From an uncultured delta proteobacterium (lineage in GTDB: Bacteria; Myxococcota_A; Polyangia; Polyangiales; Polyangiaceae), in the NCBI GenBank assembly GCA_963850305.1, contig CAWKKR010000008.1, positions 1,568,001 through 1,632,000 on the forward strand: a stretch of 64,000 nucleotides of DNA, given 5' to 3'. A model generated the notes under the pieces. That model searched no databases, was not told where the DNA came from, and saw only the letters and a list, made by a program, of their open reading frames with translations. The translations under genes were made by a program, and so were the position numbers. Below are positions 1-64,000 of the stretch, piece by piece; positions within the stretch are counted from its first letter, which is position 1; each line of letters opens with the position of its first letter.

Positions 1-1
1 C

Positions 2-790
2 GTGCTGGCCGACTCCACGCAGCTCGAGCAAGTGCTGCTCAATCTATTGATCAACGCGCGCGACGCGCTGAGCGAAGCCGGGCGCGACGCCAAGCGCGTG
101 CGCGTCCAGGTCGACTACGACGTTGCGCCGCCGCTCGGGGCATTCCTGCGTCCGGCTGGCTACGCGGCGATCCGCGTGAGCGACAACGGCATCGGAATGA
201 GCGCGGCGGTGCGGGAGCGCATCTACGAGCCGTTCTTCACGACCAAGGACGTCGGTCGAGGCACCGGTCTGGGCCTGTCCACCGCGCGCGGCATCGTCGT
301 CGACCACGGCGGCTTGCTTGCCTGTGAGAGCGCGGAGGGTCGCGGAACGACCTTCGCCGTGTTCCTGCCGATCGAAGAGCGCGGGCCCGTGCCCGAGCCG
401 CGAAGCCTCACACCCGAGCCGTTTCGCGCGCTCGGGCGCCCGACGATCCTGGTCGTGGACGACGAAGCGCCCGTCCGCGCCGTCGTGTCGCAGATGCTCG
501 AGCACAGCGGTTTCGAAGTCATCCCAGCCGGGAGCGGCCGAGAAGCGCTCGCCATCGTTGGCCGCGAAGACGTGCGCCAGCGCCTCTCGCTCGTGCTGCT
601 CGACTTCTCCATGCCTGACCTGTCCGGCAAGGAAACGCGCCGCGAGCTCAAGGTCCTCGCGCCCGAGCTCCCCGTCGTCTACTTCAGCGGCTTCCCTCTC
701 GACGACTGCAGCGACGTCGCCGCCTTCATCCAGAAGCCCACCACCTACAGCGAGCTCCTGAACACCGTGCGTCGAGTCCTCGAGCCCTGA
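2..790 (+). CDS. Hybrid sensor histidine kinase/response regulator, C-terminal part (5' end outside window)
   Basis: HATPase motifs [31 protein letters not shown] followed by a receiver domain (ILVVDDE, LLDFSMP, FIQKP). Confidence 0.92.
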
Positions 791-811
791 AGCCAGCACC
801 CCTAGCTCGGC

Positions 812-1585
812 TCAAGGGACCCAGCGGGCCAGGATGCACGTGATGTTGTCAGGGCCGCCGCCTTCGTTCGCGGCGTCGATGAGACGGCGCGTGGCGGTCG
901 GGAGATCCGCGGACGTCGTGACGATGTCGAGCATGCGCTCGTCGGTCACGGGGCCGCTCAGACCGTCGGAGCAGAGCAGGATGGTGTCGCGGGCCTTCGG
1001 GGTCTCGTAGCGCGTGTCGACCTTGACCGTGTCCTTCATGCCCAGCGCGCGGACGATGACGTTCTTGTGCGGGAAGTTCTCGATCTCCTCCGGCGTCAGC
1101 TTCTTCATCTTCCGGTAGTCGTTGAGGAGCGAGTGATCTTCCGTGAGCTGCTCGATCTTGGAGTCCCGGATGCGGTACGCGCGGCTGTCCCCGACGTGCG
1201 CGACGTAGATGCCGTCCTCGACCGCGAAGAGGGCACAGAGGGTCGTGCCCATGCCGCGCTGCTTGGCGTTCTTCTGTGCGGTCTCGAAGATGCGTAGATT
1301 CGAGAGCTTCACGCCGGTGATGAGACGGTTCTCCTCGTAGCCCTTCGAGCGGTCCATCTTGTAGGGCCAGGTTCGCTCGGGGTCCTCGGACGTCGCGCCG
1401 AAGAACTCTTGCAGCGAGTCGATCGCCATCTTCGACGCGACCTCGCCCGAGGCGTGTCCACCCATGCCGTCGGCGACGATGTACAGACCGAACTCCGAGA
1501 AGATCGCGAAGTTGTCCTCATTGTGGGCACGTTTCCGTCCCACGTCGGTCTGACCGGCAACCTCGATCCTGAGCGGTTGATTCAT
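812..1585 (-). CDS. PP2C/PPM-family Ser/Thr protein phosphatase (Stp1/Pph1-like)
   Basis: Motifs TDVGRKRAHNED, VADGMGGH, HVGDSRAY, LCSDGL, GGPDNIT. Confidence 0.95.
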   Translation of the reverse strand: MNQPLRIEVAGQTDVGRKRAHNEDNFAIFSEFGLYIVADGMGGHASGEVASKMAIDSLQEFFGATSEDPERTWPYKMDRSKGYEENRLITGVKLSNLRIFETAQKNAKQRGMGTTLCALFAVEDGIYVAHVGDSRAYRIRDSKIEQLTEDHSLLNDYRKMKKLTPEEIENFPHKNVIVRALGMKDTVKVDTRYETPKARDTILLCSDGLSGPVTDERMLDIVTTSADLPTATRRLIDAANEGGGPDNITCILARWVP

Positions 1586-1726
1586 CCCGGATTCGAACCC
1601 AAATCAGACGCTATCGACCGGATTCTTTCGTGTCAATTCGAACCCGTCGCGGCCTTGGCCGCACAGGGAAGACTCTGGCACGGCGGCTCTTGACTCGGCG
1701 CGCCGTGGACGATGAACCCGCAGGCA

Positions 1727-2401
1727 TCATGGCTCGAGAGTTCGAATACCGGCTTCGCCGGCCACGATGATGCGATGGGCACGGCCCACGAAGAGACCCG
1801 AGTCCACGACGCCAGGAATCAGCGCGAGCCGCGATTCGAGCCCCGCGGGGTCGTCCACGATACCCGCATGTACGTCGTAAAGGAAGTTTCCCGCGTCGGT
1901 CATCCACGGGGCGCCGTCTTTCGAGCGGAGCTCGACCCGGCCGAAGAGCCCGAGCGCGGCGATCGTCGAGAGCCGGCCGAAGGGCAGGACCTCGACCGGG
2001 ACCGGCCATTTCTCCCCGAGGCGTGCGCTCAGCTTGGACTCGTCCACGACGATGATGTTCGTCCTGGCGGACTGATTGACGATCTTCTCGCGAGTATGGC
2101 AGCCCCCGCCGCCTTTGATGAGATCGAGCGACTGGCTCACCTCGTCCGCGCCGTCCACGCAGACGTCGATGAGCCAGGGACCTTCGTCCGGGAGGAGCGG
2201 GATGCCGAGGCGTGTAGCCTGCGCGCGGCTCGCCTCGCTCGTGGGGACGCCGCGGAGCTTGCGTCCCTGCTTCACGAGCTCCCCAACGCCGTCGATGAAG
2301 AGCTTCGCGGTCGACCCCGAGCCGAGCCCGACGATACCGTCTTCAGGGAGGAGTTCGAGCGCGGCGCGGGCCGCGAGCAGCTTGGCTTGATCTTGATTCA
2401 T
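1727..2401 (-). CDS. rpiA: Ribose-5-phosphate isomerase A
   Basis: GLGSGSTA, DGADEV, LIKGGGG..REK motifs. Confidence 0.96.
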   Translation of the reverse strand: MNQDQAKLLAARAALELLPEDGIVGLGSGSTAKLFIDGVGELVKQGRKLRGVPTSEASRAQATRLGIPLLPDEGPWLIDVCVDGADEVSQSLDLIKGGGGCHTREKIVNQSARTNIIVVDESKLSARLGEKWPVPVEVLPFGRLSTIAALGLFGRVELRSKDGAPWMTDAGNFLYDVHAGIVDDPAGLESRLALIPGVVDSGLFVGRAHRIIVAGEAGIRTLEP

Positions 2402-2466
2402 GGTGGGTCGCGCTGGATCGTTCTTGCGACATTCGCGCGCCGGCGGCAGGCCTTGCGGTCACGTAT

Positions 2467-3747
2467 TCACCGCTTCATGGCGGTCCGGCTGTCGGCGTCT
2501 CTGGGCATCACGTAGAAGAAGTCGCGCCGGTTGGGCTCGCGGATGTACTCGTCTTCACTGAACTCGAAGCCGTCAGCCAGTGCGACCGCGATCCGCTTCG
2601 ACGATTCCGCGGGCGCGCCCTTCTTTCTCTCGAACGTCACGAACTTCGGATAAGAGAAATTGACGTCGAGCTGCGCGACGGTGGTGGCTCCCGCGTGGTG
2701 CATGCCGTCCGCGATCGCGCGCGCCGTCGTGTGGTTGCTGATGCTGACGAAGAGGATTTCCCGGGTCCGATCGATGCCGATGGCGGATCTGCGGATGACC
2801 GTCTCGCCGTCGAGCGTCGCGCCCCACCTCTTCGCGAGCTCCGGGTCGGCGAGGCGGAAATGCAGGACATCGTTTTCGTACATGCAGACCGGCGTCTCGC
2901 GCCAGAAGACCATGTTCGCCGCGTCGCTCGCCAGCTCGTTCCAGGTCGCGATGCGGATCGAGTCGTCCTTGTAGCCCGCGATCGTGCAGACGCCTGGCTT
3001 CGGCTTCACGAGGAGCGTGTCGTCGGCGAACATGCCGTAGTGGCCGTGCTCGGTCTTGAAGCCACCATTGAACGCCGCGAGCACGCGATCGCGGCTCTCC
3101 TCGGGAATGACGCCGGGCCGCGGCACGTTCAGCGCGCCGTCTTCGGTCGCTTGAGGCTCTTTCGTGCCGGCCACGAGATGCAGGCGAACGCGGCGCAGGT
3201 CGATGGCCACGACGAAGACCTCCGCCCACGAGCGGTTCTTGTCCGGGTGCAGGAGCGTCTTCATCATCGTGACGGGGTCGTTCGGGCGATCGGGATCGGA
3301 CATCGGGACCCATTCGCCGTCGCCAGGCGCGGACCACTCCTTGAGCGCCGGTCCGACGTCCGCCATCGCGAATGGCGGCAGCACGACTTCCGCGGATTTC
3401 GATTCCGCTGCCGTTGCGGGCGCTGCCTTCGGCGAAGGCGCGGCCTGGCGGGTCCGGGGCACGCTCCAGTAGGCTCGTGGCTTCTCCCCGCGGCGCCAGA
3501 CTCGATCGACGCGGTCCTGCACGCGGTAGGCGAAGTCCTCGAGACTCGCGACCGCGTCCACCCCGATGACGGAGCGAAGGCCGTCCGCGACGTACGGTCC
3601 CAGCCAGCCCACCCGATTGACTGCGATCCAGAGCGCGAGGACCGCAGCTCCGCCGAGTCCCAGAACCACGCCGGCGACGCCGCCGGGTACCACGCGCCGC
3701 CGCCGTCGGGGCCTTCCGGATTTCGGGCTCGGGCGCGCGCCGGGCAT
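2467..3747 (-). CDS. Membrane-anchored protein, phosphodiester glycosidase (NAGPA/DUF2233)-like
   Basis: N-terminal basic stretch plus TM helix; AAFNGGF, RRSAIGI and QLDVN motifs; start chosen at ATG 3747. Confidence 0.6.
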   Translation of the reverse strand: MPGARPSPKSGRPRRRRRVVPGGVAGVVLGLGGAAVLALWIAVNRVGWLGPYVADGLRSVIGVDAVASLEDFAYRVQDRVDRVWRRGEKPRAYWSVPRTRQAAPSPKAAPATAAESKSAEVVLPPFAMADVGPALKEWSAPGDGEWVPMSDPDRPNDPVTMMKTLLHPDKNRSWAEVFVVAIDLRRVRLHLVAGTKEPQATEDGALNVPRPGVIPEESRDRVLAAFNGGFKTEHGHYGMFADDTLLVKPKPGVCTIAGYKDDSIRIATWNELASDAANMVFWRETPVCMYENDVLHFRLADPELAKRWGATLDGETVIRRSAIGIDRTREILFVSISNHTTARAIADGMHHAGATTVAQLDVNFSYPKFVTFERKKGAPAESSKRIAVALADGFEFSEDEYIREPNRRDFFYVMPRDADSRTAMKR

Positions 3748-3884
3748 CGCCCGGCAACATAGTCCAAGGACCGCGCCCGGGCCCATTCGCCGGCTAGGAG
3801 GACTGGCAGGAGACCCGTCTCCGGGCCGAAACGCCGACCATCGACTCAAGTGAGCGCTGTCATGGTGATAATAAAGAAACCTGG

Positions 3885-6800
3885 ATGAGCCTCGAGCGAT
3901 CCCGCACCTGGTGGCTCGTCTTCGTTGCGGTGCTGTGCGCCGCCCTCGGCGCGACACACGCCGCCCGCGCGGACCCGGACCCGGATCGGGACGCGGCTTC
4001 GGCGCCCGAGGCGCTGCCGGACCTGCATCCTGCGGCGGATCTCGGCACGCTTGCCGGGCGTTCGATCACGCGCATCGAGATCGTTACGCGAGGCGGGCGC
4101 TGGGCCGATCGGGTGTCGTTGCGGCGTGTGCGCGTCGGGGACCCCCTGAGCGGCGAAGTCGCGCGGAGAGCGTTGCACGAGCTGTCGGACACGGGCCGGT
4201 ATGCCGACCTCGTTGCCGAAGCAGAGCCGGACGGCGACGGGGCGGTGCTCCGGATCAGCGTCACGCCGAGGCGTATCGTGACCGCGACGCAGATAGTCGG
4301 CGGCACACTCGACGACGACGAGACCCTCCACGCGACCGGCATCGAGGCGGGCCGCGAGATCACGAGCGACGATCTCGCCAAGGGCGCCGCGCGGCTTCGC
4401 GCGTTCTACGCCGATCGAGGCTATCCGAAAGCCACTGCCGGCATCGACGCCATCGACACCGACGACCCGATGCAGGTCATCGCCGTGCTGCACGTGTCAC
4501 CGGGCGCGCCGCGTTCCATCGCTCGTCGCGTGCTTCGCGTCACGCCGTCGCCGTCACGGCGCCTCTCCTCGCTCGTCGACGACTACGCGGTTTCTGCCGG
4601 CGACCGCGCGGACGGCGATGCGCTCGCGCGCGCAGACGGAGACCTTCAGGACGCGCTGCGAAACAATGGCTGGGAGACCGCAGCCGTCGCGCATCGCCTG
4701 GAGGGAACGGGGCGAACCGCGGTGCTCTTCGTCGACGTCCGCGCCGGGCCCGAGGTCGAGATAAAGTTCGAGGGCAATCACCGCTTCGACGAGAGCGAGC
4801 TCACGGACGCACTCGATCTCGGAGACAACGAGGACCGAGCCCCCGGCACGCTCGCGGCCCGCATCGAAAAGTATTACGTGGACCGCGGGTTCCTGGACGT
4901 CCGGGTCACGCCGGAGCTCCGCGGCACGCCGAGCGACGCGAAGAACGTCCTCGTGCTCCACGTACGAGAGAACGAGATCGTCACCGTCATCCGGCGCGAA
5001 TATCCGTGCCTCACGGGAAAGCGCAAGGCGAGTGGGGTGGACGAGGAGATCGATAGCTTCCTCTCCGAGGCGTTGCCCGGGACGGGCATCATCGGTCCGG
5101 TGGATCCACGAGTCGTGGACTCGGTGCTCGGGCCGCGCAACCTGACGGGGTCGCGCGTCGCACCGCTGGAAACCAATCCGTGGCGGACCTACGTCGAGGA
5201 CGTCTACGACCGGGCCACGCGACATCTGCAAGAGCTCTATCGCTCCGAGGGATATCTGTCCGCGACGGTGGGGCCCGTGGCGCTCCTTCGCCGCCAGTGC
5301 AATCGACACTCGTCCGCCGGCAAATGCGTGCCCATAGGCGAGCTCATTCGACCGCTCGTTCAGTGTCCGCAAAGCGACACGGACCTGCCCGTCGCGGACC
5401 AGCCGCCGCCGACGCCGTGTGTCCCCGATCCGCGCCACGGGATCCGCTGCGAGTCGGGCGTCGTGCTCGAGATCCCCGTGAAGATTGGCCCGCGCGCGAT
5501 CTTGTGGGACGCCTCGTTCGAGGGCAACCGCGTGCTCGTGGAGTCCGATCTGGCGCGCATCGCGGATCTCGGCCTGGGCGAGCCAGTGTCGCAGATCGAA
5601 CTCGACCGAGCGCGCCGACGGTTGCTCGACGAGTACTCCGAGCGGGGGTTCGCCTTCGCGGACATCGAACAGCGTATCGAGCTCTCGCCGGATCACACGC
5701 GGGCCCGCGCGCGATTCATCATCAACGAGCGCGACCAAGTGAGGGTCCAGGACATCGTCGTTCGAGGCGCGCGACGGACGAACGAGGGGCTCATCTTCGC
5801 CCGCGTCGCGCTCGTCAAGGGAGGCCTCTATCGCCGCAGTCTCGTGCGGGCAACCGAGGAGCGGCTCGCCACCCTCGGCGTCTTCTCGAACGTCTCCGTG
5901 ACGCTCGAGGACCCCGAAGTTTACGCGAAGGAGAAGGTCGCCGTCGTCACCGTGCGCGAGCGGGCGTCCCAGTATCTGGACGTGCGCCTGGGCTTCAGCA
6001 CCGGCGACGGACCGCGCGTGACGTTCGAATACGGTCACCGGAACCTGGGCGACCGCGCCATCCGCTTGACGATCCGCGCGCAGCTCGGGATTCTTGCCGG
6101 ACTTTCTGATCTTCGACCCGACCGTGCGCGCTCACTTCCAGGCGCTGCCGCTGCAGCAGCGGCTGGAGCGGCAGGACACCGTTTCCGTCGAGTTACCCGA
6201 AATCGGGCTCGGTGCCCTGTTCCCGTTCGGCGTCGATCTCATCGACGTTCGCGACAACTCGCGCGACTTCGGCCTGACGAAGGACGCGGCGATCGTCACG
6301 CAGAGCTATCGACCGACGACGCGTTTCGTGACTCAGGTCGGCGGCTCCCTCGAGCGAAACGACGCCAAGATCTTCGCCGGAGAGACGATCGAACAGTACC
6401 TGGAAGCGAACCAGAGCTTCGGCCCGCGTCTGCGCGTGCCGGACGGCACGACCTTCGCGATCGCCGAGCGAGCGAGCGTGACCTGGGACCGTCGCGACAA
6501 TCCGTTCGACGCGACGCGCGGGACGTTTGCCTTCGCGAGCGTCGAGCATGTTCACGCGATCCCGATCGCGGAAAGCGAGAACACGCCGATCAGCGACTTC
6601 GTGCGACTCCAGAGCCGCATCGCCGGTTACATTCCGCTTGCCGACAACGGGCTCTCGCTCGCGCTCAGCTTCCGGTGGGGCCAGAACGTGCAACTCATCT
6701 CCGGCTCGAAGACATATCCGGATCGGCTGTTCTTCATGGGCGGAGTGGATTCGCTCCGCGGGTTTCTCCAGGAATCCTTGATTCCCGAGGACGTCGCGGA

Positions 6801-7146
6801 ACAGATCCTCCGTGACGAGAAGCGTGCAAACCAGCCCGGGGTGGATCCGAATTCTCTTCTGACGCCTGACAAGGTCGCCATTCGCGGCGGGGATCTCCTC
6901 CTGAATCCCCGCGTCGAGCTCCGCATCCCGCTCGTGGGTGCTCTCCAGACCGCGGTGTTCCTCGATACTGGAAATCTTTGGCTCGATCCCAAGACGGTGG
7001 ACCCGCTGAAGCTTCGTTACGCCGCCGGGACGGGGCTTCGAGCGGCGACGCCCGTCGGGCCTCTGGCTCTCGACGTCGGATTCAACCTCGATCGACGAGA
7101 CTGGGAAGATCCCTTTGCATTTCACTTCAGCATCGGTCTCTACTAG
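3885..7146 (+). CDS. Omp85/BamA/TamA-family outer membrane protein with POTRA domains (one frameshift near 6095)
   Basis: Signal peptide; POTRA-like repeats (FEGNHRF, YYVDRGF, LATLGVFSNV); barrel motifs FFMGGVDSLRGF, AVFLDTGN, TPVGPLALDVG; aromatic C-terminus FHFSIGLY; split over ORFs 3885-6815 and 6094-7146. Confidence 0.85.
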
Positions 7147-7157
7147 AAAAGGGGCCT

Positions 7158-7235
7158 TTCGGCGGGCTCGCTTCGCTCGCGTAGTTCCGCACCTCGTTGA
7201 TCCCTCGGGGACGACGCTGCTCGTCGATGCGGAAC
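7158..7235 (+). repeat. REP/REPIN-like dispersed palindromic element, copy A
   Basis: Core 7182-7235 is 52/54 identical to 45262-45315; closed by inverted repeat GTTCCGCA...TGCGGAAC; begins just after the Omp85 stop codon. Confidence 0.8.
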
Positions 7236-7352
7236 TTCTGACCCCCGCCTTCCGTCGAGGGCATCCGATTTCGTCCGGGCGCCTCGCGTTTTCGAGCCGG
7301 TGTCCCTGGTATCGCGAACGGGGTCGCCCTAGAGAGTACGACCTTCGCGCCC

Positions 7353-9161
7353 ATGTTCGCCGCCTCAGAGATTCATCCGAGTCAGATCCCGACCACGCTT
7401 TCAGGGCAGTTCCGCCGCCAGGCCCCCCGCTACGGGGTCGGTCTGTTGCTCCTGGCCACCTACCAGTACTCCCAGTATTGGTTCGACACGCACCTCTCGC
7501 GCGCCATCGACGCCGCCGTGCGTGGAGACGCGCACACTGCAGGGCGGATCGGCGCGGCGCTCATCGCCGTCGCGGTCGGCGCGCTCGTGATTCGCGTGCT
7601 CTCGCGGGTGAGCATCTTCAACGGCGGACGCATCGCGGAGTACGAACTCCGGCGCGCGCTCCTCCACCAGCTGCAGCGCCTCGGTCCGTCCTTCTACCGG
7701 CGCATGTCGACCGGCGACATCATGAGCCGCGCGACGAACGATCTCACGCAGGTCAGATTGCTCTTCGGGTTCGGCGTTCTCAATTCCATCAACACGCTGT
7801 TTGCGCTCGTGAGCTCGCTCGCCGTGACGGTCCAGATTTCCGGACGGCTCACGGTTGCTTCGTTGTCGACGTTGCCGGTGCTCCTGGTTGCCATGTGGGG
7901 GTTCGCGCGAGCGATGTTCCGCCGCCAGCGGCAGAACCAGGAGGCCATCGGAAAGATGAGCGGCGCCGTCCAGTCGAGCATCGCCGGCGTTCGGATCGTG
8001 CGTTCCTTCGCGCTCGAAGAAGCGGAGCTTCGGCGCTTCGAGGTCATCAACGCAGACTATCTGGAGAAGACGCTCGGCCTGGCCCGGCTCCGCGGGCTCA
8101 TGTTCCCCGTGATGCAGGCGATCACCGCGGTCGGCACGATCATCGTGCTCTGGTACGGCGGCTCCCTGATGCTCCACGGGCACATGAGCGCGGGAAACTT
8201 CCTCGCGTTTTTCCGCGCGCTCACGCGGCTGACGTGGCCGCTCATCTCGCTCGGATTCTTGACGTCGATGCTCCAGCGCGGACGCGCCGCCTTCACGCGG
8301 CTCGCGGCGGTGTTCGAGGCGACGCCGGACATCGTGGACGGCCCGCTGCCCGCGCCGTCCGGCAAGCTCGGGCGGCTGTCGGTGCGCGGGTTGACGTTCG
8401 CGCATGGGGAGCATCGAATCCTCGACGGCGTGAGCTTCGACGTCGCGCCCGGTACCCTCGTCGCGATCGTCGGCAAGACGGGCAGCGGCAAGTCGACGCT
8501 GGCGGCGCTGCTCCCTCGTCTTCAGCGGACGCCCGCCGGGACCGTCTTCCTCGACGACGAGGACGTGTGCGATCTGCCGCTCCCGTACGTCCGGAAGACG
8601 ATCGGGTACGCGCAGCAAACGGCGTTTCTCTTCTCGACGACGATCGGCCGCAATATCGCCTATTGCCTGGAAGATCCCGACAGTGACGGCGCCATGGCGG
8701 AAGTGGAGGGCGCGGCGCGCGACGCGCAGATCGCGGAAGAGGTCGAGTCGCTCCCGGACGGATACGACACGGTCGTCGGAGAGCGCGGTGTGCAGCTCTC
8801 GGGCGGACAGAAACAGCGCGTCGCGCTCGCGCGGGCGCTGCTCGCCGAGCCGCGGGTCCTCGTGCTGGACGATCCGCTCTCGGCCGTCGACGCGCGCACG
8901 GAGCGGGCGATCCTCGACGTGATCGAGAAGCAGCGAGCCCGGCGGAGCGTCGTGCTCATCACGCACCGGGTCGCCGCCGCGGCGCGCTGCGACACCGTCT
9001 TCGTGCTGGATCGAGGGCGCGTCGTCGAACAGGGAACCCACGAGGAGCTCATCGCGAAGGGCGGCGTCTATTCGTCATTCGCCGAGGAACAGCGCGTGGA
9101 GCGTGAAATCGAGGCGCTGGGCGGCGCGGCAGTCTCGTTCGCGGAAGCGGTGCCGGCGTGA
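7353..9161 (+). CDS. ABC exporter, fused permease/ATPase (MdlA/MsbA-like), first subunit of a probable heterodimer
   Basis: TM domain plus Walker A GKTGSGKST, signature LSGGQKQR, degenerate Walker B LVLDD. Confidence 0.93.
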   Translation: MFAASEIHPSQIPTTLSGQFRRQAPRYGVGLLLLATYQYSQYWFDTHLSRAIDAAVRGDAHTAGRIGAALIAVAVGALVIRVLSRVSIFNGGRIAEYELRRALLHQLQRLGPSFYRRMSTGDIMSRATNDLTQVRLLFGFGVLNSINTLFALVSSLAVTVQISGRLTVASLSTLPVLLVAMWGFARAMFRRQRQNQEAIGKMSGAVQSSIAGVRIVRSFALEEAELRRFEVINADYLEKTLGLARLRGLMFPVMQAITAVGTIIVLWYGGSLMLHGHMSAGNFLAFFRALTRLTWPLISLGFLTSMLQRGRAAFTRLAAVFEATPDIVDGPLPAPSGKLGRLSVRGLTFAHGEHRILDGVSFDVAPGTLVAIVGKTGSGKSTLAALLPRLQRTPAGTVFLDDEDVCDLPLPYVRKTIGYAQQTAFLFSTTIGRNIAYCLEDPDSDGAMAEVEGAARDAQIAEEVESLPDGYDTVVGERGVQLSGGQKQRVALARALLAEPRVLVLDDPLSAVDARTERAILDVIEKQRARRSVVLITHRVAAAARCDTVFVLDRGRVVEQGTHEELIAKGGVYSSFAEEQRVEREIEALGGAAVSFAEAVPA

Positions 9162-10996
9162 CGCAATCGACGGTCGCCCGCGCGCGCGACGCGACTCGCA
9201 CCGAGAAGGCTCTCCGGGCCTTCCACGAAGAGGGCGCGATAACGACCTCCTACGACGCCCGCCTGGCCGCGCGGATCTGGCCTTTCCTTCGGCCTTATCA
9301 GAGCCTGCTCTGGCTCTCGGTGGGTCTCGGTGTCGTGATGGCGCTGCTGTCGCTCGTCCGCCCGTACATCATGCGCGTCACGATCGACAAGGGCGCGCTC
9401 GCCAAGGATCCGCACGTTCTCTTCGAGGGCGGACTGGCGTTCGCCATCGTCATCCTCATCGAGCAGGTGTTGAACTTCGTCCAGGTCTACGCGGTACAGA
9501 TCTCGGGCGCGCGCGCGATGACGGATCTGAGGCGGGACGTGTTCACGTTTCTACACGGGCGGCGTCTCGCGTTCTTCGACCGGCAGCCCGTCGGTCGGCT
9601 GGTGACGCGGGTCACGAACGACATCGACGCCATCCTCGAGCTGTTTGCCTCCGGTGCGCTGAATTCCGTGGTCGATCTGATCAAGCTGGTCGGCATCGTC
9701 GTCGTGATGGTCGGGCTCGACTGGCGGCTGTCCTTGATCGGATTTGCCGCGGCGCCGGTCGTCGCCGTTCTCGTGTCGCTGGTGCGGAAAAAGTCGCGCG
9801 ACGCGTACCGGGCGATACGCGCGAAGACTGCCCAGATGAATGCGAACATGAACGAACAGGTCTCGGGCATGGCCGTGGTGCAGGCGTTCTGCCACGAGGA
9901 TGCCGCGGACGCGGAGTTCGACCTCATCAACGCCGAATATCGCGAGGCGAACATCAAGTCGGTCAAGTACGAGGCCGTCCAAGACGCGGCCATCGAGATG
10001 GTCACGGCTGTCTGTCTCGCGTCGATCGTCGTATCGCTCGGATACCGGCCGGTGAGCTTCGGGACGGTCGTCGCCTTCAACGCATATCTCGTCATGTTCT
10101 TCGAGCCCATCAGTGCGCTCGCGCAACGCTACACGCTCCTCCAGAGCGCGATGGCGGGCGCGGAGCGCGTTTTCGGCCTCCTCGATCTGGACGAGGCCGA
10201 CGCGCCGAGAATCGTGGAGCCCTCGGCGGCTCCGGTCGACGACGGCGCGTTCGCCTTCGACCACGTCACGTTCGAGTACAAACCCGGCGTGCCGGTGCTC
10301 TCGGACGTGGGATTTTTGGTGAAACCCGGTGAGAAGGTGGCCGTCGTGGGTCCGACCGGTGCCGGCAAGACGACGCTGGCGTCGCTATTGTTTCGTCTCT
10401 ACGACGCGACCAGCGGCGTCGTTCGTGTCGGCGGACACGACGTGAAGTCGCTGGATCGGCTGGCCCTGCGGCGGAAGTTTGCGGTAGTTCCGCAGGACGT
10501 CTTCTTGTTCCCGGGTACCGTCGCGACGAACATCGCCGTCGGCGATCCCGAGCCGGACCGGGCACGCGTCGAGGACGCGCTGCGGAAGATGGACGCGTAC
10601 GATCTGTTCATGCGCCGCCCGGACGGCATCGACGCCACGGTCGAGGAGCGGGGCGAAAACTTCTCGGCGGGCGAGCGACAGCTCATCGCGTTCGCGCGCG
10701 CCCTCTATCGCGACGCGCCGATCATCGTGCTCGACGAAGCGACGGCGAGCATCGACAGCGACACGGAAGCGCGGATCCAGCACGCGCTCGATGCGCTCAT
10801 GAAGGGGCGCACGTGCCTCATCATCGCGCATCGTCTCAGCACCGTCCGTGCCGCCGACCGTATCCTGGTCTTTCAACGGGGTCGCCTGGCCGAGCAGGGG
10901 ACGCACCAGGAACTCCTTCGACAGGGCGGTCTCTACTCGAAGCTTCACCGCCTGCACTTCGCGCGACAAGAGCCCGGCGTCGAAGGTGCGGCCTAG
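9158..10996 (+). CDS. ABC exporter, fused permease/ATPase (MdlB-like), second subunit
   Basis: Walker A GPTGAGKTT, FSAGERQL, Walker B IVLDEAT, IAHRLST; 4-nt overlap with upstream gene. Confidence 0.93.
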   Translation: MTQSTVARARDATRTEKALRAFHEEGAITTSYDARLAARIWPFLRPYQSLLWLSVGLGVVMALLSLVRPYIMRVTIDKGALAKDPHVLFEGGLAFAIVILIEQVLNFVQVYAVQISGARAMTDLRRDVFTFLHGRRLAFFDRQPVGRLVTRVTNDIDAILELFASGALNSVVDLIKLVGIVVVMVGLDWRLSLIGFAAAPVVAVLVSLVRKKSRDAYRAIRAKTAQMNANMNEQVSGMAVVQAFCHEDAADAEFDLINAEYREANIKSVKYEAVQDAAIEMVTAVCLASIVVSLGYRPVSFGTVVAFNAYLVMFFEPISALAQRYTLLQSAMAGAERVFGLLDLDEADAPRIVEPSAAPVDDGAFAFDHVTFEYKPGVPVLSDVGFLVKPGEKVAVVGPTGAGKTTLASLLFRLYDATSGVVRVGGHDVKSLDRLALRRKFAVVPQDVFLFPGTVATNIAVGDPEPDRARVEDALRKMDAYDLFMRRPDGIDATVEERGENFSAGERQLIAFARALYRDAPIIVLDEATASIDSDTEARIQHALDALMKGRTCLIIAHRLSTVRAADRILVFQRGRLAEQGTHQELLRQGGLYSKLHRLHFARQEPGVEGAA

Positions 10997-11003
10997 ACTA
11001 GCA

Positions 11004-11169
11004 GTAGTCCCGCATCGACGCGCGCGTCGTCCCCGAGCGACGAAATGCACTCGTTCCCGCGCCCGTCACCGCAACCGGCCCGACTTCCAATCGAGGCTGC
11101 GACGAAACGAGCGCGGCACTACGCGAGCGAAGCGAGCCGCGGGGGCAAGGCAGGCAAGACCCCCCCTTG
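11004..11169 (-). repeat. REP/REPIN-like element, copy C (inverted, expanded middle)
   Basis: Minus strand reads CAAGGGGGGG...CCTTGCCCCCGCGGCTCGCTTCGCTCGCGTAGTGCCGC...TCGCTCGGGGACGACGCGCGCGTCGATGCGGGACTAC, sharing both ends with copies at 7.2 kb and 45.2 kb; fills the gap between two convergent stop codons. Confidence 0.75.
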
Positions 11170-11718
11170 CTAATAATCTCGGGTGCTCGCGTCCGCGGGT
11201 GCCGCGGGAACCGGGTTGGATGCGGTGACGCGAAGCTTGACGTCGGAGCATGTGTCGTTTCGGACGTCGAAGCTCGTCTTCGTCTGGCGTTCGACCGTGA
11301 ATTGATTTCCGGCGGCCGGGGCGGCTCCGCCGCCGAGGCTCGCGTCGTTCGACGTCGCAATCGGGTACGTATCGAACGCAAAGTCCGCGACGACCGATGC
11401 TGGTTGGCCCCCGAGGTCTTCCTCGAAGCGATACGTGCGGCCCGGCGGAAAGGGCAGAAAGGGTCCGCCGGGTCCGGAGCTCTCGTAAAAGGCGGCCGGG
11501 GTCCCCGCGTAGTAGGTGGTGCCACCCCTGAACACGATGGGAGGCTGGTTCGGGTCCCGATCGCATTGAGTGCCGCAGCCCGCGGTCGCAGCGAGGAGGG
11601 CCGCCAGCGTCGCGAGCGCGAAAACTCGAGCCCCGGAGCGCGCGGTTTCGATGAACGCAGGCAAGGCGCGCGGAGCATAAGGCGCGGCTTGCCCGCAGAT
11701 CAACGTGGGCCGTGGCAT
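11170..11718 (-). CDS. Putative lipoprotein, unknown function (start uncertain, ATG 11718 or TTG 11664)
   Basis: Hydrophobic stretch VFALATLAALLAATAG followed by lipobox Cys; C-terminal part of ORF 11170-12309. Confidence 0.6.
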   Translation of the reverse strand: MPRPTLICGQAAPYAPRALPAFIETARSGARVFALATLAALLAATAGCGTQCDRDPNQPPIVFRGGTTYYAGTPAAFYESSGPGGPFLPFPPGRTYRFEEDLGGQPASVVADFAFDTYPIATSNDASLGGGAAPAAGNQFTVERQTKTSFDVRNDTCSDVKLRVTASNPVPAAPADASTRDY

Positions 11719-11748
11719 CGCCGCGGTTTCACGATACGTTTTGGCCGA

Positions 11749-13260
11749 ATGGCGGCCGGAAAGGTTTGGCTCGTGGGCGCCGGCCCAGGCGACCCATCCC
11801 TGCTCACGGTCGCCGGCGTCGCGGCCCTGGGGCGTGCGGATGTCGTGCTCTACGACGCGCTCTCGCATCCGGCGCTCCTCGAGCTCGCTCGATCGGGCGC
11901 TGAGCTTCGTAGTGTGGGCAAGAGAGGGGGTCAGAAGAATCCCTCGCAGTCGTGGATCACCGAGGAGCTGATTCTCCTCGCGCGCGCGGGCAAGGCGGTC
12001 GTCCGGTTGAAGGGTGGGGATCCGCTGCTCTTCGCGCGCGGCGCGGAAGAAGCGGAAGCGCTTGCGGACGCCGGAATAGAATTCGAGATCGTGCCGGGTC
12101 TTGCGTCGCCAATGGCCGTCGCGGCGTACGCCGGCATTCCCCTGACGCACCGTGATCTGTCGTCGAGCGTGACGCTCATCACCGGAAGCGACCGCGAAGG
12201 CGTGGAATGGACTCCGGACGCCTGGCGCAAGCTCGCGACCGCGACGGACACCATCTGCATCCTCATGGGGATGCGCCGTCTCGGCGAGATTGCAGACGCC
12301 ATCGTGCATGGAGGACGGCCAGCCGAGACGCCCGTGGCCGTGGTTCAGTGGGGCGCGCGGCCCGAGCAGCGCGTCCTGGTTACGACCCTCGGCGATGTCG
12401 CCGCTGCGGTGAAGCGCGAGGGCCTCTCGAATCCAGCCATCGTCGTGGTGGGGGAGGTCGTTCGACTGCGCGAGAAGATCCGCTGGTACGACAACCGCCC
12501 GCTGTTCGGAAAACGTCTCCTCGTGCCGCGCGCGGCGCAGCAGGCTCGAGAGACGGCGATCGCCGTTCGCGCACGGGGTGCCGAGCCCGTGATCTTTCCG
12601 GTCATCGAGCTCGGCGATCCTCCGGACCCGGGGCCGCTCGAGCGCGCTGTCCGTTCACTGTCGTCCTATGACTGGGTGCTCTTCACCAGCGCCAACGGCG
12701 TGGCGCGCTTCTTCACCGCGCTCGGTGCGGCGGGTCTCGACGCGCGCGCCTTCGGAACGGCGCGCATCGCCGTGATCGGGCCGGGCACCGCGGCCGCCCT
12801 TGCCGCGCAGGGTCTTCGCGCGGACGTCGTCGCCAAGGAGTTCGTCGGCGAGGGTCTGTCGGCAGAGGTGCTCGCGAGGGGTGCGCGTCGCGCGTTGATT
12901 CCTCGCGCGCTCGTTGCCCGCGACGCGCTCCCCGAAGCGTTACGCGCCGCGGGAACCGTCGTCGATGTCGTTCCCGTCTACGCCACGAAGACCGTATCGG
13001 CTGAACGCCGGGCGGCGCTCGTCCAGGAGTTCGAGGCGGGTGGCATCGACGTCGTCCCGTTCACGTCGAGCTCCACCGTTCAAGGGGTGGTCGAGCTCCT
13101 CGGCGCCCGGGCCGTCCCGCTTCTCGCCGGCGTGGTCGTCGCCGCGATCGGCCCGATCACCGCCTCCGCACTGCGCGACAGGGGCATCCGGATCGACGTG
13201 CAAGCGAGCGAGTACACCGTTCCCGGCCTGCTCGATGCCGTCGAGAAGTACTTCGGGTAA
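11749..13260 (+). CDS. cobA: Uroporphyrinogen-III C-methyltransferase / uroporphyrinogen-III synthase fusion (CobA/HemD)
   Basis: KVWLVGAGPGDP, VRLKGGDP, AGIPLTHR, then HemD domain (WVLFTSANGV, FTSSSTV, AIGPITA). Confidence 0.95.
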   Translation: MAAGKVWLVGAGPGDPSLLTVAGVAALGRADVVLYDALSHPALLELARSGAELRSVGKRGGQKNPSQSWITEELILLARAGKAVVRLKGGDPLLFARGAEEAEALADAGIEFEIVPGLASPMAVAAYAGIPLTHRDLSSSVTLITGSDREGVEWTPDAWRKLATATDTICILMGMRRLGEIADAIVHGGRPAETPVAVVQWGARPEQRVLVTTLGDVAAAVKREGLSNPAIVVVGEVVRLREKIRWYDNRPLFGKRLLVPRAAQQARETAIAVRARGAEPVIFPVIELGDPPDPGPLERAVRSLSSYDWVLFTSANGVARFFTALGAAGLDARAFGTARIAVIGPGTAAALAAQGLRADVVAKEFVGEGLSAEVLARGARRALIPRALVARDALPEALRAAGTVVDVVPVYATKTVSAERRAALVQEFEAGGIDVVPFTSSSTVQGVVELLGARAVPLLAGVVVAAIGPITASALRDRGIRIDVQASEYTVPGLLDAVEKYFG

Positions 13261-13274
13261 ATGGATGAGCCCGC

Positions 13275-16181
13275 TCAGAACTCGATGCGCGCGACCGTGA
13301 ACTTGTTGTCGAGCGTGCGGTTCGTGATCTCCGTGAAGCTCTTCGGCTGGCCGAGTTCTCGCTTCAACGAGCCGATCCGCCCGGTTTCCGTGACGAAGTA
13401 CACGCGCCGGATGCCGTGCTTCTTCTGTTCGTCGACCCACTGCGTGAATCGTTCTCCGGATGAAACGAACGCCGGCACCTTGTTGCTGGTGTAGAAGTTC
13501 TCGCCCTTCCAGTTCATCTGGTACGCGACGAACGGCTGGTTCGGATTCGTTCGATCCCGGTAATAGGCGAGCGTGGTTTCACGCTGTCCCCAGTGGGGAG
13601 CGACGTTGTAGAAGTAAATGTCGATGCCCCACGCCGTCCAGACGGCGCCCGCGACGAAGAACAGGAGCATCGCGTGGGCGCGCCACCGGTTCACGGCGAG
13701 ACCGAGCGACAGTAGCGCCGCGGCGATCGTGAACCCCACGAGCGCTCCCGAGAAGTCGAGCGTGTCGGGCCACGGGCGACTGTAGTTGTACGTGAAGAGG
13801 TTCATCAGACGAAGCTGGCCCGGCAGGGCCGAACCCGGCGCGCCGCTGAACAGATCGCGACCGACGAGGCCCACGACGACGGCCGACGCGATGCCCAGCA
13901 CGGCGAGCATCGAGGCGTCGTAGCGTGCTCGAGGGTCCGCGCTCGGGGTCTCTCGCTCCGCGAAGCGACGCACGATCGCGATCACGATCGCCACACCCAT
14001 CACGATGCAAGCGACGCCGAGCGCCTTCGACGGCGGGTGACCGGTATACGCCGCGCCGTCCAGCTTGCTCGGGAACAGGCGCGCGATTCCGTAAACGAAG
14101 ACGAGGACGCCGAGGGTCCCGCCCGCGAGGTACCGCGGGAGCTTTCCCGCCCGGACCGGTATCGACTCACCGAGGAATCGGTTCGCGAGCACCGCCGCGA
14201 GTACGGCAATCGCGGGCACCAGCGGAAGGATGTAGTGATGGAACTTGGTCAGCGTGATCGTGAACATCCCGAACGCGGCCAGGAACCACACCATCATCAT
14301 CGACGCCGCTTCGCCGTGGCGGTCGCGCGAGACGTCCGAGCGGCGAAGCCACCAGAGGAGTCCGCCCGCGCCGAGACCCGTCCAGGGAAACAGCCCATAC
14401 CCGAGCTGCCAGACGTAATAACGGAAGCTCACATCGTCGCCCTGATTGGTGTCGTGCACGTGCTCGAACGCGCGCTTGTACATGTCGTGCATGATCAGCC
14501 GGTCGATGAACGGCGGACCGTGGCGCATGAACATCTGCACGTACCAGGGAAGTCCGACGCACGCCCCGACGAGCACCAGCGCCCCGAGCTCGAGTCGCGG
14601 CAGTTCGCTCCAGCGCCGTGTGACGGCGACGAAACCGAAAGCTGCCACGATCGGCAGGACCAGCCCGGGCGCGCCCTTGCCCATCATGCTGAGCGACATG
14701 AAATACCAGGCGCCGATGAAGTACGCTCGCTTGAGCCGCTGCTCGTGTCGCTCGACGTAGAGGAAAATGCCGGCGACGGTGCTCCAGAGCACGGCGGCTC
14801 CCATCGGCCATAGCTGCGGGTTCACCGCGTGGTCGGGGCGACACGCCTCGTTACCGGGAAGGCCGCAGTTGCCGCCGCCCGAGCCGGCGAAGAACTCGTC
14901 CATGTGGAAGCGGAAGCCCATCATCGTCGGACGGAGGTGGAGCGTCAGGTTCCGCGAAGCGAGGTACAGCACCTGCGGCAACACGCTCACGATGACCGCG
15001 CCGAGTACGAGGTGCATCGCGGAAACGCGGAACACCCTCGAGCCGATGCGAAGCTCGGTGAGACGCACGCGTTGCTCCGGGTCCGTGACGAAGCCGAGCA
15101 ACAGCAGCGACATCGCCGCGGTGAGCGGACCCGTGTAGGGCATGTCCGTCATCGTCTGGTGCGACAGGAAGAACCAGTACGGCATCGTCGTCAGGAGGAC
15201 GCCTGCCAGGAAGCCCGTCCGCCGCCCGAAGACGCGCGCCACGCTGCGGTAGAGCGCATAGACGCCGAGGATCGTGATGAGAAAGACGGGCATCCGCGCC
15301 GCCCATTCGGGCTGCGGAAAGAGGCCGTGGCTCGCGGCTCCGAGCATCTGGTCCGGCATGTACTTCACGCCGAGCAGCGAGAAGCTCATCGCCTGGATCC
15401 AGAAGTCGAGCACCGGTTTCGACCAGAACCAGCCGTCCTGCGCCCACCAGGTGGAGATCCAGTCGTCGCGGGCGAGCATCTCGCGCGACACCTCCCCGTA
15501 GTGTGTCTCCCAGGGATCGGTCAGCGAGTAGCTGCCCAGGAGCGGCAGATACAGCAGCACGATCAGCAGGATGAGCCAGAAGCCGTGACGCTCGAACAGG
15601 CTCCTGTCTCTGCCGTCTTCCTCGCGGAACGCACCGACGGAGCGTCCGAGACGATAGAACGCGCCGACGCAGCACATGAAGACCGACGGCACGAGGATCG
15701 CCGTGGTCACGATCTGCTTCGGGAGCACGCCCGCGACCGCCAGCGCCAGGATCACGAACAGGACCGTCACGGCGATGCCGAACTCGCCGAGCCGCTTGAA
15801 GAGGGTTCGCGCTTCCGTGTGGAAGGCGACGCGGGCTTCATCTCCGTCGAACGCACCCATGGCATCGAGGATGCCGAGCGCGGAGACGACGCACGCGATG
15901 AACCCTATCGGGATGCTGAAGCGCCAGTGGCGCTCCGTGCACATGATGAGAAAAGGGATGGCTGCCGCCGCGGCCGCGACGAGCCCCGAGACGCCCCGGC
16001 GGGCAATGTCGTGCCGAGGCAACTTCGCGCTCGTCGGACCTTTCCGTTCCGCGGCGTCACGATTCGTCGCGTCCGGCCGGCTCGCAACGGGACCGGCACC
16101 GCTCGGCGCGTCTTCGGTGCGGCCGCCTTCGGTCGAAGAGGGTGCGTCCGAGCTCACCGCTCGCGCCGTATCGTCCGCCAT
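13275..16181 (-). CDS. ArnT/PMT-like (GT-C) polytopic membrane glycosyltransferase
   Basis: DPWETHYGEVSREM, FWSKPVL, WAARMP, TKFHHYILP motifs; many TM segments. Confidence 0.85.
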   Translation of the reverse strand: MADDTARAVSSDAPSSTEGGRTEDAPSGAGPVASRPDATNRDAAERKGPTSAKLPRHDIARRGVSGLVAAAAAAIPFLIMCTERHWRFSIPIGFIACVVSALGILDAMGAFDGDEARVAFHTEARTLFKRLGEFGIAVTVLFVILALAVAGVLPKQIVTTAILVPSVFMCCVGAFYRLGRSVGAFREEDGRDRSLFERHGFWLILLIVLLYLPLLGSYSLTDPWETHYGEVSREMLARDDWISTWWAQDGWFWSKPVLDFWIQAMSFSLLGVKYMPDQMLGAASHGLFPQPEWAARMPVFLITILGVYALYRSVARVFGRRTGFLAGVLLTTMPYWFFLSHQTMTDMPYTGPLTAAMSLLLLGFVTDPEQRVRLTELRIGSRVFRVSAMHLVLGAVIVSVLPQVLYLASRNLTLHLRPTMMGFRFHMDEFFAGSGGGNCGLPGNEACRPDHAVNPQLWPMGAAVLWSTVAGIFLYVERHEQRLKRAYFIGAWYFMSLSMMGKGAPGLVLPIVAAFGFVAVTRRWSELPRLELGALVLVGACVGLPWYVQMFMRHGPPFIDRLIMHDMYKRAFEHVHDTNQGDDVSFRYYVWQLGYGLFPWTGLGAGGLLWWLRRSDVSRDRHGEAASMMMVWFLAAFGMFTITLTKFHHYILPLVPAIAVLAAVLANRFLGESIPVRAGKLPRYLAGGTLGVLVFVYGIARLFPSKLDGAAYTGHPPSKALGVACIVMGVAIVIAIVRRFAERETPSADPRARYDASMLAVLGIASAVVVGLVGRDLFSGAPGSALPGQLRLMNLFTYNYSRPWPDTLDFSGALVGFTIAAALLSLGLAVNRWRAHAMLLFFVAGAVWTAWGIDIYFYNVAPHWGQRETTLAYYRDRTNPNQPFVAYQMNWKGENFYTSNKVPAFVSSGERFTQWVDEQKKHGIRRVYFVTETGRIGSLKRELGQPKSFTEITNRTLDNKFTVARIEF

Positions 16182-16270
16182 GGGGCGGCCCGTTCTTCGC
16201 ATTTCTCGGGGGGGTGCGCCAGCACGGAGTCACGCGCGGGCACGGCATTTCTTCCGTCGAGAAGTCCGGT

Positions 16271-19090
16271 TCAGCGGCTTTTCAGCTCATCGACGAGTCC
16301 GCGTTCGTCTTCCAGACGGTCGCGCTGGCGCTCGAGCGCCGCCTTCTGCTCGCGCGCCTGCAGAACGACGTCCGCGGGTGCGTTATTCGTGAACTTGGGA
16401 TCGAGGAGCCGCTTTTCGAGGACCGGCAGGTCCTTGTCGATCTTCTTCAGCGTCCGCTCGATGCGCTCGCTTTCCTTGTCCGCGTCGACCAGGCCCTTCA
16501 ACCCGACCAGCACTTCCACGTCGTTGACGACGGACGGGACGAAACCGGGCGGACGACCGCCTTGCCCTTCGATCGCGGGCGCGCCGTCGGTCTTGACCAG
16601 TGTAGCGATGGCGCGCGCTTCTCGTGCGAGGAGCGCTTTCACGATCGCATCGGGTGTCCGGAGCACGAGTGGAACGGCGGCCCCCGGATGCACGTCGTGC
16701 TCGCTCCGTATCGCGCGAGCCGCGGACACGATCTCCAGTACGAGCGTCATCTCTCGCTCCGCGACTGCGTCGGCACGGCCGTCCGCGCTCGTCGGATAGG
16801 GAGCCAACGCGATCGTCTCGGGTCGCGAAGCGGGCTTCGGCACGCGCTGCCAGAGCTCCTCCGTCATGAACGGGATGTACGGATGCAGCGCGCGAAGCGC
16901 CGTCTCGATCACGTGCGCGAACGTGTCGCGCGTCTCGAAGCGATCTTCATCCGGACCGTTCGCGAAGATGGGCTTCGTCAGCTCGAGGTAGCCGCTGCAG
17001 AGCTCGTCCCAGAAGAAGTGGTAGAGCGCCTGCGAGGCTTCGTCGAGGCGGAAAGCGTCGATGCCCGTCGTGCTCGCCTCCACGGCGCTCGCGAGCCGCG
17101 AGAAAATCCAGCGATTCACGAGCAGCTTCGGCGACGCGGGCGGTGCGCCCGTGAGCGCCGCGCCCTCGACGTTGCCGAGCGCGAAGCGGATCGCGTTGTA
17201 GACCTTGTTGCAGAAGTGCCGGTATCCCTCGATCCGCTTCGGCGAGAGCGCGATGCGGCGCGCCTGGGGAGAATAACTGCACAGCGTGAGGCGCACCGCG
17301 TCCGCGCCGTAAGCCGGGAAGCCCTTCCCCATCTGCGCGGCCGACGGATAAGCCTTCTTGAACTTCGCGAACGCTTCCTCGACGCGGCGCGCCGGGCAGG
17401 GCTTTTTGCACGACCGAGTCGAAGTCCGCGCCGTGGATGAGATCGAGCGGGTCGATCGACGTTGCCCTTCACCTTGCTCATCTTCTCGCCGGTCTCGTCG
17501 ACGACGAGTCCGTTCAGGAGGACGCGCCGGAACGGCACTTCGCCCATGAAGTGGAGCCCCATCATCATCATGCGCGCGACCCAGAAGAAGAGGATGTCGT
17601 AGCCGGTCTCGACATGTCGCTCGCCGGGTAGAAGCTTCGCGAGCGCCGGCGTCTCGTCGGGCCAGCCGAGCGTCGAGAACGGCCAGAGCCCGCTCGAGAA
17701 CCAGGTGTCGAGCACGTCGGGATCCTGCTCCACCCGCGCGCTCCCGCACTCCTCGCAGCTTGCCACCGACTCTTCTCGCGTGACCATGTAATGCGAGCAG
17801 TCCTTGCAGTGGAACGCCGGGATCCGGTGGCCCCACCAGAGCTGGCGCGAGATGCACCAGTCCAGGATGTTCGCGAGGAAGTGGTCGTACGTCTTCACCC
17901 ACTCTTCGGGAAGGATCGCGTCCGGCCGTCCTTGACGGCGGCGAGCGCGGGTCCGGCGAGCGGCTCCATCTTCACGAACCACTGCGTCGAGATCATCGGC
18001 TCGACCACGCGTCCCGAGCGCTGGCACCGCGGCAGCGTCAGCTGGTGCGGCTTCGTGCCGCGCGCGAGGCCGAGCTCTGTCGAGCGCCTTCTTCACCGCC
18101 TTCCGCGCCTGGAAGCGGTCGAGCCCTGCGAACTGCCCGCCGACGGCGTTCATCGTGCCGTCGAGGTTCAGGATGTTGATCTCCTCGAGCCCGTGGCGCT
18201 TGCCGGTCGCGAAGTCGTTGAAGTCGTGCGCCGGCGTCACCTTCACCGCGCCGGTGCCGAAGTTCATGTCGACGAGGATCGCGTCGGTGATGATCGGGAT
18301 CTCGCGGCCCGAGAACGGATGGACGGAGCTTCTTGCCGTGGAGATGCCTGTAGCGCGGATCGTCGGGGTGCACGGCGACCGCGGTGTCGCCGAGCATCGT
18401 CTCGGGGCGCGTCGTGGCGACGACGAGTTCCGTCGCTCCCGCGCTCGCGTCGGCGTCCGTCGACGGGATAGGCGAACTCGAACAGCTCGCCCGTTGGCGT
18501 TCTCTTCGTTCTCGACCTCGAGGTCGGAGAGCGACCGTCTGCGCCTCGACATCCAGTTGATGAGCCGCGTCGCGCGGTAGATGAGCCCTTCCTCGTGGAG
18601 CCGCACGAACGCCTCGCGCACCGCGCGCGACAGGTCCGGGTCCATCGTGAACTTCATGCGGTCCCAGTCGGCCGAGCAGCCGAGCACTGCGCTGCTCGAG
18701 CGATGCGCCCGCCGCTCTCGTTGCTTCCACGCCCCACACGCGCTCGAGGAACGCCTCGCGTCCGAGGTCGTGCCGCGTCTTGCCCTCGCGCTTGAGCTGC
18801 CGCTCGACGACGGTCTGCGTCGCGATGCCGGCGTGGTCGATCCCGGGCTGCCAGAGCACGTTGTAGCCGCGCATGCGCTGGTGGCGCACGAGCACGTCCT
18901 CGATCGTCCCGAACAGCGCGTGGCCCATGTGGAGCGACCCCGTCACGTTCGGCGGCGGCATCGGGATGACGTAGGTCGGTCGGGCGTCATCCGGGGCGAC
19001 GCTGGCTCGAAATACGCCTCGGTCCGCCCAGAACGCGAACCAGCGAGCTTCGACCTCGGCCGGCTCGTACGCTTTCGGCAGTTCGTCCAT
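16271..19090 (-). CDS. valS: Valyl-tRNA synthetase (several frameshifts in this sequence)
   Basis: PPPNVTGSLHMGHA, GTGAVKVTPAHD, DWCISRQLWWGH, DVLDTWFSS, KMSK motifs and C-terminal coiled coil, spread over ORFs 18038-19090, 17116-18687 and 16271-17902. Confidence 0.95.
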
Positions 19091-19147
19091 CGGGGCGAGA
19101 AGCTAGGGCGCTTTCTGCTCCCAGGGAATGGACTTCTCGTGCGCTCT

Positions 19148-20012
19148 CTACTCGCTCGTCAGCCGGCGTAGCTCTTCTTTGATGAGCGTCTCCGCGAGAA
19201 CCGGGACGACTTCCCACACGACCCGTTCGACCACTTCGCGCGAAAGCGCGAGGACACCATCGACCTGTGTCGGAGTGAGACCGAGAGCCTCCAGCTTGCC
19301 GCCGAGCTGGCCGTTGCCCGCCGCTACGGCCGAAGCGACGGCGCCCGCTGCTGCTGCTGGAGCCGTCGCGGGCGTGACCTTGGCTGGAACCGCTTGCCTC
19401 GCCGGAACCTGCGGGACGACCGAATCCGCCTGAATGGGCAAGGCGTGGACCCGCAGCGGAGACCCCGGGCTTCGGCGTGGCCGCGGGCGTTCCCGTGAGT
19501 GTTCTCGTGGCGGCTGCTGGCGCCGCCGGGCTCGGCGCGGGCTGGGTGGCCGCGACGGTGCCGTATGCGAGCGTCTGGGTTCGGGCCCGCTCGGCGGCCA
19601 GCACCGAGGCCGGCGGCGCGACGGCTTGCGGTGCGACGGCTGCGGCACGGGGCTGGCTCAACACCTGCCCGACCTTGTCGAGCAGCTTCTGCGTGTCGAA
19701 CGGCTTGTCCATGAAGTCATCGACGCCGGTCGCAGCGCCGCGCGCCTTGTCGTAAGGAGCGAGCTTGCTCGAGAGGATCAGAATCGCCACGCTGGGCACG
19801 GCGGACTTGAGCTCGCGGGCCAGGTCATAGCCGCTCATGTCCGGGAGCGTGTGATCGAGGAGGACGAGGTTCGGACGCTGGGCCTTCGCGAGCGCCAGCG
19901 CTTCCTGGCCGCTCGAGGCGAGGATGGTCTTGAAATTTTCGCCAGCGAAGGTGATTTCGAGCACCTTCCGCATCGTGACGCTGTCGTCTACTGCCAACAG
20001 AGTGGTCGTCAC
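19148..20012 (-). CDS. romR: RomR-like polarity response regulator (one frameshift near 19450-19480)
   Basis: N-terminal receiver (AVDDSVTMRKV, KPFD), Pro/Ala-rich linker, C-terminal ALSREVVERVVWEVVPVLAETLIKEELRRL resembling the RomR C-terminal motif; upstream of valS. Confidence 0.8.
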
Positions 20013-20142
20013 AGGGCGCCTCCGCGAGAGAACGGCATCATCAGTTTGTTACCCGAGATCTGTCAAGGTTTGGCCGGGCGCGCTTCCCGGCTCCAGAAAC
20101 GCCATACTAAGCCACCTTCCGTCGATACCGGCAGTGAATTAC

Positions 20143-20940
20143 TCACCTGACGATGAACCAGCGTACGCCGGGTCGGATCTCGACGTGGAAGTGATTTCGG
20201 TGCGGGAAGTCGTGGTCGGGCGACAAGAGAACGTTGAAGAGTCGAGCCTCGGCCGCGCCGCAGTAGATGTCGCGGAGCTCGCGCGCCTGCGGCGTGTCGG
20301 GCGACGGCGAAGCCGCGCCGGGGCCGCACGGGACCGAGCCAATCCGCCCATGAAAGTCCTTTTCGACGTCGAGCGCCGTCCCGTCCGACTTCTTGAAGAG
20401 CCGCAAATCCGCCGCGAGCCCGCCGAGGTGCGCCGTGCCGAATTTCTCCTGCGGCCATCCCTTGGACGGGGGGCGCCACGCCGAGAATATCCGAACCTCG
20501 TCGATTCCGTGCGCCGTCAGCCTCGGCCCGAGCTCGGCGAGCGCGACCACCAGGCGGCAGTCGAAGACCTCGTAGGGGACGCTTGCCCGGCGGGAGTCCG
20601 GATAATCGGTTCGATACACGACGCCGCCGACGGGTCCCACCAGTCGCACGGGGTTCTCGACGCCCGGCGACGGCGCTCCCTTACGGAAGTGAATGCCTCG
20701 TCTCTCGAGCTCCCCGAGGCATCCGGTCGGAGTCAACGCGCCAATCCGGCACGCCGGCGACTCCGCCGCGTCCTTCGGAAACTCGGGCTGCTTTCCGCGG
20801 GGTCTCCGCCTGTGAGGAGCAGACACGGCCGAAAAGCCACTGAAGAGGAGAACGAGGGCCGTGCCGAGCGCGGCCTGGCGCCGCCGCCGCCGGAAAATGG
20901 CTCGCATTGACGAGCGGGCTCGAAAGGGTAAGAGTTTCAT
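20143..20940 (-). CDS. Extensin-like C-terminal domain protein (start 20940 or 20907)
   Basis: Signal-like N-terminus; DCRLVVAL, AHLGGLAADL, FNVLLSPD...HRNHFHVE motifs. Confidence 0.7.
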   Translation of the reverse strand: MKLLPFRARSSMRAIFRRRRRQAALGTALVLLFSGFSAVSAPHRRRPRGKQPEFPKDAAESPACRIGALTPTGCLGELERRGIHFRKGAPSPGVENPVRLVGPVGGVVYRTDYPDSRRASVPYEVFDCRLVVALAELGPRLTAHGIDEVRIFSAWRPPSKGWPQEKFGTAHLGGLAADLRLFKKSDGTALDVEKDFHGRIGSVPCGPGAASPSPDTPQARELRDIYCGAAEARLFNVLLSPDHDFPHRNHFHVEIRPGVRWFIVR

Positions 20941-20943
20941 GTC

Positions 20944-21978
20944 GTGACCGGTCTCTCGAGGAGAGAGCGTGCGATCCTGAGTGCCGTCGTGACCGAGTTC
21001 ACCGCGACGGGTGAACCGGTCGCGAGCCGAACGCTCGCGAAAAAATACGGTCTCGACCTCTCGCCGGCGACGATTCGCAACGTTTTGGCGGATTTGGAGG
21101 AGGCAGGGTACCTCACGCAGCCGCATTCGTCCGCCGGCCGCCTCCCGACCGAAGCGGCTTTTCGGCTCTTCATAGACGCCCTGCTGCGGCTCCGGCAGAT
21201 CTCCGTCGATGACGCGTCGAAGATCGCCGGTTGGTTCGGAGAGCTTCCACCCGGCGCCGACATCTTTCGCGGGGCTGGCCGTCTGCTCAGCGACATGACG
21301 GGTGCCGCCGCGGTTCTCGTTCGCTCACGGGTTCCGGAGCGCACGCTCTCCACGATGCGGTTCCTTCGGACGCGCCCGGGTGAGTTGCTCGGTGTCATCG
21401 TGCTCTCGGACGGTACGGTGGAAAACCGATTCATCCAAGTCGAGGTCGCCCCGACCGACCGAGAGCTCGAGAGACTTCACAACATGCTGGAGGAGGTCGT
21501 CGATGGCAGGACGCTCTCGGTCGTGCGCGACTATTTCGCCGGCGAGGTGAACGAACGCCGCGATGAGCTCTCGAACCTGAGACGGATGGGCGTCTCGCTG
21601 CTCGAAGCTGCCATCGACGCGCCCGATCAGCGTCCTCACGTGATCATCGAAGGCCGCGCACGGCTCCTCGCGAATCCCGAGTTCGACACGACGGAGCGCT
21701 TGCGCGACGTCATTCGCGCGCTCGAAGAGCGCGAGCGCCTCGTCGAGCTACTCGATCGCACCATCGAGACGGACCACGTGCAGGTCCTGCTGGGCGGCGA
21801 AACGGAACGGCGCGTCGGCGTTCCGGTGAGCGTCGTCTCGGCGCCCTATCAGGCCGATGGGCGTCCCGGCGGCGCGGTCGGCGTCATCGGCCCGGTCGCG
21901 ATGGATTTCCCAGCGGTGATCCCCGTCGTGCAGGCCACGGCGGAGGCCATGAGCGCCGCACTCTCTCGTCCGCGGTGA
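20944..21978 (+). CDS. hrcA: Heat-inducible transcription repressor HrcA
   Basis: GEPVASRTL, LSPATIRNVLADLEEAGYLTQPHSSAGRLPT, GAVGVIGP. Confidence 0.95.
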   Translation: MTGLSRRERAILSAVVTEFTATGEPVASRTLAKKYGLDLSPATIRNVLADLEEAGYLTQPHSSAGRLPTEAAFRLFIDALLRLRQISVDDASKIAGWFGELPPGADIFRGAGRLLSDMTGAAAVLVRSRVPERTLSTMRFLRTRPGELLGVIVLSDGTVENRFIQVEVAPTDRELERLHNMLEEVVDGRTLSVVRDYFAGEVNERRDELSNLRRMGVSLLEAAIDAPDQRPHVIIEGRARLLANPEFDTTERLRDVIRALEERERLVELLDRTIETDHVQVLLGGETERRVGVPVSVVSAPYQADGRPGGAVGVIGPVAMDFPAVIPVVQATAEAMSAALSRPR

Positions 21979-22008
21979 GTCTGCTCGCGCTCTCGTGCGG
22001 AGCGGGTC

Positions 22009-23370
22009 GTGTTACTGTCCCGGCTCATGCCGAAACCACCTCCCTTGGTGGCCGCGCCGGGCGGCGAAGCGCCGCTCGATCGCGCCCTCGGGTTCGCGGC
22101 GTCGGGCGCTGCGGAGTGGGCGCTTCGCTGGGCCGTCCCGCTCGTCAGGGCGGATCTGTCGGCGCCCCCACCGCTTTTCGTCGTGGCGCATGAACTGCGG
22201 GCCCTCGAACAGAGAGACGCGGCGATTCTCGGCTTCGAAACGGCGGCCGATCGCGCCGCGGACGCCGGAAATCTGCCGCTGGCGCTCGCTGCCGTCGCGG
22301 AGCTCATGTCGCTCGGGGCCGATGTCGCGGCCCGCACCGAGGACATCGCGCGAGCGTACGCCAAGGGTTCCTCGCGTCTCAGAGCAGGCGGCGCGGCGCC
22401 CCCCGCGGTTGCGCCTGCCGACGTGCACGCGCTCCACGCGACACTCGGTGGTGCGCCGCTCATCGACGAGGCCTTGCAGTCGCTCGACTATGCTCGCGCC
22501 GCAGCCGACGCGGAGCGCGCGAAGAAGCCCGCGCCGTCCGTGCCCGCTCACGGAATTTTCTCCTCGCTCAGCGCTCCCGCGTTGCGGGCGTTGATGGCCG
22601 CGTTCGAAGTGCAGATCGTCGCGAAGGGCGAGAAAGTGATCGAGCAGGGCGCGCCGGGTGCGGAAGCATTCGTCCTCGGGCGCGGCGAGCTCGAGGTCGT
22701 CCGCACACGACCGGACGCGCCGGATCTTCTCCTCGCGCGCCTCGGCAACGGCGCGATATTCGGGGAAATGGCGCTTCTCGCGCGCTCTCCACGTGCGGCC
22801 AGCGTCGTCGCCGTGCGTCCGAGCATCGTCCTCAAGGTGCGCGTGGAGGCCCTCGATGCCGTCGCGCGAGAATCTCCGGAGGTTGGCATTGCATTCGCCG
22901 CGTACTGTCAAAAGCGAATGGTCGGCAATCTCGTGCGCACGAGCCCGCTCCTCGGGCCGCTGTCGGCGAGCGAGCGACAGGCGCTCATCGAACGCTTCGA
23001 TTCGAAGACATTCGAGACGGGCGCGAAGCTCATCGTCCAGGGGCAGGAATCCGACGGGATACACGTCATTGCCTCGGGCGAGGTGGCCGTGGTCCGGAAC
23101 GACGCCGGGGAAGACGTGTCGATCGCGACCCTCGGCGTCGGGGAAGTCGTGGGCGAAGTGTCGCTGGTGTTCCGGCGCGTCTCCAACGCGGACGTGGTCG
23201 CCGTCCACCCGACCATGACCTTGCACCTGCCGAGACCGAGGTTCATGGAAATCGTCCGGGAACACCCGACGCTCCTGGCGCAGCTCTACGAGCTTGCCGC
23301 GAAGCGCGACGAAGAAACCGCCAGCATCGTCGCGCAAGAAGCGTCCGAGGCGGACAATCTCATCATCTGA
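22009..23370 (+). CDS. Protein with two cyclic-nucleotide-binding domains (start uncertain)
   Basis: Two cNMP repeats: VIEQG...FGEMALL..SPRAASVVA and IVQGQ...VGEVSLV..VSNADVVA. Confidence 0.8.
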   Translation: MLLSRLMPKPPPLVAAPGGEAPLDRALGFAASGAAEWALRWAVPLVRADLSAPPPLFVVAHELRALEQRDAAILGFETAADRAADAGNLPLALAAVAELMSLGADVAARTEDIARAYAKGSSRLRAGGAAPPAVAPADVHALHATLGGAPLIDEALQSLDYARAAADAERAKKPAPSVPAHGIFSSLSAPALRALMAAFEVQIVAKGEKVIEQGAPGAEAFVLGRGELEVVRTRPDAPDLLLARLGNGAIFGEMALLARSPRAASVVAVRPSIVLKVRVEALDAVARESPEVGIAFAAYCQKRMVGNLVRTSPLLGPLSASERQALIERFDSKTFETGAKLIVQGQESDGIHVIASGEVAVVRNDAGEDVSIATLGVGEVVGEVSLVFRRVSNADVVAVHPTMTLHLPRPRFMEIVREHPTLLAQLYELAAKRDEETASIVAQEASEADNLII

Positions 23371-23471
23371 TCGAATTTCTGCGGGCATTTGGGACCCCGG
23401 ACCGGCTTTTCGAGGGGATTCTCGCGACCCGCCTTGACGCACGGTCCCGGCCGCAGGTAAGCCCCCGGGAA

Positions 23472-24029
23472 ATGAGAGCCCTGCTTCGGTTCGTGAGCCT
23501 CGCGCTCCCCCTCGTGCTCGCGGGCACGTCGGCCTCCGTCGCCCACGCGGAGATGAAGATCGCCGTCGTCGACACCCAGCGTGCCGTGATGGAGACGGAA
23601 GACGGTCTCCGCGCCCAGGCCGCGCTGAAGAAGAATTTCGACAAGCGCCAGAAGGATCTGGACGACAAGCAGGTCGCTCTCCAGAAGGAGCGAGACGACA
23701 TCGACAAGCAGAAGGAGGTCTTGAGCAAGCAAGCCCTTCAAGCTCGCGTCGACAAGTGGCAACACGAGATGGCGGACCTTCAGACCACCTTCGTCGAGTA
23801 CAACAAAGAGATTCAGAAGAAGCAGAACGAGCTGACGCAGCCCATCTTCCAGAAGGCGATGGGCATCATCCGGCGGATCGCCACCCAGAACGGCTACGAC
23901 ATGGTCCTCGACAAGCAGGTGGTGCCGTACAATCGGAGCGACCTCGACCTGACCGACCGCGTCATCACGGAATACAACCAGAGCGGCGGCGCTGCACCGA
24001 CGCCCGGCACGCCGCCCGCGAAGAAGTAG
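23472..24029 (+). CDS. skp: Periplasmic chaperone Skp/OmpH
   Basis: Signal peptide, KIAVVD, long coiled coil, GYDMVLD...DLTDRVI; upstream of lpxD. Confidence 0.9.
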
Positions 24030-24031
24030 CG

Positions 24032-24991
24032 TTGTCGGACGGCGTCGCGCTTCGCGTCGCGCGAACGCTCCGCGAGCTACAGCGCGAGTTCGGCGGCGAC
24101 CTCGACGACGGGGTGGCGCCGCGCACCGTCGATCGCGTCGTATCGCCCGAACATGCCGCTTCCGACGCCGATCTCGTCGTCGTGACGGCCGCGCGGCTCA
24201 CGTCGCTCGCCTCGTCCGTCCCCGGCGTTCTCCTGTGTCAGCAGGACCTCGCGCCGCGCGTCCCCGGCGGTCGTCGGTGGGTGCACGCGCACGCGCCATG
24301 GGTCGTCGCTCGCCTCCTCGCCGAAGTGTCCACCGATGTAGTCGCTCCCGGCATCGAACCCACGGCCAGCGTCAACGCCGAGGCCCACGTTCATCCGACC
24401 GCCAGCGTCCGTCAGGGTGCCGTCGTCCTCGGAGGCGCCACGATCGGCCGGGAAACCCTCGTCGGCGAAGGCGCGGTCGTTTACGGCCGCACGTGCATCG
24501 GGGCCCGCGTCACGATCGGCCCGAACGCGGTCCTCGGTCGTCCTGGATTTGGTTGGGCCGCGAGCCCGGACGGCACGCTGATTCGCGTCCCACAGCTCGG
24601 CGGCGTGATCGTGGAAGACGACGTCGAGATCGGCGCGCTCGCGACCGTCGACGCCGGCACACTGTCGCCCACGATCCTGCGCCGCGGCGTCAAGCTCGAC
24701 GCCCACGTCCACGTCGCGCACAACGTCGAGATCGGCGCGCACACGGTCGTCGCGGCCCAGGCGGGCTTCGCGGGGTCCGCGTGGGTCGGGAAGGGCGTTC
24801 TCGTCGGTGGGCAAGCCGGCGTCACCGATCACGCGCGCGTCGGCGAAGGCGCGCGCATCGCCGCGAAGAGCGGCGTCATCGGCGATATCGCCCCGGGCAA
24901 GACCGTGGCAGGATTCCCCGCGATCCCCCGGGTCGAGTGGCTCCGCGCCTGGGCGGGGCTGCTCGGGCAGAGAAAGAGGACGAAGACGTGA
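24032..24991 (+). CDS. lpxD: UDP-3-O-acylglucosamine N-acyltransferase
   Basis: Hexapeptide repeats, GFGW...[26 protein letters not shown]; context skp-lpxD-fabZ-lpxA. Confidence 0.92.
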
Positions 24992-25443
24992 ACGGCAAGC
25001 GCGTTCAGCTCGACATCGCGAAGATCCTGGAGATCTTGCCGCACCGGTATCCGTTCGTGATGGTGGACCGGGTGACGGAGCTGATCGCTGGCAAATACAT
25101 CTCCGGTCACAAGATGGTCAGCTACAACGAGCCGTGGTCCGAGGGACACTTCCCCGGCCGCCCGATCCTGCCCGGCGTGCTCATCATCGAGTCGCTTGCC
25201 CAGATCGGCGGGATCCTCGCGTACGCGAGCGACCCCTTCGACGCGTCGCAGAGCCTCATGTACTTCCTCGGGATCGACAAGGCGAAGTTCCGGCACCCCG
25301 TCACGCCCGGGGATCGCCTCGACCTCTACGTCGAGGTCGTCCATCATCGCTCGAACGTGTGGAAACTGCGCGGCGAGGCCACGGTCGACGGCGTGCTCGC
25401 GGCGCAAGGCGAGCTCCTCGCGTCGATCGTCGAACGCGATTGA
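24988..25443 (+). CDS. fabZ: 3-hydroxyacyl-ACP dehydratase
   Basis: [43 protein letters not shown]. Confidence 0.96.
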
Positions 25444-25450
25444 ATCGAAG

Positions 25451-26239
25451 ATGGCCTCGCGCGCGGCACCGAGCGTCCATCCGACCGCCGTCGTGGACGC
25501 GAGCGCGCGTCTCGGAGACGGGGTGGTCATCGGTCCGCTGTCGTACGTCGGGCCCGGCGTGGAGATCGGTGAACGGACGGAGCTCGTCGCCCAGGCCACG
25601 GTGCTCGGTCCGTGCCGCATCGGCCGGAACAACCGCATTCACCCTCACGCGACGCTCGGCGCGGCGCCGCAAGATCGCACCTTTTCCGGCGAGACGACGG
25701 AGCTCGTCGCCGGGGACGACAATCAGTTCCGCGAACTGGTCACCGTGCATCGCGGCACCGCGAAGGGCGGCGGCGTCACCCGCGTCGGCTCGCGCGGGCT
25801 CTTCATGGTCGGCGCGCACGTCGCGCACGACTGCGTCGTCGGAGATGGCGTCACGCTCGCGAACTACACGAGTCTCGGCGGCCACGTCCGCGTCGAGGAC
25901 CGCGCCGTGCTCGGCGGCCACGTCGCGGTTGCGCCGTTCTGCGTCGTGGGCGAGCTCGCGTTCGCGGCCGGCGGCTCGATGATCGAGCGGGACGTCCCGC
26001 CCTTCCTCATCGTCTCCGGCGATCGCGCCCGCGTTCGCGGTTTGAACCGTGTCGGCCTCGCGCGGGCCGGCATCCCCGAGGCATCCCGCGACGCACTCGA
26101 ACGCGCTTATCGCGTCCTGTACGGTTCGAAGGAGCCGCTGGCGCTCGCCCTCGACGCGGCGGAATCGGAGCTCTCGGACAATCCGCACGTCCGACGGCTC
26201 GTCGCGTTCATCCGCGCCGCCTCCACCAAGGCCGGTTGA
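25451..26239 (+). CDS. lpxA: Acyl-ACP--UDP-N-acetylglucosamine O-acyltransferase
   Basis: VHPTAVVD, RELVTVHRGT, HVAHDCVVG, DVPPF, GLNRVGL. Confidence 0.94.
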   Translation: MASRAAPSVHPTAVVDASARLGDGVVIGPLSYVGPGVEIGERTELVAQATVLGPCRIGRNNRIHPHATLGAAPQDRTFSGETTELVAGDDNQFRELVTVHRGTAKGGGVTRVGSRGLFMVGAHVAHDCVVGDGVTLANYTSLGGHVRVEDRAVLGGHVAVAPFCVVGELAFAAGGSMIERDVPPFLIVSGDRARVRGLNRVGLARAGIPEASRDALERAYRVLYGSKEPLALALDAAESELSDNPHVRRLVAFIRAASTKAG

Positions 26240-26460
26240 ACCGGTGCCCCCGAAGATTCGTTCGGGTGGAGCGCGAGGCCGCCCTCGCCATGGAGCTGCA
26301 CCAGATTCGTCCTTTGCTGGATTCTGTAAGCACACATCCTCGCACGTATGCGTCTCGACGAACGAGAGCCGAGTGGCGCAAGAGCATGTACCGAGCGGTT
26401 TCGTGCTGCGGGAACGTCGACGCCAGGCTATTCAAGGTGCTGCGGTCAGAAGAGCTTTGA

Positions 26461-27180
26461 ATGTGTGGCGGCAAATTGAGATTCGCGGCGGCTGGCGCCC
26501 TCTTGCTGGCGCTCGGGTGTTCGGCGAGCAGCTCCTCGAACAATAACCCGTTCGCTCAAGGTGGTGCAGGCGGTGCGGACCAGTACGGCACCGGCGGTAC
26601 GGGAAATGGGGGCTCGTCGTACAACGCCGGTGGGACGACCTCCGTCACCGGCAACGGCGGCCACCAGGGAACGACATTGTTCGATGCCGGTACCGGTCCC
26701 TACCCTTACGATCTGAACACGACCTTCAGCTGGCCCACCACTAGCGCCGAGGGCGGCATTGGCGGGCGCTGCAAGGCGGGTCACTACGTCGGCACGTATA
26801 GCTGTGAAGTGACGAACGCCGACGCGGGCGTCTATTCGCTCACGGGTCCCGTCGACCTCCAGCTATCGGAAGCGCAGAGCGGGGAATTCCTGACCGTCAG
26901 CGGCGGCGAGCTGAAATCGGCCGCGGGCATTCTCGCGATGGACGCGACGGTCGTCGGTCAGTTGAACTGCCAATCCGGTGCGTTCTCCGGAAACCTCCCG
27001 CATGGATCGCTGGCGCTGGTACCGTTCCCCCCGGCTCCGGATTCGTTCGACGGCACCATGCAGGCGTCGTTCGTTTCGTCCGGACCCGCCTTGAGTGGCA
27101 CCTGGACGCTTTTCGGCGAGGGCACCTTCCAGGGTTACGTCTGTCACGGACCTTGGACCGCGAAGTGGCAACCGAACTGA
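26461..27180 (+). CDS. Hypothetical lipoprotein with Gly/Thr-rich linker and Cys-containing beta domain
   Basis: Lipobox LLALGC; G/T/S-rich low-complexity segment typical of myxobacterial lipoproteins. Confidence 0.7.
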   Translation: MCGGKLRFAAAGALLLALGCSASSSSNNNPFAQGGAGGADQYGTGGTGNGGSSYNAGGTTSVTGNGGHQGTTLFDAGTGPYPYDLNTTFSWPTTSAEGGIGGRCKAGHYVGTYSCEVTNADAGVYSLTGPVDLQLSEAQSGEFLTVSGGELKSAAGILAMDATVVGQLNCQSGAFSGNLPHGSLALVPFPPAPDSFDGTMQASFVSSGPALSGTWTLFGEGTFQGYVCHGPWTAKWQPN

Positions 27181-27352
27181 CGGCCTCGGCTTCCCGGACA
27201 GGCTGAGCGCCGACAATCCGCGCACGCCTTGCGGCGTCGCGCCGGCATTGGGCGGTGCCGACACCTAACCGGCGCCGACCTGTTGCGCTGCGACCCTCGG
27301 TGCACCACGTTCCGGCGCGGAAGAGGGCGTCTTCACCCGGAGTCCACTCGAG

Positions 27353-30300
27353 ATGAGCGAGGCGGAACGGTTCTCGTGCTGCTTGGTCGGCGAGGGGAAG
27401 CTTCTCGCGGAGTGCGCGGAGGTGCTGCGCGCTCGCGGACACGATGTCGTCGCCGTGATCTCGTCGGAACCGTCGGTCATCCGGTGGTGCGAGACCAGCA
27501 GGGTGCCCCGCGCGCCGTGGGCCTGCGATCGCCTCGCGTTTCTGGGAACCGTCGCGTTCGACTACCTGTTCAGCGTCGTGAATCACCGCGTGCTGGACGC
27601 GGAGGTACTGCGGCTCGCGCGGCGTGGCGCCGTGAATTATCACGACTCGCCGCTGCCCGCGTACGCGGGGTTCAACGTGACCTCGTGGGCGATCGCGAAC
27701 GGCGAGACCTCGCACGGCGTGACCTGGCACGAGATGTCGGAGCGCGTGGACTCCGGACGGATCTCGAAGCAGCGTCGCTTCGCGCTCGCGCCCGACGAGA
27801 CGGCGTTCAGCCTGGCGGCGCGCTGTCACGCAGTCGCGCTCGAGACATTCGCGGAGCTCATCGACGAACTTTCGACCCACCGGGTGGATGCGCGCGAGCA
27901 GGGCGCCGAGGGGCGCACGTACTTCGGGCGTCACGCGCGGCCGGCAAGCGTCCTCGACTTCACGAAGCCGGCCGCGGAGCTCGCGCGCCTTCTCCGAGCG
28001 CTGGACACGGGTCCGGAAGACAGCTTTCTCGGCGTCCCCAAACTCGCAGCAACCAACCTCTTCTATCTGCTGAAGGAAGCCCGAGCAGCGCCGGCTTCGA
28101 AGCTCGGTGCGGCGCCGTCGACGATCGTCGCGATCGATGCGAACGCGATCCGTGTCGCGACCGGCGAGGGGGAGCTCCGGTTGTTGCAAGTCGCGGCGCT
28201 CGACGGCACGCCGCGCTCGCTCGCCGAGCTGGTGAGCGAAGCGAAGCTCCACGTGGGAGCGAGGCTCGAACGTCCGCCGCTCGACGCGATCGCGACGTTC
28301 GACGCCGAGATTGCGAGGCACGAGGGCTTCTTCGTCGAGCGCCTGAAGAGCTCGGTTCCCGCTGCGTTTCTCGACGTGAGAGGCGCGACCGCGACCGCGA
28401 TCGAAGTCGAAGAAGCGGACTTCGACGTGCCGTCGCTTCACGCTCGCGCGGCCGACGCGGACTTCGCGATGCTGGTCTTTGCGATTTTCGTTCGTCGGTG
28501 CGGCGTGGGGGACGTCGAGGACATCGGTTTCGACGATCGCACGGCTCTCATCGAAGGTCCGTTCGTTCACCAGGTGCCGTTCCGCATCGGGTGGAAGCGC
28601 GACGAGAGGTCCGACACGGCGCTCGACGAGGCTCGCGCCGAGCTTGCCGAGCTGCGCCAGCGTCGTGCGTTCGCCGCGGACGTCTGGGAACGCCACGCCG
28701 CCCTGCGCGAGCTCCCGCGACTCGGTCTGTCGCGAGGCTATCCGATCGTGATACGTCGCGAAGGGTTCGATTCGGCGTTCTTGCCTGGAACGATTCTCGA
28801 ACTGACGTTCGTCGGCGGTCGGGTCCATGCACGCTTCGATGGGCGGATGCTCGCGCCGCTCGATGTGCGTCGACTCGGAGCGAGATTCGAGGCGTTCGTC
28901 CAAGCGGCGCTCGCCGCGCCGGAGACGCCCTTGGACCGGCTGCCCATCGTGCCCGAGTCGGAGCGCCGGCTCTTGCTCGAAGGATGGAACGCGACGAAGC
29001 GCGACGTGCCCGTGCGTTGCGTGCACGAGTTCTTCGAACGCCAGGTCGTCGAGACGCCGGAGGCCGTCGCGGTCGTGTTCCGCGATCGGAGGCTCACGTA
29101 CCACGAGCTGAATGAGCGCGCGAACGCAGTCGCTCACCGGTTGATGCGTGAGCACGTCGGCCCCGACGTACTCGTCGGGATCTACCTCGAGCGATCGATC
29201 GACATGCTCGTCGCGATGCTCGCGGTGCTCAAGGCGGGAGGAGCGTACGTGCCGCTCGATCCCGGTTACCCGGCGGAGCGGCTCGGGTGGATGCTGGAAG
29301 ACTGCCGCGCAACGGTCATCCTCACGAGCGCGCGGCTCTGCGCGACCTTGCCGCACCATTCGGCCACCGTCGTAGACGTCACGGGCGCCGAGCTCGGCGG
29401 CTCGTCGCACGAGAACCCGCGCACCGCGGTGCGACCGGAGCATCTCGCTTACGTCATCTTCACGTCGGGCTCCACGGGGCGTCCGAAGGGCGTGATGATC
29501 GAACACCGGAACGTCGCGAACTTCTTCGCCGGCATGGACGAGCGGGTGGGCACGACGGCGCGCTCGGGAAAGCAACCCGCGTGGCTCGCCGTGACGAGCA
29601 TGTCGTTCGACATTCACGTGCTGGAGCTGCTCTGGACGCTCGCGCGCGGTTTCAAGGTCGTGCTCGCGGAAGAGCAGAGCGCCGCGAGAACGCGGACGGC
29701 GTCCGTGTCGCGAAAGATGGATTTCAGTCTGTTTTACTTCGCGAGCGACGCCGCGGGCGCGGGCGCGGAACGGTATCGCTTGCTCACCGAAGGCGCGAAA
29801 TTCGCGGACGAGCACGATTTCGCGGCGGTCTGGACGCCCGAGCGACACTTCCATGCGTTCGGCGGCCTTTATCCGAATCCTTCGGTCACGAGCGCGGCGC
29901 TCGCCGTGCTCACGAAGCGCACCCAGATCCGCGCCGGGAGCGTCGTGTTGCCGCTCCACAATCCGGTGCGCGTCGCGGAGGAGTGGTCGGTCGTGGACAA
30001 CCTGTCGGGTGGGCGCGTCGGACTTTCGTTCGCGTCGGGCTGGCACGCGAGCGACTTCGCGCTCGCGCCGGACCACTACGCGGACCGCAAGGAACGCATG
30101 TTCCTCGGCATCGAGACGATCCGCAAACTATGGCGCGGCGAATCCATCGACGCGACCAGCGGCGACGGCAAGCCGATCCAGATCCGGATCCAGCCGCTGC
30201 CGGTGCGCGCGCGGCCGCCGATCTGGATCACGACGGCCGGCAACGTGGGGACGTTCCGCGCCGCGGGCGAGCAAGGGTTCAATCTGCTCACCAACCTGCT

Positions 30301-33161
30301 CGGCCAATCCGTGCGCGAGCTGTCCGAGAAGATCGCGGCTTATCGCGACGCGTATCGACACGCGGGACATCCCGGCGAGGGCATCGTCACGGTCATGCTC
30401 CATGCGTTCGTGACGTCGGACGCGTCGCTCGCGCGGGCGACGGTCTACGAGCCGTTCTCGAACTACCTGAAGACGTCGGTCGATCTGATCAAGATGGCGC
30501 CGTCGGCGTTTCCCGCATTCCGGCAGCCGTCGAAGGCCGCGTCGGGCGACACCGCGCTCGATCCGAGCTCGTTCGGCGATGAGGACCTGAAAGCCCTCGT
30601 CGATCACGCGTTCGAGCGCTACTTCGAGACGGCGGGCTTGTTCGGCACGCCCGGGTCGTGTCTGGGGATGGTCGAGCGCCTGCGCGAGGTCGGGGTGAAC
30701 GAGCTCGCGTGCCTCGTGGACTTCGGCGTCGAGCCGGACATCGTGCTCGCGAACCTGGTTCACCTGGACCGATTGCGGGAGCGTGCGAACGCCGAACCCG
30801 CCGTCGGGGGAGGGGATGAATACTCCATCGCGTCGCAGACCGTCGAGCACGGCGTGACGCACCTGCAGTGCACGCCGTCGCTCGCGCGCATGATGCTGGC
30901 GATGCCCGAGATGCGCGCCGCGCTTCGCGCGCTCGACGTCGTGCTGCTCGGTGGAGAGCCGCTGCCCGCCGGGCTCGCGGAACAGGTGCTGAAAGGGTTC
31001 GACGGCCGGCTCGTGAACATGTACGGCCCGACGGAGACCACCGTGTGGTCCACGACGTCCGAGGTGGCGCGCGGCGACAGCGACGTCACCATCGGGCGCC
31101 CGATCGCGAATACCGAGATGTTTCTGCTGGACCGCGCGCACGAGCTCGTGCCGATCGGGATGCCTGGCGAGCTCTTCATCGGCGGCGCGGGGGTCGCGCG
31201 GGGCTATCTGAATCGCCCCGATCTCACCCGAGAGCGGTTCGTCGAGCACCCGCTCGTGCCGGGCGCGCGGCTCTACAGAACGGGGGATTCTGGCGCGCTA
31301 CCGGGACTCGGGCGCCCTCGAATTTTTGGGTCGGAACGACCATCAGGTCAAGCTTCGCGGCTACCGGATCGAGCTCGGGGAGATCGAGACCGTGCTCGCG
31401 AAGCACGCGGGCGTCGAAGACGTCGCGGTCGTCGCACGCGAGACGAATTCGACGGAACCCGAGCTCGTCGCGTACTGGGTGCCGCGCGCGGCGTCCCGCG
31501 GCAGCGTCACCGACGACTGGCACGCGATCTGGGACGAGACCTACCGGCAAAGCGACGGACCGCAGAGCACGGCGCTCAACCTCGCCGGGTGGAACAGCAC
31601 TTACACGGGCGAGCCGGTTGCCGAAGCGGAGATGCGGGAGTGGGTCGATCACACCGTCGACGGCATCCGCGCGCTCGCGCCGCGGCGGGTGCTCGAAGTA
31701 GGCTGCGGCACCGGGCTCCTATTGCTCCGCGTCGCGTCAGGGTGCGAGCACTACACCGGCGTGGACTTCTCGGAAGCGGCGCTCTCGCACGTGCAGGCGG
31801 AAGCGGAGCGCCTCGGGCTCGGGGACGTGACGCTCCTCCGGGCCGCGGCGCACGAGCTCCCCGCGTTCGGGCCCTTCGACACGATCGTCCTCAACTCGGT
31901 CGTCCAGTATTTCCCGAGCGCCGAATATCTGGCGGGCGTGCTCGATCGGCTGGCGTCGATGTGCACCCCCGGCGGCAACATCTTCGTCGGGGACGTCCGG
32001 CACCTCGGCTCGTTGCCGGCGTTCTACACGTCGGTCGAGCTCTTCCAGGCGAACGACGCGCTCACGGTCGCCGAGCTGCGCGAGCGCGTGCGGAAGCGTG
32101 AACGGAACGAGAGCGAGCTCGCGCTGGACCCGGAGTTCTTCCGGGCCTGGGCGCGCCGTTTCGGCCGGTTCGCGGACGTGCAGCTCAAGCGCGGCGCGTC
32201 CGGGAACGAGATGACGCGCTTCCGCTACGACGTCGTGCTGCGCGCGACCGCGCCGGCGAAGGGCGCCGTTCGGGACGTCTCCGCGACGAGCTTCGACGGC
32301 GCGCGTTCCCACCTCGAATCGAATGGGAGCACCACTTGCTTCCGCGACATCCCGAACGCACGGCTGGTCCGGGAGTTTGCAGCCGTGAACGTGCTCGCCG
32401 CCGCGTCCGAATCCGCCACGGTCGCGAGCGTGCGCGCGTCGCTCGCCGGGGCCACCGCGGGGAACGAGCCCGAGCCGTTCTGGTCGCTGGGACCGTCGGC
32501 GCGCGTCGAGTTCGCCGCGTCGGGCAAGCTCGACCATTTCGACGTCCATGTCGCGCCGATGATGGACGCGCCCGAGGACGTCGGAGCGGCCGCCGAGACT
32601 CTGCGGTCCGAGCCGGCGGATTTCTCCGCCTTCGCGAATAGGCCGCGTGCGCGGAGCCCGGGTACCGTGGGCGTCGCGGCGCTTCGCGAGCATGCGCGCG
32701 CGTCGTTGCCCGACTACATGGTGCCGTCCGCGTTCGTCGCGCTCGACCGGCTGCCGCTCACGCCGAACGGCAAGCTCGACCGAAAGGCGCTCCCCGAACC
32801 GCGCGCGGAACGCGAAGCCGCCCCGCGCGCCTGCGTCGCGCCGGAGAACGACATCGAGGAGCTGATCCTGAGCGTCTGGCAAGAGCTCCTGAACGTCGAC
32901 CAGCTCGGCGCGACGGAAAACTTCTTCGACCTCGGTGCGAACTCGCTCCTCATGGTGCAGGCGAACGCGCAGCTCAAGCTCCGGCTGGGCCGCAAAGTCT
33001 CGCTCCTCGACATGTTCCGCTTCTCCAGTGCGAAGGCGCTCGCCGCGCACCTCGGCCGGGGCTCCAGCATCGAGATGCCGGCTCCGGGTGACGGTCGCGC
33101 GCAGGCGCGAAGGGACGCGCTGAGCCGGCAGCGAGAGTTACGGGCGGCGCGAGTGCGGTGA
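27353..33161 (+). CDS. NRPS-like protein: formyltransferase - adenylation domain interrupted by MupA/Atu3671-type luciferase-like monooxygenase and SAM methyltransferase - carrier domain (frameshift at about 31289)
   Basis: NYHDSPLPAYAG (formyltransferase); LTYHELN, YVIFTSGSTGRPKG, NMYGPTE, YRTGD, QVKLRGYRIELGEIE, NGKLDR (A domain); FSLFYF, WTPERHFH, LHNPVRVAEEWSVVDNLSGGR (LLM); VLEVGCGTG, LNSVVQYFP (MT); FFDLGANSL (PCP). Confidence 0.9.
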
Positions 33162-33178
33162 CGGAAGCGTCCGGGCTA

Positions 33179-34990
33179 TCACGCCAGTTCCCGCGGCTCC
33201 GGCGCTTCCACGGGTTCGTCGGGCTCCGTCACGATCTCGTAGTGCGCTTTGCCGGCGGGGATCATGGGGTACACGTTGGCTTCCTTGCTGACGATGACGT
33301 CCATGACGACGGTGCCCTTCGTGGAAAGGCCCTTCTCGAGCACGGCGCGGATCTCGCTGGGCTTCTCGGCGCGAAGGCCCGTCGCGCCGTACGCTTCGGC
33401 GATCTTCACGAAGTCGGGGAAGTACTTCATGCCGACCTCGGAGTAGCGGCGGGAGTAAAAGAGTTCCTGCCACTGGCGGACCATGCCGAGGAAGTTGTTG
33501 TTGAGGATGATGACCTTGACGCTCAGTCCTTCGTGCACGCAGGTCGCGAGCTCCTGGATGCACATCTGGAAGGAGCCGTCGCCCGAGACGCAGAGGACGG
33601 GTTCGCCGGGGTTGCCCATGGCGGCGCCCATCGCCGCGGGTAGGCCATAGCCCATCGTTCCGAGGCCGCCGGAGGTGAGCCACTTGCGCGGATCGTCCGC
33701 GGGGTAGTACTGCGCGGCCCACATCTGATGCTGGCCGACGTCGGTCGAGCAGATGTAGCGACCCTTGGTGAGGTCGGCGAGCTCCATCAGCACGCGCTGC
33801 GGCATGATGACGTCGGTCTTGTCGTGGAACTTGAGCGGGAAGAGCCGTTGCCACTCGCGGAGCTGCGCCCACCACGCGCTGCGCGCCGGTGCGGCGGCCG
33901 CGGGCAGGGCGTCGATGAGCTGGCGCGTGACGGTCTTCGCGTCACCGACGATCGGGAGATCGACCTTGATGCTCTTGTTCACGCTCGAAGGATCGATATC
34001 GACGTGGATCTTCTTTGCCTTGAGCGCGAAAGAATCCGGCCTGCCCGTGACGCGATCGTCGAAGCGCGCGCCGATGTTCACGATGAGCTCGGCTTCCGCC
34101 ATCGCCATGTTCGCGGTGTAGGTGCCGTGCATGCCGAGCATGCCGAGGTACTGCGGGTGCCCGGGTGGGAACGAGCCGAGCGCCATGAGCGTCGGCGTGA
34201 CGGGTAGATTCAAGCGCTCGGCGAGCTCGAGGATCTCGGGTGCCGCGCCCGCGTTGACGACGCCGCCGCCGATATAGAGCACGACCTTGTCCGTCTTCGT
34301 GATGAGGTCGACGGCCTTCTTCACCTGGAGCGGGTGGCCCTTGACGGTCGGCTTGTACGACGGAATATCGACGCTCTCGGGCCAGACGAAGGGGTACTCG
34401 TTCCACGTCACGTCCTTCGGGATGTCGACGAGCACCGGTCCCGGTCGACCCGTGCGCGCGACGTAGAATGCTTCCTTCAGGGTCGCTGCGAGGTCCTTGA
34501 CGTCCTTGACGAGGTAATTGTACTTCGTGCACGGCCGCGTGATGCCGACTATGTCGGCTTCCTGGAACGCGTCGTTGCCGATGCTGCTCGTCGCGACCTG
34601 CCCGGTAATGGCGACCAGCGGCGTCGAGTCCATCATCGCGTTCGCGAGGCCCGTGACGAGGTTCGTCGCGCCGGGCCCGCTCGTCGCCATGCAGACGCCG
34701 ACCTTGCCCGTGGAGCGCGCATAACCTTCCGCAGCGTGAGCCGCGCCCTGCTCGTGACGGACGAGGATGTGGTTGATGCGATCTTTGGCTTTATGGAGCT
34801 CGTCGTACACGTGGAGGATCGCGCCGCCGGGGTACCCGAAGATGATGTCGACGCCTTCCTTGACGAGGGACTCCACGACGATACGCGCGCCGCGCATGGT
34901 CTCACCCACCGGCGTGACCGACGGCCGCTCGAGACGTGTCGTGCCGCTTGCAGGTTTTTCGGCTGGCCTCGGCCCAGTGGCGCCGCTCAT
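33179..34990 (-). CDS. ilvB: Acetolactate synthase large subunit
   Basis: FGYPGGA, RHEQGA, TSGPGATN, DVGQHQMW, SGGLGTMG, GDGSFQM; ATG overlaps leuB stop. Confidence 0.95.
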   Translation of the reverse strand: MSGATGPRPAEKPASGTTRLERPSVTPVGETMRGARIVVESLVKEGVDIIFGYPGGAILHVYDELHKAKDRINHILVRHEQGAAHAAEGYARSTGKVGVCMATSGPGATNLVTGLANAMMDSTPLVAITGQVATSSIGNDAFQEADIVGITRPCTKYNYLVKDVKDLAATLKEAFYVARTGRPGPVLVDIPKDVTWNEYPFVWPESVDIPSYKPTVKGHPLQVKKAVDLITKTDKVVLYIGGGVVNAGAAPEILELAERLNLPVTPTLMALGSFPPGHPQYLGMLGMHGTYTANMAMAEAELIVNIGARFDDRVTGRPDSFALKAKKIHVDIDPSSVNKSIKVDLPIVGDAKTVTRQLIDALPAAAAPARSAWWAQLREWQRLFPLKFHDKTDVIMPQRVLMELADLTKGRYICSTDVGQHQMWAAQYYPADDPRKWLTSGGLGTMGYGLPAAMGAAMGNPGEPVLCVSGDGSFQMCIQELATCVHEGLSVKVIILNNNFLGMVRQWQELFYSRRYSEVGMKYFPDFVKIAEAYGATGLRAEKPSEIRAVLEKGLSTKGTVVMDVIVSKEANVYPMIPAGKAHYEIVTEPDEPVEAPEPRELA

Positions 34991-36078
34991 TGCGCTTCGA
35001 ATGCTCGACATACGTGGTCTCCCATTTCGTTCGTCTCCACCTGCCCCCCGAGATCCGCGGTCCGATGTCCGCTTGCCAGCACCAGATCGATCGCGCGCTC
35101 GACGCGCTCGGCTTCGTTCTCCATCCCGAGCGAGGAGCGGAGCATCATCGCGACGGAGGCGATCGTGCCGAGCGGGTTCGCGATACCCTTGCCGGCGATG
35201 TCGGGAGCGGAGCCGTGGATGGGCTCGTACAGACCCGCTCCGTCGCCGAGACTCGCGCTCGGCAAGAGCCCGATGGAGCCGGCGAGCACTGCGGCCTCGT
35301 CCGTCAGGATGTCGCCGAAGAGGTTTCCCGTGACGACGACGTCGAAGCGCGTCGGCTTCTTGATGAGGTCCATCGCGCAAGAGTCCACGAACTGATGCTC
35401 GAGCGTCACGTCGGGATATTCCCTGGCAAGCTCGTTCACGGTCCGCCTCCACAGCTGCGACGCTTCGAGCACGTTCGCCTTGTCCACGGACATGACCCTC
35501 TTCTTCCGGCCGCGGGCGATCTCGAACGCAACCTTCGCGACGCGCCGGACCTCTTCCACGCTGTACGTCATCGTGTTGAACGCGCGCTGTCCGTCCGGGT
35601 CGAAGCCGCGCGGCTCGCCGAAGTAGACGTCACCGAGCAGCTCGCGCACGACCACCATGTCCGTGCCGCGGACGATCTCTTCCTTCAGAGGCGACGCTCC
35701 GACCAGTGAGGGGACCGCGCGCACCGGACGGAGATTCGCGTAGACGCCGAGCATCTTTCGCAGATCGAGCAACCCCTTTTCCGGACGCCGATCGCCGGGC
35801 ACGCCGTCGTACTTCGGCAAGCCGACCGCGCCGAGCAGCACGGCGTGAGCCGTCTTCAGTGCCTCGCGTGTCTCGTCGGGGAGAGCGGGCTTTCCGGCGT
35901 CGAGCGCGCAGCCGCCAATCTGAGCTTCGACCATCTCGAAACGACGCCCCGCGTGATTGAATGCGAGCTCGAGCACGCGCGCTCCTTCACGGCACACCTC
36001 GGGCCCGATGCCGTCACCCGGGAGCGTTACGATCCGTGGGATCTCCGCGGTTGCGCCCGCGGGCTTCGTGGTGCTCAT
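34987..36078 (-). CDS. leuB: 3-isopropylmalate dehydrogenase
   Basis: LPGDGIGPEV, ANLRP, VDKANVL, NLFGDILTDEA, EPIHGSAPDIAGK. Confidence 0.96.
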   Translation of the reverse strand: MSTTKPAGATAEIPRIVTLPGDGIGPEVCREGARVLELAFNHAGRRFEMVEAQIGGCALDAGKPALPDETREALKTAHAVLLGAVGLPKYDGVPGDRRPEKGLLDLRKMLGVYANLRPVRAVPSLVGASPLKEEIVRGTDMVVVRELLGDVYFGEPRGFDPDGQRAFNTMTYSVEEVRRVAKVAFEIARGRKKRVMSVDKANVLEASQLWRRTVNELAREYPDVTLEHQFVDSCAMDLIKKPTRFDVVVTGNLFGDILTDEAAVLAGSIGLLPSASLGDGAGLYEPIHGSAPDIAGKGIANPLGTIASVAMMLRSSLGMENEAERVERAIDLVLASGHRTADLGGQVETNEMGDHVCRAFEAQ

Positions 36079-37661
36079 GGACTGCTTTCTTCTTGGGGCT
36101 GCCGCAGGTTGGGCGCGCGGCTCGTCACTTCAACGGACTGCGGTGGTTGAACGGTTTCGGTCACCGAGAGAAACTTGTTGATGGCCGAGAGGTACGCAAG
36201 AACGCTCGCCTCGACGATGTCGGTGTTCACGGCCCGGCCGGTGAACTCCTTGCCCCCGATCGCGACACGCAGTGCGACTTCGCCGAGCGCGTCTCGGCCC
36301 TCGCCCACGGCGCGGATCTCGAAATTCACGACCCGTCCCGGGTAACCGGTGATCTGATCGATCGCGATGCAGGAGGCCTCGACCGGGCCGTCGCCGAGGG
36401 CGGCCGCCGCGTAGGTGCGTCCCTCACGCTTGAGCTGCACGGTCGCAGAGGCGGGCTTCACGGAGCCTGTCATGGCTTGCACGAGGTTCAGTTCATAGGG
36501 CGGTGCAGCCTGGGGACGACCGTCCAGTGCGAGCTCGATCAAGGCATCGTCGTCGAGCGGCTGTCCGCTCTCGCACGCCTTGAGGAAGCGATCGTAGATG
36601 TGGTTGAGCGACGCGCCTCCCAGGGGATAGCCGAGCTCCGCGAGGCGCGAGCCGAGCGCTTTCCGCCCGGAATGACGCCCGAGGACGATCTGAGTCGGAG
36701 GCGCGCCGACCGACTCCGGCGTCATGATCTCGTAGGTGCGCCGATCCTTGAGCATCCCCTGCTGATGCACACCAGCTTCGTGGGCGAACGCGTTCCGTCC
36801 AACGATGGCCTTGTTTCGTTGTACGGCGCAGCCGGTGAGCGCGGACAGGATCTGGCTGGTCGCGTAGATCTGCTCGGTGACGATGCCCGTCTCGAACGGC
36901 AGCACGTCACTCCGCACGCGAAGCGCCATCGTGAGCTCCTCGAGGGACGCGTTGCCCGCACGTTCCCCGATGCCATTGATGGTGCACTCGACCTGACGAG
37001 CGCCGCCCTCGATCGCGGCGAGCGAGTTGGCCACGGCGAGCCCCAGATCGTTGTGGCAATGCGTCGAGAGGACGACCTTGTCGATGCCGCGGATCTTCGA
37101 CTTCAGCAACTGAAACCGCGCCTTGTACTCGGACGGCACCGTGTACCCGACGGTGTCCGGGATGTTCACGACGTGGACGCCTTCGTCCACGACCGCCTGG
37201 ATCGTCCGCAGGAGAAAGTCTTCCCGCGTACGCGTGGCGTCCTCCGGGCTGAACTCGACCTCGCCAAAGAGCTTCCTGGCAAGGCGCGCCGAGCGCACCA
37301 TGAGGTCGAGCGCCTGGTCTTCGTTCAAGCCGGTCTTCGCGTCGAGGTGAAGCTGGCTCGTGCCGAAGAAGATGTGCAGGCGTGCATGCGCTGCCGGCTC
37401 CAGCGCGCGCGCGCACGCTTCGATGTCCGCGTCGACGCATCGGGCGAGTGCCGCGATCGTCGGTCGACGCACTTCCCGGCAAATGGCGCGGACGCCCTCG
37501 AGGTCTTCCTCGCTCGCGGCGGGAAATCCGGCTTCGATGACGTCGACGCCGAGCTTGTCGAGCTGTCGAGCGAGCACGAGCTTCTGTGCCGCGGTCATCC
37601 CGTAGCCCGGCGACTGCTCGCCGTCTCTCAGGGTCGTGTCGAAGATTCGAATCCGCTCCAT
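36075..37661 (-). CDS. leuA: 2-isopropylmalate synthase
   Basis: IFDTTLRDGEQ, HCHNDLG, GIGERAGNA, AFAHEAGVHQ, regulatory domain GDGPVEA. Confidence 0.95.
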   Translation of the reverse strand: MERIRIFDTTLRDGEQSPGYGMTAAQKLVLARQLDKLGVDVIEAGFPAASEEDLEGVRAICREVRRPTIAALARCVDADIEACARALEPAAHARLHIFFGTSQLHLDAKTGLNEDQALDLMVRSARLARKLFGEVEFSPEDATRTREDFLLRTIQAVVDEGVHVVNIPDTVGYTVPSEYKARFQLLKSKIRGIDKVVLSTHCHNDLGLAVANSLAAIEGGARQVECTINGIGERAGNASLEELTMALRVRSDVLPFETGIVTEQIYATSQILSALTGCAVQRNKAIVGRNAFAHEAGVHQQGMLKDRRTYEIMTPESVGAPPTQIVLGRHSGRKALGSRLAELGYPLGGASLNHIYDRFLKACESGQPLDDDALIELALDGRPQAAPPYELNLVQAMTGSVKPASATVQLKREGRTYAAAALGDGPVEASCIAIDQITGYPGRVVNFEIRAVGEGRDALGEVALRVAIGGKEFTGRAVNTDIVEASVLAYLSAINKFLSVTETVQPPQSVEVTSRAPNLRQPQEESSP

Positions 37662-37969
37662 GGTTCCTCGTGTCGCCTTGAGCTTCTGGGCCGTGTGGGT
37701 GCGCCGCTGGCACTTCCGGCGCCGACCGCGGCTCCGAGCGCTCGATCCGCCTTCGCGCCTTCGCTCCGGCGTGCAAGCCTGCCGCAAAATTGCCGCGGGA
37801 ACGCGGCCCAGGCGATGCGGTTCTATGGTAGCGGCGCGGCGTTCCGGCAAGCAAGTCCGCGGTAGAACCAGTTCGAGTGATCCCCTGCCTCGTTCTGCTC
37901 GCACGTTCAGGAGTAACGGGACGATCCTGCTGCAACCGTGGGGGCAAGCCGGACGTAACCTTGGGTCGG

Positions 37970-38389
37970 ATGCCGCGAACGCTCTTCCTGCTGGCGGCGG
38001 GCCTCGTGTTTGCCGGATGCTCGACGAAGCTCGAGTCGGGCTCGCCGGTGACCGATGCGGGTGACGAAGATCGCCACGCGCCGTGGGCGGCGGGGACCCT
38101 GACACAAGGGCTATGCACCAGCTTTCCCTCGACGTGTCAGGCTTCTGCTCCCGACTACGCGACCGTGGTGGTGCCCATCTTGAACGCGAAGTGCAACGGC
38201 TGCCACAGCGGAGTCGACGGCGGGCCCTGGCCGCTCACGAACTTCGAGGATGTAGAGCACTGGCAGGACGTGCTCGTGGCCGAGCTCGCGAACTGCGGGA
38301 TGCCGCCCGCCGATGCCGGGCCCACGCTCTCGGACGACGAGCGGGCGACGCTCCTCTCCTGGCTAGCTTGCGTGCCATTCGAGCCGTGA
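37970..38389 (+). CDS. Small lipoprotein with one CxxCH heme-binding motif (cytochrome c-like)
   Basis: Lipobox VFAGC; KCNGCH; distal GMPP motif. Confidence 0.7.
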   Translation: MPRTLFLLAAGLVFAGCSTKLESGSPVTDAGDEDRHAPWAAGTLTQGLCTSFPSTCQASAPDYATVVVPILNAKCNGCHSGVDGGPWPLTNFEDVEHWQDVLVAELANCGMPPADAGPTLSDDERATLLSWLACVPFEP

Positions 38390-38437
38390 GCCGGAAATAA
38401 GCTTTGCGCAGTAGTTAACCTCGGTTAATATAAGAAG

Positions 38438-38926
38438 GTGACCGCGCGGGCGCTTGCCAACGACAAACCCGACGTCGCCGGGGTGCACGCGGCGATCGAG
38501 TGTCTCGGCCGGCTATCGGAGCTGTATCGGCAGCGGCGCGAGCAGCTCGCCGCGAGCGTCGGGCTCACGGACACGGAGTGGGGCGTGCTCGAGGAGATCG
38601 CCACGGAGCATTTCATGCCGAGCTTCTTCGCGCGCAAGAGGGAGAGCTCCGCGGCGGCCGTGTCGAAGATCCTCCGACAGGTGATGGACAAGGGCCTCGT
38701 CGTCGCGACGATCGCGAAGGACGATGCGCGTCAGCGTAAGTACGCGCTGACGTCGAAGGGGAAGAGGCTGATGGCGCGCCTGCGCGAGAGCCGCGAGGAC
38801 GCGATACGCGAAGTGTGGCTGACGCTCGGCGCCGCGAGAATGCGCGCGTTCACGGATTTCGGAACCGAGCTGATCGGACGCCTGGAGAGTTACGCTGCGG
38901 CTGCGGATATTTCGAAGGATCGGTGA
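38438..38926 (+). CDS. MarR-family transcriptional regulator
   Basis: [38 protein letters not shown]. Confidence 0.85.
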
Positions 38927-38931
38927 AGAAC

Positions 38932-40361
<1,430 letters not shown>

Positions 40362-40365
<4 letters not shown>

Positions 40366-40976
40366 ACTCTTCCAAACGTATTCGCCTGGCCGGTCCCGGC
40401 ATTGCCGTGCGCGGGAACGACATCGACACGGATCGCATCATCCCGGCGCGCTTCCTCAAGACCGTCGTGTTCGACGGGCTCGGGGAGCACACGTTCGAGG
40501 ACGATCGCGCGCAGCTCCGCGACGCGGGGAAGACGCATCCGTTCGACGATGCGCGATTTTCGTCGGCGCGGGTGCTCCTCGTGAACGAGAATTTCGGTTG
40601 CGGTTCCTCGCGCGAGCACGCGCCGCAGGCGATTCTCCGATGGGGCAAGGGGATCCAGGTGATCGTGGGCCAATCCTTTGCCGAGATCTTTCACGGCAAC
40701 TGCGTCGCGCTCGGTATCCCGTGCGTCGTGGTGGACGCGCCGACCATCGCCGCATTGATGGACGCGGTGGAGGCGAGTCCATCGGTCGAGGTCGCCGTCG
40801 ACCTGTCGACGAAGACGGTCGCGGCTGGCGACAAGACGTTCGCGTTCTCGATGCCCGAAGGACCCCGCCAGCAATTCCTCGAAGGGCGCTGGGACGGCGT
40901 GGGGGAGCTCCTCGCCATGAAGGACGCGATCCGGGAGACCGCCGGGCGCGTGCCGTACTTCGACGACTTCGCCTGA
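40362..40976 (+). CDS. leuD: 3-isopropylmalate dehydratase small subunit
   Basis: [31 protein letters not shown]. Confidence 0.96.
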
Positions 40977-41015
40977 ATCTCGAACTCCGGACGAAGGCTC
41001 GACTCTTCGGCGGAG

Positions 41016-42230
41016 TCAGTGAAACTTCGCGAGCCGCACGACGGCCCAGACGAAGCCGAGTGCGGCGCCGAGCGAGCGACCGAACCCGGGCGCGACGGCG
41101 GCGAGGAGCACGCGGAGAAACGGGTTCGCGCGGACGCTTCTCGGCGTGAGGATATCGTCACGGAGCTTCGCGCCGTCCTCGGGGGAGGGGGGGCGGAGTC
41201 CGAACTGGACGGTGCCCGCGATGCGGCCGATGTCCACGAACGGGAGCACGAGCGTGAAGGGCGCCAGTACACCCGCAAGGAGCGACGTCCACAAAGTCGC
41301 ACCGACCAACCAACCCAGAATGAACGCTCCAGCGGCGGATGGAACGGCGCAGGGCGCAAGCAGGGACACGAGCCGAAGCGCGCCCGCTCCTTTGAAGGCG
41401 CCGAGCGCGACGAGAGCCGCGACCAGCACCGGCGGGATGAACGACGACGCGCGTGACGATAGAGAACGTTCCGGGACGACGGACAGGGCCGCGCGATCGG
41501 CGTTCGAACCCAGGTGCCGTGTCATGCCCGGCACGTGAGCAGCACCGACGATCGCGACGATGCGTCTCCCGGCCGCGTTCTCGACGGAGGCCATGAGATA
41601 GCGATCGCGCTCCGTGATGAGCGGCGTCTCGAGCGCGGGCATCTCGCGCGCGAAGGTCGTCATCGCGTCCGTCATCGTCTCGCGCTCTTTGAGCTTCTCG
41701 ACCTGGGCTTCATCGATGTCCGATGCCGCGAAGGGAAGCATGACGAGCACGAAGAGAACCTTGGCGCGGTCGAGCAGGCCGAGGCTCCGGTAGCAGCGCA
41801 TGAGCGTCGCCTGGACGTCGCGATCGGCGAGCACGACCTGTGCGCCGATGCGACGTGCTTCGTCCACCGCAGCGAGCATCTCCTCGCCTGGCCGGACGCC
41901 GAGGCGATCGCCGAGACGCTTTTGAAAGCCGGAGAAGAGCAAGCTCGAGAGGAAGAGCCCCGCGCGATCACCCCGCACGATCGCCAGCGCGTCGAGGAGG
42001 CGCCAGCGGCCTTCGTCGGCGAGGGTCTGCAAGCGCGGCTCGTCCAGCTCGACGCACACCGTGTCCGGACGGAGCTCGTCGATGACGCGACGGACCTCGT
42101 CCACGCTCTTCCTCGAGACGTGCGCGGTGCCGACGAGGAAGAACTCGCGCCCCGCGTGCTCCAGCCGCGTGACGTGCCCGGTCGTTTCGTCGGACGCGGC
42201 CGGTCGCGCGCCGGGGGTGTCGCCTTCCAT
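41016..42230 (-). CDS. TraB/GumN-family (pheromone-shutdown TraB-like) membrane protein
   Basis: LVGTAHVS, VCVELD, PGEEM, LITERD, VGAAHVPG, C-terminal TM segments. Confidence 0.85.
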   Translation of the reverse strand: MEGDTPGARPAASDETTGHVTRLEHAGREFFLVGTAHVSRKSVDEVRRVIDELRPDTVCVELDEPRLQTLADEGRWRLLDALAIVRGDRAGLFLSSLLFSGFQKRLGDRLGVRPGEEMLAAVDEARRIGAQVVLADRDVQATLMRCYRSLGLLDRAKVLFVLVMLPFAASDIDEAQVEKLKERETMTDAMTTFAREMPALETPLITERDRYLMASVENAAGRRIVAIVGAAHVPGMTRHLGSNADRAALSVVPERSLSSRASSFIPPVLVAALVALGAFKGAGALRLVSLLAPCAVPSAAGAFILGWLVGATLWTSLLAGVLAPFTLVLPFVDIGRIAGTVQFGLRPPSPEDGAKLRDDILTPRSVRANPFLRVLLAAVAPGFGRSLGAALGFVWAVVRLAKFH

Positions 42231-42260
42231 GGGGAAAGGACAGTATAGGTTCTCGTCGCC

Positions 42261-43421
42261 TTGGTGTTATCCGATCGAAGTCGCGTCGTGTCGCATCCGA
42301 ACGTGCTCGCGTCGGCGCTCGCGTCGCGCCGCGAGGCGGGACGCACTCACCTCGATCTCACGATCTCGAATCCGACGCGCGCCGCAGTCGCGTACGACGC
42401 GCCGCGGATCGTTCGCGAAATGTGCACGGCGGAGGCCCTGGTCTACGAACCCGAGCCGTTCGGGCTCGCGTCGGCACGGAACGCCGTCGCGGCGCTTGCC
42501 ACGAAGAATGGCGTCTACGTCGAGGCCGACCGAGTCGTTCTGACGGCGAGCACGAGCGAGGCGTACGCATTCCTGTTCAAGCTCCTGTGCGACCCGGGCG
42601 ATGCGGTGCTCGTCCCGGAGCCGAGCTATCCGTTGTTCGAGCACCTTGCGCGCTACGAGGGCGTGCGCGCGACGACGTACCCGCTCCGGTACGACGGCGC
42701 ATGGCACCTCGACGTGGCCGAGCTCCGAGCGCGCGTCGGCTCGAACACGCGGGCAGTCGTGGTCGTCAGTCCGAACAATCCGACGGGCTCCTTTCTCAAG
42801 CGGGACGAGCTCGGCGCGCTCGCGGAGCTGGGCCTTCCGATCGTGTCGGACGAAGTGTTCGCGCCGTACGCGTTCGGCGAGGATGCCCGACGCGTCGCGA
42901 CCGCCCTGGAAGCTCGCGATACGCTGGTGTTCGCGCTGGACGGATTGTCGAAGCGGGCCGCGTTACCGCAGTTGAAACTGTCGTGGATCACCGTGGGAGG
43001 CCCTCCTGCGCTGGCCGGCGTCGCGCTCGACGGCCTCGCGCACCTCGCGGACACGTACCTGTCCCCGGGCGGCCCGGTCCAGCACGCGCTGCCCGCCTTG
43101 CTGGCACTCGGTGAAGAGCCGCAGGCGGCCATCCGCGAGCGCACCTTCGCGAACCACGCGACCCTCGTCGCGCGAAGTCGGGGAACTTCAATCACGCCGT
43201 TCCACGTGGAAGGGGGCTGGTACGCCGCCGCCCGGCTTCCGGCGGTGAAGACCGAAGAGGAATGGGTTCTCGGGCTCCTCGACGCCTGCGACGTGCTCGT
43301 GCAACCGGGTTGGTTTTACGACTTCGCGGACGAGCCGGTCGTGGTCCTGAGTTTGCTCACGCCGGGGGCGGACTTCGACGCCGGGCTCGAGCGCATGGCG
43401 GAATACGTCGAGGGAGGGTGA
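42261..43421 (+). CDS. PLP-dependent aminotransferase class I/II (start uncertain)
   Basis: LTASTSEAY, PSYPLF, VSPNNPTG, SDEVF, GLSK. Confidence 0.88.
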   Translation: MVLSDRSRVVSHPNVLASALASRREAGRTHLDLTISNPTRAAVAYDAPRIVREMCTAEALVYEPEPFGLASARNAVAALATKNGVYVEADRVVLTASTSEAYAFLFKLLCDPGDAVLVPEPSYPLFEHLARYEGVRATTYPLRYDGAWHLDVAELRARVGSNTRAVVVVSPNNPTGSFLKRDELGALAELGLPIVSDEVFAPYAFGEDARRVATALEARDTLVFALDGLSKRAALPQLKLSWITVGGPPALAGVALDGLAHLADTYLSPGGPVQHALPALLALGEEPQAAIRERTFANHATLVARSRGTSITPFHVEGGWYAAARLPAVKTEEEWVLGLLDACDVLVQPGWFYDFADEPVVVLSLLTPGADFDAGLERMAEYVEGG

Positions 43422-43461
43422 ATCCGTCTCAGCGGCGCCGGTGAGCCCGGTGCCCCAAACG

Positions 43462-44250
43462 CTACCCGCGCCGCGCGCCGCGCCTTCGACGGACCATCTG
43501 GGCTCCCAGCGCGAGAGCGAAGAGGCCCGCATCCAGTCCGCCTTCGCGAGCGTCGTTCGCGCCGATCCGGCACCCGCAGCCCCCCTGCTTCGGCTGGACC
43601 TCCTCTTTCTTCTCATTGTCGGTCGGGCCGCCTTGCCAGTACGCGGGGTCGTCGGTGCTCAGCTCTTTCTTCGGCGGAGGCTGGTCCTGATCCTTCGTAT
43701 CCGAGTCGGTCTTGTCCTTCTTCTTCTCCCCCGTGAACACGACGGCGCGCCGGTCGATGACGTCGTTGTCGCCTTCGAAGACCACGCGCGTCGTTCCGCC
43801 GAGACTCGCGTCGGTACGGCCGTCCTTCACGACGACGTCGTATTCTCCGGCTTCGTAACCGTTCTTGCGCGTCACCTTGAAGGAAAAGCGGGTGCGCTTC
43901 TGGATCTGCCCGTTGCTCGGATCGAGAAATCCGACGTCGACGCTCTCGACCAGGGGCTGCTTGTTCTGGAGGGGTACGTTGCGCAGCTGCGGCCCGTCTT
44001 TGCCGTCGACCAGCGCGCGTTCGTAATAGACCACCGGGGTGAACGAGAACCGCATCGGCAACGTCGCTTCGTCCGGCGCGCGGTTCAAGAAAATCGAGAC
44101 GTCGATGGTCCAGCCGTGACTGTCGCTCTCCTTGAGAGACTTGGTCTTCCACTCCACGCGGCCGCCGGCGATGGCCGACCCGGCGAGCAAAAGCACGCCG
44201 AGGGAGAGAGCCGCGGTCAGAATGCGTCGCGCTGCACCGATCTTCGTCAT
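43462..44250 (-). CDS. Secreted protein with MYXO-CTERM-like sorting tail
   Basis: Signal peptide; C-terminal GGCGCRI...GLFALALGAQMVRRRR. Confidence 0.75.
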   Translation of the reverse strand: MTKIGAARRILTAALSLGVLLLAGSAIAGGRVEWKTKSLKESDSHGWTIDVSIFLNRAPDEATLPMRFSFTPVVYYERALVDGKDGPQLRNVPLQNKQPLVESVDVGFLDPSNGQIQKRTRFSFKVTRKNGYEAGEYDVVVKDGRTDASLGGTTRVVFEGDNDVIDRRAVVFTGEKKKDKTDSDTKDQDQPPPKKELSTDDPAYWQGGPTDNEKKEEVQPKQGGCGCRIGANDAREGGLDAGLFALALGAQMVRRRRGARRG

Positions 44251-44324
44251 AGTCGACCTCCGAGGCGTCGACCGTACACCTTCCCCCGCGGATTTCGCGA
44301 GCCGAGCGCACCGAAACCGTCGTT

Positions 44325-44975
44325 TCAGTCGAGCCCGGGCGGACAAATGCAACGAAACAGCAGCGCGGATTCCCTTCCCGCGCTGACGTACGTCGGACGG
44401 TCGGCGCCCACCACCGCCGGACAGTGCCGCTCGACCGTCACTCCGTCGCGATTCAGCTCGCCCGCGATCAGCCACTCGAGGAGCTCGGTGCCGGGTGCCG
44501 GGTCCGGCTTCATCTCGCGGCCCGGCTCGATCTTGAAGAGGTAGAGGCCCGCGTCGCGCGTCTCGAGCAAGGTCTCGATCTGGCCGTAGGGGGTCTTCTT
44601 GGCGGAGCGTGGAAACGCGCCCGGGGTGCGCCTGACCTCGACGGACGCCGCGCGAGCGCGCCCATCGAGCGCCGCCGGCTTGTCGAGCCGGATGTCGACG
44701 AACTCCGCGGTGGGATGCACTCCGAGGAGCATCGCGGCGAGCTCTTCCGTCGCCATCTCGATGAGCTGAAACCGCCGAAACTTGAGCACCGCGATCACTT
44801 CGTCCGCGGTCACGTCGTAGTCGCAGGTGAGCGCGATGCGTCCCGTCCGACCCGCCTGGCTCAGATCCATCCCGAGCGCGAGATCGAGGTGCACGCGTTG
44901 CTCCCGTTCGCGTTCCTGGGGCCTCACCCCGACGACGCAGTCGATCTCGAGCCCGCGAATTCGAACCAAGTCCAT
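44325..44975 (-). CDS. folB: Dihydroneopterin aldolase with C-terminal cupin-like extension
   Basis: DLVRIRGL...VGV...ER..EQ, DY, FQLIE, LDKPAAL; about 95 extra C-terminal residues. Confidence 0.8.
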   Translation of the reverse strand: MDLVRIRGLEIDCVVGVRPQEREREQRVHLDLALGMDLSQAGRTGRIALTCDYDVTADEVIAVLKFRRFQLIEMATEELAAMLLGVHPTAEFVDIRLDKPAALDGRARAASVEVRRTPGAFPRSAKKTPYGQIETLLETRDAGLYLFKIEPGREMKPDPAPGTELLEWLIAGELNRDGVTVERHCPAVVGADRPTYVSAGRESALLFRCICPPGLD

Positions 44976-45043
44976 GTGTACTCCCGCGTTACGTCGCGCC
45001 GAGTCCAAGTGTTAGCATGGGGCAGGGGAGCGGTTTCATCGTA

Positions 45044-45252
45044 GGGGGTCTTGACCCCCGCGGCTCGCTTCGCGACCGCTCCCCCGCCGCCTTCGGCGGG
45101 CTCGCTTGGTTCAAGGGGGGCCTTGCCCCCCGCGGCTTGCTTCGCAACCGCTCCCCCCGCCGCCTTCGGCGTGCTCGCTTGGTTCAAGGGGGGCCTTGCC
45201 CCCCGCGGCTTGCTTCGCAACCGCTCCCCCCGCCGCCTTCGGCGGGCTCGCT
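45044..45252 (+). repeat. Three tandem ~72-73-bp palindromic units (BIME-like)
   Basis: Units start 45044, 45115, 45188; GGGGGGCCTTGCCCCCC-GCGGCTTGCTTCGCAACCGC-TCCCCC-CGCCGCCTTCGGCG, three hairpins each. Confidence 0.9.
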
Positions 45253-45315
45253 CCGCGAGCCTAGTTCCGCACCTCTTTGATCGCTCGGGGACGACGCTGC
45301 TCGTCGATGCGGAAC
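45238..45315 (+). repeat. REP/REPIN-like dispersed element, copy B
   Basis: Collinear with 7158-7235; core 52/54 identical. Confidence 0.8.
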
Positions 45316-45325
45316 CTACTAAATC

Positions 45326-45359
45326 GCCGCGGAGGGCCTCGGGTGAAGCCCTCCGCGGC
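45326..45359 (-). terminator. 12-bp GC-rich hairpin, putative terminator of the 45374-46051 gene
   Basis: GCCGCGGAGGGC-N10-GCCCTCCGCGGC about 15 nt past the stop codon; U-tract weak. Confidence 0.5.
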
Positions 45360-45373
45360 TGCGGTCATCGGAT

Positions 45374-46051
45374 TCAATGCGTCGGTCCGGTCACGAGCGC
45401 GGCCGTGGGCACCGCGCCGTTCGTCCCCGCGTCAGCGGCGGGAGGCGAGTTCGCGGCCGGTGCGACCACCGGCGCGACGTTCGCGGGCGGTGATGCCGCC
45501 GGTGCGACGTTCACCGCGGGCACGACGATGGGCGTCGGGCTAGCGGGTGGAGCGACGACCGGCGCCGTCACGGGCGGCGACGCCGACGGCGCGATCGCCG
45601 CCGGAGCCGTTGCTACCACGCCGTGTATCGCGGCCTTTTGCCGCTTGCCCATCGTGTGACGGGCCACCCGCGTCGCACGCACCTTCTCCGCGGCGTCTGT
45701 CTTCGACTCCAGGGTGCGCTGAGCCACCTTCTTCGGCAAGAAACCGAAGGAGGCAAACTCCGGACTGTTCTCACCGAACAGCCCCGCCGCATAGTTCCGG
45801 ACGCACGTGAGTATCGCATCCGTCTCGGTACGTTGCGATTCGTCGACGTCGTGAAGCTGCGAAGCCTTCGCCCGCGCAGCGGTCAGCGACGTCATCGTAT
45901 CCACGTGTGCCTGGATCTTTGCTTGCACATCCTTGCTTGCCACGAGCTTGCCCGCGACGGGCATGCTTGCGTCAGGCGCGAGCTTGGCGAGTGCCGAGAT
46001 CACGCTTTGCTCCAGGTTGATGATGACTGTCCTATTTGAATTACCGAACAT
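45374..46051 (-). CDS. Hypothetical protein: helical N-terminus, basic motif (KVRATRVARHTMGKRQK), Pro/Ala-rich tail
   Basis: ATG 46051 preceded by purine-rich AAGGAAGAAG; AT-rich upstream region; open frame of 225 aa. Confidence 0.7.
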   Translation of the reverse strand: MFGNSNRTVIINLEQSVISALAKLAPDASMPVAGKLVASKDVQAKIQAHVDTMTSLTAARAKASQLHDVDESQRTETDAILTCVRNYAAGLFGENSPEFASFGFLPKKVAQRTLESKTDAAEKVRATRVARHTMGKRQKAAIHGVVATAPAAIAPSASPPVTAPVVAPPASPTPIVVPAVNVAPAASPPANVAPVVAPAANSPPAADAGTNGAVPTAALVTGPTH

Positions 46052-46459
46052 GACTTCTTCCTTTTGTGAATTGCGGCGTCCGATATGAACGTCGCACATG
46101 AGGTACCAACCAACGGCGAGATTGGATTCTTCCAAAAATACTTTTTTTGAAATTCGGCCCGTCGTTCGAGTCAGTGCCGTTCATTCCGCAGCCCCTCCCG
46201 TGCATCACGCGCAGCCCCTCGCTCGCGCATTTGCAGCGAGTTTTCCGGCATTCTGCGCACGCGCGACCGATCGCGGCGTCGTGCTCATTGCCCGCGATGC
46301 GATGACGGGATCGTGCGGCGCGCCCACAAGGTCCCGCGGTGTGGCACCCAATTCACAGGGTGTGGCAACAAAGATACATACCACGACAGCAAGATCATAG
46401 TGCGCAGCGACGACATCGCGCCGCGTAGTAACGGACCCACGCGGCGTGATAGTCGAGTC

Positions 46460-47160
46460 TCACGGCGTGGTGGTCGATCCACGCGCCCGACGGAGGTGAC
46501 CTCACGCCGTGTGAAGCGGGAATCACGGCCGACGGAGGTGTTCTCACGCTGTGTGAAGCGGGAATCACGGCCGACGGAGGTGTTCTCACGCTGTGTGAAG
46601 CGGGAATCACGGCCGACGGAGGCGTCCTCAACGGCGCGCGATCCACTTCTCACGGCCGACGGAGGTGACCTCACGCCGTGTGAAGCGGGAATCACGGCCG
46701 ACGGAGGTGTCCGCACGGCGCGTGAAGCGGGTATCGCGCTCGTGAGAACGCGTCCTCACGGCCGACGGAGGTGTCCTCGCGCCGTGTGAAGCGGGAATCA
46801 CGGCCGACGGAGGTGTCCGCACGGCGCGTGAAGCGGGTATCGCGGCCGTGAGAACGCGTCCTCACGGCCGACGGAGGCGTCCTCACGGCGCATGATCCAC
46901 TTATCACGGCCGACGGAGGTGTCGTCACGGCGCATGATCCACTCATCACGACCGACGGAGGTGTCCATCGCGACGCGTGATCCACTTATCACGGCGGACG
47001 GAGGTGTCGTCACGGCGCGTGATCCGCTTATCACGCCCGACGGAGGTGTCCTCACGGTGAGCGATCCACTTATCAGGACCGACGGAGGTGTCCTCACGGC
47101 GGACGGATATGTCCTCACGCTGCGTGATCCAGTTGTCGCGGCGGACGGACGCGTCCATCC
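46460..47160. repeat. Tandem array with 21-bp period (near-constant unit alternating with variable units)
   Basis: CACGGCCGACGGAGGTGTCCT alternates with CACGCCGTGTGAAGCGGGAAT or CACGGCGCATGATCCACTTAT variants, roughly 30 units, degenerate at both ends. Confidence 0.92.
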
Positions 47161-47349
47161 CGCGGTCGAGGGGCGGGTCGTCGCGACGTGTGAGGCGCCC
47201 CGGCGCCATGCGGGGGGATCGCGCCGTGATCGTTTGGTGGACGCCCGCGTCTGCCGAGACCTGACCTACGGTTCCTCGGGGAACCCCGCGAAGCTCCTTG
47301 TAGGAGGTCCGGACATGGAAGATGCTCGATGATCTTCCCCTGGGGCAAA

Positions 47350-48348
47350 GTGGGTCGTCGTTCACCAACCGAGTCCGTGGCGCGGATATACCGCGCGTTC
47401 CTGCGCCAGCGCACGTGGCCGCAGGCGGAGCTCGCGCGCGAGGTGGGCATCGGCGTTGCGGCGCTCCGGAAGCGGCTGGACGAGCTGACCACGCTCGGAA
47501 TGCCGCTCGAGCGGGAGGATGACCTACCGCAGGTCTACTGGAGCGTGCCCGCGACGTGGTTCCCCGACAGCGTCGCACTGGACAAGGACGAAGTCGCGGA
47601 TCTGCTACACGTGCTCTGGCACACGGCGCGGGGGCGGCGCCGCGACCGGCTCCTGCGCCTCGTGCTCGACGCTCGTCGTGATCGCGCGACCATCGCGGCG
47701 ACAGAATCCGCGATCGTGACGCACGAGGTATCGGAAGCGGAAGAGACGTTTCTCCCGATTTTGGAAGAGGCCATGACCGCGAACAGGCCCGTGCGCCTGC
47801 GATTCTACTCCACCGAGCGCGGCATCGTGGAGTCCAGGCACGCGTCGGTGCACCGCGTGGACGTCGGCCCCCCGACGCGACTCGTCGCGACGTGCCACCG
47901 GACGAACGAGCTCCGGTGGTTCCGCGTCGACAACATCGTCGATGTCAGCATCGACCGCGAAACGTCCTTCCGCGCCGCCAGCGACGAAGCTGTTCGTCGC
48001 TTCTGTGCGGACAGCATCGATGGGTTCAGGGGCGCTACCGAGACCGAGGAACACGCGTTCTTCGTGCGTAACCCCGAGGCGCGATGGGTCGCCAAGAATC
48101 TTCTCGCTCCGATGCGGGCAGTGGATGCCCCGGACGGAATTACGGTGTCCGTGACAACTGCCGGAGCGATGCGCGTCGCACGCTTCGTCGTCGGTCTTGG
48201 CGGCGCCGCTCGAGCGGAGAGCGCTCGACTCCGGACACTCGTCGAAGAGCTCGCACGGGGGGCGCTCCGCCGCTCGGCGCAACCTGGACGGCTCGCGAAG
48301 GCAGCCACGGGAATACCTGAACGACCGCGCAGACGCGCGAATAGATGA
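47350..48348 (+). CDS. WYL-domain transcriptional regulator (HTH-WYL-WCX); start GTG 47350 or ATG 47329
   Basis: N-terminal HTH (QAELAREVGIG..ALRKRLDEL); WYL-like RPVRLRFYS...LVATCHRTNELRWFRVDNI; C-terminal RFVVGLGGAA. Confidence 0.85.
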   Translation: MGRRSPTESVARIYRAFLRQRTWPQAELAREVGIGVAALRKRLDELTTLGMPLEREDDLPQVYWSVPATWFPDSVALDKDEVADLLHVLWHTARGRRRDRLLRLVLDARRDRATIAATESAIVTHEVSEAEETFLPILEEAMTANRPVRLRFYSTERGIVESRHASVHRVDVGPPTRLVATCHRTNELRWFRVDNIVDVSIDRETSFRAASDEAVRRFCADSIDGFRGATETEEHAFFVRNPEARWVAKNLLAPMRAVDAPDGITVSVTTAGAMRVARFVVGLGGAARAESARLRTLVEELARGALRRSAQPGRLAKAATGIPERPRRRANR

Positions 48349-48424
48349 GGGTGCGGGGACTATGAGTGGGAGTCGGATGCGACGTATCGGCTACGACTAA
48401 TCGAACGAAATGATCATGCAAACG

Positions 48425-49006
48425 CTACCGCGGAGGCACCGGCGTGGCCCACAGCGCGCCAACATCGAACTCTATGGCCTCGAACGGCACGGCGCGCACT
48501 GGTTCGTCTCCGCGAAACGTTTCGAGCAGGATCCAGCGGTGGTTCTCCAGTGCATACGTCTCGATGATCCGGACCGCGGGATCCACGATCCACGCGAAGC
48601 TCACGCCGGCCCGCGCATAGAGAGGCATCTTGTCGGCGCGATCGAACGCTGCGCTGGACGGCGACACGATCTCGCATATCCAGTCAGGTGGGAGATCGAA
48701 CCAAGCCGTTCGCGGCAGCTCGGGCATGCGCTCCACTCGCCATCCCGCCCAGTCCGGAACGAGGACATCGCCTCCCGGCAGGTGAAGCTCTGGCTCGAGC
48801 AGAATCCACCATCCGCCGGGTCCCCCGCGGCCGCGCTGGAACGGCGGCGACAGCTCTCCGCCGAGAGCCGACGCTGCGGCAGTGTGCAACGGCCCCGGCC
48901 GAGGGCTCGTGACAAGCTCGCCGGCTACGATCTCGGCGACGAGGTTCGACGGTACTGCCGCGAGATCCGCGTAGGTGGCGCGACGTGTGGCTCGGACGGA
49001 CGACAC
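48425..49006 (-). CDS. Uma2/DUF820-family putative endonuclease, copy 1
   Basis: RATYADL, AEIVAGEL..SPRP, GGPGGWWILLEPEL, PDWAGW, PDWICEIVSPS, DKMPLYA, WIVDP. Confidence 0.9.
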   Translation of the reverse strand: MSSVRATRRATYADLAAVPSNLVAEIVAGELVTSPRPGPLHTAAASALGGELSPPFQRGRGGPGGWWILLEPELHLPGGDVLVPDWAGWRVERMPELPRTAWFDLPPDWICEIVSPSSAAFDRADKMPLYARAGVSFAWIVDPAVRIIETYALENHRWILLETFRGDEPVRAVPFEAIEFDVGALWATPVPPR

Positions 49007-49093
49007 GAAGACAGGGTAGCAGCTCAAGGGAGGCGAGCCGGACCAGAGGGAGAAACGACGCGACGCTCCCACGGGGCGTCGGCGTGGTGGGGG

Positions 49094-49122
49094 TTGACGG
49101 TCCAGTCCCTCGTTGCTAGCTT
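49094..49122 (+). promoter_or_regulatory. Sigma70-like promoter facing the mini-array and cas3 operon
   Basis: TTGACG (49094-49099), 17-bp spacer, TAGCTT (49117-49122), with extended -10 TG at 49114-49115. Confidence 0.6.
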
Positions 49123-49151
49123 CCGCTCCCATAGATTGCAGACCCCTTAGA

Positions 49152-49176
49152 CCCCGGAGAGTCTTACGACTCAAAA
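49152..49176 (-). promoter_or_regulatory. Self-target site of the mini-array spacer, with TTT PAM
   Basis: Minus strand TTT-TGAGTCGTAAGACTCTCCGGGG versus spacer TGAGTCGTGAGACTCGCCGGGG (20/22). Confidence 0.75.
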
Positions 49177-49329
49177 CATCGGAAGCTGAAGGTTCACGTA
49201 GTCACTTCAGCTGGCGTGGATGCGATGCTGCTTCTGGAGTGGCGCCAGCTGAGCCTGCCAAGGCTCGCCACAGCAATCGTGAGGCGGATTGGGTTCGAGC
49301 GCCGCTAAAACTGTTGGTGCCCGCGGCGC

Positions 49330-49436
49330 TGCGGGGCGCTGCTCATCGCTCGGCCCGATTGAAGTTGAGTCGTGAGACTCGCCGGGGGCAACGTTCGGCG
49401 CTCTCCACCGCGTTCGCGCGGTGGCCTCGTTGAAGT
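49330..49436 (+). CRISPR. Mini-array: degenerate repeat, 35-nt spacer (49366-49400), near-perfect repeat (49401-49436); candidate CreR/CreA-like regulatory RNA
   Basis: Second repeat 34/36 identical to the main array repeat; first repeat retains 3' end GGCCCGATTGAAGT (11/14 versus GGCCCCGTTGAAGC). Confidence 0.8.
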
Positions 49437-49538
49437 GGCTCCGAATTCCGAGCAATGGGCAGCGCCGCGCTGCGCTGCCGACGCTCCGCCTGATCGTTTT
49501 GACCTTCCGCGACCGTCCTCCCTTGGCAGAGGTGACAC

Positions 49539-52166
49539 GTGAGCATTGAATTCGCAGCGGCCTTTCACGCCCCCCTCACCGGCAACCCGAGCTTCCCGTG
49601 GCAGAGGGCGCTCTTCAGAGCGGTTCATCCGGGGCAATCGGGAGCATCGATTTCCCGAGGCATGCGACATCCCGACGGGACTCGGCAAGACGTCCGTCAT
49701 CGCAGTCTGGCTCCTCGCGCTGGCGCATCACGCCGTGAGCGAAAGTGCGCGCAGTTTCCCGCGCCGCCTCGTGTACGTCGTGAATCGACGTACCGTCATG
49801 GATCAATCGACGCGCGAGGCGGAACGTCTTCGCGAGAAGCTTTCAACGGCTGGCGAGCTGCGTGACGTAGCTCGACGCTGGCGTCACTCTGCTCTTACGA
49901 CCCGTCGGGCTCCCCTCTCGCAATCAGCACGCTGCGGGGTGAGTTCGCTGACAACGCCGAATGGCGCGACGATCCGGCCCGCCCCGCGGTCATCGTTGGT
50001 ACCGTCGACATGATCGGAAGCCGGTTGCTGTTCGCGGCTAGGGCCGGCTTCAAGTCCGTCCCCTTCATGCTGGTTTCCTCGGGCAGGACGTATTGCTGGT
50101 ACACGACGAGGCGCATCTCGAGCCGGCGTTTCAGGCGCTCATCGAGGAAGTTAGGCGAGAACAGAGTCATTTCCCGTGGGAGCGGGACCGTTTCGCTGTG
50201 ACGGCGTTGTCCGCGACGGCTCGCACCGGCACGAGCTCCTTTTCACTCACGGCCTCGGATCTCGAGAACGATGTCGTACGGAAGAGATTTTACGCGAAGA
50301 AGGGGCTCCGCATGCACCCTCTCGCGGAAGGCAAGAAGCTCCCCGATGCGCTCGCCGAGCTCGCGAGAAACCCCGACTTCGACGGGCAGGCCGTCGTCGT
50401 CTTCATGCGGCGGGTGAAGGACGTCGAAGCCGTCCGTGCGGCGCTGGATGGATCACCATCGTCCACGGCAGTCCTCACGGGAACGTTGCGCGGGTTCGAG
50501 CGCGACCAATTGGCACAGACCAATGGCGTGTTCGCTCGGTTCATGCCACCGCACGACCGAGATCCGAGGTGCACACCGCAGTCTGGCACGGTCTTTCTGA
50601 TCTCGACGTCCGCTGGTGAGGTGGGAGTCAACCTTTCTGCGGATCATCTCGTCTGTGACCTCGCTCCGTTCGACAGCATGGTTCAGCGCTTTGGGCGGGT
50701 GAATCGTTTCGGCCACGGAAAGGCCAGCATCGACATCGTCGTCGACGAGAGCGCGGCCAGGGGAGACGACATGTTCGCCTCCTCCATCCAGAAAACGCGG
50801 GCGCTTCTCGCGCGCCTTCCGAGAGTCGGCACGTTCCGAGCGGCTCGATGCGAGCCCCGCAGCTCTGGGTGAGCTCCCGTACCTCGAACGATTGGCGGCA
50901 TTCTCGCCTCAACCCGAGATCCCTCGCGCGAGCGATGTCCTGTTCGACGCCTGGGCGCTGACCTCCATCCGCGACCTTCCCGGCAGACCTCCCGTTGCTG
51001 ATTATCTTCACGGAGAGGAAGAGTGGGAGCCTCCAGAGACGTACATCGCTTGGCGGCGAGAGGTCGAGTACGTCACGGGAGACCTTCTTGATGAGCACCC
51101 CCCGGACGAACTCCTGGAAGACTATCCGCTCAAGGCACATGAGCTTTTGCATGACCGGACCGAGCGTGTCATCGAGCAGCTTGCCAAGATCGCCAACCGC
51201 TTCCCTGACCAAACGGTCTGGGTGCTCGAAGAGAACGGCAGCGTCCATCAAAAGGCACTGACTGTCTGGTTGAGCGGCGACAAGAAAACGGCCATCGACC
51301 GGCTAGCGCGCCGAACGGTGGTGTTACCGCCCCGCGTCGGAGGCTTAAAGGAAGGTCTGCTGAACGGCGCGAGCGCCTTCGACGAGCAGCAGCAGTACGA
51401 TGTCGCGGACGAGTGGGGGGACGAATCCGGCAAGCGTCGAGTTCGGCGAAACGATCCGGCTCCGCAAAGCGGTATGCGATTGGTTCGGAGCATCGTACCC
51501 CTGGGGGACCCTGATGAGTCGGATGCGGAGGGCCGCGCGCCAGTGCTCGAGAGCTGGTACTGGTTCGTGAAGCCGCGCTTCGCCGATGACGACGGTTCGC
51601 GGACGGCGCGCGCGTCGGAGTCGCTCGAGGCGCATCTGGGAAAGGCTGGAAGATCTGCTGCTGCGATTGCCGCCCGACTGTTGAATCCTGATGAATCGAC
51701 TGCAGTGCGGCTCGCCGCCGAATGGCACGATCTCGGCAAGAACCGGAACCTTTGGCAGCGCTCGATCGGGAACCTTGGAACGGAGGTCTTCGCGAAGTCT
51801 GGGCCGGAGATGACTCCGCGAAACATCACGCGCTACCGGCACGAATTCGGCTCTTTGATCGATATTCGGTTCAGAAAAGAGTTCGTTGCCCTGCCTCGCG
51901 AACAACAAGACCTGATCCTTCACCTCGTCGCGGCGCATCACGGACGCGCCCGCCCACACTTCCCACTGGAAGAATCGTTCGATCCGGAGCACACGGACAG
52001 TGTGGCGCTGGAGACCGCTCGATCGGTCCCTCGGAGGTTCGCCACGCTGCAGGCGCGATACGGTCGCTGGGGTCTGGCCTACCTGGAGTCGCTCGTCAGG
52101 GCAGCCGATGCGCTCGCGTCTCAGGACATCGGCGGGTCGGACGCGGGCAGAGTGAAGGGCCAATGA
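49539..52166 (+). CDS. cas3: Type I-G (I-U) Cas3 helicase/nuclease with C-terminal HD domain (several frameshifts)
   Basis: FPWQ, IPTGLGKT, PRRLVYVVNRRTV, VGTVDMIGSRLLF, DEAHL, ALSAT, TSAGEVGVNL, QRFGRVNRFG; C-terminal HDLGK, RHEFGS, AAHHG, RAAD. Confidence 0.92.
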
Positions 52167-53047
52167 CCACCACCGGCCGATCCGAAGCATCGGTCCGCTG
52201 CGATCCGACCAATCCGGGCCAGTTTCTCGCTTGCTGCGGAATCCTGGAGCTTGCTCATCGCCGATTCGGCAGCGGAGCTACAGGCTGGTTCTCGACCGAC
52301 GGGCGGCGATTCTGCCTCGACGTGGGAGCGTCGAGCGATGCGCCGACACTACGGACGCTCCTGACAGAGCTGTGTTCCTGTGAGGTGACGAACACGATGA
52401 GCCCCGACGCGCTTCGCCGAAGGGCCGAGTTCGATGCGATGAACGGGCGCGAGAATCGAGGGCGCGGGAAGGGAAGACGAGAAGAAGGAGCTCGAATCAC
52501 TCTGGCGTGAATCACCTGTCATCTTCGGGGCACCATTCCACTTCACGGTCGACTGGCACCAGGACGACCGCGGTCGCGGTTCGACCTTCAAGACGTGGGC
52601 GGGGCAGCGGTCGATCATCGACATCGCCCGGGGTATGCACACCGCGGCGCGTGCCGCCCTCTCGGACATTGACACGATCGAGCAAATCCTCGGGGCAACG
52701 TCACGTGGCTCCGGGCTGCCGTTCAATTTCGACTCCGACCTGGGCGGTCAAGCGGCCCCGTTGGACGTGGGATTCAGCTTCGATCCTCTACCGACTATGT
52801 CCTTGGCCGCGCGTCCGGTGACCGAGCTCTGCGCGTTCATCGGGTTGCAACGCTTTCGCCCGGAGCGCGTCCGGAGGGAAATCGCTACCAGTATGCCCTG
52901 TGGTGGACCCCACTTCCCGCGGGCGTCGCCAGCGCGATGGCCTCGTGCTCTATCGATTCTCTGGAGCGCTCGCTCTTCGAGTTCCGGCTCTTGTACCGGA
53001 CCAAGTACCTGAAGAGTTTCTTGTCAGCAAAACCCGTCATGAGGTGA
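52163..53047 (+). CDS. cas8g2: Type I-G large subunit, small Cas8g2 (Cas8u2)-type (about two frameshifts)
   Basis: DPTNPGQFLACCGILELA, FKTWAGQ, LDVGFS, ELCAFIGLQRFRP; lies between cas3 and cas7. Confidence 0.8.
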
Positions 53048-53050
53048 CCA

Positions 53051-54118
53051 GTGGCTACGAAATTGAATAGTTACGACACATTCCTGAGCGACGGAGGGCC
53101 AGCGGCACTCGTCATTCGCGAACACCTGATGAGCGTGGAAGGCGCGGACGGCGTCCTGTTTCCGGCGACGTTCGCGGCCAGCGAAGACAAGACTTTCAAG
53201 GGCGGCTACAACATCGACAATCTCGGGAATGGGAAGAACGTCTGCCTGGTCGATAGCGTCGGCTCGCAGGCGAATCGGTTGGAGCCCATCTTCTCCACCG
53301 ACCCATACAAGAAGCTCGTTCCGCAAGTGGTCGTCAAAGCGGGGCCGAGGGGTGTCAACCTGCTAGACGCAGGACACCGCGCCGCGGATGCGGTGATTCG
53401 ATGCTCGACCCTTCAGGAGGAACTGCAAGCTGCCTTCAGGGCGGCGATGCGCGGGGACGCCGCGCCGCTCGCCAAGATCGCACCGACGTCGCTCGTGTTC
53501 GGGGTGTGGGATTCTCGAGACACTCAAGCCAAGCTGCCCCGCCTGATCGCCTCGACGATACGAGCGTTCAATGTTCAGCGTCTTACTCGCTCGGCACAAT
53601 ACGTGCCGGCAACTGAGTACATAGCCGACGAGTTGCTGGAGGACACCGACGACAAGAAGATGAAGGACGCCTACTCTGCGAAGGGATTCGTGCACGTCCC
53701 GGCGTCTGCCACGCCGGGAGGCGTCGTGGCGGAGGCCGTCCGTCGGGATGCGTCGCTGCACCTTGCTGCGTTGCGGCTGCTCGGTGCAGGGAAGGATCCG
53801 GAAAAGTCGCTCGCGCTCAAGCGATACGTTTTTGGTCTCGCCTTGACCGCGTTCACGTTTTCGCCGGCGGGGTATCTCCGTCAGGGGTGCAATCTCGTAG
53901 CAGATCCTGAAAAAAAGCGTGACTTCAGGGTCGTCTTCAACGACGGACGGAGGGAACCAAGCGGCATCACCCACGATGATGCGATCTCCTATGCGGTGCT
54001 CGTTGCAGAGGCTTTCGGCGTCGGTGAGGATCGAGAGGTAGCTTTCGAGGTGCAACGCGCGAAAGCTGACCTCAGCGGAGAAAAAGTAAAGAAGCCAAAG
54101 AGCAAGGGAAAGCCGTGA
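53051..54118 (+). CDS. cas7: Type I-G Cas7 (Csb1)
   Basis: LFPATFA, LVDSVGSQANRLE, GHRAADA, APTSLVFGVWDSR, YLRQGCNL. Confidence 0.92.
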   Translation: MATKLNSYDTFLSDGGPAALVIREHLMSVEGADGVLFPATFAASEDKTFKGGYNIDNLGNGKNVCLVDSVGSQANRLEPIFSTDPYKKLVPQVVVKAGPRGVNLLDAGHRAADAVIRCSTLQEELQAAFRAAMRGDAAPLAKIAPTSLVFGVWDSRDTQAKLPRLIASTIRAFNVQRLTRSAQYVPATEYIADELLEDTDDKKMKDAYSAKGFVHVPASATPGGVVAEAVRRDASLHLAALRLLGAGKDPEKSLALKRYVFGLALTAFTFSPAGYLRQGCNLVADPEKKRDFRVVFNDGRREPSGITHDDAISYAVLVAEAFGVGEDREVAFEVQRAKADLSGEKVKKPKSKGKP

Positions 54119-55704
54119 CATCGGGTGCCCAGCTTTGCGTGACGGTGCGCTTTCTGCAGCCCACGTTTCACGGGCGCGCGGAGGGGGGGCGAGGCGAATG
54201 GCCGCCATCCCCCCTTCGCCTGTTCCAAGCACTCGTGGCCGCAGCGGCGCGCTTGCAGCCGACTGGCTTCGACAATCGAACCCGGGAAGCGTTTCGGTGG
54301 CTGGAGCGGTGCGCGGCCCCGACGATCGTCGCGCCCGTCGCACAGGAGACGACTGGGATGAGGCTCTCGGTGCCGAACAATGCGATGGACATCGTCGCGC
54401 GCGCGTGGTGTCGAGGAAACGATTCGGAGACGGGTGACGCGGACCCTCGGACGCATCGGACCATGAAGACCGTGCGTCCGTACTGGCTTCACGGCGCGCG
54501 GGTCCGCTACATCTGGTCGTCGAACGAGGTGTCGCTAACCGCGGACGTAGCCGATCGCGTGGTTCGTGTTGCTCGCCATCTGACGCATCTTGGCTGGGGC
54601 ATGGATCAGGTGGTGGGTGATGCCTCGGTCATGAGCGCCGTCGAGCCTCCGGCAGCCGATGAGGACGAATGGCGCCCGTCGAGCGACATCTCTAACAGTG
54701 GTCTCCGGACTCCCGTTAGAGGCACCTTGGACGACCTCGAGGAGCATCACCACGCCTTCATGAATCGAATTGCGCCCGCCGGCTTTTCGGCGCCACCTCC
54801 CATCTCCGCATACAAGGTATTCGAGTATCGACGAGCATCCGATCCAAAGGCACGTCCGGTCGCGGTGTTTTCCATTCTCCGTCCCGGTGGCATGGCCTTT
54901 CGTGCGTTCGATCCTGCACGGAAGGCGCTCACGGTAGCTGGAATGCTTCGCCACACCGCCGAGGAGGCAGCCATTGCTTCCGGGTGGCCCGCTGCCAAGG
55001 TAGCTGGCTTCGTTATGGGGCACAGTGAACGCGGAGTGTCGACGCCAGTCGGTATCGAGCGTTTCGCGTATCTACCCCTGCCCAGCATCGAGTCCCGCGG
55101 TGGCGGCAAACAAACCGTCGGAAGCATCCGCCGCGTTGCCATCACTTCGTTCGCTGAAGACGTGAGTGCTGAGGTGGCGTGGGCGCGTCGCGGAATCTCC
55201 GGACGAGACCTCTTCGACGAGGACACGGGCGAGGCGGTTGCGTCCCTCGTGCTTCTCCAGAACGCCGACGCGGCGACGCAGCGTTACTTCGTCCCGGCGA
55301 GCACCTGGACTAGTGTCACTCCCGTTGTCCTTCCCGGATACGACGATCCGGATCACCTCCGCCAGAAGGCAAGCCGGAGCACGACGCCTGATCAACGGAA
55401 ACGATACCTGGAACGCCTGTCGGGCAGGATTGATCACCTCATCCGAAAGGCGCTTCGTCAATTTGGACTATCCGAGCTCTTGGCACAGCATGCCGACCTC
55501 GAATGGCGGAAGGTCGGGTTCCTCGCCGGGGTCGGGCACGCGGATCGATACGGAGTCCCCGATCATCTGCGCAGGTTTTTAGGTACCACGTGCGACTCCG
55601 GTTTCATGATTCCATGGGCAAGCCGATCTCGGTGCCGGGTCCGTTGTGTGTTGGCGGCGGTCGATACGCCGGAGTCGGCCTTTTCGTGGGAGACGATGGC
55701 CTGA
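54115..55704 (+). CDS. csb2: Type I-G Cas5/Cas6 fusion (Csb2); frameshift near 55578
   Basis: EWPPSPLRLFQALVA, HLGWGMD, WTSVTPVVLPG; Gly-rich Cas6 loop GPLCVGGGRYAGVGLF in the shifted frame. Confidence 0.9.
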   Translation: MTSGAQLCVTVRFLQPTFHGRAEGGRGEWPPSPLRLFQALVAAAARLQPTGFDNRTREAFRWLERCAAPTIVAPVAQETTGMRLSVPNNAMDIVARAWCRGNDSETGDADPRTHRTMKTVRPYWLHGARVRYIWSSNEVSLTADVADRVVRVARHLTHLGWGMDQVVGDASVMSAVEPPAADEDEWRPSSDISNSGLRTPVRGTLDDLEEHHHAFMNRIAPAGFSAPPPISAYKVFEYRRASDPKARPVAVFSILRPGGMAFRAFDPARKALTVAGMLRHTAEEAAIASGWPAAKVAGFVMGHSERGVSTPVGIERFAYLPLPSIESRGGGKQTVGSIRRVAITSFAEDVSAEVAWARRGISGRDLFDEDTGEAVASLVLLQNADAATQRYFVPASTWTSVTPVVLPGYDDPDHLRQKASRSTTPDQRKRYLERLSGRIDHLIRKALRQFGLSELLAQHADLEWRKVGFLAGVGHADRYGVPDHLRRFLGTTCDSGFMIPWASRSRCRVRCVLAAVDTPESAFSWETMA

Positions 55705-55845
55705 CGTCACCGTCGACGAGCGCATGACGGCCTCTTCAAGTCGTCCCGAAGCCGGGGGTCAGTCCCCACCAAACGTTGCGAATCGCGGGTACGCGCCAAA
55801 CAGCTGCCACTCCCCCTCCTGACGACTGCTCCCCCGGCGCTCGTC

Positions 55846-56055
55846 CTACGCGGCACGCAGCGCCTCGCGCATCACGCGATCGCGAATCGAGCCCTTCAGC
55901 GCGTCCGCCGTCAGCAGGTCCACGTGTTTGCCGAGCCACTGCTCGAGCTGGTCGCGAAGGCGACTCAGGGCGAACATCCCGACGGACGTCTCGAACTCGA
56001 CGAGCAGATCGACGTCGCTGTTCGGACCCGCTTCGTCACGCGCCACCGAACGATA
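55846..56055 (-). pseudogene. 5'-truncated minimal nucleotidyltransferase (MNT antitoxin) remnant
   Basis: SVARDEAGPNSDVDLLVEF...LGKHVDL; N-terminal helix and LFG missing; no intact HEPN partner. Confidence 0.7.
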
Positions 56056-56164
56056 CCGCGGACGGTTACTCGAGTCAGGTGGAGGACATCGCATGACAAC
56101 AAACAGCGCCGAACTCGGGCTTTCCGAGGAGCCGGCGGTCCCCGAGGCCCGCGCGAAACCCCTA

Positions 56165-56192
56165 CTCTCCACCGCGTTCGCGCGGTGGCCCC
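56165..56192 (+). CRISPR. Orphan truncated CRISPR repeat (first 28 of 36 nt)
   Basis: CTCTCCACCGCGTTCGCGCGGTGGCCCC exact match; lacks the final GTTGAAGC. Confidence 0.85.
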
Positions 56193-56283
56193 ATGACCCT
56201 GAAAAAGTCAGGTCAGGGGTGGCCCCATGACCCTGCAAAATTCGCCCGGCTCATGGACCCATGAGAGCAAACCGGCAGCCGTC

Positions 56284-56856
56284 TCACCCCCAAATCCGCC
56301 CCAACCTCAGCTCTATCGCGTCGAACGGCTCCGCTCTCACGACGTCCTCCTCGCCATGAAGCCCGACCACCGACCAGCGTCCGCTTTCGAGGCGGAGCAC
56401 TTCCAGCGTTTTGGCGAGTGGATCGATCAGCCAGGCGTGTGGCACTCCAACCTGAGCGTAGAGGGGGAGCTTCTTGATGCGATCGAAGCGCGCGGTCGAC
56501 GGCGACAGGATTCCGCAAACCCAATTCGGGCAGATCTCGATGAACGGGCCGTTGGGGGCGATTGGCATCCGCTCGCGGCGCCACCCGGCGAGGTCGGGCA
56601 CGACGATGTTGCCGTCGAGGTGGACCTCCGGTTCGTCGAGGATCCACCATCCGCCGGGTCCACCATCGCCGAACTGGAACGGCGGCAGGAGGCTTCCGCC
56701 GACCGCCGAGCCCGCGACGGAGTGGCGCCCGGCTGGGCGTGGGCTCGCGTGCAGCTCGCCGCCGACGATCTCCCCGATGACGTCGTCGCCGAGCGCGACG
56801 AGATCGTCGTACGTGGCGTTGCGTCGAGCGGGTTCCACCGCGCGGAAGGATATCAC
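56284..56856 (-). CDS. Uma2/DUF820-family putative endonuclease, copy 2
   Basis: NATYDDL, EIVGGEL, GGPGGWWILDEPEV, PDLAGWRRERMP, KLPLYA, WLIDP; the usual CE(I/V)LSPS reads CGILSPS. Confidence 0.88.
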   Translation of the reverse strand: MISFRAVEPARRNATYDDLVALGDDVIGEIVGGELHASPRPAGRHSVAGSAVGGSLLPPFQFGDGGPGGWWILDEPEVHLDGNIVVPDLAGWRRERMPIAPNGPFIEICPNWVCGILSPSTARFDRIKKLPLYAQVGVPHAWLIDPLAKTLEVLRLESGRWSVVGLHGEEDVVRAEPFDAIELRLGRIWG

Positions 56857-56861
56857 CTTTC

Positions 56862-58817
56862 ATGACCGAGAGCCCTGCGTCTAGTTTGCCGGCCGCTCCG
56901 TCTCCCCCACCCGAAGAGGTGGCCCGCGCGAAACACCTCCCGCTCCCCCTTCTGAAGACCGACAGCCCCGCGCTCGTCCCCGCGCGGATGATCAACGAGC
57001 TCTTCTACTGCGAGCGGCTCATGTATCTCGAGTGGGCGCAGAGCGAGTTCGCCGACAACGCGTTCACCGTCGATGGTCGATCGGTCCATCGACGCGCCGA
57101 CGAAGCCAAACCCCTGCCGGAGCCGGCACGGCGCTCGTCGAAGAGGAAGGATTCGGCGAAGGCTGACACGAACGACGGCGAGGCCGACACGGGTGAATCT
57201 GCTCCGTCAGTCGACGGCCCTCCCTATACTGCACGGTCCGTCTGGCTCTCGTCAGAGCGACTGGGCATCACCGCGAAGATCGACGTCGTGGAAGGGGAGG
57301 GCGGGCGCGTCGTGCCCATCGAGTACAAGCGAGGGAGCAAGCCTGAAATACCCGAGGGCGCGTACCTGCCCGAACGCGCTCAGTTGTGCGCGCAAGTACT
57401 GCTCCTCCGAGACCACGGATACCAATGCGACGAGGCCGCCATCTACTTCGCCGCGGATCGGCGGCGCGTGTCGATCGCGATCGACGAGGCGCTCGTGGCG
57501 CTCACGCTCGACGCCGTTCGGCGCGCCCGAGACGTTGTGCAGGCTGGCGAACTACCTCCGCCCCTCGTCGACAGTCCGAAATGCGACGGCTGCTCGCTCG
57601 TCGGGATTTGCCTCCCCGACGAAACGAACCTCCTCCGGGCGCTGGAGGGAGTCGAGGCGCCGCAGGAAGCGCCCGAAGATCCCGAAGCGCCCGTCCTGGA
57701 GCCGGCGCTCGTCGAGTTGTACGGGCCGCTCGAGAAGGATCCGTGGGACCTTGCCGGGCCGGAGCCTCAACCAATTCCGGCGGAGCTCCGTCGATTGCAT
57801 CCGGCGCGCGATGACAAGCTACCGGTCTACGTTCAGGCGCAGGGCGGGCGGATAACGCTCAGCGGAGAACGTCTCTCGATCTGGACCAAGGACGACGGCG
57901 CGATCGAAGCTCGGCTCGGAAACACTTCCCAGATTTCGCTCTTCGGCAATATTCAGATCACTCCGCAGGCGCTTCGCACCGTGCTCGAGCGTGGGATCCC
58001 GGTTTCACTCTTTACTTACGGGGGATGGTTCATCGGGCGCGCCGTGGGGCACGACTCGAAGAACGTCGAGCTGCGCCTTGCGCAGTACGCGGGCGCGACC
58101 GATCCCGCCACGTCGCTCCGATTGGCGCGAGGATTCGTCGTATCGAAGATCTTGAACTGTCGAACCCTGCTGCGTCGCAACCACGAGAAAGCCAGCGCGG
58201 TCGTGCTCTCGGAACTCAAGCAGCTTGCGCGCAAAGCAGCGGAAGCAGATTCGCTGGGCGAGCTCCTGGGACTGGAGGGCACCGCGGCGCGGGCCTACTT
58301 CTCGGAGTTCACGGGCATGTTGAAGCCGGAGGATAGCGAGACCGCGGTGTTCGACCTGGACGGACGGAATCGGCGACCACCCAAGGACCCGATCAATGCG
58401 CTCCTGTCGTTCGCCTATTCCCTGCTCTCCAAGGACTTCGCGCTGACCCTGCACGCGGTCGGGCTCGATCCGCTCCTCGGCTTCTACCACCAACCGCGAT
58501 TCGGCCGCCCCGCGCTCGCGCTCGACATGATGGAGGAGTTCCGGCCACTGGTTGCCGACTCCGTGGTGATCGGCGTCGTGAACAACGGCGTCGTTCGGGC
58601 CAGCGACTTCGTTCGGTCCCCAGCTGGCACGGCGCTGAAGCCGGCGGCGCGCCGGCGTCTGATCCTCGCCTATGAACGGCGCATGGACCAGCTCACGACG
58701 CACCCGACGTTCGGCTACCGAATCAGCTACCGACGCGTGCTCGAGGTTCAGGCAAGATTGCTCGGCCGCATGCTGCTCGGCGAATTGAAAGAATACCCGG
58801 CGTTCCGCACGCGGTGA
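56862..58817 (+). CDS. cas1: Cas4-Cas1 fusion (type I-G adaptation module)
   Basis: Cas4: YCER, KIDVVE, PIEYKRG, KCDGCSLVGIC; Cas1: LGLEGTAARAYF, RNRRPPKDPINALLSFAY, GFYH, LALDMMEEFRP. Confidence 0.96.
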   Translation: MTESPASSLPAAPSPPPEEVARAKHLPLPLLKTDSPALVPARMINELFYCERLMYLEWAQSEFADNAFTVDGRSVHRRADEAKPLPEPARRSSKRKDSAKADTNDGEADTGESAPSVDGPPYTARSVWLSSERLGITAKIDVVEGEGGRVVPIEYKRGSKPEIPEGAYLPERAQLCAQVLLLRDHGYQCDEAAIYFAADRRRVSIAIDEALVALTLDAVRRARDVVQAGELPPPLVDSPKCDGCSLVGICLPDETNLLRALEGVEAPQEAPEDPEAPVLEPALVELYGPLEKDPWDLAGPEPQPIPAELRRLHPARDDKLPVYVQAQGGRITLSGERLSIWTKDDGAIEARLGNTSQISLFGNIQITPQALRTVLERGIPVSLFTYGGWFIGRAVGHDSKNVELRLAQYAGATDPATSLRLARGFVVSKILNCRTLLRRNHEKASAVVLSELKQLARKAAEADSLGELLGLEGTAARAYFSEFTGMLKPEDSETAVFDLDGRNRRPPKDPINALLSFAYSLLSKDFALTLHAVGLDPLLGFYHQPRFGRPALALDMMEEFRPLVADSVVIGVVNNGVVRASDFVRSPAGTALKPAARRRLILAYERRMDQLTTHPTFGYRISYRRVLEVQARLLGRMLLGELKEYPAFRTR

Positions 58818-58832
58818 CGTCTCGGAGGAACG

Positions 58833-59123
58833 ATGCGCCAAACGTACATCGTCAGCTACGACATCTCGAACCCGAAGCGCTTGCGCAAGGTGTTCCAGCT
58901 CATGCGCGGGTACGGCGATCATCTTCAGCTTTCTGTCTTTCAGTGCGAGCTGAACCACCGAGAGCTCATCGAGCTTCGCGCGCGTCTGTCCGACATCATC
59001 CACATTGCAGAAGACCAGGTGATGTTCGTGGATGTCGGCCCCGTCGAGGGCCGCGGCAGCACATCCATCTCGGCGATCGGGCGTCCCTACCTGTACCCTG
59101 AGCGCCACGCGATCGTCGCGTGA
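58833..59123 (+). CDS. cas2: CRISPR-associated endoribonuclease Cas2
   Basis: YIVSYDISNPKRLRKV, HLQLSVFQC, EDQV; GGAGG RBS. Confidence 0.96.
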   Translation: MRQTYIVSYDISNPKRLRKVFQLMRGYGDHLQLSVFQCELNHRELIELRARLSDIIHIAEDQVMFVDVGPVEGRGSTSISAIGRPYLYPERHAIVA

Positions 59124-59355
59124 TGCATATGAATCTCGATCAGCTCGTTGTCCGCGCGTATGATCGAGCGGTCCGGTGCGGCTCGCACCCGCGCACCCTC
59201 TCGCAAAAGAGGGTTTGTTCCTTGAAAACCCAGCGTCGCGCGACACGGAAAGTGGTCCGCCGCGTGACGTCTCGCCACCCCAAGCGGCACCCCAAATCGA
59301 CCCTCTCGCAATTCACCTCGCAGAGCCCCGCTTTCGAAGCGAATCGGCGAGGTGC
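59124..59355 (+). promoter_or_regulatory. CRISPR leader
   Basis: Non-coding region between cas2 and the first repeat; direct repeat ACCCTCTCGCAA at 59195 and 59300. Confidence 0.75.
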
Positions 59356-60438
59356 CTCTCCACCGCGTTCGCGCGGTGGCCCCGTTGAAGCCGCAGCGAT
59401 ACTTGCGGTATGCAGTTCTCGCGATCCGTCGCTCTCCACCGCGTTCGCGCGGTGGCCCCGTTGAAGCGACCGCTGCGTCGGTGCCGATCGATCGGCGATC
59501 CATTCGCTCTCCACCGCGTTCGCGCGGTGGCCCCGTTGAAGCTCGCATCGCAGCCGTCGTCGACTTCGAGGATCGATGCTGCGCGCTCTCCACCGCGTTC
59601 GCGCGGTGGCCCCGTTGAAGCCTGCGCCGACGACACGTCTTGCAGCGTGCGTCGACATCCTCTCCACCGCGTTCGCGCGGTGGCCCCGTTGAAGCCGAGT
59701 CCGAGCGCGACGCTGGCTCGGCAGAGATGTCGACTCTCCACCGCGTTCGCGCGGTGGCCCCGTTGAAGCCTACGTGCCGCCGCCGATCCATTCCGCGATG
59801 TCCGACGAAGCTACTCTCCACCGCGTTCGCGCGGTGGCCCCGTTGAAGCCGACGCTTGTCATGCAGCGTCGGCTCCGCGGCCTCCGGCCGCCTCTCCACC
59901 GCGTTCGCGCGGTGGCCCCGTTGAAGCCACACTGAGCCAGCAGTTGGTCCGCGTCTGCGCGAGCGCTCTCCACCGCGTTCGCGCGGTGGCCCCGTTGAAG
60001 CTCAGAGGCACGCGAGCTCGATCGTGGCCTGAGCATGCAGCTCTCCACCGCGTTCGCGCGGTGGCCCCGTTGAAGCGTCGGCGACGTGCGCGAGATGCGT
60101 GCGCCATCACGGCTCTCCACCGCGTTCGCGCGGTGGCCCCGTTGAAGCCCGCCAGCCGATGTCCGCAGCGATCGACGGCGCCTGACTCTCCACCGCGTTC
60201 GCGCGGTGGCCCCGTTGAAGCGTGTAGCTCGCGTGCGCGAGCAGCCGCTCGCGAGGATCTCGCCTCTCCACCGCGTTCGCGCGGTGGCCCCGTTGAAGCC
60301 CGGACGCTCTGCGCCGCGTCGGCGGTCGCTGACGTACTCTCCACCGCGTTCGCGCGGTGGCCCCGTTGAAGCTCCACATGCCGGTCTGGGCGACGTGCTC
60401 GTCACATCTGCCTCTCCACCGCGTTCGCGCGGTGGCCC
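59356..60438 (+). CRISPR. CRISPR array: 14 full 36-nt repeats plus a truncated terminal repeat (27 nt); 14 spacers of 36-44 nt
   Basis: Repeat CTCTCCACCGCGTTCGCGCGGTGGCCCCGTTGAAGC (8-bp stem, TTCG loop) starting at 59356, 59432, 59507, 59586, 59660, 59734, 59814, 59892, 59966, 60041, 60113, 60186, 60264, 60337, 60412. Confidence 0.98.
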
Positions 60439-60564
60439 TACGCCGCCATCGTCGTAGCCTGTGCCCCCAAGACGGCGGTGTGGACGGAATTTCTTGCCGT
60501 GCGACATGTGCAGCGTGAGCCGGTGGGCTCGTCCGCAACGGACGCACACAATCCGGAGGCACGC

Positions 60565-61405
60565 ATGCTCACTCTGCACGACAAGATGGAACAGGATCTC
60601 GAACTTGCCGGCTACGCCAAGCGAACCCGTCAGGCGTATCTCGCATCCATCCGCGACTTGGAGCGGTTCCACGGCCGCTCGGGGGACCGATTGGGTCAGG
60701 AAGAGATCCGGCGTTGGGTTCGCCACCTCACCGGCCAGGGACGAAGTCCGGAGCGGCTCCGCAAGCACTTTGCGGCGCTCAAGTTCCTCTACGCTCGCAC
60801 CCTGGGACGCCCTGCGCTGACTGCCTTTCTCGCTTGGCCCACTGCGCGGCAACGAACGCCCGTCGTTCTCAGTCCTCACGAAGTCGTCGCACTGTTGGGC
60901 GCGATCCGGTCGCCGAAGTACCGTGTGTTCTTTTCGTTGGTCTACGGCACCGGAATGCGCCTGTCCGAAGCGTGTCGACTCGAAACATCCGACATCGACG
61001 CGCAACGCGGCGTGATTCACGTGCGCCACGCGAAGGGTGGGCGCGACCGCTTCGTGATGCTGTCGCCGCAGCTCCTTGGGTCGTTGAGGGCGTACTGGCG
61101 TTTCGCGCGGCCGCCCGCGCCGTACCTGTTCACCGCTCGAACCGGGAGGCCGATCCATCCCGAGGTTGCCCGCAACGCCATGACCGCCGCCGCGAAGGCG
61201 GCCGGCCTGGCAAAGCGAGTGACGCCTCACGTACTTGCGCCACAGCTTCGCCACACATCTCCTCGAGCGGGGTGTCGACATTCGAGTCATCCAGGTGCTG
61301 CTCGGGCACATGAGTATTCGGACCACGGCGCGTTACACGCGCGTGTCGACCGGGATGATCGCGGACACCGTCAGCCCCTTGGATCTGCTCCCTCGCACCG
61401 GATAG
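60565..61405 (+). CDS. Tyrosine recombinase/integrase with N-terminal SAM-like domain (frameshift near 61237)
   Basis: [48 protein letters not shown]; resembles integrases usually paired with IS91-family transposases. Confidence 0.88.
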
Positions 61406-61478
61406 CAGCCGGCCGATTGCGTCCTTGGTTCGTCCGAGCCCACCCGCGGGAGCCCAACGCAATGAACATGAACGTAGC

Positions 61479-61620
61479 CTCTACGACGTCGAGGTCCCGA
61501 CCATCAACTACCACCTGAAGAAGGTGTTCGAGGACAAGGAGTTCACCATCAAGGGCTTCGCGATGGACGACGAGCGCCCGAAGCGCGGCGGCTCGGTCCT
61601 GAGCGATCGCTACTTCGAAG
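61479..61620 (+). pseudogene. RhuM-family protein fragment with internal deletion
   Basis: LYDVEVPTINYHLKKVFED joined directly to EFTIKGFAMDDER..RGG...YFE. Confidence 0.65.
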
Positions 61621-61838
61621 ACGCCCTAGGCGCCGCGCGTCCTGCGCCCGCCTGTGACCGGCCCCTTCGTTCCGTAGGAAGCGGGCTTCGGGTTCGACGT
61701 GGATCGCGTGGCTCCGGATCCGGCAACCACGGCTTGGAAGCAGCTCGCGCGCTTCTTCGCGTCCTTTCGGCGCGGGAGCCCAAGTGTGGAGCCGGTGACG
61801 GGTGGTTCGGTGCAGATTGGTGCGCTAGCGTGGAGGCC

Positions 61839-62177
61839 ATGCCCACACTCCCGCCCGACGTGCTCGCGGCGCTGACGCGCTTTCGTTCCGCGCTGGACGA
61901 GCGCTTCGGCGAACGAGTGCGGGAAGTACGACTGTTCGGTTCGCACGCGCGCGGTGACGCGAACGAAGACAGCGACGTCGACGTGTTCGTGACCATCGAA
62001 GGACTGACGGGCGCCGAGCGCTCCGATGTCCTGACGCTCGCCTACTACGCGGATCTCGCTGGAGAGGAAGACGTCCTGCTCTCGCCTCTCGCGTACTCGA
62101 CCGAGCAGGCCGCGGAGCTGCGTCGCCGTGAGCGACGCCTCCTCATGGACATCGATCGCGAGGGGGTCGCGCTTTGA
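61839..62177 (+). CDS. Minimal nucleotidyltransferase (MNT)
   Basis: LFGSHARGDANEDSDVDV; GGAGG RBS; overlaps the HEPN gene by 4 nt. Confidence 0.88.
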   Translation: MPTLPPDVLAALTRFRSALDERFGERVREVRLFGSHARGDANEDSDVDVFVTIEGLTGAERSDVLTLAYYADLAGEEDVLLSPLAYSTEQAAELRRRERRLLMDIDREGVAL

Positions 62178-62581
62178 CGGACGAGAACCAGCGCGCCAAC
62201 ATCGCCGTCGAGATCGCGCGCGCCGAGCGGGCGCTGCGTTCGGCGCGGCTCCTTTGCGACGCAGGCGAAGCGGCGGATGCCGTCAGCCGCGCGTACTACG
62301 CAGCCCTCCACTACGCGCGCGCCTTGCTCCTCACGCGGGCAACCGAGCCGCGAACGCACCGGGGCGTCCTGCGCCTGATCAGCCGAGATTTCGTGCGCAC
62401 CGGGCAACTGTCACCGGATACGGCCGCAGCGCTGTCGAAGCTCGAAAAACAACGTCTCGAAGCGGACTACAGCGCAGAGCTGGTATTCACCGACGCAGAG
62501 GCGACCACCGAGCTCGCCGCGGCGACCTCGTTCATCGATGCGGTGACGGGGATCCTTCGCCGGGACGGGTGGATCGCGTAG
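62174..62581 (+). CDS. HEPN-domain protein (partner of MNT)
   Basis: AVSRAYYAA, PRTHRG, RLEADY. Confidence 0.88.
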   Translation: MTDENQRANIAVEIARAERALRSARLLCDAGEAADAVSRAYYAALHYARALLLTRATEPRTHRGVLRLISRDFVRTGQLSPDTAAALSKLEKQRLEADYSAELVFTDAEATTELAAATSFIDAVTGILRRDGWIA

Positions 62582-62599
62582 CCGTGGGGTCGCGACGGG

Positions 62600-62762
62600 C
62601 GCCCCAGTTGACGTAAACGGGGCGGTACGGCTGCTTCTGGATCTCCTCGATCGCTTCGTCGAGCTCCTGCTCGAAGAGCAGTGGGTACTCGGCATACGCC
62701 GCCCACTGTGCGTTTTCGTGCGCAATGAGGCGCTCGGCCTCCTCCGTGTAGATGAGGTTCAC
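62600..62762 (-). pseudogene. Probable RelE/ParE-like toxin N-terminal fragment
   Basis: GTG start; NLIYTEEAE...W...PLLFEQELDEAIEEIQKQP; similarity lost afterwards. Confidence 0.45.
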
Positions 62763-62774
62763 GGACGAGCTCGG

Positions 62775-62940
62775 GTCGCCCGAGTGCGAGCAGATCCACA
62801 CCGGGCGCGAACACCGCCAGATCGACGTCCGAGTCAGGACGTTCGGCTGCGCGAGCCACCGACCCGAAGAGCACCGCGAGCCGAACGTCGGTGCGCCCGG
62901 CGAGAGCGGCCTTGAGGTTTGCGGCGGCGGACGGAGTCAT
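62775..62940 (-). pseudogene. 3'-truncated MNT remnant
   Basis: VRLAVLFGSVAR...PDSDVDLAV; breaks off after about 54 aa into the ParE-like fragment. Confidence 0.65.
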
Positions 62941-63092
62941 GCCATCCACGATAGCTTGAAAGTCGAGCTCCTTCGAGCCCTGGGCGTGGCTCGACTTGGT
63001 TCGCAGATCCTGCGAGCGCACGGCCGCACCCTCGACCCCGAGATGCAAGAGGGGAGCGTCCCTATCGGCGGGGGCGAGACCGCGGGGCAGCG

Positions 63093-63662
63093 TCACGTCG
63101 CCACGTCGGCCCAGAGAGTCGACAGATCGATTTCGATCGCGTCGAACGGAACGGCGCGAACCCTGGCATCGTCCCGGAAAGCGACGACGCGCGCCCACCC
63201 GTCCGGGCCGAGCCGCAAGACTTCGAGGAGCTTCTGATCGGGGTTCACCAGCCACACGAACGAGACCGCCTCGCGCGCGTAGACGCCGAGCTTGTCGGTC
63301 CGATCGCTCTTCTCCGTCGACGCCGACAGCACCTCGCAGACCCAATCTGGCGCGAGCGTGAGATACGGTTCGCGTGGAACCTCCGCCAGCCGGCTCCGGC
63401 GCCAGCCGCCGAGGTCGGGTACGAGAATGTCGGCTCCCAGATGCAGCTCTGGTCCGTCCAGGATGATCCATCCACCCGGACCGCCGCGGCCGCGCTTGAA
63501 GGGAGGCCCGAGCTCTTCTCCGAGTGCGCTTGCGGCGGCGGCATGCGCCAGCGCCGGACGGGGGCTGAGGCGCAGCTCGCCGTTCACGATCTCCGCGACA
63601 AGGTGGCGAGGCGTCGCAAGGACGTCAGCGTAGGTCGCGATGTGTCGAGCTGGCCGGGACAC
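63093..63662 (-). CDS. Uma2/DUF820-family putative endonuclease, copy 3
   Basis: IATYADV, AEIVNGEL, GGPGGWIIL, PDLGGW, PDWVCEVLS, DKLGVYA, WLVNP. Confidence 0.9.
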   Translation of the reverse strand: MSRPARHIATYADVLATPRHLVAEIVNGELRLSPRPALAHAAAASALGEELGPPFKRGRGGPGGWIILDGPELHLGADILVPDLGGWRRSRLAEVPREPYLTLAPDWVCEVLSASTEKSDRTDKLGVYAREAVSFVWLVNPDQKLLEVLRLGPDGWARVVAFRDDARVRAVPFDAIEIDLSTLWADVAT

Positions 63663-64000
63663 CCTGCGAACATTAGCGCGAAGCGGCGGCGGCCAAGGAA
63701 GCCAAAGGCCGGGCCGGGACGCGACATAACGCCCGAACCGCGAAACAGCCGCTATTCTCGTTCGGCGACTGGAGCGCCCCCAAGCGGATAAAGATGGGGG
63801 CGCACCGGAGGGACGAGCGCGTCGGGAGGGGTTGCCGGCGCCGGGCCAGGTTGCTGGCCCCGGGACGAAGGTGCAGCCGCGCCTGCGCATCGGGGTGACG
63901 GGCGCGGCGGGAACGACCAGCGGCCGCCAGCGCTTTCAGGTGAAGCTGGTCGCGGCAGAGCCTCGCCCAAGTTCGCCGCTTCGCGGCGAGGATGCTACCG

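Follow-up and report, generated by a model that had tools for sequence, protein, structure and literature searches.

Upstream of the type I-G cas genes in the window (the whole 64,000-nucleotide stretch analysed here) lies a degenerate mini-CRISPR whose spacer is very probably a selected Cascade guide for a site at 49152..49173, beside a predicted promoter. Judging by its sequence, the guide would work like CreR/CreA, and it seems rather likely that it is a type I-G regulatory guide of this kind, matured through a split repeat whose two stem arms lie on either side of it. The locus comprises the following features.

47329..48348, plus strand: WYL-domain gene (Pfam PF13280), likewise upstream of the locus in L001, the closest relative found.
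49094..49122, plus strand: predicted sigma-70-type promoter, with the -35 hexamer at 49094-49099, 17 nt of spacing and the -10 hexamer at 49117-49122.
49135..49308, plus strand: small conserved ORF, read from an ATT over 57 codons; candidate cargo or toxin.
49152..49173, minus strand: target (protospacer), 20/22 to guide positions 1-22.
49174..49176, minus strand: PAM, TTT (TTC in L001).
49325..49353, plus strand: psi-R1 arm, putative replacement of the repeat stem's 3' arm; its 19-nt core, 49335-49353, is identical in L001.
49354..49365, plus strand: 4-nt linker (49354-49357) and 8-nt 5' handle, with a predicted Csb2 cut between 49357 and 49358.
49366..49400, plus strand: guide, 35 nt, with pairing confined to the first ~22-24 nt.
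49401..49436, plus strand: psi-R2, a near-canonical repeat with an intact 8-bp hairpin and a predicted cut between 49428 and 49429.
49448..49476, plus strand: partner arm, putative substitute for the absent 5' arm of psi-R1, within the cas3 leader.

A sequence-only reading of this region had described a mini-CRISPR upstream of cas3, with an 8-nt handle at 49358-49365, a spacer at 49366-49400 and a second repeat 34/36 identical to that of the main array, and had these coordinates right throughout. The unit lies outside the main array and retains its 5' handle, as CreR and mini-arrays do. psi-R2 folds with z = -2.56 and shows one compensatory pair relative to L001; the first repeat-like 36-mer, psi-R1, matches the array repeat at only 16/36 positions. 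The reported match was reproduced: 20 of spacer positions 1-22, all but 9 and 16, agree with 49173-49152 of the minus strand, with TTT 5' of position 1, and 18/22 was not surpassed in any of 2000 dinucleotide-shuffled versions of the 1.6 kb around it. The invoked TTN PAM also agrees with the accessible text of Shangguan et al. (PMC9638904), which gives type I-G a TTN PAM, an 8-nt handle and a 5+1 base flip by Cas7; a partial, seed-anchored self match beside the subtype's PAM is a further trait of CreR and mini-arrays. In the 6.26-Mb genome this target is the guide's best non-self match (the runner-up reaches 18/22 and lacks a TTN) and the sole TTN-anchored site with a score of at least 9.

The promoter hexamers proposed earlier are present, and the -35 hexamer, which the target adjoins, is kept in L001 amid diverged flanks, but together they amount to 8/12 of the consensus, below the threshold of a promoter scanner, which called 0 sites. 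Transcription would start near 49129-49131, and the strand targeted by the guide is the non-template strand. Repression of this promoter by the guide is quite likely, and the cas genes are probably driven by it. Target positions 2-15 (49160-49173) form a palindrome that is kept in L001 by paired changes at positions 3 and 14 and could double as an operator, for instance for the neighbouring WYL protein.

L001, whose Cas7 is 83% identical, carries the same promoter-target-mini-array cassette. Spacer-target covariation in related I-G loci, which the sequence-only reading had suggested looking for, is evident here: window and L001 differ at 6/22 guide positions and 7 target positions, the PAM stays TTN, and four changes (positions 3, 8, 14 and 20) are mirrored base for base in guide and target (p 0.00085). 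A DNA search for further orthologues of the exact cassette found it in 1/30 relatives, and searches of 150 and 400 genomes found only one close Cas7 relative.

Comparable guides occur more widely in type I-G. Of 142 loci entered into our scan, 131 had a cas3 start, and removal of 17 near-duplicates gave 114 loci (L042-L053, L055, L063-L070 and L084 were left out as short or duplicate). Guides were found in 17/114 of these and in 2/48 held-out loci, that is, 19 guides, a count in which kin are not independent and L054 is borderline; two of the 17 came from the structure scan described below. With a guide score in which TT was mandatory and each sixth position was disregarded, 14 loci reached at least 11, compared with 0/694 array spacers scoring at least 10. 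With no PAM or position rule at all, the best match lay beside a TTN for 15/21 upstream standalone handle sites, as against 41/694 array spacers. No TTN target for the standalone full repeats of L107 and L138 turned up in the locus DNA searched.

The mismatches in these guides are concentrated at particular positions. Across the 19 guides, 28/38 cells at positions 6 and 12 are mismatched, compared with 19/247 at the other positions from 1 to 15; this is the pattern of the 5+1 flip of I-G Cas7 (PMC9638904, accessible text), and points to a DNA R-loop in Cascade. The window guide's own mismatches, at 9 and 16, fall outside the flipped positions. Protospacer position 12 is A in 14/19 loci and the guide base there is C in 10/19, with no such bias in array spacers. 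The L001 changes and the 6/12 pattern show guide-target pairing conserved in relatives, as for CreR and mini-arrays, and together with the PAM bias they support the earlier proposal of a Cascade guide aimed at a promoter region.

Most targets in the 19-guide loci lie on or next to promoter-like hexamers, and guide and protospacer are on the same strand in 8/19. The gene directly behind the target, ahead of the cas genes, resembles an ECF sigma factor in L155, L023, L037 and L036; in L030 it is cas3 itself. In L111 the sigma-factor place is taken by a 170-aa ORF with no Pfam match; a single guide there matches two TTC-flanked sites, 680 and 644 nt upstream of cas3 and separated by 36 nt, and the weaker of the two covers a perfect -35 hexamer. 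In L115, a Cas7g-like ORF (5138-5731) lies behind the target, upstream of cas3.

With cas3g, cas8g, cas7g, csb2, a cas4/cas1 fusion, cas2 and a 36-nt hairpin repeat, the window locus belongs to type I-G. Its genes and main array are as follows.

49539..52166, plus strand: cas3g, in four reading-frame pieces in the assembly.
52163..53047, plus strand: cas8g2, in three frame pieces; the L001 orthologue matches TIGR04106.
53051..54118, plus strand: cas7g, intact (TIGR02570).
54115..55704, plus strand: csb2, with the final ~40 codons out of frame relative to L001.
56862..59123, plus strand: cas4g/cas1g fusion and cas2, intact.
59356..60439, plus strand: main CRISPR array, 14 perfect repeats and a decayed terminal one, with spacers of 36-44 nt.

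The autorepression reading had overlooked that the effector genes are frameshifted, and is incomplete in this respect. Relative to L001, where cas3, cas8g, csb2 and also cas7 are intact, nine indels of 1-2 nt are spread over the window's cas3, cas8g and csb2. These three genes hold 6 frame switches in ~6.1 kb, compared with 5 in 79.6 kb of 63 other orthologues from a same-genus genome, a density ~16-fold above the rest of the genome. Conserved columns, however, are changed at only 5/222 positions in Cas3, 2/99 in Cas7 and 2/76 in Csb2; this lack of excess means that the breaks are either very recent or assembly errors, and we lean slightly towards a local assembly error over a very recent inactivation. 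The circuit is somewhat more likely than not to be still working in this very genome, and our conclusions on mechanism rest on the lineage, independent of the activity of the window copy.

The surroundings of the operon hold several further elements. An exact copy of repeat positions 1-28 (hairpin and 4-nt linker, up to the predicted cut, with no handle) lies at 56165-56192, within a ~600-nt stretch that is absent from L001 and that also holds a nucleotidyltransferase-like minus-strand ORF. Just past the terminal repeat is a tyrosine recombinase gene (60478-61518), integron-integrase-like though below all NCBIfam cut-offs, and after it comes a nucleotidyltransferase gene. The CRISPR locus is both flanked and interrupted by three related nuclease genes of the Uma2 type, all on the minus strand (48425-49009, ~56284-56856 and 63093-63890), the middle one recognised from similarity and its L001 orthologue. 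Upstream of the WYL gene are tandem repeats of a 21-nt unit (46464-47155) and 73-nt palindromic repeats (45009-45252).

The promoter had been described as pointing at the mini-array and cas3; the first gene beneath it is, instead of cas3, the small conserved ORF, which overlaps the target such that the target falls within its first codons. The L001 orthologue has 65 codons and an ATG at the predicted transcription start; the window ORF lacks an ATG, and its GTG aligns with an internal ATG of L001. The two peptides are 48% identical over 50 aa. Past the target, synonymous divergence is 0.61 (0.63 in cas7), dN/dS is 0.38 and the indels are of 3, 6 and 3 nt; the frame is the best-scoring of six (permutation p 0.0012 by score, 0.024 by identity). 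Judged by these comparisons, the ORF is somewhat more apt to be translated than not. A 90% protein set restricted to lengths of 35-114 yielded no candidate homologue, Atlas matches stayed under 0.9, and among 301 family genomes E values below 0.001 were obtained only in the own genome and one same-genus genome. A profile search returned a single match, a repetitive 776-aa protein that we judged to be due to chance.

This ORF is possibly a CreT/CreP-like cargo, and the guide might then mainly silence it (or its RNA) as the toxin of a CreTA-like addiction module, with cas repression secondary and release upon loss or inhibition of Cascade. The place of the target, inside the first codons of an ORF whose sequence identity, dN/dS and frame-keeping indels speak for its conservation in L001, suits such a module, as does the order of promoter, target, small gene, mini-array and cas gene, which resembles CreTA/CrePA in the accessible text of 10.1101/2024.01.05.574328; the C-terminus of the peptide is a hydrophobic and then basic helix, both by sequence and in a low-confidence model (pLDDT 59). 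Yet the ORF comprises two sequences with no homologues in the sets searched, no fold match for the peptide model and no ATG in the window, and its toxicity is, from sequence, doubtful. If the effector frameshifts were real, moreover, the cell would live without Cascade, which a live toxin should forbid, and elsewhere the target is followed by a sigma-factor-like gene (L155, L023, L037 and L036) or by cas3 (L030). We regard an addiction module as unlikely, and return to a guide that chiefly represses the promoter of its own operon.

Such autorepression leaves unexplained how a first repeat without a hairpin is cut. Cleavage by Csb2 falls 4 nt 3' of the base of the repeat hairpin to which it binds (PMC9638904, accessible text); psi-R1 has no hairpin of its own, and the canonical stem-loop 4 nt before the handle is absent. 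Two non-coding blocks, immediately ahead of the handle and immediately behind psi-R2, are nearly unchanged between window and L001 and are mutually complementary, with 26 bp between 49325-49353 and 49448-49476 that are all retained in both genomes. The duplex scores above 1000/1000 shuffles in the window and in L001 (p <= 0.001), with a pairing probability of 0.98. It stops exactly 4 nt before the handle without extending into the linker, its score collapses when the anchor is shifted 1-4 nt inward, and its end mimics the base of the repeat stem, with C-G pairs, four unpaired bases and then the handle. Covariation inside the duplex is thin (24/26 pairs are invariant and one shows a double change; the shuffle control was not exceeded, 120/500), meaning that the weight of the argument rests on unrelated loci.

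Among hairpin-less handle sites, a downstream partner arm scoring at least 24, our threshold, was found at 7/11 target-bearing sites compared with 1/31 controls. Two of the seven are uninformative, since the L054 partner is simply a near-canonical second repeat's 5' arm and that in L155 belongs to a near-complete first repeat, leaving 5/7 informative; partners in L021, L033, L121 and L161 scored below 24. The lone control with a partner, L036, turned out to possess a target of its own beyond the original search range, flanked by TTC and mismatched at 6, 12 and 18. A scan on structure alone returned 6/1593 handle-like sites (the window, L001, L017, L115, L036 and L111), all with a TTN-flanked best match; four of the six were known when the threshold was set, and L036 and L111 were new. 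Applied to 162 sites in the 48 held-out loci, where the flank was only ~1.5 kb, the same duplex test added no unit and produced a single false hit, within cas3.

In L036, L111 and L115 the partner starts 39-41 nt after the handle, in the place of the next repeat's 5' arm, and there is no second repeat; L017 resembles them, with its partner at 50 nt. These four are pure permuted units, in DNA without a direct repeat. In L037 and L040, the 3' arm of one repeat is still able to pair with the 5' arm of the next, and a likely origin would be such inter-repeat arm pairing in a palindromic array, whose outer halves were lost to leave a permuted unit. A second guide, formed by the psi-R2 handle and the cas3 leader, was considered and rejected: its seed differs from L001 by a 3-nt indel and its best TTN sites score 9, equal to a control spacer. 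An Rfam search gave one chance-level match (E 0.47, far below the gathering score), and viral contigs held 0 matches to the handle plus guide and no relative of Cas3g.

The long-range duplex is, in our view, likely to be a Csb2 cut site. The guide could also act as proposed with a duplex that serves another end, namely a tracrRNA-like cut by RNase III or the stabilisation or attenuation of the transcript, the 5' end arising otherwise. A duplex of 19-26 bp is long enough as an RNase III substrate, and the stems in L115, L036 and L111, with 16-23 pairs, far exceed the 8-bp repeat stem; the exact end of the window duplex 4 nt before the handle, its C-G start like that of the repeat stem, and the partner 39-41 nt past the handle in L036, L111 and L115, where the next 5' arm would be, nevertheless make this improbable. 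With somewhat less assurance than for the cut site, we favour the broader view that type I-G has repeatedly evolved a circularly permuted repeat, in which stem arms flank the guide and Csb2 cuts the rebuilt stem; in the window the duplex would tie maturation to transcription of the cas3 leader, and the guide would turn a Cas3-containing effector into a repressor of both its operon and a small cargo gene.

An RNA-RNA switch, in which guide and target pair in the leader as inverted repeats without Cascade, is very improbable: the two are indeed opposite in orientation on the same predicted transcript, and their mean pairing probability is 0.19 in L001, but it is 0.0 in the window, the TTN PAM and 6/12 mismatches can be understood only in terms of a DNA R-loop in Cascade, and in the 8/19 loci with guide and protospacer on the same strand such pairing could not form. 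Equally improbable or slightly more so is that the unit is a relic, the decayed end of an array with an old spacer whose self-targeting has been tolerated since the effector genes broke, a reading that the ~16-fold excess of frameshifts in cas3, cas8g and csb2 would suit but that, for the lineage, is already largely refuted by the same unit beside intact cas3, cas8g, cas7 and csb2 in L001, by the mirrored changes and by the lack of excess change at conserved columns of the window Cas proteins.

We propose that the split-repeat guide acts as follows. One transcript would run from ~49130 through the small ORF and mini-array into cas3, and the psi-R1 and partner arms, whose pairing is predicted in two genomes, would rebuild a stem base 4 nt before the handle. 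Csb2 would then cut between 49357 and 49358 and again in psi-R2, releasing a 71-nt crRNA-like RNA (49358-49428); in the pure form (L036, L111, L115 and L017), a single cut would yield a two-stranded crRNA mimic with a 5' handle and a Csb2-bound stem at its 3' end. Cascade, probably with Cas3, would bind the TTN-flanked site ~22-45 nt downstream of the start, where pairing that ends at ~22-24 nt should, by analogy with other subtypes, leave the DNA occupied and not destroyed, damping transcription. Through this loop the guide would limit its own expression along with that of the small ORF and the cas genes, and repression would be released when Cascade is scarce, occupied with other crRNAs or blocked. 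In the accessible text of PMC9638904, stable DNA binding by I-G Cascade needs Cas3, which nicks at R-loop position 8, so that in this subtype binding cannot simply be taken to be harmless.

That crRNA-like guides can mediate autorepression is established; for type I-G it has only been listed so far, and there it raises a real question, as this Cascade cannot hold DNA without the Cas3 nuclease. From the 19 natural guides, the pairing length that presumably permits binding without cutting is ~17-22 nt. The split repeat, if true, is a different route to guide production; its units appear to repeat-based scans as lone handles and are probably undercounted, and it may offer a design for type I guides that are recombination-proof or mature conditionally.

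We compared the window with known systems through the accessible portions of the papers cited here. Liu et al. (10.1101/2023.03.10.532045) place I-U, as I-G was formerly called, on their list of creA-like elements, with experimental tests in I-B, I-E and V-A only. Their CreR shares with the window a degenerate mini-CRISPR, in which psi-R1 keeps the 8-nt handle and psi-R2 the 3' part, and a partial match to a PAM-flanked site beside a cas promoter; a partner arm past the guide and a Cas3-requiring repressor are not described in that accessible text. Shmakov et al. (PMC10120712) count mini-arrays in 4% of 235 I-G loci (Table 1), and the part of their paper available describes targets for I-B, I-D, I-E and I-F1, not I-G. 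Like the I-G guides, these mini-arrays are two-repeat units with seed- and PAM-matched promoter targets and a mismatch at every sixth position; in the window, by contrast, the decayed repeat is the upstream one, and the fully permuted units, having no second repeat, would show in such a survey as single repeat units.

CreTA and CrePA (10.1101/2024.01.05.574328, PMC9458426 and 10.64898/2026.06.02.729485) resemble the window, as far as their available text goes, in a repressed promoter that drives a small gene beside the mini-array and in a strongly diverged psi-R1. They differ in that the window ORF has no known relative and is a candidate toxin, and in that the haloarchaeal repeats lack structure, in contrast to the hairpin bound by I-G Csb2. 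With I-G crRNA processing (PMC9638904) the window shares the 8-nt handle, the cut 4 nt 3' of the stem base, the TTN PAM and the 5+1 flip, but the stem described there is a local hairpin in one repeat, whereas the window's stem arms stand on either side of the guide. As with the tracrRNA anti-repeat of types II and V (PMC9458426), a second strand pairs with part of the repeat for maturation; unlike tracrRNA, the window's partner is in cis and imitates the 5' arm of the repeat itself, with cutting predicted to fall to the Cas6-like Csb2 instead of RNase III.

Beyond the I-U/I-G listings, the literature searched, which missed most subscription papers, gave no description of a split or permuted repeat and, Fig. 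S7 of Liu et al. and most supplements of Shmakov et al. aside, no account of I-G repression by such guides. As far as these sources extend, the promoter-directed I-G guide is of a known kind, that of CreR/CreA, listed for I-U by Liu et al. (10.1101/2023.03.10.532045), and the split repeat is the new part.
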